Assembly (NCBI RefSeq): GCF_001548275.1
Contig: NZ_AP014945.1
Coordinates: 1,500,001-1,532,000 of the forward strand
From: Caldimicrobium thiodismutans
GTDB lineage: Bacteria; Desulfobacterota; Thermodesulfobacteria; Thermodesulfobacteriales; Thermodesulfobacteriaceae
Length of the DNA: 32,000 nt
Direction of reading: 5' to 3'
Part shown: positions 1-32,000 of the stretch, piece by piece
How positions within the stretch are numbered: position 1 is the stretch's first letter
Layout: each line of letters begins with the position of its first letter
Program-made: the position numbers and the translations under genes
The notes under the pieces: generated by a model
The model's database searches: none
What the model saw: the letters and a program-made list of their open reading frames with translations, nothing else
Told to the model about the DNA's origin: nothing

Positions 1-1
1 G

Positions 2-172
2 GAGGCAAGGGAGCTTGTGCTTGAGGCCATAGAGGTGAAGCTTGGGTATGTGCCTGAGGAAGTGAGGGAGAGGGTGGTAAGAGAGGAGGATAGAGGAGTT
101 CTCAAGGAGTGGCTGAGGAAAATAATTCTTGCGAAGAATTCTGAAGATATCTTTCAACTTTTTGAAAATTGA
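2..172 (+). CDS. 3' end of a gene cut by the window edge; DUF4351-like C-terminal tail as seen in Rpn-family PD-(D/E)XK recombination-promoting nuclease/putative transposase proteins
   Basis: Frame 2 is open from the edge to TGA at 170-172: EARELVLEAIEVKLGYVPEEVRERVVREEDRGVLKEWLRKIILAKNSEDIFQLFEN*. The pattern (K)LG-x-VPEEV...L.EWL......S.EDIF resembles the DUF4351 tail from memory. Not in the ORF track because it has no start in the window. Confidence 0.45.
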   Translation, partial: EARELVLEAIEVKLGYVPEEVRERVVREEDRGVLKEWLRKIILAKNSEDIFQLFEN

Positions 173-321
173 TAATTTCATTATTTATTTAACCTATCTA
201 ACTTTATCAACTGTTATGGCTTTATTAGAAATTTATTAAAATTTTAAACTCCTTCAACAAAATCATTTATTCAATTAAAATTAAAAGACGCTATTGAATA
301 TTTCAAAAATAAGGATAGGGG

Positions 322-423
322 TGCATAAGTTGAGATCTTTACATAAAAATAGGTGGAAATAGGTTAGAGGTGAGAAGTAGCAGAAAAAATCATCTTGAGT
401 CACAAAAGATATGGACGCTAACA
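322..423 (-). repeat. R2 interspersed repeat, short copy (about 102 bp), inverted orientation
   Basis: The reverse complement starts TGTTAGCGTCCATATCTTTTGTGAC and ends TGTAAAGATCTCAACTTATGCA. These match the termini of the copies at 11458, 17500 and 29907 (TGTATGCGTCCATATCTTTT.AGAC ... TGTAAGGATA.GAACTT.TGCA). Confidence 0.7.
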
Positions 424-428
424 AGGCC

Positions 429-456
429 TTGTCTTTTATGCTCAGGGCTATATAAT
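429..456 (+). promoter_or_regulatory. sigma70-like promoter for the cytochrome c gene
   Basis: TTGTCT (429-434), 16-nt spacer, TATAAT (451-456). AGGAGG at 471-476 sits 5 nt before the ATG at 482. Confidence 0.4.
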
Positions 457-481
457 TAAAATACATAAAAAGGAGGAAACT

Positions 482-796
482 ATGAAAAAGTCAGTATTAT
501 TAATGGCTCTTATCTTTTTACCAACCTTAGGGTTTGCCTCAAATGGAGAAGAGATTTTTAAAACTAAGGGGTGTGGTGGTTGCCACTCTAAAGAATATGA
601 CTCTTTTGCCCCATCCTTAAAGACTATTTCTAAAAGTTATTACAAGAAAAATCAGGAGTTGAAAGATTATTTACAGGGAAAAAAGCCTGGCCTTATCAAA
701 GGTGAGCCTAAGACCATGAAAGGTTTTATTAATATTACTAAAAAACTTAGTGAAAAAGATCTCTCCGCCCTTATAGAGTATTTACTTTCCTTTTAG
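482..796 (+). CDS. small periplasmic class I cytochrome c (c551/c552-like)
   Basis: 104 aa with an N-terminal signal peptide, a single CGGCH heme motif followed by APSLKTISKSY (compare GPxxKxxAxKY in c551/552), and a strong RBS. Confidence 0.85.
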   Translation: MKKSVLLMALIFLPTLGFASNGEEIFKTKGCGGCHSKEYDSFAPSLKTISKSYYKKNQELKDYLQGKKPGLIKGEPKTMKGFINITKKLSEKDLSALIEYLLSF

Positions 797-802
797 TATC
801 TC

Positions 803-2101
803 GTGATTTATGAAGATCTTCTCTCTTTTTGGATAGCCTTCTTCCTGTGGGAACTCATTCCCTCTTCTTTTTCATGGGAGTTCTCTCCTTATTTAAAAAT
901 TTTGCTCTTTATAAGTAAAGAGCTTTTCTTTTGCCTAAGTTTAATTTTTATTGCCCGAAGGGCAGGTTCAGGTAACGAGAGGAGTTATTTTTATGTAGAA
1001 AAAATTTTTCTCCTTTTTTCATTTATTTTCTATAGTTTTGATCTTGCCTTTTTTGGACTTAAAAAATTCCTGAGTCCCTATTATTTTTCTGTATTTCCAG
1101 CTCTTTTCTGGTTTTTTCATTATTATATCCTGATAAAAATTGCATTTTATCGGTTTCGTATAGGGTATTTTAGGATTCTTCTTGGACTAATTTTACCCTT
1201 TTTGATTTTAATTTTCATGGAGGAGGTCCTTGATTTTTTTAAGATTTCCTTCCCTGGGCAATTTTTTCTGCTCTTACTGGGTGTAATCTCTCTTTCTCCC
1301 TATCTTGTTATCAAAATTTGGCCAGTTAAAAGGCTTCCTGATGGGCCTTTGAGAGAAGTTATAGATAAATTTTTAAGGCAAGAGAGATTAAATCTCAGAG
1401 ATTATTATATATTACCCCCTTTGGGACCCAGATTTTATACCGCAGGTGTCCTTGGATTTATACCACCTTTCAGGTATCTCTTTTTTTCATCAGGAATCCT
1501 TGAGATTATGGATTTAAAGGAGATTTTAGGAATTTTAGCCCATGAAGCTGGGCACTTAAGAAAAAGACATGGCCTGTATCTTCTTTTAGTGCTTTTGACC
1601 TTTCCCATTTTTATTTTAAATGCCTTCTATCTTTTTTTATTTACTTTTCTTATTTTATTTGATGATTTAAACGGGCTGGATAAGTTTTTGCAGGGGCCCT
1701 ATGCTATTTTTTTTGATATTGCGCTTATTATTTTTTTTCTGAGTTTGGCTATATCCTTTTTTAGGATAATATTTGCCTATTTTCTTCGTTCTCTGGAACG
1801 GGAGGCAGATTTATATGCCCTTTCAAGACTTAAAGATCCCGAACCTATGACCTCTGCTTTTTATAAACTTGGAGAAATTACAGGGCAACTTTTCAGAAAA
1901 TCATGGCATCATTATGGTCTCATGGAGCGAATCCTCTATTTAAATTATGCCTTTCAGAGGCCTGATCTTATTAAGGCCCATTCGGTAAAATTAAGGAGAA
2001 GACTTCTTCTCTGGATTCTTATGAATGTAATTATCGTTGCCTTTTTTACCTATCTTGGAGCAGATATCTTTGAAAGAATCTTGAAAATTTTTTTCCCTTG
2101 A
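803..2101 (+). CDS. polytopic membrane M48-family (HtpX/Ste24-like) zinc metalloprotease
   Basis: 432 aa and very hydrophobic/Phe-rich. HEAGH (HExxH) in LAHEAGHLRKRHG and a downstream EREAD glutamate, the typical M48 arrangement. GTG start taken from the ORF track; the exact start is uncertain. Confidence 0.75.
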   Translation: MIYEDLLSFWIAFFLWELIPSSFSWEFSPYLKILLFISKELFFCLSLIFIARRAGSGNERSYFYVEKIFLLFSFIFYSFDLAFFGLKKFLSPYYFSVFPALFWFFHYYILIKIAFYRFRIGYFRILLGLILPFLILIFMEEVLDFFKISFPGQFFLLLLGVISLSPYLVIKIWPVKRLPDGPLREVIDKFLRQERLNLRDYYILPPLGPRFYTAGVLGFIPPFRYLFFSSGILEIMDLKEILGILAHEAGHLRKRHGLYLLLVLLTFPIFILNAFYLFLFTFLILFDDLNGLDKFLQGPYAIFFDIALIIFFLSLAISFFRIIFAYFLRSLEREADLYALSRLKDPEPMTSAFYKLGEITGQLFRKSWHHYGLMERILYLNYAFQRPDLIKAHSVKLRRRLLLWILMNVIIVAFFTYLGADIFERILKIFFP

Positions 2102-2117
2102 GTAAGTTTAAAAAATA

Positions 2118-2921
2118 ATGCTAAGACCACCTTATCAGAAATATGAGACCTTTTATATTTATGGTTTTAGGGATGGGCATCCAGCCCTAAGGGTATTGGA
2201 TGACCCTGATCTTATCGGATATTGGGAGGAAGATGGCATTGGAGTGCTTTTTTTCCATAAGCCAAAGGATGCCCTGGTTCAGGAGCTGATCAATCAATTT
2301 AATCTTACTCTTGAAATTAAAGACGAGGTTCCCTATACCCAGTGGAACGAAAGGCGGATACCACAGCCCTTTGAAGTAGGGCCTTTTAAGATTGCTCCTC
2401 TCTGGTATGAGGGAAAATGGGATCTTATCTTTGATCCCAGTGTAGTCTTTGGTGAAGGAACTCATCCCACAACCACCCTTATGCTTCATTCAAGCTGGAA
2501 TTTTTATAAACTTTACGGTCTTCCCGAAAGTATTCTTGATCTTGGATGTGGATCGGGAATCCTTACCCTTTTCTGGGCAAAATTGGGAGGAAAGATTAGG
2601 GCAATAGATATAAATCCCCTCTGTGTGAAAGTTACTCAAAAGAATCTTTCCCTGAATGGCCTTCAAGCGCAAGTTCAAGAAGGTGATGTAAGAGAATTTA
2701 AAGATTTTGCCTGTGATCTTCTTTTAGCCAATCTTTATAAAGGATTACTTCTTGATCAATTTAAAAGAGAGGAATTTTTTTCAGCTAAATATTATCTTTT
2801 ATCAGGATTTACCATAGGAATGGAAGAGGAAATAATAGATGGCTTAGAGGAAAAACCAGTGAGGCTTTTAGAACGAAAACAAATAGAAAACTGGGTCTGT
2901 TATCTTTTATGTCGGATCTAA
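2118..2921 (+). CDS. prmA: ribosomal protein L11 methyltransferase
   Basis: FGEGTHPTTTLML plus the SAM motif LDLGCGSGILT and AIDINP. 267 aa. Confidence 0.85.
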   Translation: MLRPPYQKYETFYIYGFRDGHPALRVLDDPDLIGYWEEDGIGVLFFHKPKDALVQELINQFNLTLEIKDEVPYTQWNERRIPQPFEVGPFKIAPLWYEGKWDLIFDPSVVFGEGTHPTTTLMLHSSWNFYKLYGLPESILDLGCGSGILTLFWAKLGGKIRAIDINPLCVKVTQKNLSLNGLQAQVQEGDVREFKDFACDLLLANLYKGLLLDQFKREEFFSAKYYLLSGFTIGMEEEIIDGLEEKPVRLLERKQIENWVCYLLCRI

Positions 2922-3682
2922 TTTTAACTGTTGATGTGGGAAATACGGCTACAACCTGTGGTATCTTTGAGGATGAGGGGCTTTTGAGGGCTCTTTTTAG
3001 TTTTAAAACAGAGTATGTGGTTTCTCCAGAAGAGCTTTTAATAAAGGTAAATGAGTTCTTAAGTTTATTTGGGATAAAAATCAAAGATATTAAGGGACTT
3101 AGTCTTGCCTGTGTTGTTCCTCCGGTTGAGGTTTACTGGGTGGAGCTGGGTAAAAAATGGTTAGCCAGAGAGGTAGTGGTTGCCTCAGCTAAGACCGTTG
3201 GTATCCCTTTAGATCTTCATTATTCCGCAGAGGTAGGAGCAGATAGATTAGTAAATGCCTTAGGAGGCTGGATTAAATATAAGAGCTCCCTTATCATTGT
3301 TGATTTTGGCACGGCTATTACCTTTGACTGTATATCCTCTGAGGGAGTTTATTTAGGAGGAGCTATCTCTCCCGGGTTAACACTTTCCATGGAGGCCCTT
3401 TTTAAAGGCACAGCTAAGCTTCCAAGGATTGATTTGAGTAGCCCCCCAGAAAAGGCTATCGGAAAGGACACTATATCAGCCCTTAAAAGTGGGCTTCTTT
3501 TTGGTTTTGCAGGTCTTACGGATACAATGATTGAAAAGCTTACAGCTGAGATGCTAAGTAATCCTTTAGTGATAGCAACAGGAGGACTTGCCTCTTTCAT
3601 AGCTCCCCTTTCTAAAAAGATTCAAAAGATTGACCCTACCCTTACCTTAGATGGTCTTTTTTATTTATGGAAGAATCGTTAA
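2909..3682 (+). CDS. coaX: type III pantothenate kinase
   Basis: ILTVDVGNTATTCG, GADRLVNA, VDFGTAITFD and ATGGLA motifs. Overlaps prmA by 13 nt. Confidence 0.9.
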   Translation: MSDLILTVDVGNTATTCGIFEDEGLLRALFSFKTEYVVSPEELLIKVNEFLSLFGIKIKDIKGLSLACVVPPVEVYWVELGKKWLAREVVVASAKTVGIPLDLHYSAEVGADRLVNALGGWIKYKSSLIIVDFGTAITFDCISSEGVYLGGAISPGLTLSMEALFKGTAKLPRIDLSSPPEKAIGKDTISALKSGLLFGFAGLTDTMIEKLTAEMLSNPLVIATGGLASFIAPLSKKIQKIDPTLTLDGLFYLWKNR

Positions 3683-4533
3683 GTATTGCCATAATTCAGC
3701 CCTCAAGCCCGCCTGATAGAGAGCCCTTTGAAAGAGGTTTAGAAGTTTTAAAGAAGTGGAAGATTCACTTTAAAAGTTATGTGGATTTTGTAGAGGCCCA
3801 AGCCTCTCAAAAGGCCTTTCTCCTCTATGAGCTTATGACCTCTTTTAAGTTCACCCATCTCTGGGCTGTAAGAGGAGGTAGTGGGGCTATTAAGCTTTTG
3901 CCTTATTTAGATGAGTTCTTTGGAGCTAAAGCCTTTCCAGTTGAATATCTTCCTAAGCTTATTGGATTTTCCGATATTACAACTTTGCACCTTTATTTTT
4001 GGAAAAAATTTAAAAAGGTTGGGCTTCATGCTCCCATGGTTGTTAATCTTCCTGAGCTTGAAAAGAAAAGTCTTAAATGTCTTAAAAAGATATTATTAGA
4101 AGACGCTGAGGCCTTTAAAATTTTCGGATTGGCCTATAGGAAAGGGTATTCTGAAGGGGTGCTTATTGGTGGCAATCTTTCCATTTTGGCAAGTCTTTGT
4201 GGAACTCCTTATTTTCCTTATGAAGAGGAGATTATCCTCTTTATTGAGGAGACTAATGAAAAACTTTATCGGATGGAAAGGGCTTTTTTGCAGATTCTTT
4301 ATAGCCTTCCAAAAGGTGCGTTAAAAGGAGTTGTGCTGGGAGACCTTGGAGAGGTAAAGGCTGAGGATTTTTTAAAGGAGATGGAGGAATTTATTCCTGA
4401 GCATATTCCAGTTGGCTATGGCTTTCCCTTTGGACATACCTCTGTAAATATACCTTTGCCTATTGGCAGAAGGGCCTGTCTCAAGATCAGTAATAAGCGT
4501 GCAGAGTTATGTTTTGATGGAGGGCCTTTTTAA
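3667..4533 (+). CDS. ldcA: LD-carboxypeptidase (peptidase S66, muramoyltetrapeptide carboxypeptidase-like)
   Basis: VRGGSGAIKLLPYLD, nucleophile motif GFSDITTLH, C-terminal GFPFGH. Overlaps coaX by 16 nt. Confidence 0.8.
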   Translation: MEESLSIAIIQPSSPPDREPFERGLEVLKKWKIHFKSYVDFVEAQASQKAFLLYELMTSFKFTHLWAVRGGSGAIKLLPYLDEFFGAKAFPVEYLPKLIGFSDITTLHLYFWKKFKKVGLHAPMVVNLPELEKKSLKCLKKILLEDAEAFKIFGLAYRKGYSEGVLIGGNLSILASLCGTPYFPYEEEIILFIEETNEKLYRMERAFLQILYSLPKGALKGVVLGDLGEVKAEDFLKEMEEFIPEHIPVGYGFPFGHTSVNIPLPIGRRACLKISNKRAELCFDGGPF

Positions 4534-5305
4534 AAACTTTAAAGAGATTTTCAGGATCAAGACAGGGTCTTTCTGAACAGGTCTTTGGAAAACAGGGTCT
4601 ACAGGATAGGGGAAGAAATATCAGATGTGAGGTCTCTCCAAGGGGTGAAAAGATAACCTCATCAGTTGGTCCATAAAAAAGGAAAGATTTGATCCCCAGA
4701 TAAGAGGCAAGGTGAGAGATTCCACTATCATTCCCTATGAAAAGACCTGCCCTTTTAAGAAAAGAAGCTATTTCTAATATGTTAAAACTTCTGAATAGAT
4801 TTTTCTTTTTGGAAAAAAGCCAGTCCTCAGCTTCTCCTGCAAGGTAAATTACCGTAAACCCGAGATTTACTAAGTATGCCTCAATTTTTTCAAAAAGCTC
4901 TAAGGGAGGATTCTTTTTGGGAGAGCCTGAACCCGGGTGAAGCACGGCTAAATTTTTATCCCCTGGCTCATCCTCAAAAATAGGTAGCTTCCTTGAAAAA
5001 TTAAAAGGAAGGCCAAGGCTCTTAAGATAATAATAAGTAATGGGTATCCTACTTTCTGGAAAGGGATTAAGATTGCCTCTACAGGAGATGAGGATTTTTT
5101 CTTGATACCTGGATAAATCAAGAGAAGACAAAAATTCGGAACTATAGATTTTATCAGCCCATCCACAGAGATAAGCAAGTTCTAAATAGTCTCTATTTCC
5201 CACAAAGTGCACCTCAAAGCCTTTCCTTTTTAGGACTTCAGCTACAGGAAAGGTTAGAAGAGTATCTCCAAGCCCTCCTCGCCTGTAAAGTAAAACCCTG
5301 TTCAT
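4487..5305 (-). CDS. glycosyltransferase family 9 (heptosyltransferase-like), short form
   Basis: N-terminal RRGGLGDTLLTFPV and C-terminal GNDSGISHLASYLG...FYGPT are typical GT9 motifs. 272 aa. Its 3' end overlaps the convergent ldcA-like gene by 47 nt. Confidence 0.75.
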   Translation of the reverse strand: MNRVLLYRRGGLGDTLLTFPVAEVLKRKGFEVHFVGNRDYLELAYLCGWADKIYSSEFLSSLDLSRYQEKILISCRGNLNPFPESRIPITYYYLKSLGLPFNFSRKLPIFEDEPGDKNLAVLHPGSGSPKKNPPLELFEKIEAYLVNLGFTVIYLAGEAEDWLFSKKKNLFRSFNILEIASFLKRAGLFIGNDSGISHLASYLGIKSFLFYGPTDEVIFSPLGETSHLIFLPLSCRPCFPKTCSERPCLDPENLFKVFKKALHQNITLHAYY

Positions 5306-5341
5306 TTTAAAAAAGCTTAACAGCTCCTCCTGTAGCTCCCC

Positions 5342-5652
5342 CTAATACCTCATTTAATTTTCTAAAGGAATTTATTTTACCTTCTCCTCCTTTTTATTGT
5401 CAATTTTTCCCCGAAAATATTCCCTTTTTTCTCTAAATATGCTCTCTCAAGCATTTTTTCTGATATCTCCATATCTTTCTATAAAGCTCCTTACCCACTC
5501 TTTCCTTTGAAATAAGCTTTGCGAAAGAACTAAGCTTGTAAATTTAAGAGGGGCGAAATAGATAGTTTTTTTGTGAAGGTTCAAGAGAGGCGCTGAGATT
5601 TTTTATATGAAGCAACGATAAATTTTCGAATAGATTTTTAATGAGGCCATTC
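5342..5652 (+). mobile_element. R1 MITE-like interspersed repeat, copy A
   Basis: Alignable by eye over nearly its whole length with 11735-12055, 24328-24665 and (inverted) 29657-29906. Termini are CTAATACCTCATTTAA ... TTAATGAGGCCATTC (imperfect 16-bp inverted repeat). No ORF of 60 aa or more. Confidence 0.75.
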
Positions 5653-5657
5653 GGCTC

Positions 5658-5685
5658 TTGTAAAAGACTTTTTCTAAAATATAAT
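5658..5685 (+). promoter_or_regulatory. sigma70-like promoter for the DegT-type aminotransferase gene
   Basis: TTGTAA (5658-5663), 16-nt spacer, TATAAT (5680-5685). The -10 overlaps the first ATG of the track ORF (5684), which argues for the ATG at 5717 as the real start. Confidence 0.4.
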
Positions 5686-5716
5686 GCTTTTTATTAAAAA
5701 TTTTCTGAGAGAAAAA

Positions 5717-6847
5717 ATGCAAGAGATTCCCTTTTTAGATTTAAAGAGAGCCTATTTTGAGTATGGTGAGGAGATAGAAAAGGCTGTTTTAGAGGTCTTA
5801 AGGAGAGGCATTTATCTAAATGGCCCTGAGACAGCCTCCCTTGAGGAGAAGCTTGCCTCCTATTTAGGGGTTAAATATGCAGTGGGGGTTTCCTCTGGTA
5901 CAGAGGCCCTTTATCTTATTCTTAAGGCCCTTGAGCTTCCCGCTGGGAGTCATGTTATTCTTCCCTCTTTCACCTTTATTGCCACTTCTGAAGTCGTGGT
6001 AAGAGCAGGGTTTACTCCTGTTTTTGCTGACATAGATATCAATACAGGCAATCTATCCACTCATAGTGTAAAAACCCTCTATGAGAAGCTTTTGTCTGAA
6101 GGGAAAAAGGTTTCTGCTGTAATAGGAGTCAGTATTTTTGGTCTTCCAGCGGAACTTCCGGCTCTGGAGACCTTTTGTAAGGATAGAAAGCTTTATCTTA
6201 TTGAGGATATCTGTCAGGCCTTTGGGGCGGAGGTGGCAGGAAAAAAAGTCGGGACCTTCGGGATTGCCAGTGCAACCTCCTTTTACCCCACTAAAAATTT
6301 AGCCTGCTTTGGTGATGGAGGTATGGTTTTTACAGATGATTACGAGATCTACCGTAAAATAAAAGTAATGAAAGAACATGGACAAACATCCCCTTATTTT
6401 TATGAATATCATGGAATTAATGGAAGGATTGATGAAATTCAGTGTGCTATTGTAAGGGTAAAATTTAAATTTTTTGAAAAGGAGCTGGCCCTAAGAAGAT
6501 ACCTTGCAGACCTTTACACTAAGGGGTTAAAAAACCTTGCCCCAGAAATAAAGTTTTTAGAACCCCTACCGCAAGCTCTCCCTGCATATTCTCTCTATTC
6601 CATAAGAGTAAAGGCAAGGGAAGAACTTATAAAATTTCTTGCCCAAGCCCGAATAACAACACGAATTTATTATCCCTCTCCCCTTCATTTACAACCTGTT
6701 TACAAAGGGCTTGGATATCAAAAGGGGGATCTTCCTGCTACGGAAAAACTCTGTGATGAGATCCTGAGTCTTCCCTTTTTCCCTTATTTAAGGGATGAGG
6801 AAGTAGAATATGTAGTTGAGAAAATAAGGGAATTTTATGGGAGATAA
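5717..6847 (+). CDS. DegT/DnrJ/EryC1/StrS-family PLP-dependent sugar aminotransferase
   Basis: N-terminus MQEIPFLDLK is typical of the family. GVSSGTEALYL, and the PLP lysine in SFYPTKNL. The track ORF begins at 5684; I prefer the second ATG (see promoter). Confidence 0.85.
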   Translation: MQEIPFLDLKRAYFEYGEEIEKAVLEVLRRGIYLNGPETASLEEKLASYLGVKYAVGVSSGTEALYLILKALELPAGSHVILPSFTFIATSEVVVRAGFTPVFADIDINTGNLSTHSVKTLYEKLLSEGKKVSAVIGVSIFGLPAELPALETFCKDRKLYLIEDICQAFGAEVAGKKVGTFGIASATSFYPTKNLACFGDGGMVFTDDYEIYRKIKVMKEHGQTSPYFYEYHGINGRIDEIQCAIVRVKFKFFEKELALRRYLADLYTKGLKNLAPEIKFLEPLPQALPAYSLYSIRVKAREELIKFLAQARITTRIYYPSPLHLQPVYKGLGYQKGDLPATEKLCDEILSLPFFPYLRDEEVEYVVEKIREFYGR

Positions 6848-6852
6848 AAGAG

Positions 6853-7623
6853 ATGGAGATTAGAGTTTCAATTCCCTTTGAGCTTTTGCGTGAGAAGTAT
6901 TTACCCATAGTTTTTGAGCGAGGGCTTTTGATTGAGATAACTTTAAAGGCTGAGGTTTTGGATAGCTTTGAAAGGAAGGCCTTCAGGGAGGTTGCTTTCC
7001 TGTTGAAAAAAGGAGGTCTCAGGCCTACAGTTCATCTTCCATTTATGGATTTATCTTTGGCTGGACTTGATCCCTGGATCAGAAAGGTAAGTCTTAAAAG
7101 GCTTTTTCAGGGTATGGAGATAGCCTCTTTGTTTGAGCCTGCGCTTTGTGTGTTCCATAGCGGATATCATCCCGATTATCACAGGGAGCCAAGGGAAGAG
7201 TGGAGAAAAATTTTTATTGAAGAATCTTTGCCTGAGATTTTTAAACTTTCTTCAGAACTTAATTTAGTTTTAGCCCTTGAGAATGTCTTTGAGCCAGAAC
7301 CAGAATTTGTTAAGCCCATTTATACTGCTTTTGAAGGAAGGCTCCGTTGGTGCTTTGATCCAGCCCATGCTAAGGTTTTTTCAGAAAGCGAAGAAATGCA
7401 CTGGCTTAGAACCCTTTATCCCTATCTTTCAGAGATTCACTGTCATGATAATCTTGGAAGATGGGATGACCATCTGGCAGTAGGGGCAGGCATTATTGAT
7501 TTTGCAGGCCTATTTGATTTTTTGAAGACCAAGGCCCTAAGGCCAATTCTGACCATTGAGGCAAAAAAAGAAGAAGATGCTCTGGCCTCAATAAAGTATC
7601 TTGAAACCCTTAGGAACTCTTAG
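6853..7623 (+). CDS. xylose isomerase-like TIM-barrel protein (sugar phosphate isomerase/epimerase or CbiR-like phosphodiesterase family)
   Basis: 256 aa. LENVFEP, CFDPAH and EIHCHDN...DDHLAVGAGIIDF metal-ligand style motifs of the AP-endonuclease-2/xylose-isomerase-like fold. Confidence 0.65.
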   Translation: MEIRVSIPFELLREKYLPIVFERGLLIEITLKAEVLDSFERKAFREVAFLLKKGGLRPTVHLPFMDLSLAGLDPWIRKVSLKRLFQGMEIASLFEPALCVFHSGYHPDYHREPREEWRKIFIEESLPEIFKLSSELNLVLALENVFEPEPEFVKPIYTAFEGRLRWCFDPAHAKVFSESEEMHWLRTLYPYLSEIHCHDNLGRWDDHLAVGAGIIDFAGLFDFLKTKALRPILTIEAKKEEDALASIKYLETLRNS

Positions 7624-8730
7624 ATGTTAAAGAAAATAACTGGTTTTATGCTTTTTTTTCTATTAATAGCTCATAACCTTTGGGGAGAGAATATCTTTCA
7701 AGAGATTCCCCTATCAGAACATATTGAAAATGTAGAGGTGCTCCCATCTGAGATTGTCAGACATCTTCCTATGGATGTTAACTCTCAGATAGCCTATTTT
7801 GTTAAGTATTATACCACTGAGAAAAAAGAGGTTCTTCAAAGGTGGTTTAGGCGCTGTGGTCCCTTTTTACCTTATTTTAGGGTAATCTTTAAAGAGGAGG
7901 GGCTTCCAGAGGATTTGGTCTACCTTGCTTTAGTTGAAAGTGGATGTAATCCCTTTGCAGTCTCTCGAGCAGGGGCTGTAGGTATCTGGCAATTTATAGA
8001 AACTACAGGTCGGCTCTATGGTTTAAAGGTGGATTACTGGATTGATGAGAGAAAGGACTTTATAAAGTCCACTTATGCAGCAGCTAAGTATTTAAAAAAA
8101 CTTTATGAGATCTTTGGAGACTGGAGGCTTGCGGTAGCAAGCTATAATGCTGGAGAGGGAAGAGTCTCCCGAGCTCTACGAGCCAAAAATTTTGCAGACT
8201 ACTGGAAGGTGATGATGAGTGGAGCCATACCCTTTGAAACCTTTGCCTATCTACCTCAGTGGCTGGCTATTTCTATAATAATTAAAGATCCCCAAAAATA
8301 TGGCTTTTTACCACTAATTGAGGAGCCCTGGGATTATGTGGAGCTGAATGTTCCAGGAGGTTTGGATCTAAAGGTTTTGAGCTTAGCTGCAGAAGTAGAT
8401 TATGATATCCTGAGAAAACTCAATGCAGAATTAAGAAGAGAGTTTACACCTCCGGGAGTAACTTACCCCCTCAAAATCCCTATCACCTCAGCAGATAAAT
8501 TACTTGCTAACCTCAAGAGGCTTGAACTTGAAGAAGTAAAGGTCAATACCCCATCAGGAGAGGTCACTCTTTTTGTAAGTGCAAAAGATTCAGTTATAAT
8601 CAGGAATTTTGAAGAAAAAAAGGGCGAGAATTCTTCTAAAAAGAAGACAACTTCTTCAAACAGAACAAAAACTTCCTCTTCAAAAGACTCAAAGGTGGCT
8701 AAGAAGAAAAAGCCTTCTAAAGGGCGTTAA
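7624..8730 (+). CDS. lytic murein transglycosylase (SLT domain, MltD-like) with K/S-rich C-terminal tail
   Basis: Signal peptide, then catalytic region LALVESGCNPFAVSRAGAVGIWQF and SYNAGEGRV. Low-complexity basic tail SSKKKTTSSNRTKTSSSKDSKVAKKKKPSKGR. Confidence 0.8.
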   Translation: MLKKITGFMLFFLLIAHNLWGENIFQEIPLSEHIENVEVLPSEIVRHLPMDVNSQIAYFVKYYTTEKKEVLQRWFRRCGPFLPYFRVIFKEEGLPEDLVYLALVESGCNPFAVSRAGAVGIWQFIETTGRLYGLKVDYWIDERKDFIKSTYAAAKYLKKLYEIFGDWRLAVASYNAGEGRVSRALRAKNFADYWKVMMSGAIPFETFAYLPQWLAISIIIKDPQKYGFLPLIEEPWDYVELNVPGGLDLKVLSLAAEVDYDILRKLNAELRREFTPPGVTYPLKIPITSADKLLANLKRLELEEVKVNTPSGEVTLFVSAKDSVIIRNFEEKKGENSSKKKTTSSNRTKTSSSKDSKVAKKKKPSKGR

Positions 8731-9584
8731 CTTAAGGTTTTTCTTAGTTTTTCAAGGAAGGCTTCAGCACTTTCGAGGCTATCAAAGTGAAGGATAAAGC
8801 AGGGTTTTTTTTTCTTAAGGGTTATTTCTACCTTTGAGCCAAGAAGTTGACTTAACTCTTCAGAAAGGGCAAGTAGGTCTGGATCTATCTCTTTTGGCCT
8901 TACCCTGGTCTGCCCGGTCTTGAGTTTTTCAACTAATTTTTCAGTCTCTCTAACAGAAAGGCCCTTTTCAAGCACAAGTCTTCGAGCAAGAAGTTGAAGC
9001 TCTTCAGAGGGAAGAGATAACAGGGCTTTGGCATGTCCAACTGTTAGCCTTTCCTCTAATAAATCATCCTGAATCTCCTTGGGTAGTTTAAGAAGTCTTA
9101 AGAAATTGGCTACAGTTGCCCTGTCCTTGCCCACTTTTTCTGCAACTTCTTCTTGAGTATAGCCAAATTTATCCATAAGATTTTTATAGGCTAAGGCAAT
9201 TTCCATGGGATTTAGGTCCTTTCTTTGCAAGTTTTCCATCACAGAAATCAGCAAAGCCTCTTCATCAGAGAGTTCTTTTATGATAACAGGAATAGTGTTC
9301 AGACCCAGTTTTTTTGCAGCTCTAAGTCTCCTCTCTCCAGCCACACACTCATAAAGTCCTTCAGTTATCTTTCGGACGACAATGGGCTGAAGAATTCCTT
9401 TTTCTTGAATGGATTTCAAGAGGTCTTGAAAGGATTCATCTTCCTTAAAAGTAATTCTTGGCTGATAACTAAAATAGGTGACTGCATCAACAGGTAGTTC
9501 TGCAAAACCCTGCTTACTACTCAATTCAGGGATAAGCTCAGAAAGTCCTTTGCCCAGGACTTTTTTCTTAATTTTTAAGGCCAT
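8727..9584 (-). CDS. parB: ParB/Spo0J-family partition protein
   Basis: LGKGLSELI, ParB box GERRLRAAKKLG and an HTH region. 285 aa. Its stop codon shares the palindrome TTAA (8727-8730) with the convergent transglycosylase gene. Confidence 0.85.
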   Translation of the reverse strand: MALKIKKKVLGKGLSELIPELSSKQGFAELPVDAVTYFSYQPRITFKEDESFQDLLKSIQEKGILQPIVVRKITEGLYECVAGERRLRAAKKLGLNTIPVIIKELSDEEALLISVMENLQRKDLNPMEIALAYKNLMDKFGYTQEEVAEKVGKDRATVANFLRLLKLPKEIQDDLLEERLTVGHAKALLSLPSEELQLLARRLVLEKGLSVRETEKLVEKLKTGQTRVRPKEIDPDLLALSEELSQLLGSKVEITLKKKKPCFILHFDSLESAEAFLEKLRKTLS

Positions 9585-9586
9585 CT

Positions 9587-11047
9587 TTACTCCTTTATAA
9601 GTGGGGGGATAAACTTAAGGGAAATTTCCTTTTCCAGCTGGTAAGCTAGGCTCAAGACTGTATCATCTTTAAAGTTTGGTCCCATAATCTGAGCACCTAT
9701 AGGTAAATTTTGGGAGGTAAGGCCCACCGGGAGATTCAAGGCCGGGATACCTGCAAGATTTACAGGAATGGTAAAGATATCAGAAAGATACATCTGAAGA
9801 GGATCTGCGGTCTTTTCTCCTAATTTGAAAGGTGGGGTAGGGGTAGTGGGAGCAAAGATTAGATCCACTTCCTGAAAGGCCTTATCAAAGTCCTCTTTTA
9901 TGAGAGTTCTAACCTTTGAGGCTTTGAGATAATAGGCATCATAATAACCTGCTGAGAGGGCATAGGTGCCAAGCATAATTCTTCTTTTGACTTCCTTCCC
10001 AAAGCCCTGGGCCCGACTCTTTTTATACATCTCAAGAAGAGTTTTGGCTTCTGCCCTGAACCCGTATTTAACACCATCATATCTGGCAAGATTTGAGCTT
10101 GCCTCAGCAGGGGCAATAATATAATAGGTAGCCAAGGCATATTTGGTGTGGGGAAGACTTATTTCTTTAAGAGTGTGTCTTTTCTTGAGGATATGGATGA
10201 CCTCCTCCAAGGTCTTTTGGATTTCAGGATCAAGCCCCTCTGCAAAATACTCCCTGGGAAGACCAATGCGATAAGAGGTCTTAAGATTTTCCTGAATGGC
10301 TTTAGTAAAATCTGGAGGGGTAATCTCAGCAGAGGTTGAGTCCTTAGGGGTAGGGCCTGCAATTACCTTTAATAATAGGGCAAGATCCTCTACATTAAGA
10401 GCAAAGGGGCCAATTTGATCAAGGGAAGAGGCAAAGGCAACCAGGCCGAAACGAGATACCAGGCCATAAGTGGGTTTCATACCCACAACTCCGCAAAAGG
10501 CTGCTGGCTGTCTTATAGAGCCTCCTGTGTCAGAGCCAAGAGAGCCAAGCCCCAATCTTGCGGAAACTGATACAGCGGAACCACCAGAAGAACCTCCAGG
10601 AACTCTCTCTAAATCCCAGGGATTTCTTGTGGGGAAAAAGCCTGAATTTTCTGTAGAGGATCCCATGGCAAATTCATCTAAGTTTGTCTTTCCTATGAAG
10701 ACAGCGCCTTCGGTCTTAAGCCTTTCAATAACATCCGCATCATAGGGAGCAATATAATTAGCTAAAATTTTGGATGCACAGGTCGTAGGGTGCCCCTCAA
10801 TATGGATATTGTCTTTGATTGAGAGAGGAATCCCGGTTAAGGCTCCAGCTTTTCCCTCTTTTCTTCTCTGGTCCGCCATCTCTGCTTGTTTCAAGACCCA
10901 TTCTTCATTAACATAAAGAAAGGCCTTGAGCTTTGAGTCATATTTTTTGATCCTTTTTAAGGTTATCTCAGCTAACTCTTTACTGGTAATCTTCCCCTCT
11001 TCAAGAAGCTTTAAGGTAGATATAAGGGTAAGCTCATTAAAATCCAT
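9587..11047 (-). CDS. gatA: Asp-tRNA(Asn)/Glu-tRNA(Gln) amidotransferase subunit A
   Basis: Amidase signature GGSSGGSAVSV...GSDTGGSIRQPA. 486 aa. Follows gatC on the same strand. Confidence 0.95.
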   Translation of the reverse strand: MDFNELTLISTLKLLEEGKITSKELAEITLKRIKKYDSKLKAFLYVNEEWVLKQAEMADQRRKEGKAGALTGIPLSIKDNIHIEGHPTTCASKILANYIAPYDADVIERLKTEGAVFIGKTNLDEFAMGSSTENSGFFPTRNPWDLERVPGGSSGGSAVSVSARLGLGSLGSDTGGSIRQPAAFCGVVGMKPTYGLVSRFGLVAFASSLDQIGPFALNVEDLALLLKVIAGPTPKDSTSAEITPPDFTKAIQENLKTSYRIGLPREYFAEGLDPEIQKTLEEVIHILKKRHTLKEISLPHTKYALATYYIIAPAEASSNLARYDGVKYGFRAEAKTLLEMYKKSRAQGFGKEVKRRIMLGTYALSAGYYDAYYLKASKVRTLIKEDFDKAFQEVDLIFAPTTPTPPFKLGEKTADPLQMYLSDIFTIPVNLAGIPALNLPVGLTSQNLPIGAQIMGPNFKDDTVLSLAYQLEKEISLKFIPPLIKE

Positions 11048-11101
11048 AAAATCACCCCTTAGAAGATTGAATTTTATTTAGGTTCCTTTTTATCGGCATC
11101 T

Positions 11102-11395
11102 TTATGGGGCTTTAACAACCTTAGGGACAATAATGGAGGTCTCTTTAAGTTCTGGTGCATTCTCAAGAAGTCCCTTTCTATTATAAAACTCCTTAACCTC
11201 GTCTTCTCTAAAAGGGGTTTTTTTCTTGAGGGGATGAAAGGTTGGGGAAACTGAGGAGGTATCAACCTTTTGAAGTTCTTGAAAGTAGTCAAGGATTTTG
11301 GAGAGTTCCTGAGTGTATAAAAGGATCTCTTCTTCAGAGAATTCAAGCCTTGCAAGATGGGCAATTTTTTTGACCTCATCAAGAGTAAGTGGCAT
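11102..11395 (-). CDS. gatC: Asp-tRNA(Asn)/Glu-tRNA(Gln) amidotransferase subunit C
   Basis: 97 aa. MPLTLDEVKKIAHLARLEFSEEE... is the typical GatC N-terminus. RBS GGAGG upstream. Confidence 0.9.
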   Translation of the reverse strand: MPLTLDEVKKIAHLARLEFSEEEILLYTQELSKILDYFQELQKVDTSSVSPTFHPLKKKTPFREDEVKEFYNRKGLLENAPELKETSIIVPKVVKAP

Positions 11396-11457
11396 ATTTC
11401 CTCCCTAAGTTCAAAATTTCTTTTAAGTATAATCAATTTTTAGCTATTTCAAAGGGT

Positions 11458-11669
11458 TGTATGCATTCATATCTTTAGAGACGCAAGAGGATTTTCTACA
11501 CATACCCATTCCCCTTTGGAAACAAAGGATAAAAAATCTGCAAAATCTTTCCTTAAGTAGGAGTTTAAAATTTTAAACCCCTACATGGGGCTCAAAAGCA
11601 GAAACAAGTTGCCCCTGTTCAATACTTATACCCCTCTTATTTTTTCCTGTAAGGATATGAACTTATGCA
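11458..11669 (+). repeat. R2 interspersed repeat, 212-bp copy
   Basis: Starts TGTATGCATTCATATCTTTAGAGAC and ends CCTGTAAGGATATGAACTTATGCA. Both termini match the other R2 copies. Confidence 0.7.
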
Positions 11670-11734
11670 TATTTTTCTTTAACAATTAATTTTCAAGACC
11701 GTGTTTTATAGTTTGTGCATATAAAAACAGGTCT

Positions 11735-12055
11735 GTAATGCCTCATTTAATTTTCTAAAGGAAATTATTTTACCTTCTCCTCCTTTATATTTTCATCAAT
11801 TTTTTCCCCGATAATAATTCCCTTTTTTCTATAAATATGCTCTCTCAAACATTTTCTGATATCTCCTTATCTTTCTGCAAAGCTCCTTTACCTTTCCACC
11901 TATTCTTTCCTTAAAATAAGCTTTGCGAAAGAACTAAGCTCATAAATTCAAGAGGGGCGAAATAGATAGTTTTTTCGTGAAGGTTAAATAGAGGAGCTGA
12001 GGTTTTTTATATGAGGCAACGATAAATTTCAAATAGATTTTTAATGAGGCAATTC
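11735..12055 (+). mobile_element. R1 MITE-like interspersed repeat, copy B
   Basis: GTAATGCCTCATTTAA ... TTAATGAGGCAATTC. Flanked by AGGTCT (left) and AGGTTCT (right), an apparent target-site duplication. Confidence 0.8.
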
Positions 12056-12061
12056 AGGTTC

Positions 12062-12089
12062 TTGACTTTTGGTTTGAGATTTATAAAAT
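12062..12089 (+). promoter_or_regulatory. sigma70-like promoter for the transporter gene
   Basis: TTGACT (12062-12067), 16-nt spacer, TAAAAT (12084-12089). Confidence 0.4.
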
Positions 12090-12129
12090 AAAAATAGTAT
12101 TAAATTTTATTATGAATAGGAGGGGAAGT

Positions 12130-13098
12130 ATGTGGAAGCTTTTGGGATACATAACTAAAAATTTAATAATTTTTATTCCTGCCAGTCTCTTGGCAGGTTT
12201 CATCGCCGGGCTCTATTTAGATCTTTCCTTTCTTAAAAATTTTGTTCTCTTCTTTACTTTTGTAATGATCTATCCCATGATGATTAATTTAAGGTTTAAA
12301 AAGGTCTTTGAGGGAGGTGATACCAAGGTTTTGCTTGTTGCTCAGGGATTAAATTTTTTGGTTATTCCCTTTCTGGCTTATTGGCTGGGAACTCTATTTT
12401 TCGGAGAGAACTACTATCTCACCCTTGGCCTTCTTATGGCTGGTCTTGTGCCAACAAGTGGCATGACCATTTCCTGGACAGGCTTTGCCAGGGGCAATAT
12501 AGAGGCTGCTGTAAAGATGACTGTTATTGGTCTGATCTTAGGGTCCTTAGCTACTCCGCTTTATGTTCAGATGCTTATGTCTGCGCATTTGAAAGTGGAT
12601 GTTCTGTATATTTTCAGACAGATTCTTTTTGTAGTCTTTTTACCCATGGTGGCTGGTTATTTTACTCAGAGATATCTTATTAAAAAATATGGGCAACAAA
12701 GACTAAATAAAGAATTTGCTCCCAGATTCTCAGGGATTTCAACCTTGGGAGTCCTTGGAATAGTCTTCATTGCTATGGCTCTTAAATCTCGTGAAATTGT
12801 TAATCAGGTCTCTCTCATTTTCTACATCTTTGTGCCCCTTGTTATTCTTTACTTTTTGAATTTTGCCTTAGCAACTTTAATTGGAAAACTCTTTTTTAAG
12901 AGAGGGGATGCCATAGCTTTGGTGTATGGGACAGTTATGAGGAATCTTTCCATCTGTTTAGCTATTGCTATGTTGACCTTTGGTAAGGCTCATCCAGAGG
13001 TTGCCCTTGTGATTGCCTTAGCCTTTATCATTCAGGTTCAGGCAGCGGCATGGTATGTGCGACTTTCAAATACCATCTTTGGCCCTCCTGAAAGCTAA
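12130..13098 (+). CDS. bile acid:Na+ symporter (BASS)/ACR3-type arsenical-resistance family transporter
   Basis: About 10 predicted TM segments. The central motif region PTSGMTISWTGFARGNIEAAV resembles the BASS/ACR3 fold. AGGAGG (12118-12123) lies 6 nt before the ATG at 12130, so I prefer this start over the track start at 12112. Confidence 0.7.
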   Translation: MWKLLGYITKNLIIFIPASLLAGFIAGLYLDLSFLKNFVLFFTFVMIYPMMINLRFKKVFEGGDTKVLLVAQGLNFLVIPFLAYWLGTLFFGENYYLTLGLLMAGLVPTSGMTISWTGFARGNIEAAVKMTVIGLILGSLATPLYVQMLMSAHLKVDVLYIFRQILFVVFLPMVAGYFTQRYLIKKYGQQRLNKEFAPRFSGISTLGVLGIVFIAMALKSREIVNQVSLIFYIFVPLVILYFLNFALATLIGKLFFKRGDAIALVYGTVMRNLSICLAIAMLTFGKAHPEVALVIALAFIIQVQAAAWYVRLSNTIFGPPES

Positions 13099-13142
13099 GA
13101 TATCCTCTTGTCTTCTTTGACTTTAGGGTTATATTTTGAGCT

Positions 13143-14399
13143 ATGCATTATTTTATTTATCATGCAGGTGAGCTCTATTGCGAAGAGGTCCCTGTAAAAA
13201 AAATCGTGGAAAAGTGTGGGACCCCTCTTTATATCTACTCGGGAAAAACAATTAGACGGCACTTTAAGGTCTTTGATTCGGTCTTTAGTGAAATAGAGCA
13301 TCTTACTTGTTATTCTGTTAAAGCTAATTCTAATATAGGGGTTCTGGCTCTTCTTGCCCGGGAAGGGTCAGGGGCTGATATTGTTTCAGGGGGAGAGCTT
13401 TACAGGGCCCTTAAGGCTGGTATTCCTCCCCAGAAAATCGTCTTTTCAGGGGTTGGGAAGACTCCTGCTGAAATGGAAGCTGCTCTTAAGGCCGGGATTC
13501 TTATGTTCAATGTGGAGAGTTTAGAAGAGCTTGAGGTTCTGGGAGAAGTGGCTAAAACTCTCAAGATTAAAGCTCCTTTTGCCATAAGGGCTAACCCAAA
13601 TGTTGATCCTAAAACTCATCCCTACATCTCAACAGGGCTTAGCAAAAATAAATTTGGTATCCCGGAAGAAGAGGTAATACCTGCTTATTTGAAGGCTAAA
13701 GAAAATCCCTATCTTCTCCCCTTAGGATTAGATGCCCACATTGGTTCACAACTTACAACCATTTCGCCCTTTATAGATGCCTTAAGAAGACTTAAGGCCC
13801 TCTGGGAGGAGATTTCCTCTTTTGGTTTTGAGTTAAAGTATTTTGATATCGGGGGAGGGCTTGGGATTGTATATGATCAGGAAGAACCTCCCTTACCAGA
13901 GGAATATTCCTCAGCCATACTCAAGGAATTAAAGGGCCTTCCAATAACCCTCCTTCTTGAACCAGGAAGATTAATAGTCGGTAATGCCGGTATCCTTGTA
14001 ACTAAGGTTCTTTATACAAAAGCTAACCGAGAAAAAAAATTTGTTATTGTAGATGCAGCTATGAATGATCTTATTAGGCCAGCACTTTATCAGGCTTATC
14101 ATAAAATTGTGCCTGTTGAGGAAAAAGAAGGGGAGGAAGTGGTTGTAGATATTGTCGGCCCTATTTGTGAATCTGGAGATTTTTTGGCTAAAGAAAGGAA
14201 AATTCCTCAGGTTAAGAGAGGGGATCTTCTTGCGGTAATGAGTGCCGGGGCTTATGGCTTTGTTATGAGCTCAAACTATAATTCTCGTCCAAGGGCTGCT
14301 GAGGTGCTGGTGGAAGGTGATCAATTCTTTTTAGTAAGGCAAAGGGAAACCGTTGAGGATCTAATTTCCCTTGAGGCTATTCCACCTCTTTATCTTTAA
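13143..14399 (+). CDS. lysA: diaminopimelate decarboxylase
   Basis: 418 aa. PLP lysine context YSVKANSN, DIGGGLG, EPGRLIVGNAG and CESGD motifs. Confidence 0.95.
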   Translation: MHYFIYHAGELYCEEVPVKKIVEKCGTPLYIYSGKTIRRHFKVFDSVFSEIEHLTCYSVKANSNIGVLALLAREGSGADIVSGGELYRALKAGIPPQKIVFSGVGKTPAEMEAALKAGILMFNVESLEELEVLGEVAKTLKIKAPFAIRANPNVDPKTHPYISTGLSKNKFGIPEEEVIPAYLKAKENPYLLPLGLDAHIGSQLTTISPFIDALRRLKALWEEISSFGFELKYFDIGGGLGIVYDQEEPPLPEEYSSAILKELKGLPITLLLEPGRLIVGNAGILVTKVLYTKANREKKFVIVDAAMNDLIRPALYQAYHKIVPVEEKEGEEVVVDIVGPICESGDFLAKERKIPQVKRGDLLAVMSAGAYGFVMSSNYNSRPRAAEVLVEGDQFFLVRQRETVEDLISLEAIPPLYL

Positions 14400-15452
14400 A
14401 TGACCTCTATTCCACCTGAGTTTGATATAAACTCTTATGACTATCCCCTACCGGAAGAAAATATTGCCTACTATCCGCCTAAGGAAAGGGTAAGTAGTAG
14501 ACTTCTTGTTATAGAAAGAGAAAGAGGGAACCTCTTTTTTCATGAAAAATTTTCTGAACTTGAGGTGTATCTGCAAGAAGGAGACCTTCTTGTTTTAAAT
14601 GATACTAAAGTCTTTCCAGCAAGAATCAAGGCTGTAAAAAAGACAGGTGGGATAGTTGAAATCCTTCTTTTTAATAAGCCAAAGGGTAAATCTTTTGAAA
14701 CACAGGGTTTAGTTAAAGGAAAAAGATTAAAACCTGGTATGAGTTTAAGTGTTCCTGATGGAGAGATAGAAATCCATTTATTAGAAGATCTAAGGGGTGG
14801 TAGATTTAAATTAAGGCTTGAGACAACAGGCGATGATCTGGAGAGGGCAATTGAAAGCATTGGGAAGGCGCCTCTCCCACCCTATATTAAGAGAGAGCCA
14901 GAAGATTTGGACTTACTAAGGTATCAAACGGTCTTTGCAAGTAAGGAGGGCTCAATTGCAGCCCCTACCGCAGGGTTTCATTTTGATCCTCCTCTATTGA
15001 AAAAACTTAAAGCGAAAGGAGTGGAGATAAAATTTATAACTCTGCATGTAGGCTATGGCACCTTTGCTCCTATTAAAGTTAGAGATATAAGGAAGCATAA
15101 AATTGAGCCAGAATATGTTGAGGTTTCCCATGAAACTGTTTCCGCCATTAAGAAAGCCAAAGCCCAGGGAAGAAGGGTCATAGGAGTTGGCACTACTACA
15201 GCTCGCACCCTTGAATTTATAGCTAAATATGGATTAAAACCCTTCAAGGGGCTTTGTGATCTCTATATTTATCCAGGCTTTGAATTCAGGATACTTTCTG
15301 CCTTAATTACAAATTTTCATTTACCGCGGTCTTCCCTTCTCCTTCTTGTCTGTGCCTTTGCCGGGAGAGATCTAATTTTAAGGGCTTATAAAGAGGCTAT
15401 ACAAAGGGGGTATCGCTTTTATTCCTACGGAGATGCTACCTTTATAATTTAG
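14400..15452 (+). CDS. queA: tRNA preQ1(34) S-adenosylmethionine ribosyltransferase-isomerase
   Basis: YDYPLPEENIAYYP, PLPPYIKR, APTAGFHF, GVGTTTARTLE and NFHLPRSSLL motifs. The start abuts the lysA stop. Confidence 0.95.
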   Translation: MTSIPPEFDINSYDYPLPEENIAYYPPKERVSSRLLVIERERGNLFFHEKFSELEVYLQEGDLLVLNDTKVFPARIKAVKKTGGIVEILLFNKPKGKSFETQGLVKGKRLKPGMSLSVPDGEIEIHLLEDLRGGRFKLRLETTGDDLERAIESIGKAPLPPYIKREPEDLDLLRYQTVFASKEGSIAAPTAGFHFDPPLLKKLKAKGVEIKFITLHVGYGTFAPIKVRDIRKHKIEPEYVEVSHETVSAIKKAKAQGRRVIGVGTTTARTLEFIAKYGLKPFKGLCDLYIYPGFEFRILSALITNFHLPRSSLLLLVCAFAGRDLILRAYKEAIQRGYRFYSYGDATFII

Positions 15453-15479
15453 GTTAAAAATCCTCTGGGGTGAAGAAAA

Positions 15480-17494
<2,015 letters not shown>

Positions 17495-17660
17495 GAAAAT
17501 GTATGCGTCCATATCTTTTAAGACATAAGGAGAAGTTTTTTCATTCTTTATGTTATCTAAAATGGGCTCCAACCAAGAAGCACTTGCATTCTTAATTTCT
17601 TCCGATAAAAGCTCATTAGAGTTTGAATAAATTAGTTATATCACCCTCGACAAAAATTCC

Positions 17661-17679
17661 TGCTACATTGTTGGTAGCA
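17661..17679 (-). terminator. weak hairpin plus T-run downstream of the PD-(D/E)XK-like gene
   Basis: Minus-strand RNA: UGCUAC-CAACAAU-GUAGCA (6-bp stem) followed by GGAAUUUUU, about 108 nt past the stop codon. The stem is short. Confidence 0.25.
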
Positions 17680-17786
17680 TTTAAGAGACCATTTTTTCCA
17701 AATCAACCTGATAAATTTGACAAGGGAATTATACTTTTCATATATGCTTTTCAATTAAAACTTGTAAACGATTTTTTTGGCTCTTC

Positions 17787-18620
17787 TTATAAGCCTGCTT
17801 CTCTATCAGGGACATCAGTGTAAAAGGTTATCCCAAGACTTTTGCAAAAATTCTTAGCCTCACGATCAATCATAGGAGAAATAATTATCTTTCTTGTGAC
17901 CCTTCTCCCTTCTTTTTTCTCAAAAAACTTTACCTTTCTCTCAAAAAGCAGGACATCAGCAGGACTAACAGAAGATTTAATCTCAGCTACAATAAGCTCA
18001 CCATCTCTAATAATAAGGTCAATTTCAACGGTTTTACCGGGAAAACCATCAAAGACCTCACCTTCTAAATCAGTTGTTTCATAATGTTCTACCTTAACCC
18101 CAAAGGTTTCCTCAAGAAGCCCTTTTACTGCATTGCGAAAGGTTTTTTCTGATTTAATTCCCCATCTTGCCCCGAGGGCACCAATCTGCACATCCTGTCT
18201 CTTTCTTAAGGCAAGGATTTCTTCCATCAGGATTTTATTGCCTTGAGAGAGTTCTTCAAGCTTCTTTGAATGCTCTTTCAAAATCTGAGAATGTTCTTCA
18301 AGCCTTTTTGAATGCTCTTTTAGAATCTGATAATGCTCTTCAAGCCTTTTTGAATGCTCTTTTAGAATCTGAGAATGCTCTTCAAGCCTTTTTGAATGCT
18401 CTTCCCATCTTTTTTCACTCTCAATTCTTAAGATCTTAATCTCCTCTAAGAGGGCTTTGATCTCTTCTTCAGTGGTTCTTTTGTCGGCAAAATTTTCTTT
18501 GAAAAGGCTCGCTACATAGTCCTTAAGAAGGGGATCTTCCTTCAAAAGCTCAGGGAGATCCCGAATTAACATTTCCTTAAAGGCTACTTTGGATATGACA
18601 CTTTTTTTAGCCCTTTGCAT
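17787..18620 (-). CDS. coiled-coil protein with internal 14-aa tandem repeats and a C-terminal PD-(D/E)XK-like nuclease-fold domain (architecture like DUF3782-type proteins of thermophiles)
   Basis: 277 aa. Middle region (HSKRLEEHSQILKE) x about 3.5. C-terminal TVEIDLIIRDGELIVAEIKSS gives D-x12-E-x-K. RBS GGAGG upstream of the ATG. Confidence 0.7.
   Translation of the reverse strand: MQRAKKSVISKVAFKEMLIRDLPELLKEDPLLKDYVASLFKENFADKRTTEEEIKALLEEIKILRIESEKRWEEHSKRLEEHSQILKEHSKRLEEHYQILKEHSKRLEEHSQILKEHSKKLEELSQGNKILMEEILALRKRQDVQIGALGARWGIKSEKTFRNAVKGLLEETFGVKVEHYETTDLEGEVFDGFPGKTVEIDLIIRDGELIVAEIKSSVSPADVLLFERKVKFFEKKEGRRVTRKIIISPMIDREAKNFCKSLGITFYTDVPDREAGL
18254..18403. repeat. 42-bp tandem repeat, about 3.6 copies, inside the CDS
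   Basis: Units at 18254-18295, 18296-18337 and 18338-18379, plus a partial unit from 18380: CTTCAAGCCTTTTTGAATGCTCTTTTAGAATCTGAGAATGCT. Copies 2 and 3 differ at one base. The period is 14 codons. Confidence 0.9.
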
Positions 18621-18791
18621 AAATGTTCCTCCTTAATTCCTAAACTTAAAAGAAAAATGAAAAAAAACAAGACACCAAAGTTCCTCGATGATGAAATGTA
18701 TGTAGTTTAACATTATTTCTAACTCTCCCCTCTAATCTTTTTCCCTCCATTCTTTTTCTTGTAAGGATAGGAACTTCTGCAGAAAAAGACC

Positions 18792-19484
18792 TCAAAAACG
18801 CTTAAGGATTCTTGCAGTTGGAAGATGATTTTGCAACACAGTAAAGAAATTAAGATACTCTTCCTCTGAATAAGGGGAAACACCTCGTCCACTTAGATTT
18901 TTCTCAGGTAAATACTTCTGAAGGGCAATAATTTGAAACCCCTCTAAAAAGGGAAGCATCTCCTCTAAGTCTCTTCCATTAAAAAGAGGGGGATAAAGGG
19001 TTATACGAATTTCAACCTTTTCAGGATGATTTTTTAAGACCCTTAGGGTCTCACTCACTCTGGAAAAGTCTCCCCCAAGTTCAGGATAACGGGATGGTGA
19101 GGTTTTAAAATCAAGGGCCACATAATCAAGAAGATTTTCCTGCAAAAACCGCTCTAACAACTCTGGATTTGAACCATTGGTATCAACTTTAATAGCAAGC
19201 CCTATTTCATATTTAATCCTCTCTATGAGATAATGAAGTCTTTTTCCCCATAGGGTAGGTTCCCCTCCTGTTATAACTACACCCTGAATAAACCCTTTTC
19301 TCTGAGAAAGATTGGTTAAGATCTCCTCATCAGGAATGTCTGGGAGATCCTTATAGTTTTCTGTAAGAACAAGTTCTATGTTGTAACAAAAAGGGCACCG
19401 GTAATTACACCCATAGGTATAGATGACTGCGGAGACCTTCTCAGGAAAGTCAACTAAGCTTGTTCCCCGAAAACCTTTAATCAT
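18792..19484 (-). CDS. radical SAM activating enzyme, anaerobic ribonucleotide reductase activase (NrdG)-like
   Basis: 230 aa. GTSLVDFPEKVSAVIYTYGCNYRCPFCYN (Cx3Cx2C) and GVVITGGEPTL motifs. Confidence 0.75.
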   Translation of the reverse strand: MIKGFRGTSLVDFPEKVSAVIYTYGCNYRCPFCYNIELVLTENYKDLPDIPDEEILTNLSQRKGFIQGVVITGGEPTLWGKRLHYLIERIKYEIGLAIKVDTNGSNPELLERFLQENLLDYVALDFKTSPSRYPELGGDFSRVSETLRVLKNHPEKVEIRITLYPPLFNGRDLEEMLPFLEGFQIIALQKYLPEKNLSGRGVSPYSEEEYLNFFTVLQNHLPTARILKRF

Positions 19485-20319
19485 CTCTGGATAGGGCCTC
19501 TAAAATCTGTGGATCTACTTTAAAGGAGTGTTTCTCTTCAGGGAAAAGCCCCTCTTTTACCTCCTTTTGATAGGTTTTTAAAGCCTCTTCAAAGATTTTA
19601 AATCCATCTATATAATTTTTCACAAATTTAGGGCGCATCTCTGGAAAAAGGCCTACCACATCGTGAAAAACAAGGATTTGCCCATCTGTGTAAGGCCCTG
19701 CTCCAATTCCTATAGTTGGAATCTTCAATCTCTGGGTAATAAGCCTTGAAATTTCTGCTGGGACGCATTCAAGGACTATAGCAAAGGCTCCTGCAGACTC
19801 TAAGGCCAGGGCAGAATCAAGAAGCTCCTTTGCAGTTTCTAAGTCTTTCCCTCTGGCCTTAAGCCCACCTATGTCCAGGCTTCTTTGAGGTGTAACTCCA
19901 ATATGGGCTAACACAGGGATACCTGCTTTGACCAAGGCTGAAACTATTTCAACTACCTCAATGCCACCTTCAACTTTTACTGCGTGGCACCTTCCTTCCT
20001 TGATAAAACGCCCTGCATTCAAAAGGGCTGACTCAATGGAAACCTGATAGCTGAGAAAGGGCATATCCCCTATACGAAGGGTGTTTGGAGCTCCCCGAGA
20101 GACCGCCTGACAAAAAATAAGCATCTCTTCTAAGGTAATGGGATAGGTATCTGGATGTCCAAGGACAACCATACTTGCAGAATCACCAATAAGAATAAAG
20201 TCAAGGCCTGCGGATTCTGCTAATCTTGCCATATTGTAATCATAGGCAGTAATACCTGCGATTTTTTCTTTCCCCTTTTTGAGGGTTATCTCAAGAGGGC
20301 TGAGTTTAAAGAGAGACAT
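19477..20319 (-). CDS. panB: 3-methyl-2-oxobutanoate hydroxymethyltransferase
   Basis: ITAYDY, LIGDSASMV, GDMPFLSY and VKVEGG motifs. I prefer the ATG at 20319 (MSLFKL...). The track start at 20352 is a GTG lying well inside ruvB. Confidence 0.9.
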   Translation of the reverse strand: MSLFKLSPLEITLKKGKEKIAGITAYDYNMARLAESAGLDFILIGDSASMVVLGHPDTYPITLEEMLIFCQAVSRGAPNTLRIGDMPFLSYQVSIESALLNAGRFIKEGRCHAVKVEGGIEVVEIVSALVKAGIPVLAHIGVTPQRSLDIGGLKARGKDLETAKELLDSALALESAGAFAIVLECVPAEISRLITQRLKIPTIGIGAGPYTDGQILVFHDVVGLFPEMRPKFVKNYIDGFKIFEEALKTYQKEVKEGLFPEEKHSFKVDPQILEALSRDD

Positions 20320-21280
20320 GAAAAAGGTTCCTTTCTTTGAGATATTTTTCACCCAGTTTGGTGATAACCCTTCCTTTGCGAGTTCGGGCCATAAGGCCTA
20401 AACGGATAAGAGCTGGTTCATAAAGGGTTTCAAGCTCATCCGGGCTTATACGCGATGAAAGGGCAAGGGAATTGAGACCCACTGGGCCACCTTTAAAATC
20501 CCGATACAGGGTAAATAAACATCTCCGATCTTCAGGGGTTAGACCCCATTCATCAATATCTAAAAGCTGAAAAAAGGCCTTTATTTCTCCTTCTGTAACC
20601 TCTAAAATCTTTGAATCCTGGGGAGTAAAATGATGCATAAACTCTTTAAGTCTTCTCAGGAGATTTAAGGCCTGTCTTGGAATGCCTTTGCCAGCTTTAG
20701 CAAGCTTGCAGGCAGATTCCTCAGAGAGTTTAAGGCCCCACAGGGAACTCACCTTGAGAAGGATATCTTTAAGCTCCTCTTCCTGATAATAATCAAGCTT
20801 AAATGAGAGCTGAAATCTATCCAGAAGTGGCCCTAAGAGAAGATTAGGCTTGTTTGTAGCTCCAATTAGGGTAAATCTTGGCAGATTTAGTCTCACTGAG
20901 CGAGCTCCTTGATTTTTGCCAATAAGGATGTCAAGGGCAAAGTCTTCCATAGCAGAGTAGAGGATCTCTTGACAGGGCTTAGGGATGCGATGAATTTCGT
21001 CAATAAAGAGGATTTCTCCCTCGGAGAGATTAGTGAGTATTCCAGCTACAGCTCCTGGTTTATCAAGCACAGGACCAGAGGTAATTTTGAGCTCCCTTCT
21101 GAGTTCAAAGGCAATTATCCGGGCAAGAGTTGTTTTCCCAAGGCCTGGTGCTCCAACAAAAAGGGTATGGGGAAAGACCTCCTTTCTCTTTTTAATGGAA
21201 GAAAGGTAAATGGAGAGCTCTTCTTTAAGGCGCTTTTGCCCTATGAATTCCTCAAGAGTTGAGGGCCGAAAATCCCACAT
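20306..21280 (-). CDS. ruvB: Holliday junction branch migration DNA helicase RuvB
   Basis: RPSTLEEFIGQ, Walker A GAPGLGKTTLA, Walker B LFIDEIHR, and a winged-helix C-terminus. Confidence 0.95.
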   Translation of the reverse strand: MWDFRPSTLEEFIGQKRLKEELSIYLSSIKKRKEVFPHTLFVGAPGLGKTTLARIIAFELRRELKITSGPVLDKPGAVAGILTNLSEGEILFIDEIHRIPKPCQEILYSAMEDFALDILIGKNQGARSVRLNLPRFTLIGATNKPNLLLGPLLDRFQLSFKLDYYQEEELKDILLKVSSLWGLKLSEESACKLAKAGKGIPRQALNLLRRLKEFMHHFTPQDSKILEVTEGEIKAFFQLLDIDEWGLTPEDRRCLFTLYRDFKGGPVGLNSLALSSRISPDELETLYEPALIRLGLMARTRKGRVITKLGEKYLKERNLFHVSL

Positions 21281-21328
21281 TTCACTTAGAAAGTTACCTG
21301 AATTTCTAAAAAGGTCAAGTATGTTTTT

Positions 21329-21769
21329 TCACAAAGAAAGTCTCTGAAAAAGTTTCAAAAAAGCCTCTTTTAACTCAGGGTCAGAGAGATTTCTGCACTG
21401 AAGTTTTAATTCTTCCAAGGTCTCCTTAGAAAGAAGAATATGTTTAATTCTTGAGGTCTCATCTTTGGTCTCCCATGAAGGATAAAAGACAAATTTTAGG
21501 GTTTTTACAGGAAAAGATTCTTTTTCAGGATAATAAGTTCTTAAGCGCTCAAGAATTGTTAAGTAATGAGAAGAGAGTTTTTGTAAAATATAATGGTCAG
21601 ATACTCCGATTACAAGCACACCCTCTTCAAAATTAAGAGGTTTTGTATCCTTAGCCTCATTCTCCATGATTTTAGTCCAATTTTCTTTAAGGAACTTGAA
21701 AAGCCTAAGACTTTCCTTTATCCTGGGAGGAAGTTTTAAAGAGTTTGAGATGTTTTTAAGGGATTCCAT
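21329..21769 (-). CDS. DUF721 (DciA-like) domain protein
   Basis: 146 aa. L..NW..I......T.P..FE.GVLVIGV......Q.L pattern typical of DUF721. Overlaps the upstream PMM/PGM gene by 14 nt. Confidence 0.55.
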   Translation of the reverse strand: MESLKNISNSLKLPPRIKESLRLFKFLKENWTKIMENEAKDTKPLNFEEGVLVIGVSDHYILQKLSSHYLTILERLRTYYPEKESFPVKTLKFVFYPSWETKDETSRIKHILLSKETLEELKLQCRNLSDPELKEAFLKLFQRLSL

Positions 21770-23129
21770 GCTTACTGAGGGCTTCTTTAAGGGCAGAGTA
21801 AAGGCGATCCTTTAGGGTCTCTAAAAATTCTTCAGTTTCTGCTTCAAAGCGCAGAACAAGAACAGGCTGAGTATTAGAGGCCCTAACTAGTGCCCAACCC
21901 TCTTTAAATTCAATGCGAGCTCCATCCACATCAATAACCTTAAGGCCTTCTCTTTTAAATCTTTCCACCAGTTCTGCTACTACCTGAAATTTAATCTCAT
22001 CTGGGCACTCAGTTCTTATCTCAGGGGTTGAGATCATCCTTGGAAGATCTTCCAGAAAGGCAGAAAGAGGTTTGTTGGAAGAGGAAAGTATCTCAGCAAG
22101 CCTTAAACTTGCATACACTCCATCATCAAAACCAAACCACCTGTCTGCAAAAAAGATATGTCCACTCATCTCCCCAGCAAGGAGAGCACCCTCTTCCTTC
22201 ATCTTGCCCTTAATCAGGGAATGTCCAGTCTTCCACATAATAGGTTTGCCACCAAGCTTTTCAATAGTTTGGTAAAGTATACGGGAACACTTTACCTCAC
22301 CGATAATCTTGGCTGAGGGGTGTCTTTTCAGAAGGTCCTGGGCAAAAATAATAAGAAGTTGATCCCCCCAGATAATATTTCCTTTTTCGTCAACAACACC
22401 GATTCTATCCCCATCTCCATCGTATCCAAAACCTGCTGAAAGCCCTTTAGTTGTAACCCTTTCAATTAAGAATTTTAGATTTTCCGGGACCACAGGATCA
22501 GGATGGTGATGAGGAAAGGTTCCATCAAGGTCGCAGAAGAGACACTCGATCTCACAGCCAAGCCTTTTGAAAATCTCAGGGGCAGTAAGGGCACAAACCC
22601 CATTGCCTGGATCAATGGCCACTTTAAGGGGGCGGGCAAGATGAATATTTTGAGAGAGATATTCTATATAAGGGGAAAGGGCATCTCTTTCAGAATATCC
22701 ACCTTTTCCACTTTCAAAGTCCTCCTTTTCCACAAGCTCCCTTATTTTTTGTATATCCTTACCGAAAAGCGTATCCTTACCAAGACAGATTTTAAGCCCA
22801 TTAAATTCAGGTGGATTGTGTGAGCCAGTAACCTGTATCCCTCCACCAATGTCTTCTGAGGTAAAGAGAGAAAAATACATAACAGGAGTTGGGGTAACCC
22901 CTATGTCAATTACATCCACCCCGGTTGCAAGAATTCCCTCTATAAGGGCTTTTTGTAAATCTGGACCTGAGAGTCTTCCATCTCTTCCCGAGACAATTTT
23001 TTTACCTCCATTTCTTTTAACCATTGTGCCATAGGCTTTACCAATTAATCGCACAACTTCAGGAGTAAAGTCCACCCCCACTTTACCCCGAATATCATAT
23101 TCTCTGAAAATAAAGGGACTAATTTTCAT
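21756..23129 (-). CDS. phosphomannomutase/phosphoglucomutase (alpha-D-phosphohexomutase family)
   Basis: FREYDIRG, active-site TGSHNPPEFNGLK, metal loop GYDGDGDR, and GEMSGH. Confidence 0.9.
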   Translation of the reverse strand: MKISPFIFREYDIRGKVGVDFTPEVVRLIGKAYGTMVKRNGGKKIVSGRDGRLSGPDLQKALIEGILATGVDVIDIGVTPTPVMYFSLFTSEDIGGGIQVTGSHNPPEFNGLKICLGKDTLFGKDIQKIRELVEKEDFESGKGGYSERDALSPYIEYLSQNIHLARPLKVAIDPGNGVCALTAPEIFKRLGCEIECLFCDLDGTFPHHHPDPVVPENLKFLIERVTTKGLSAGFGYDGDGDRIGVVDEKGNIIWGDQLLIIFAQDLLKRHPSAKIIGEVKCSRILYQTIEKLGGKPIMWKTGHSLIKGKMKEEGALLAGEMSGHIFFADRWFGFDDGVYASLRLAEILSSSNKPLSAFLEDLPRMISTPEIRTECPDEIKFQVVAELVERFKREGLKVIDVDGARIEFKEGWALVRASNTQPVLVLRFEAETEEFLETLKDRLYSALKEALSKHGIP

Positions 23130-23138
23130 CTCTCACCT

Positions 23139-24251
23139 CTATGCCTTTCCCTCATTAACGAGTTTTTTTAAATCAAGATAGGTCTCTCTGACCTTTTGCA
23201 CAAACTCAAGGAAAAGAGGAAGTTCTGTTAAAGGAAGGCTCTGGGGACCGTCACATAGGGCTTTTTCAGGTTGAGGGTGAAATTCAACCAAAATGGCATT
23301 AGCTCCAGCTATAACCCCTTGAGCAGTAACATGATAGATATCTCTGATACCATCCGGGGCTTTAACTTTTGACCCAATGGGATGAGAGGGATCAATACAG
23401 ACCGGAAGCCTTGTAAGTCTTTTAACTACAGGAACATGAGCAAAATCAACGAGGTTGCGATGGGGATCACCAAGGTGAGTGCGCACACCTCTTAAACAAA
23501 AGATAATTTTAGTATTCCCTTCAGAGGCAATGTATTCTGCAGCATTGAGGCACTCTTCCAAAGAGAGACCAAATCCTCTTTTGTAGAGCACTGGAAAATC
23601 CTGTTGTTTCCCAACGGCCTTAAGGAGTTCAAAGTTCTGGGCATTTCGCGTACCTATCTGAAGAATAATTCCACAGGGATGGCCGGCATCTTCCAGGGCC
23701 TCTTGAATCTCCTCAATGTGATGAGGAGCAAGGACCTCCATAGCAATAACCTTTATACCGTATTTACCAGCCAGGTCAAAAAGCCAGGGCAAACAGGCCT
23801 TGCCATGCCCTTGAAAGTCATAAGGTGAGGTGCGGGGTTTATAGGCGCCCATGCGCGCACAACAAAGACCTACCTCCTTTAAGGCCCTGAAGATAGCCTC
23901 TGTATTTTCATAAGTATCCACTGCACAGGGGCCAGCAAAGATATGGAAACTTTCTTGACTGAACTGGAGACCCTTATATTCAAAACCAAAATCTGTGAGA
24001 GCTCCATGTCTTCCCAGTAATCTATATTTAGCTGTAACTTTTATGGCTTTTTCAACTCCAGGTAGATTTTCAATTTCTTCCTGTGACACCATATAATCCT
24101 CCCCAATTAAGTGGACCTCAATAAGTGAGCGTGTAACCCCTTTGTGCTCCATCACCTTGATCTGCAAGTGGGGAAATCGTTTGAGATATTCCATCAGATC
24201 TTTAAATTCTTTGCTCTCTTGAGTAATGTTGGGTTCCAGGATAATTATCAT
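23139..24251 (-). CDS. aroF: 3-deoxy-7-phosphoheptulonate (DAHP) synthase, type I-beta, with N-terminal regulatory domain
   Basis: GPCAVD, GAYKPRTSPYDFQG, LQIGTRNAQNF, KRG, DPSHPIG and EFHPQPEKALCDGPQSL motifs. The ATG at 24251 lies 9 nt after AGGAGG. The track start at 24257 is a TTG too close to the RBS. Confidence 0.85.
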   Translation of the reverse strand: MIIILEPNITQESKEFKDLMEYLKRFPHLQIKVMEHKGVTRSLIEVHLIGEDYMVSQEEIENLPGVEKAIKVTAKYRLLGRHGALTDFGFEYKGLQFSQESFHIFAGPCAVDTYENTEAIFRALKEVGLCCARMGAYKPRTSPYDFQGHGKACLPWLFDLAGKYGIKVIAMEVLAPHHIEEIQEALEDAGHPCGIILQIGTRNAQNFELLKAVGKQQDFPVLYKRGFGLSLEECLNAAEYIASEGNTKIIFCLRGVRTHLGDPHRNLVDFAHVPVVKRLTRLPVCIDPSHPIGSKVKAPDGIRDIYHVTAQGVIAGANAILVEFHPQPEKALCDGPQSLPLTELPLFLEFVQKVRETYLDLKKLVNEGKA

Positions 24252-24327
24252 ATACAAACACCTCCTGACACAGAAATAATATTTTTTATTTAAGCCTTTT
24301 TCCTGAAAATTGCAAGGGCTTTCAGGC

Positions 24328-24665
24328 GTAATGCCTCATTTAGTTTTATAAATGAAATCATTTTTATCCCCTCTTTTTTACTGTCAATTTTTCTTGGGAA
24401 TAATTTACTTTTTTTTCAAAATATGCTCTTTCAAGCATTTTCTGATATCTCCTTATCTTTCTGTAAAGCTCCTTTACTTTTCCCCCCTTTTTCCTTTAAA
24501 ATAAGCTTTGCCAGGGGACTTAAGGTCTACCTTTCGTGAATTTAAGAAGAGTGAGATATACCATTTTTCCGTAAAGTTTTAAGAGAGATGTCCTGAATTG
24601 AATTTGAAAAATTTTTTCTCCGAGGCAACGATAAAATTTCGAATAGATTCTTAATGAGGCAATTC
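24328..24665 (+). mobile_element. R1 MITE-like interspersed repeat, copy C (most divergent)
   Basis: GTAATGCCTCATTTAG ... TTAATGAGGCAATTC. CAGGC is found on both flanks. The central-right segment diverges from copies A, B and D. Confidence 0.75.
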
Positions 24666-24671
24666 GCAGGC

Positions 24672-24700
24672 TTGTGGAGTAAAAAAAGAAATGTTAAAAT
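24672..24700 (+). promoter_or_regulatory. sigma70-like promoter for the dedA-family gene
   Basis: TTGTGG (24672-24677), 17-nt spacer, TAAAAT (24695-24700). GGGAGG RBS before the TTG start. Confidence 0.35.
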
Positions 24701-24727
24701 AAAGGTTCTAATTTAGGGAGGTTACGC

Positions 24728-25372
24728 TTGAAAGAGACATTTCTTGTTCTTATTCAGAAATTTCTTCTTTTTTTTGAAAAGAGCTCATATTTTGGAGTTT
24801 TTTTTCTAATGGCCCTTGAGTCAACTCTTGTTCCTATCCCCAGCGAGATAATTATTCCACCGGCTGCTTATCTTGCCTCTAAAGGAAAAATGAATCTCTT
24901 CGGAGTTATTCTCTCTGGAACTTTGGGAAGTCTTGCAGGAGCCCTTTTGAATTACTCCCTGGCTCTAAAATTTGGAAGACCCGCTTTTTTGAGATTTATT
25001 CGAAGATACGGGAAGTATGTCTTGTTAACTGAGATTTCCTTTATGAAGATGGAGGGTTTTTGGCATAATCATGGACACATTAGTACTTTTGTAGGGAGGC
25101 TTCTTCCCGGGCTTCGGCATGTAATCTCTATTCCTGCAGGTTTTGCTCGAATGGCGCTTGGGATCTTTTGTTTATATACAACAATAGGAGCCCTTTTGTG
25201 GTGCACCTTTTTAGCCATTTGTGGTTATTACTTTGGGAAAAATGAGGCCCTTCTCAAGGAATATCTTCATAAAGGATCATATGGATTGATTTTATTTTGT
25301 ATAATCTTGATAAGTGCATATGTTTGGTTCAAGATAAAAATAAAGAAGGGGCCAAAGGCCCCCAAAAAATAG
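24728..25372 (+). CDS. DedA-family inner membrane protein
   Basis: 214 aa. ESTLVPIPSEIIIPPAAYLA and GRLLPGLRHVISIPAG are canonical DedA motifs. TTG start 7 nt after GGGAGG. Confidence 0.85.
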   Translation: MKETFLVLIQKFLLFFEKSSYFGVFFLMALESTLVPIPSEIIIPPAAYLASKGKMNLFGVILSGTLGSLAGALLNYSLALKFGRPAFLRFIRRYGKYVLLTEISFMKMEGFWHNHGHISTFVGRLLPGLRHVISIPAGFARMALGIFCLYTTIGALLWCTFLAICGYYFGKNEALLKEYLHKGSYGLILFCIILISAYVWFKIKIKKGPKAPKK

Positions 25373-25374
25373 AT

Positions 25375-25764
25375 TTAATTGATTTTAACCAGCCTTTTTT
25401 CGCTAAAGAAAAGGAATTTCTTTTTACCAACTTCTAATTTATCCAGATTTTCTGCAGCATCACTTGGTAAGTACCAGAGACTAACAGTAACCTCTACTTC
25501 TTTGGCCTTAATTTCTCTTACCTTCTTACCATCTTTTTCCACATCTTCATAAGGGAAAGGAAATTCAAAGATCTTTACCTTTTCTTTTTCTGGCTGTAAA
25601 GAGGTATCTACCATATAACCTGTCTTTCTATGAGCACCAAAGGCCATCTTATTGTCCCTGTCAAAGCCTGATGCCATAGGCATGAGAACTTTGAGATCCT
25701 GATAAATGACCTTTCCATCTTTGGTTTTGCCAGTCACCTCAAGGACCAGCTTGTTGGGAGAAGG
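25375..25764 (-). CDS. open frame continuing directly after the in-frame TGA of the pentaheme cytochrome (the track lists 25375..25737 from an internal GTG); probably its C-terminal domain
   Basis: Same frame as 25765..26688 with no stop between the TGA and the track ORF (PSPNKLVLE-VTGKTKDG...). No Shine-Dalgarno-like element before the GTG. No CxxCH. The composition looks like a soluble beta-rich domain. Confidence 0.55.
   Translation of the reverse strand, partial: PSPNKLVLEVTGKTKDGKVIYQDLKVLMPMASGFDRDNKMAFGAHRKTGYMVDTSLQPEKEKVKIFEFPFPYEDVEKDGKKVREIKAKEVEVTVSLWYLPSDAAENLDKLEVGKKKFLFFSEKRLVKIN
25729..25750 (-). promoter_or_regulatory. candidate SECIS-like hairpin 14 nt downstream of the in-frame UGA
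   Basis: mRNA GCUGGUC-CUUGAGGU-GACUGGC: 7-bp stem (two G-U pairs) and an 8-nt loop containing GGU. The position fits bacterial SECIS geometry, but the stem is weak. Confidence 0.3.
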
Positions 25765-26688
25765 TCAGCCATCTGGTATACGGTGCCCGGCCTTATTATA
25801 CATTTTAACAATTACTCTAACAGTTGGTCTCAAATCACCAGGTTTGTGAAGATAATAGTATCCCTCAGCTTCAACGGAATAATTAAGGGCTTTATTTACC
25901 ATTCTTTCGTCCCGGTAAGCAGGAATCTTGTGTCCGAAATTATCCTCTCTCATATGGCAGTCCTGACAAACTTTGGTGCCTCCACTTGGGATATAAGCAT
26001 GCAGATAGCTTCCATAGGCTGTAGCACATTGAGAGGGTTCTGGAAATTCAAAATTTGGCCCAGTTCCATGGCACTGACCACAGAAAACTGCTTGTCCCAT
26101 TATAGGAGATTTCTTTAAGGTTTTTAACTTTGTATCAAAGTGAGAACCTTCCTTTTTTCCGTAAATGGCATTTCTGTCAATATCACCATCCAGCCATTTA
26201 TGAACTATGGCCTTTTCCTGATGGCAGATAATACAGTTGATGTTTACCTGCTCAACCTTTTTCCAGGCTGCTTCGTCTCCCCCTGCAGCTTTAATCAGCA
26301 ACTCTGCCAGCTCTCTTGCACCAGAGGGCTCAAGATATTGAACCTGAGGGGCATGACACTTCATACAAAACATAAGCTTGTCTGCGGTAACATCTGCAAT
26401 GGATTTAACCCCTGAGTGCTTAAACTCCTTCCAGAGAGACTCAACTGTCCCTGCCATACTTCCAAGGGTTCTCGGAGTCCCTATAAGGGATCTTGCATGC
26501 AGACTCTCTGACCACTCTTTAAATTCCTTCTGATGGCACTCCTTACAGGAGCTTACATCAAACATCTTGATGAGCTCATCAACACTTTTGGCCTTCTTTA
26601 CCTCTGCCTTTGCTCCACCTGGAGCAAATAACAACAGGCCCAATAATAACAATCCCCAAAAATAAAAGAAAAATCGCTTAAACACCAT
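25765..26688 (-). CDS. secreted pentaheme c-type cytochrome (ends at an in-frame TGA)
   Basis: Signal peptide MVFKRFFFYFWGLLLLGLLLFAPGGAKA. Five CxxCH motifs: CKECH, CMKCH, CIICH, CGQCH, CQDCH. RBS GGAGGTGG upstream. Confidence 0.85.
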   Translation of the reverse strand: MVFKRFFFYFWGLLLLGLLLFAPGGAKAEVKKAKSVDELIKMFDVSSCKECHQKEFKEWSESLHARSLIGTPRTLGSMAGTVESLWKEFKHSGVKSIADVTADKLMFCMKCHAPQVQYLEPSGARELAELLIKAAGGDEAAWKKVEQVNINCIICHQEKAIVHKWLDGDIDRNAIYGKKEGSHFDTKLKTLKKSPIMGQAVFCGQCHGTGPNFEFPEPSQCATAYGSYLHAYIPSGGTKVCQDCHMREDNFGHKIPAYRDERMVNKALNYSVEAEGYYYLHKPGDLRPTVRVIVKMYNKAGHRIPDG

Positions 26689-26735
26689 AACCCACCTCCT
26701 TTTAATGTTTAGTTTATTATTAACTTTTTAAATAA

Positions 26736-26764
26736 ATTATGAACTGTAAAATTAAACATGTCAA
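26736..26764 (-). promoter_or_regulatory. sigma70-like promoter for the pentaheme cytochrome gene
   Basis: On the minus strand: TTGACA (26764-26759), 17-nt spacer, CATAAT (26741-26736). Confidence 0.45.
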
Positions 26765-26818
26765 ATAGAAAATTTTAATAAGATTAATAGATAAAAGTCT
26801 ATAAATTAACAAGTAAGG

Positions 26819-27214
26819 TTAAGAAATTTTCTGAGAAAGCAAGGCTTTTTTTAGGGTGTCAACATTGAGAATGGGACAGCTCAGTTTGTTTTCAGGAATA
26901 CCTGATTCAAGTTCTTCCAAAAGGAAATCCCTTTCTAATTTTAAAATTTCATCTATGGTTTTGCCTTTAAGCTTTTCGGTGAGTTTGCTTAAGAAGGCAA
27001 TGGCTGCTACACAGCCTTGAACTTTGAACTTGGCATCTTTGATGATGTTTCCTTCCCTTTTGAGATAGAGCCTTAAAAGACAGGGAGAAGGAGGAGAATC
27101 CGCTGTGCAGACAGGATTCTCCTCGGTAATTATGATATCGGCATCAGGAATCTCTCCGATATTTTTGGGATTTAAAAACTCCTGCAGGACCTTTTTGCCA
27201 TAATATTTAGCCAT
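26819..27214 (-). CDS. divergent IscU/NifU-N-like scaffold paralog
   Basis: The N-terminus parallels the upstream IscU (KKVLQEFLNPKNIGEIPDAD) and QGCVAAIA is retained. The first Cys region reads PVCTADSPPSPC and the HC motif reads SC. The ATG at 27214 overlaps the iscU stop (ATGGCTAA). The track start at 27238 is a TTG. Confidence 0.7.
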   Translation of the reverse strand: MAKYYGKKVLQEFLNPKNIGEIPDADIIITEENPVCTADSPPSPCLLRLYLKREGNIIKDAKFKVQGCVAAIAFLSKLTEKLKGKTIDEILKLERDFLLEELESGIPENKLSCPILNVDTLKKALLSQKIS

Positions 27215-27578
27215 TTTGTTTAGCGCGATAGTCTTCAATAGCTTTTTTCAAGGCATCAAGGCCAAGAACTGAGCAATGCACCTTTTGGGGAGGGAGCCCT
27301 CCAAGTTCAGATACGATTTTCTCTTTGGTAAGTTTTAAGGCCTCATCTAAGGGTTTTCCCTTAACCATTTCGGTTAGGATACTTGAGACTGCAATAGCAG
27401 CTGCACATCCAAAGGTCTTAAACTTAATGTCTTCAATGCGCTCATTTTTGACCTTAATATAAAGATACATCATATCCCCGCAAACAGGATTCCCTTCAAT
27501 ACCAACTCCATCGGCATCAGGGATCTCTCCTACATTTCTGGGATTCATGAAATGATCTAAAACCTTTTCGCTATACAT
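27207..27578 (-). CDS. iscU: Fe-S cluster assembly scaffold protein IscU/NifU (N-domain type)
   Basis: YSEKVLDHFMNPRNVG, NPVCGD, GCAAAIA and KVHCS supply the three cluster cysteines. AGGAGGG lies 6 nt before the ATG at 27578. Confidence 0.9.
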   Translation of the reverse strand: MYSEKVLDHFMNPRNVGEIPDADGVGIEGNPVCGDMMYLYIKVKNERIEDIKFKTFGCAAAIAVSSILTEMVKGKPLDEALKLTKEKIVSELGGLPPQKVHCSVLGLDALKKAIEDYRAKQNG

Positions 27579-27602
27579 GGCAAGCCCTCCTTTTTTCAAA
27601 TT

Positions 27603-28805
27603 TTAATGATGCGGACAGGTTTCTTCCCATTTTTCCATATCCCGCCACCCCTCTTTAAAGGGGGACATCTCTCTTAATTTCTCTATAATAGGAGGCATCT
27701 CAGAAAGCACATACTCTATATCTTCTTCAGAGGTATCCTTTCCGAGACTAAAGACAATGGAACCTTGAATGAGATGGGCTGGAAAGCCCATGGAAGAAAG
27801 CACAGGTGAGGCTTTAAGGGCCTTAGAGGTACAGGTTGAGCCGCTTGATACATAAATTCCCTTCATGGCAAGCATGAGAAGCATAGCCTCACCCTCGATA
27901 AATTCAACAATAAAACTTGCATGCCCCGGGAGCCTCTCTACTGGATGCCCGGTAAGGTGTATCTTTGGAATCCTCTCCACAAGCCCTTTAATAAGTTTAT
28001 CTCTTAAGGTCTGCATTTTTGGTTTCCACACTTTAAGATTCTCTTTTACTAATTGAGCTGCTTCTCCCATTCCCACAATACCAGCTACATTTTCAGTGCC
28101 TCCTCTTTTACCTCCTTCCTGAATACCTCCATAAATAAGGGGCTGAATCCTTGTTCCCTTTCTAAGATAGAGGGCGCCAACCCCCTTAGGGCCATAAAAC
28201 TGATGAGATGAGAGGGATAGGGCATGCACATCAAGTTTTTCCACATCTACTTCAATCTGTCCAAGAGCTGCTACGGCATCAGTGTGCACAAGGGCTCCTA
28301 CTTTTTCAGCAAGTTTTACAACTTCTTCAATGGGTTGAAGGGTTCCTACCTCAGGATTGGCTAATTGAATAGAGATAAGCACTGTTTCCGGCTTAAGAGC
28401 CCTTTCCAGAAAATTTAGATCAATCCTTCCAAATTTATCCACAGGAAGAAAGGTAACCTCAAATCCTTCTCGTTCAAGGATTCTCGCTGGATTGGTTATA
28501 GAATGGTGTTCAACAAGTGAAACAATAATGTGATTCCCCTTTTTATGATAAGCTGTAGCAAGACCTCGTAAGGCAAAGTTATTGGATTCCGTTCCCCCGG
28601 AGGTAAAAATGATCTCCTGAGGCTTGGCATTGATAAGATCTGCAACCTTAGATCTGGCAGACTCAATAGCCTCTCTGGCTGTAACGCCAAGATCATAAAC
28701 ACTTAAGGCATTTCCATAATATTCTTTTAAAAACGGTAGCATGGCCTGATAGACTCGCTCATCAGGCTGGGTGGTAGCCATATGATCAAGATAAACCTTC
28801 CTCAT
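27603..28805 (-). CDS. IscS/NifS-like class V aminotransferase-fold protein lacking the PLP Schiff-base lysine
   Basis: 400 aa. FTSGGTESNN, HTDA and the catalytic-loop Cys in SSGSTCTS are present. The SxHK motif reads SSHQFYGPKG (Q202, CAG at 28200-28202), and the DAxQ glutamine is Ala. Confidence 0.85.
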   Translation of the reverse strand: MRKVYLDHMATTQPDERVYQAMLPFLKEYYGNALSVYDLGVTAREAIESARSKVADLINAKPQEIIFTSGGTESNNFALRGLATAYHKKGNHIIVSLVEHHSITNPARILEREGFEVTFLPVDKFGRIDLNFLERALKPETVLISIQLANPEVGTLQPIEEVVKLAEKVGALVHTDAVAALGQIEVDVEKLDVHALSLSSHQFYGPKGVGALYLRKGTRIQPLIYGGIQEGGKRGGTENVAGIVGMGEAAQLVKENLKVWKPKMQTLRDKLIKGLVERIPKIHLTGHPVERLPGHASFIVEFIEGEAMLLMLAMKGIYVSSGSTCTSKALKASPVLSSMGFPAHLIQGSIVFSLGKDTSEEDIEYVLSEMPPIIEKLREMSPFKEGWRDMEKWEETCPHH

Positions 28806-29053
28806 ATCTTTCTCCTGATATAGAATTTATATATCTCTCCATCCTCCCGAAGGCCAATAAACTCTTGACCAAAGACCTCACACCATTTGGGGACATCCTC
28901 AAGGGCTCTTTCATAATCAGTAACCAGCTCAAGAATCTGACCTGGTTCTATTTGTTTAATAGCCTCATTAAGCTCAAGAAGATGAATAGGACACATAAGG
29001 TGCACAATATCAACTGATAGATCTGGCTTTAATTCTTCCTCCAAAAATCTCAT
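28802..29053 (-). CDS. TusA/SirA-like small sulfur-carrier protein
   Basis: 83 aa. VDIVHLMCPIHLLELNEAIKQ corresponds to the TusA CPxP helix (here CPIH). Its stop overlaps the IscS-like start (ATGA). Confidence 0.65.
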   Translation of the reverse strand: MRFLEEELKPDLSVDIVHLMCPIHLLELNEAIKQIEPGQILELVTDYERALEDVPKWCEVFGQEFIGLREDGEIYKFYIRRKI

Positions 29054-29077
29054 CTCTGGCTCCCCTAAAAATCTCTA

Positions 29078-29106
29078 TTAATAAAGTATTTAAATCTTTT
29101 TTTCAA
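29078..29106 (-). promoter_or_regulatory. sigma70-like promoter for the tusA-like/iscS-like/iscU operon
   Basis: On the minus strand: TTGAAA (29106-29101), 17-nt spacer, TATTAA (29083-29078). GGGGAG RBS 6 nt before the ATG. Confidence 0.3.
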
Positions 29107-29153
29107 AAAATCAATACCTTGTAACTAATAAAAGTAAATAAAGTTATTTTATA

Positions 29154-29594
29154 TTATACAGTAAAGACTGCTCGCACTTTAAATTTTCTGGTGGCTGGGA
29201 AGGCCTTAATTTCAAGGTGATATTTTTCTTGGAGCTTCCTTAGATAGGGTTCTAAGGCCTCCTTTGAGGGAAGCACAAGGGTAAACCAGAAATTTAGAAA
29301 ATGTTCCCTTAAATAGGCATGAGTAACCTCGGGAAGATCTGCTATCTCTTCTGCAAGATGAAATTTATCCTCCGGTAAGTGACAAGCGCAAAGACAGGTA
29401 AAGTGTCCAAGTTTATGAGAGTCAGGGCTTGCTCCCAGATGTCTAAGGATGCCCTCTTTTTGGAGTTTTTGAAGAAAGGTGATCACCTCTTCTTCTGTAA
29501 GGCCAGCTTTTTCTCCAAGTTCCTTAAAAGGCCTCTCCGTAATGGGAAAGCTATCTTGAATAATGTTTAGAAGCTTTCTGTAGGCTTCTTCCAT
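29154..29594 (-). CDS. AsnC/Lrp-fold siroheme decarboxylase subunit (AhbA/AhbB, NirD/L/G/H family)
   Basis: ERPFKELGEKAGLTEEEV, GILRHLG, VTHAYLRE...NFWFT and ATRKFK match the family pattern. I prefer the ATG at 29594 (AAGGTG 6 nt upstream) over the GTG at 29603. Confidence 0.7.
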   Translation of the reverse strand: MEEAYRKLLNIIQDSFPITERPFKELGEKAGLTEEEVITFLQKLQKEGILRHLGASPDSHKLGHFTCLCACHLPEDKFHLAEEIADLPEVTHAYLREHFLNFWFTLVLPSKEALEPYLRKLQEKYHLEIKAFPATRKFKVRAVFTV

Positions 29595-29621
29595 ATTTCT
29601 CACCTTACAAGTTTTTTTTCT

Positions 29622-29649
29622 ATATTAATATAAAAATTTCAATTTTCAA
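29622..29649 (-). promoter_or_regulatory. sigma70-like promoter for the ahb-like gene
   Basis: On the minus strand: TTGAAA (29649-29644), 16-nt spacer, TAATAT (29627-29622). Confidence 0.35.
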
Positions 29650-29656
29650 AGGTCTC

Positions 29657-29906
29657 GAATTGCCTCATTAAAAATCTATTCGAAATTTTATCGTTGCCTC
29701 ATATAAAAAATCTCAGCTCCTCTCTTGAACCTTCACGAAAAAACTATCTATTTCGCCCCTCTTAAATTTACAAGCTTAGTTCTTTAGCAAAGCTTATTTC
29801 AAAGGAAAGAGTGGTTGGGAAGGTAAAGGAGCTTTGCAGAAAGATAAGGAGATATCAGAAAATGCATGAGAGAGCATATTTAGAGAAAAAGGTAACTATT
29901 TTCGGG
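29657..29906 (-). mobile_element. R1 MITE-like repeat, copy D, inverted and truncated at its left end by an R2 copy
   Basis: Begins GAATTGCCTCATTAAAAATC (reverse complement of the R1 right end). Collinear with the other copies until ...TATTTTCGGG, where TGTATGCGTC (R2 left terminus) starts at 29907. Confidence 0.8.
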
Positions 29907-30068
29907 TGTATGCGTCTATATCTTTTGAGACTTAAATTTGCCTCTGCATTCAACTCCAGGTCAAGCATATTTTGATTAATATTTATCTAAATCCCATTTT
30001 AAAGTAGTGGCTAACCTGTGTGTTTGCTCGTTATGTGTCCCTTTGCATTACTGGAGTAAATTCATGCA
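29907..30068 (+). repeat. R2 interspersed repeat, 162-bp copy abutting or interrupting R1 copy D
   Basis: TGTATGCGTCTATATCTTTTGAGAC ... CTGGAGTAAATTCATGCA. The right end is more diverged. It is followed by GAAAAGGTC, as at 18782 (GAAAAAGACC). Confidence 0.65.
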
Positions 30069-30154
30069 GAAAAGGTCTTTCTGAAAAGGGAGCCTATGAA
30101 AATGTCAGTTTTGATTTAAAATGGTGAAAATACCCGAGGAAATGGGAGGGAAAA

Positions 30155-30613
30155 ATGGGTGATAAGGGAGAGATAACTGCTAAGGAAATTTTAGAGTTAC
30201 TCCCTCACAGATATCCTTTTTTAATGGTTGATAAGGTGCTGGAGATTGATCCAGAAAGGGAATATATAAAGGCAGTTAAAAATGTGAGCCATAATGAACC
30301 CTTTTTTCAGGGACATTTCCCCGGGAACCCCATCATGCCAGGGGTTTTAATTTTAGAGGCTATGGCACAAACCGGAGCTATATATCTTAAAAAAACCTTT
30401 CCAGAATGTAAGGAGAAACTCTTTGTCTTAGCTGGAATTGAAAATGTGCGTTTCAAATCCCCTGTTTTACCCGGGGATACCTTGGTGATTGAGGCTGAAA
30501 AATTTAAAAGAAAGGGACATATTATTAGAACAAATGTAACCGCTAAGGTTGAGGAAAAAATAGTTGCTCAGGCTGAGATAATTGCTGCCATGATAGAGGT
30601 TAAAGATGAGTAA
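30155..30613 (+). CDS. fabZ: 3-hydroxyacyl-ACP dehydratase
   Basis: LPHRYPFLMVDKV, NEPFFQGHFPGNPIMPGVLILEAMAQ. Confidence 0.95.
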   Translation: MGDKGEITAKEILELLPHRYPFLMVDKVLEIDPEREYIKAVKNVSHNEPFFQGHFPGNPIMPGVLILEAMAQTGAIYLKKTFPECKEKLFVLAGIENVRFKSPVLPGDTLVIEAEKFKRKGHIIRTNVTAKVEEKIVAQAEIIAAMIEVKDE

Positions 30614-31412
30614 AATTCATTCTACTGCTTATGTTGACAAAAGTGCTGAGCTTGAAGAGGGGGTTGAAATCGGGCCCAATAGTTATATTGGTCCCAGGGT
30701 TTATCTCGGAAGTGGGACCATTATTAAGGCCAATTCTTATCTTGAAAGCCATACCCGTATAGGGAAAAACAATCAAATTGGCCCTTTTGCTGTGATTGGG
30801 ACACCGCCCCAACATCTTTCATACAGGGGAGAAGAGACCTATGTGGAGATAGGAGATGATAATATTATCCGAGAGTTTGTAACCATTCACAGAGGAACCC
30901 TTCAGGATGCAGGTATTACTAAGATTGGAAATAATTGTTTGCTTATGAGCTATGTCCATATAGCCCATGACTGCCAGGTAGGGGACCATGTAATCATGTC
31001 AAATAATGCTACCCTTGGGGGGCATGTAAGGGTAGGGGATAGGGTGGTTATGGGGGGGTTTGCAGCAGTGCATCAATTTTGCAGAATAGGTGCCTATGCC
31101 TTTGTAGGGGGTATGAGCGGGGTAGACAAAGATGTGCCACCCTTTGTGAAGGTTTTTGGGGTCCCTGCTAAAATTCAGGGTCTTAATCTTGTGGGTCTTA
31201 GACGGGCTGGCTGGGGAAAGGATGAGATTCGCAGGCTTTCTCAAGCCCTGGGCATCTTCTTAGATGGTCCCTCAACTTTAAAAGAGGTCATTCAGGAGCT
31301 CAGAGATGTCTTTGGAGATGATCCCCTGATTGCTCAGTTAATTGCCTTTCTGGAAAACCCTTCTAAACAGGGTATAATGAGAAGAAAGCCCTTTGAAGGA
31401 GAAGATGTCTGA
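30606..31412 (+). CDS. lpxA: acyl-ACP--UDP-N-acetylglucosamine O-acyltransferase
   Basis: IHSTAYV start, hexapeptide repeats and HIAHDCQVGD. 268 aa. Overlaps fabZ by 8 nt. Confidence 0.95.
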   Translation: MSKIHSTAYVDKSAELEEGVEIGPNSYIGPRVYLGSGTIIKANSYLESHTRIGKNNQIGPFAVIGTPPQHLSYRGEETYVEIGDDNIIREFVTIHRGTLQDAGITKIGNNCLLMSYVHIAHDCQVGDHVIMSNNATLGGHVRVGDRVVMGGFAAVHQFCRIGAYAFVGGMSGVDKDVPPFVKVFGVPAKIQGLNLVGLRRAGWGKDEIRRLSQALGIFLDGPSTLKEVIQELRDVFGDDPLIAQLIAFLENPSKQGIMRRKPFEGEDV

Positions 31413-32000
31413 AGAGGTAAACCCTAAGATAGGCCTTATCTCTGGAGAAGGCGAGTTCCCCCTGATCTTGGCCAAAGAGCTTAAGAATCTTGATTTTGAG
31501 GTCATCGCGGTTACCTTTTCCAGAGGTCAAGAAAAGAGACTCAAGGAGCTTGCTTCCAGGGTCTATCAAATTTATCTCGGTCAATTAGAAAGGCTAATAG
31601 AAATCTTTAAAAAAGAGGGGGTTTCAGATTTAATCTTTCTTGGAAAGATAGAAAAAAGTTTGGCCTTGAGATTGAGTCTTCCTGATAAAAGGGCTTTTAA
31701 ACTTTGGAAAAGGCTTGCAAACCGAGAAGATAATACTTTACTTAAGGCTATAACTGAAGAGCTTGAAAAGGAAGGTTTCAGAGTTAGAGGACCCGCTGAA
31801 TTTTTACAAAACTTTCTTGTAGAAGAAGGTTGTTATACAGATAGAGAACCTACTGAGGAGGAATGGTCTGACATTCATTATGGCTTACGCATCGCTAAGG
31901 CCATTGGTGAACTTGATATTGGGCAGTGTGTGGTAGTAAAGGATCGTATGACTGTTGCAGTTGAGGCTATGGAGGGAACGGATGCCACCATTTTAAGGGG
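31405..32000 (+). CDS. lpxI: UDP-2,3-diacylglucosamine diphosphatase LpxI (DUF1009), 5' part; runs off the window
   Basis: My own translation from the ATG at 31405 (8-nt overlap with lpxA): MSEEVNPKIGLISGEGEFPLILAKE...ELDIGQCVVVKDRMTVAVEAMEGTDATILRG. GxGxxP and DIGQ...AVEA.EGTD are LpxI signatures. Absent from the ORF track because there is no stop in the window. Confidence 0.8.
   Translation, partial: MSEEVNPKIGLISGEGEFPLILAKELKNLDFEVIAVTFSRGQEKRLKELASRVYQIYLGQLERLIEIFKKEGVSDLIFLGKIEKSLALRLSLPDKRAFKLWKRLANREDNTLLKAITEELEKEGFRVRGPAEFLQNFLVEEGCYTDREPTEEEWSDIHYGLRIAKAIGELDIGQCVVVKDRMTVAVEAMEGTDATILR

Follow-up and report, generated by a model that had tools for sequence, protein, structure and literature searches.

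A TGA codon on the minus strand of the 32,000-nucleotide window (the whole stretch of DNA analyzed here) separates a pentaheme cytochrome c frame from a second open frame. This raises the question of whether the locus holds two genes or a single gene in which UGA encodes selenocysteine (Sec), as an earlier note had proposed. The two ORFs, the TGA, the nine open codons, the hairpin, and the five CxxCH motifs listed in that note were all found where it had placed them. Minus-strand positions 26688–25375 read as one 437-codon frame interrupted solely by the TGA at 25767–25765. The ATG at 26688 starts a 307-codon ORF with a hydrophobic, signal-like N-terminus and the C-terminus ...KAGHRIPDG, directly followed by the TGA. 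Past the TGA, nine open codons (PSPNKLVLE) lead in the same frame into an ORF beginning with GTG (25737–25375), and a TAA at 25377–25375 closes the 437 sense positions. The evidence presented below makes us highly confident that 26688–25375 forms a single monocistronic gene and that its product is a secreted selenoprotein of the MccSep/ExtKL family, a c-type cytochrome with five hemes (Table 1).

The JGI and NCBI calls on sister contigs read the locus differently, dividing it into proteins of 307 aa and 120 or 102 aa, and almost every homologue in the databases is entered as a protein of about 300 aa. In such a reading, a 307-residue pentaheme cytochrome would end at the TGA and an independent 120-residue protein would start from GTG 25737. 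We regard two separate genes as very improbable, since the split is an artifact of treating TGA as a stop. No RBS comparable to the AGGAGG upstream of the ATG precedes the GTG, in agreement with the earlier view that independent initiation is unlikely, and relatives do not keep the GTG as a start. A sequence scan of the locus found no promoter or terminator between the two ORF halves; the sole terminator-like site of the mccSep unit is 3′ of the second ORF. Conservation in the region peaks in the nine codons from the TGA to the GTG (P-[ST]-P-N-[RK]-x-V-L), Cys-type relatives are continuous polypeptides, and the catalytic site requires both halves, with C221 in one and K355 in the other. For the Geobacter gene, direct evidence exists both for one product of 49 kDa and for the Sec peptide (PMC13510729).

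Read as a single chain, the protein scores 533.3 bits against NCBIfam model NF040886 (cut-off 250), with residues 9–426 aligned to profile positions 5–420 of 423. This equivalog model is titled "multiheme c-type cytochrome (seleno)protein ExtKL". Identity to the crystallized MccSep of Geobacter sulfurreducens (PDB 9WT8/9WT9) is 44.5% over 382 residues (E about 1e-108 to 9e-108), and the 9WT8 alignment takes in residues 29–411, running across the TGA and placing Sec on Sec. The proposal that a Sec site joins the cytochrome to the downstream frame is thereby borne out, and ExtKL (GSU2937–2936), cited in the earlier note as a precedent, proves to be the family to which the window protein itself belongs. 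By these sequence comparisons, the window gene is an ordinary member of that known family.

MccSep (= ExtKL, GSU2937–GSU2936) was shown in 2026 to be a polysulfide-reducing pentaheme selenoenzyme that forms tetramers, in a paper covering 637 homologues, and is the only characterized member of the family (PMC13510729). It is a periplasmic homotetramer with about 1 Se and 5 Fe per subunit, and its C-terminal Ig-like "stem" was formerly annotated separately as GSU2936/ExtL (PMC13510729). ExtKL is also counted among the known prokaryotic selenoproteins (PMC13188914).

Alignment recovers all of the reported catalytic residues in the window protein (R73, H112, C221, U308, and K355). Across 85 family sequences, the Cys and His residues of all five CxxCH motifs do not vary, except for H112 (84/85). 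C221 would be the equivalent of the distal heme-2 ligand. Residues 309–411, which lie downstream of the TGA, align with residues 326–428 of the 9WT9 chain, part of the Ig-like domain.

Table 1. Features of the mccSep locus, with coordinates in the window
Feature	Coordinates	Strand	Basis and remarks
Promoter-like site, TTGACA-17 nt-CATAAT	26736..26764	-	Putative; upstream of gene; 11/12 matches, consensus match only
Ribosome-binding site, AGGAGG	26695..26700	-	6 nt 5′ of ATG; sequence reading
mccSep/extKL CDS	25375..26688	-	437 codons including one UGA (Sec), plus TAA; NF040886 and PDB 9WT8 alignments both span the TGA
Predicted Sec-pathway signal peptide, residues 1–28, cleavage after AKA	26605..26688	-	Sequence and analogy with Geobacter MccSep (periplasmic, N-terminally processed)
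Heme 1 motif CKECH, residues 48–52	26533..26547	-	Invariant in 85/85 family sequences
R73, = Geobacter substrate-binding R83	26470..26472	-	PDB alignment; R in 82/85 family sequences
Heme 2 motif CMKCH, residues 108–112	26353..26367	-	H112 = Geobacter H122 (proximal ligand, active-site heme)
Heme 3 motif CIICH, residues 152–156	26221..26235	-	Sequence and family alignment
Heme 4 motif CGQCH, residues 203–207	26068..26082	-	Sequence and family alignment
C221, = Geobacter C239, distal Cys ligand of active-site heme 2	26026..26028	-	Alignment; 85/85
Heme 5 motif CQDCH, residues 241–245	25954..25968	-	Sequence and family alignment
UGA Sec codon, U308 = catalytic U325, loop GH-x-x-P-D-G-U-P	25765..25767	-	Alignment; TGA in 83/83 copies
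C-terminal domain, residues 309–437	25378..25764	-	Homologous to the Ig-like beta-sandwich "stem" of MccSep
Probable SECIS hairpin	25729..25750	-	nt 18–39 from the U of UGA; near-invariant four-fold synonymous sites
K355, = Geobacter catalytic K372	25624..25626	-	Alignment; 85/85 invariant
Predicted intrinsic terminator, GGGGGCC-TTT-GGCCCC and T-rich tail	25337..25363	-	After second ORF

The comparative set comprised 83 gene copies in 80 related genome loci, with residue conservation scored over 85 family sequences. All 83 copies, from 80 other genomes, have TGA at the Sec column followed by an open frame of 112–137 codons (about 125) that starts P-[ST]-P-N, and the sharing of both features by every homologous copy is more than chance would give. 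In two Cys-type relatives, P0018 (TGC) and P0035 (TGT), the protein is one continuous polypeptide with Cys at the TGA column. The alignment thus returns Sec or Cys where the earlier note had asked for them, and the downstream frame is conserved in all relatives rather than terminated or divided into two genes. This frame is under purifying selection, another point raised in that note: dN/dS downstream of the TGA is 0.043/0.93 against L002 and 0.051/0.52 against L086 and is the same upstream, which corresponds to about 0.05–0.10 downstream and about 0.1 on either side of the TGA.

These data also bear on whether the TGA might be a nonsense mutation in a pseudogene or a miscalled base in an assembly, the true codon being TGC or TGT (Cys). 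Such a codon is one base away, and Cys-type homologues exist. The same TGA is nevertheless present in two near-identical independent assemblies (L085 and L086) and throughout the 83 copies, and the downstream dN/dS is not expected of a dead 3′ end. We consider a pseudogene or assembly error effectively refuted by the comparative data, its likelihood being close to nil. As a separate observation, an allele of mccSep has been replaced between near-identical strains, with sharp boundaries to the replaced segment.

We then consider the RNA downstream of the UGA. The hairpin GCUGGUC/CUUGAGGU/GACUGGC (25750–25729) begins 14 nt past the UGA. Its 7-bp stem can be extended by C25–G31 and U26–G30 around a UGA triloop with U32 bulged, and the apical loop begins 23–24 nt after the UGA. 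This arrangement falls within the position limits of bSECISearch for bacterial stem-loops (apical loop 16–37 nt after UGA, G in the first two loop positions). Across 79 family sequences, the four-fold sites of codons +6, +7, +8, +10, and +11 have entropies of 0–0.47 bits; the mean over the other 77 four-fold sites of the gene is 1.79 bits, with every one of them above 0.6. Synonymous sites within the hairpin are therefore almost frozen family-wide, which indicates a SECIS element. In addition, two alleles share exactly the same 45 nt 3′ of the TGA despite diverging by about 11% across the 900 nt around it.

The proposed pairs are kept in 81.7% of cells, compared to 19–51% when the 3′ partners are slid by 1–3 columns, and the hairpin covariation score exceeds those of all 500 shuffles. 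RNAalifold on 68 sequences, on the other hand, returned only 4 pairs at -0.63 kcal/mol with almost no covariation term. There is little true covariation because the core stem is nearly invariant, and for the same reason RNAalifold is of little use here and synonymous-site entropy was used instead. The reservation that the stem is short for a thermophile was justified: the 60-nt fold of -15.2 kcal/mol is no stabler than shuffled sequence (z = -0.51), the predicted free energy of the hairpin is about 0 at 70–75 °C, and the window hairpin has the minority bases U27 and U36 (G·U instead of G–C). Rfam searches of the whole window at gathering thresholds and of 25650–25800 with E values up to 10 gave only chance-level miRNA and sRNA matches, with no SECIS family among them and no family matching the hairpin region. 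In the two Cys-type relatives (n = 2), the hairpin is lost in L083 (TGT) and modified but retained in L082 (TGC). Taken together, the hairpin at 25750–25729 is a probable SECIS element.

The 32-kb window and the additional flank of roughly 9 kb reached via sister contigs contain no tRNA-Sec, selA, selB, or selD. ARAGORN runs on the window and on 860 kb of related loci found no tRNA-Sec. Among these loci, SelB was seen only beside a Cys-type homologue (L083/L084), and a tblastn search with the L083 SelB against all gathered sequence matched only that SelB itself. We infer actual Sec insertion in the source organism. A literature search returned nothing relevant linking Caldimicrobium and selenocysteine. 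Besides the mccSep gene, the window contains no convincing candidate for in-frame TGA read-through; a RuvB pair at 21331 was rejected, as it looks like two genes lying side by side.

The upstream neighbors of mccSep are nifU', nifU, nifS, tusA, and an AhbA-like gene, and a convergent dedA/uptA-like gene lies downstream. Judged by the identities of these neighbors, extH, extI, and extJ of the ExtHIJKL cluster are absent. In Geobacter, extH encodes a rhodanese-like lipoprotein cytochrome and extI a porin-like protein. Clustering of about 2650 ORFs from 80 loci revealed no operon partner conserved across the family. Rightward extension through LpxA, in which a 582-kb NCBI sister contig was found, added only housekeeping genes, and a look-up for leftward extension via the ORF at 803–2101 found no record. 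A second paralogue, of PTPNR type, is present in Caldimicrobium MAGs; the window copy is of the PSPNK clade.

How might such a protein be made and act? SelB and Sec-tRNA(Sec) would decode the UGA at 25767–25765 as selenocysteine, guided by the hairpin 14 nt downstream, to yield a 437-residue precursor. Export and heme attachment would then give an N-terminal helical domain holding the five hemes. If the protein works as in Geobacter, its selenolate may attack a polysulfide chain, or selenite, and hand the adduct to the heme-ligating Cys as a Se–S(n)–S intermediate, which electrons arriving via the heme chain would cleave with release of sulfide. The role in the thermophilic, Caldimicrobium-like source bacterium would be periplasmic polysulfide reduction in sulfur respiration or sulfur disproportionation. 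Substrate, physiological role, and electron donor are assigned here by analogy, with the first two transferred from a 44.5%-identical enzyme of a different clade (PTPNR as opposed to PSPNK). The redox chemistry on a sulfur or selenium compound guessed at in the earlier note would fit a homologue of the Geobacter polysulfide (and selenite) reductase (PMC13510729).

A genuine Sec-containing MccSep homologue could also work on another substrate or in another direction, such as on selenite, on another chalcogen, or in sulfur disproportionation or oxidation. The window copy is in a different clade (PSPNK), Caldimicrobium MAGs have the additional PTPNR-type paralogue, the local context is tusA-nifS-nifU-nifU' and not extHIJ, and sulfur disproportionation is a known trait of the genus Caldimicrobium. 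The reported catalytic residues are all conserved, however, and no sequence feature suggests an alternative. The Geobacter enzyme reduces selenite as well, but this only characterized member prefers polysulfide (PMC13510729). On balance, a different substrate or direction seems unlikely, though it deserves consideration, and we favor polysulfide reduction.

More speculatively, the PSPNK-clade MccSep might serve as the periplasmic polysulfide-converting step of elemental-sulfur disproportionation, not of classical sulfur respiration, with the two paralogues splitting reductive and sulfur-transfer roles. The biochemistry of elemental-sulfur disproportionation is, to our knowledge, still poorly defined. 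A solitary gene syntenic with tusA-nifS-nifU, the second PTPNR-type paralogue, and the bounded allele replacement would fit this idea, which we hold to be improbable.

The 2026 literature already describes the family together with its Sec site, structure, and activity, and the NCBIfam model names such genes, so the locus opens nothing new in this respect. Its practical value lies in annotation: standard gene callers yield a "cytochrome c" and a "hypothetical protein", hiding a selenoenzyme tied to sulfur respiration. The corrected annotation adds a predicted periplasmic polysulfide reductase to the metabolism of a hot-spring relative of the Thermodesulfobacteriaceae, and annotation of the gene as a selenoenzyme implies that the organism uses selenium.

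Among known systems, G. sulfurreducens MccSep (PDB 9WT8/9WT9/9WTA-C) is the closest, sharing with the window gene a signal peptide, five CxxCH motifs, Sec in a D-G-U-P loop, and a C-terminal Ig-like domain, arranged in the same order. Geobacter R83, H122, C239, U325, and K372 are all kept, and both genes have a hairpin 3′ of the UGA and are mis-split by gene callers into two ORFs. The two differ in clade (U-PSPNK in the window copy, U-PTPNR in Geobacter) and in host, here a thermophile related to Thermodesulfobacteriaceae. The window gene is solitary, with its own promoter-like site and terminator, beside tusA-nifS-nifU, whereas Geobacter extKL lies within an extHIJKL cluster; biochemistry is known for the Geobacter enzyme, and the window copy is known from sequence alone.

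More distant parallels concern heme chemistry and reaction type. TsdA thiosulfate dehydrogenase and SoxAX, like MccSep, use a c-type heme with a distal Cys as the reactive center for S–S chemistry, and the MccSep reaction has been proposed to resemble the reverse of that of TsdA (PMC13510729). Unlike MccSep, they have neither selenocysteine nor an Ig-like domain, and neither TsdA nor SoxAX appeared among the NCBIfam, Pfam, or three PDB sequence hits. The five core hemes of MccSep adopt a Y-shaped arrangement (PMC13510729) also seen in the pentaheme and multiheme reductases NrfB/NrfA, MccA, and OTR; HMMs for NrfB and the decaheme DmsE family match the window protein weakly (14–22 bits against cut-offs of 166–192). 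Those reductases bind substrate at an open heme site, whereas in the MccSep type Cys fills the site and Sec does the chemistry. Finally, the molybdopterin polysulfide reductase PsrABC and the sulfur reductase Sre carry out the same proposed reaction, respiratory polysulfide reduction, but the likeness is functional only, as they are unrelated proteins with Mo-bisPGD, FeS clusters, and a membrane anchor.

The mccSep (extKL) gene opens with a 307-codon ORF ending ...KAGHRIPDG at an in-frame TGA; its product starts with a hydrophobic segment and contains five CxxCH motifs. Past this TGA, the frame remains open for 129 further codons, and the GTG at which the ORF finder begins a "second" ORF comes after nine of these codons. 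Between the two halves of the gene, no terminator, promoter, or RBS-like site was seen. The earlier note's description of the ORFs, TGA, open frame, and hairpin was correct in every detail.

Coordinates of sequence features in and around mccSep and elsewhere in the window
Feature	Position	Strand	Remark
Promoter-like TTGACA-17-CATAAT	26764-26736	-	Upstream of mccSep
RBS AGGAGG	26700-26695	-	Ahead of ATG
Start ATG	26688	-	Opens 307-codon ORF
In-frame TGA	25767-25765	-	Ends 307-codon ORF
Hairpin	25750-25729	-	14 nt past UGA
TAA	25377-25375	-	Ends open frame past TGA
Terminator-like hairpin with T-rich tail	25363-25347 (hairpin)	-	3' of second ORF; unit's sole such site
Divergent tract	25371-26270		3' two-thirds of mccSep; L086 4771-5670
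Tandem NifU/IscU-like genes	26819-27238, 27207-27599		Overlap 32 nt
Intergenic ~300-nt repeat	5343-5653, 11736-12056, 24329-24665	+	
Intergenic ~300-nt repeat, fourth copy	29656-29895		Inverted, 5'-truncated
Tandem repeat	18244-18424		21-nt period (alternating, effectively 42 nt), at least 6 copies
277-aa ORF	17787-18620	-	Contains tandem repeat; without family match
432-aa ORF	803-2101	+	Unmatched in NCBIfam (E up to 1e-8)

Searched with Cys in place of the TGA, the 437-residue conceptual protein matches NCBIfam NF040886, "multiheme c-type cytochrome (seleno)protein ExtKL", at 533.3 bits (curated cut-off 250) over profile positions 5-420 of 423, unbroken across the TGA; in Pfam, the fused protein matches nothing beyond generic multiheme domains. 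The best PDB matches are 9WT8 and 9WT9 ("Multiheme cytochrome c selenoprotein (MccSep)" of Geobacter sulfurreducens, E ~1e-108), with query residues 29-411 aligned to chain residues 39-428 at 44.5% identity over 382 positions. ExtKL, which the earlier note had named as a precedent, is the family to which the window protein belongs. Active-site residues H122, C239, U325, R83, and K372 of the Geobacter enzyme align with H112, C221, the TGA (residue 308), R73, and K355, respectively. Across an 85-sequence family alignment, no variation is seen at C221, at K355, in the D-G-U-P loop, or at 14 of the 15 CxxCH residues. The remaining CxxCH residue, H112, is His in 84 sequences, and R73 is Arg in 82.

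We retrieved 813 homologues from a protein database; nearly all have ~300 residues and end ...AGH-x-x-PDG, the signature of gene callers halting at a conserved TGA. Two longer Cys-type homologues (P0018 and P0035) are single polypeptides that run on as ...PDG-C-P[ST]..., with TGC and TGT in their DNA at the TGA column. Scanning one genome per species yielded 350 relatives, and we analyzed the best 80 loci. In these, TGA occupies the Sec column in 83 of 83 gene copies, followed every time by P-[ST]-P-N-[RK]-x-V-L-[DE]-V-T and a stretch of 112-137 open codons. Downstream of the TGA, dN is 0.043 and dS 0.93 against the closest GTDB relative (L002). Comparison with the sister strain (L086) gives dN 0.051 and dS 0.52 for codons 309-437 and dN 0.060 and dS 0.45 for codons 140-307; purifying selection on the downstream frame equals that upstream of the TGA. 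The earlier note had weighed against Sec the prospects of orthologues that terminate or encode two proteins, a column that is neither Cys nor Sec, and a downstream frame free of purifying selection, and none of these was observed. Several independent Caldimicrobium assemblies retain the TGA and a strongly constrained downstream frame, two of these MAGs in two paralogues, which argues indirectly for Sec decoding in this genome. Overall, the window gene is very likely a Sec-containing MccSep orthologue.

By itself, the proposed SECIS hairpin of the window copy is weak, but the signal from comparison across the family is much stronger. A 60-nt fold of this copy reaches -15.2 kcal/mol (z = -0.51 vs shuffles), and the 30-nt hairpin has -9.1 kcal/mol at 37 C and ~0 at 70-75 C. 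In this copy, the stem is weakened by two minority bases, U27 and U36. RNAalifold recovered four pairs only. Across 68 sequences aligned without gaps over 63 columns, the proposed pairs are kept in 81.7% of cells, compared to 19-51% with the 3' partners slid by 1-3 columns. Some compensatory changes occur, at pair 19-38 (G-C in 19 sequences, C-G in 10) and, in the optional lower stem, at pair 6-51 (A-U in 16, G-C in 12). Being nearly invariant, the core stem is uninformative on covariation. The decisive test was synonymous-site entropy at four-fold degenerate third positions. Those of codons +6, +7, +8, +10, and +11 (nt 21, 24, 27, 33, and 36), which form stem pairs G21-C36 and C24-G33 and loop base G27, show 0-0.47 bits, while the mean over the gene's remaining 77 four-fold sites is 1.79 bits, with 0 of 77 at <=0.6. 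Two alleles ~11% apart over the surrounding 900 nt do not differ at all in the 45 nt past the TGA. This RNA-level constraint sits exactly where a bacterial SECIS is expected. Of the two Cys-type relatives, one has lost the hairpin and the other keeps it in modified form.

The window shares 99.2-99.8% identity with JGI metagenome contig Ga0401068_000567, so it derives from a sister strain of that contig and not from the contig itself. Identity to NCBI contig JAEDZT010002866.1, which carries L086, is at least 98% outside mccSep. Within the divergent tract, against this otherwise at least 99%-identical contig, the window and L086 differ by 103 mismatches in 900 nt, with 28 amino-acid changes (dN/dS ~0.1). 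The tract runs from the stop codon to mid-gene with sharp boundaries, and both alleles retain the TGA; it looks like allele replacement through recombination within a selenoprotein gene. The nearest species-level protein relatives are uncultured Caldimicrobium MAGs (79-90% identity), then Thermodesulfobacteriaceae (62%), with Desulfobulbales-type and Nitrospirota MAGs more distant.

Two MccSep paralogues, both with TGA, occur in Caldimicrobium MAGs CAYTDX01 (L002 and L057) and JBKBRL01 (L003 and L062), and loci L071 and L075 belong here too. One is of the PSPNK type, as in the window, and the other, ~44% identical to it, is of the PTPNR type. Nitrospirota MAG locus L015 has two same-strand MccSep genes ~1.9 kb apart (at 6895 and 8802), one PSPNR and one PTPNR type, with TGA in both. 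A Cys-type (TGT) homologue lies directly downstream of selB (L083 451-9356; L084 257-3803), an odd pairing of a Sec-to-Cys version with the Sec elongation factor gene; farther upstream are YedE-like Sulf_transp genes, tusA, and a Se_S_carrier-domain gene.

In the window, mccSep lies downstream of tusA-nifS-nifU-nifU' and is convergent with a dedA/uptA-like gene, an arrangement shared with Caldimicrobium loci L003 and L004; the neighborhoods of 80 loci contain no family-wide conserved neighbor. The second NifU/IscU-like copy (139 aa), directly upstream of mccSep, is divergent (TIGR03419, 92 bits vs cut-off 188). All other ORFs with an NCBIfam match are housekeeping genes, among them serS, nrdG, panB, ruvB, pgm, DAHP synthase, lysA, queA, gatA, fabZ, and lpxA; no tRNA, Rfam match, or sel gene was found within the 32 kb. 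Copies of the dispersed ~300-nt repeat are 79-96% alike and have no Rfam match; with what look like terminal inverted repeats (AATGCCTCATTTAA ... TTAATGAGGCAATT), they resemble a MITE. A 5-kb segment with dedA, mccSep, nifU', nifU, nifS, tusA, and an AhbA-like gene lies between two oppositely oriented copies. The tandem repeat would encode a heptad-like repeat in the 277-aa protein, and the exact product of the 432-aa ORF was not found in the contig index.

In Geobacter, gsu2937-gsu2936 (extKL) is one gene with an in-frame UGA that is read through (Mihara et al., Sci Adv 2026; PMC13510729), and a 2026 review counts ExtKL among known prokaryotic selenoprotein families (PMC13188914). Geobacter MccSep is a 49-kDa periplasmic protein with approximately one Se and five Fe per subunit, and mass spectrometry identified its peptide VEMTNHAGHSIPDGUPTPNR (PMC13510729). 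It assembles into a homotetramer and is composed of a five-heme cap at the N-terminal end and an Ig-like stem at the C-terminal end; H122 and C239 ligate heme 2, next to which U325 lies (PMC13510729). U325, C239, R83, and K372 are required for polysulfide reduction, growth on elemental sulfur, and a weaker selenite reduction (PMC13510729). By analogy, the physiological substrate of the window MccSep is probably polysulfide. On the mechanism proposed for Geobacter MccSep, the U308 selenolate would attack the substrate, the adduct would be passed on to heme-ligating C221, and electrons arriving via hemes 1 to 5 would cleave it reductively.

Remaining interest is modest and lies in a host that is thermophilic and probably disproportionates sulfur, the stand-alone site beside sulfur-trafficking genes, and the intragenic recombination tract. 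Unlike in Geobacter, the partner genes extH, extI, and extJ are not adjacent to the window mccSep. At its Sec motif, U-PTPNR, the Caldimicrobium PTPNR paralogue is like Geobacter MccSep. The window gene is a routine member of a known family, curated and structurally and biochemically characterized, and gene callers mis-split it.
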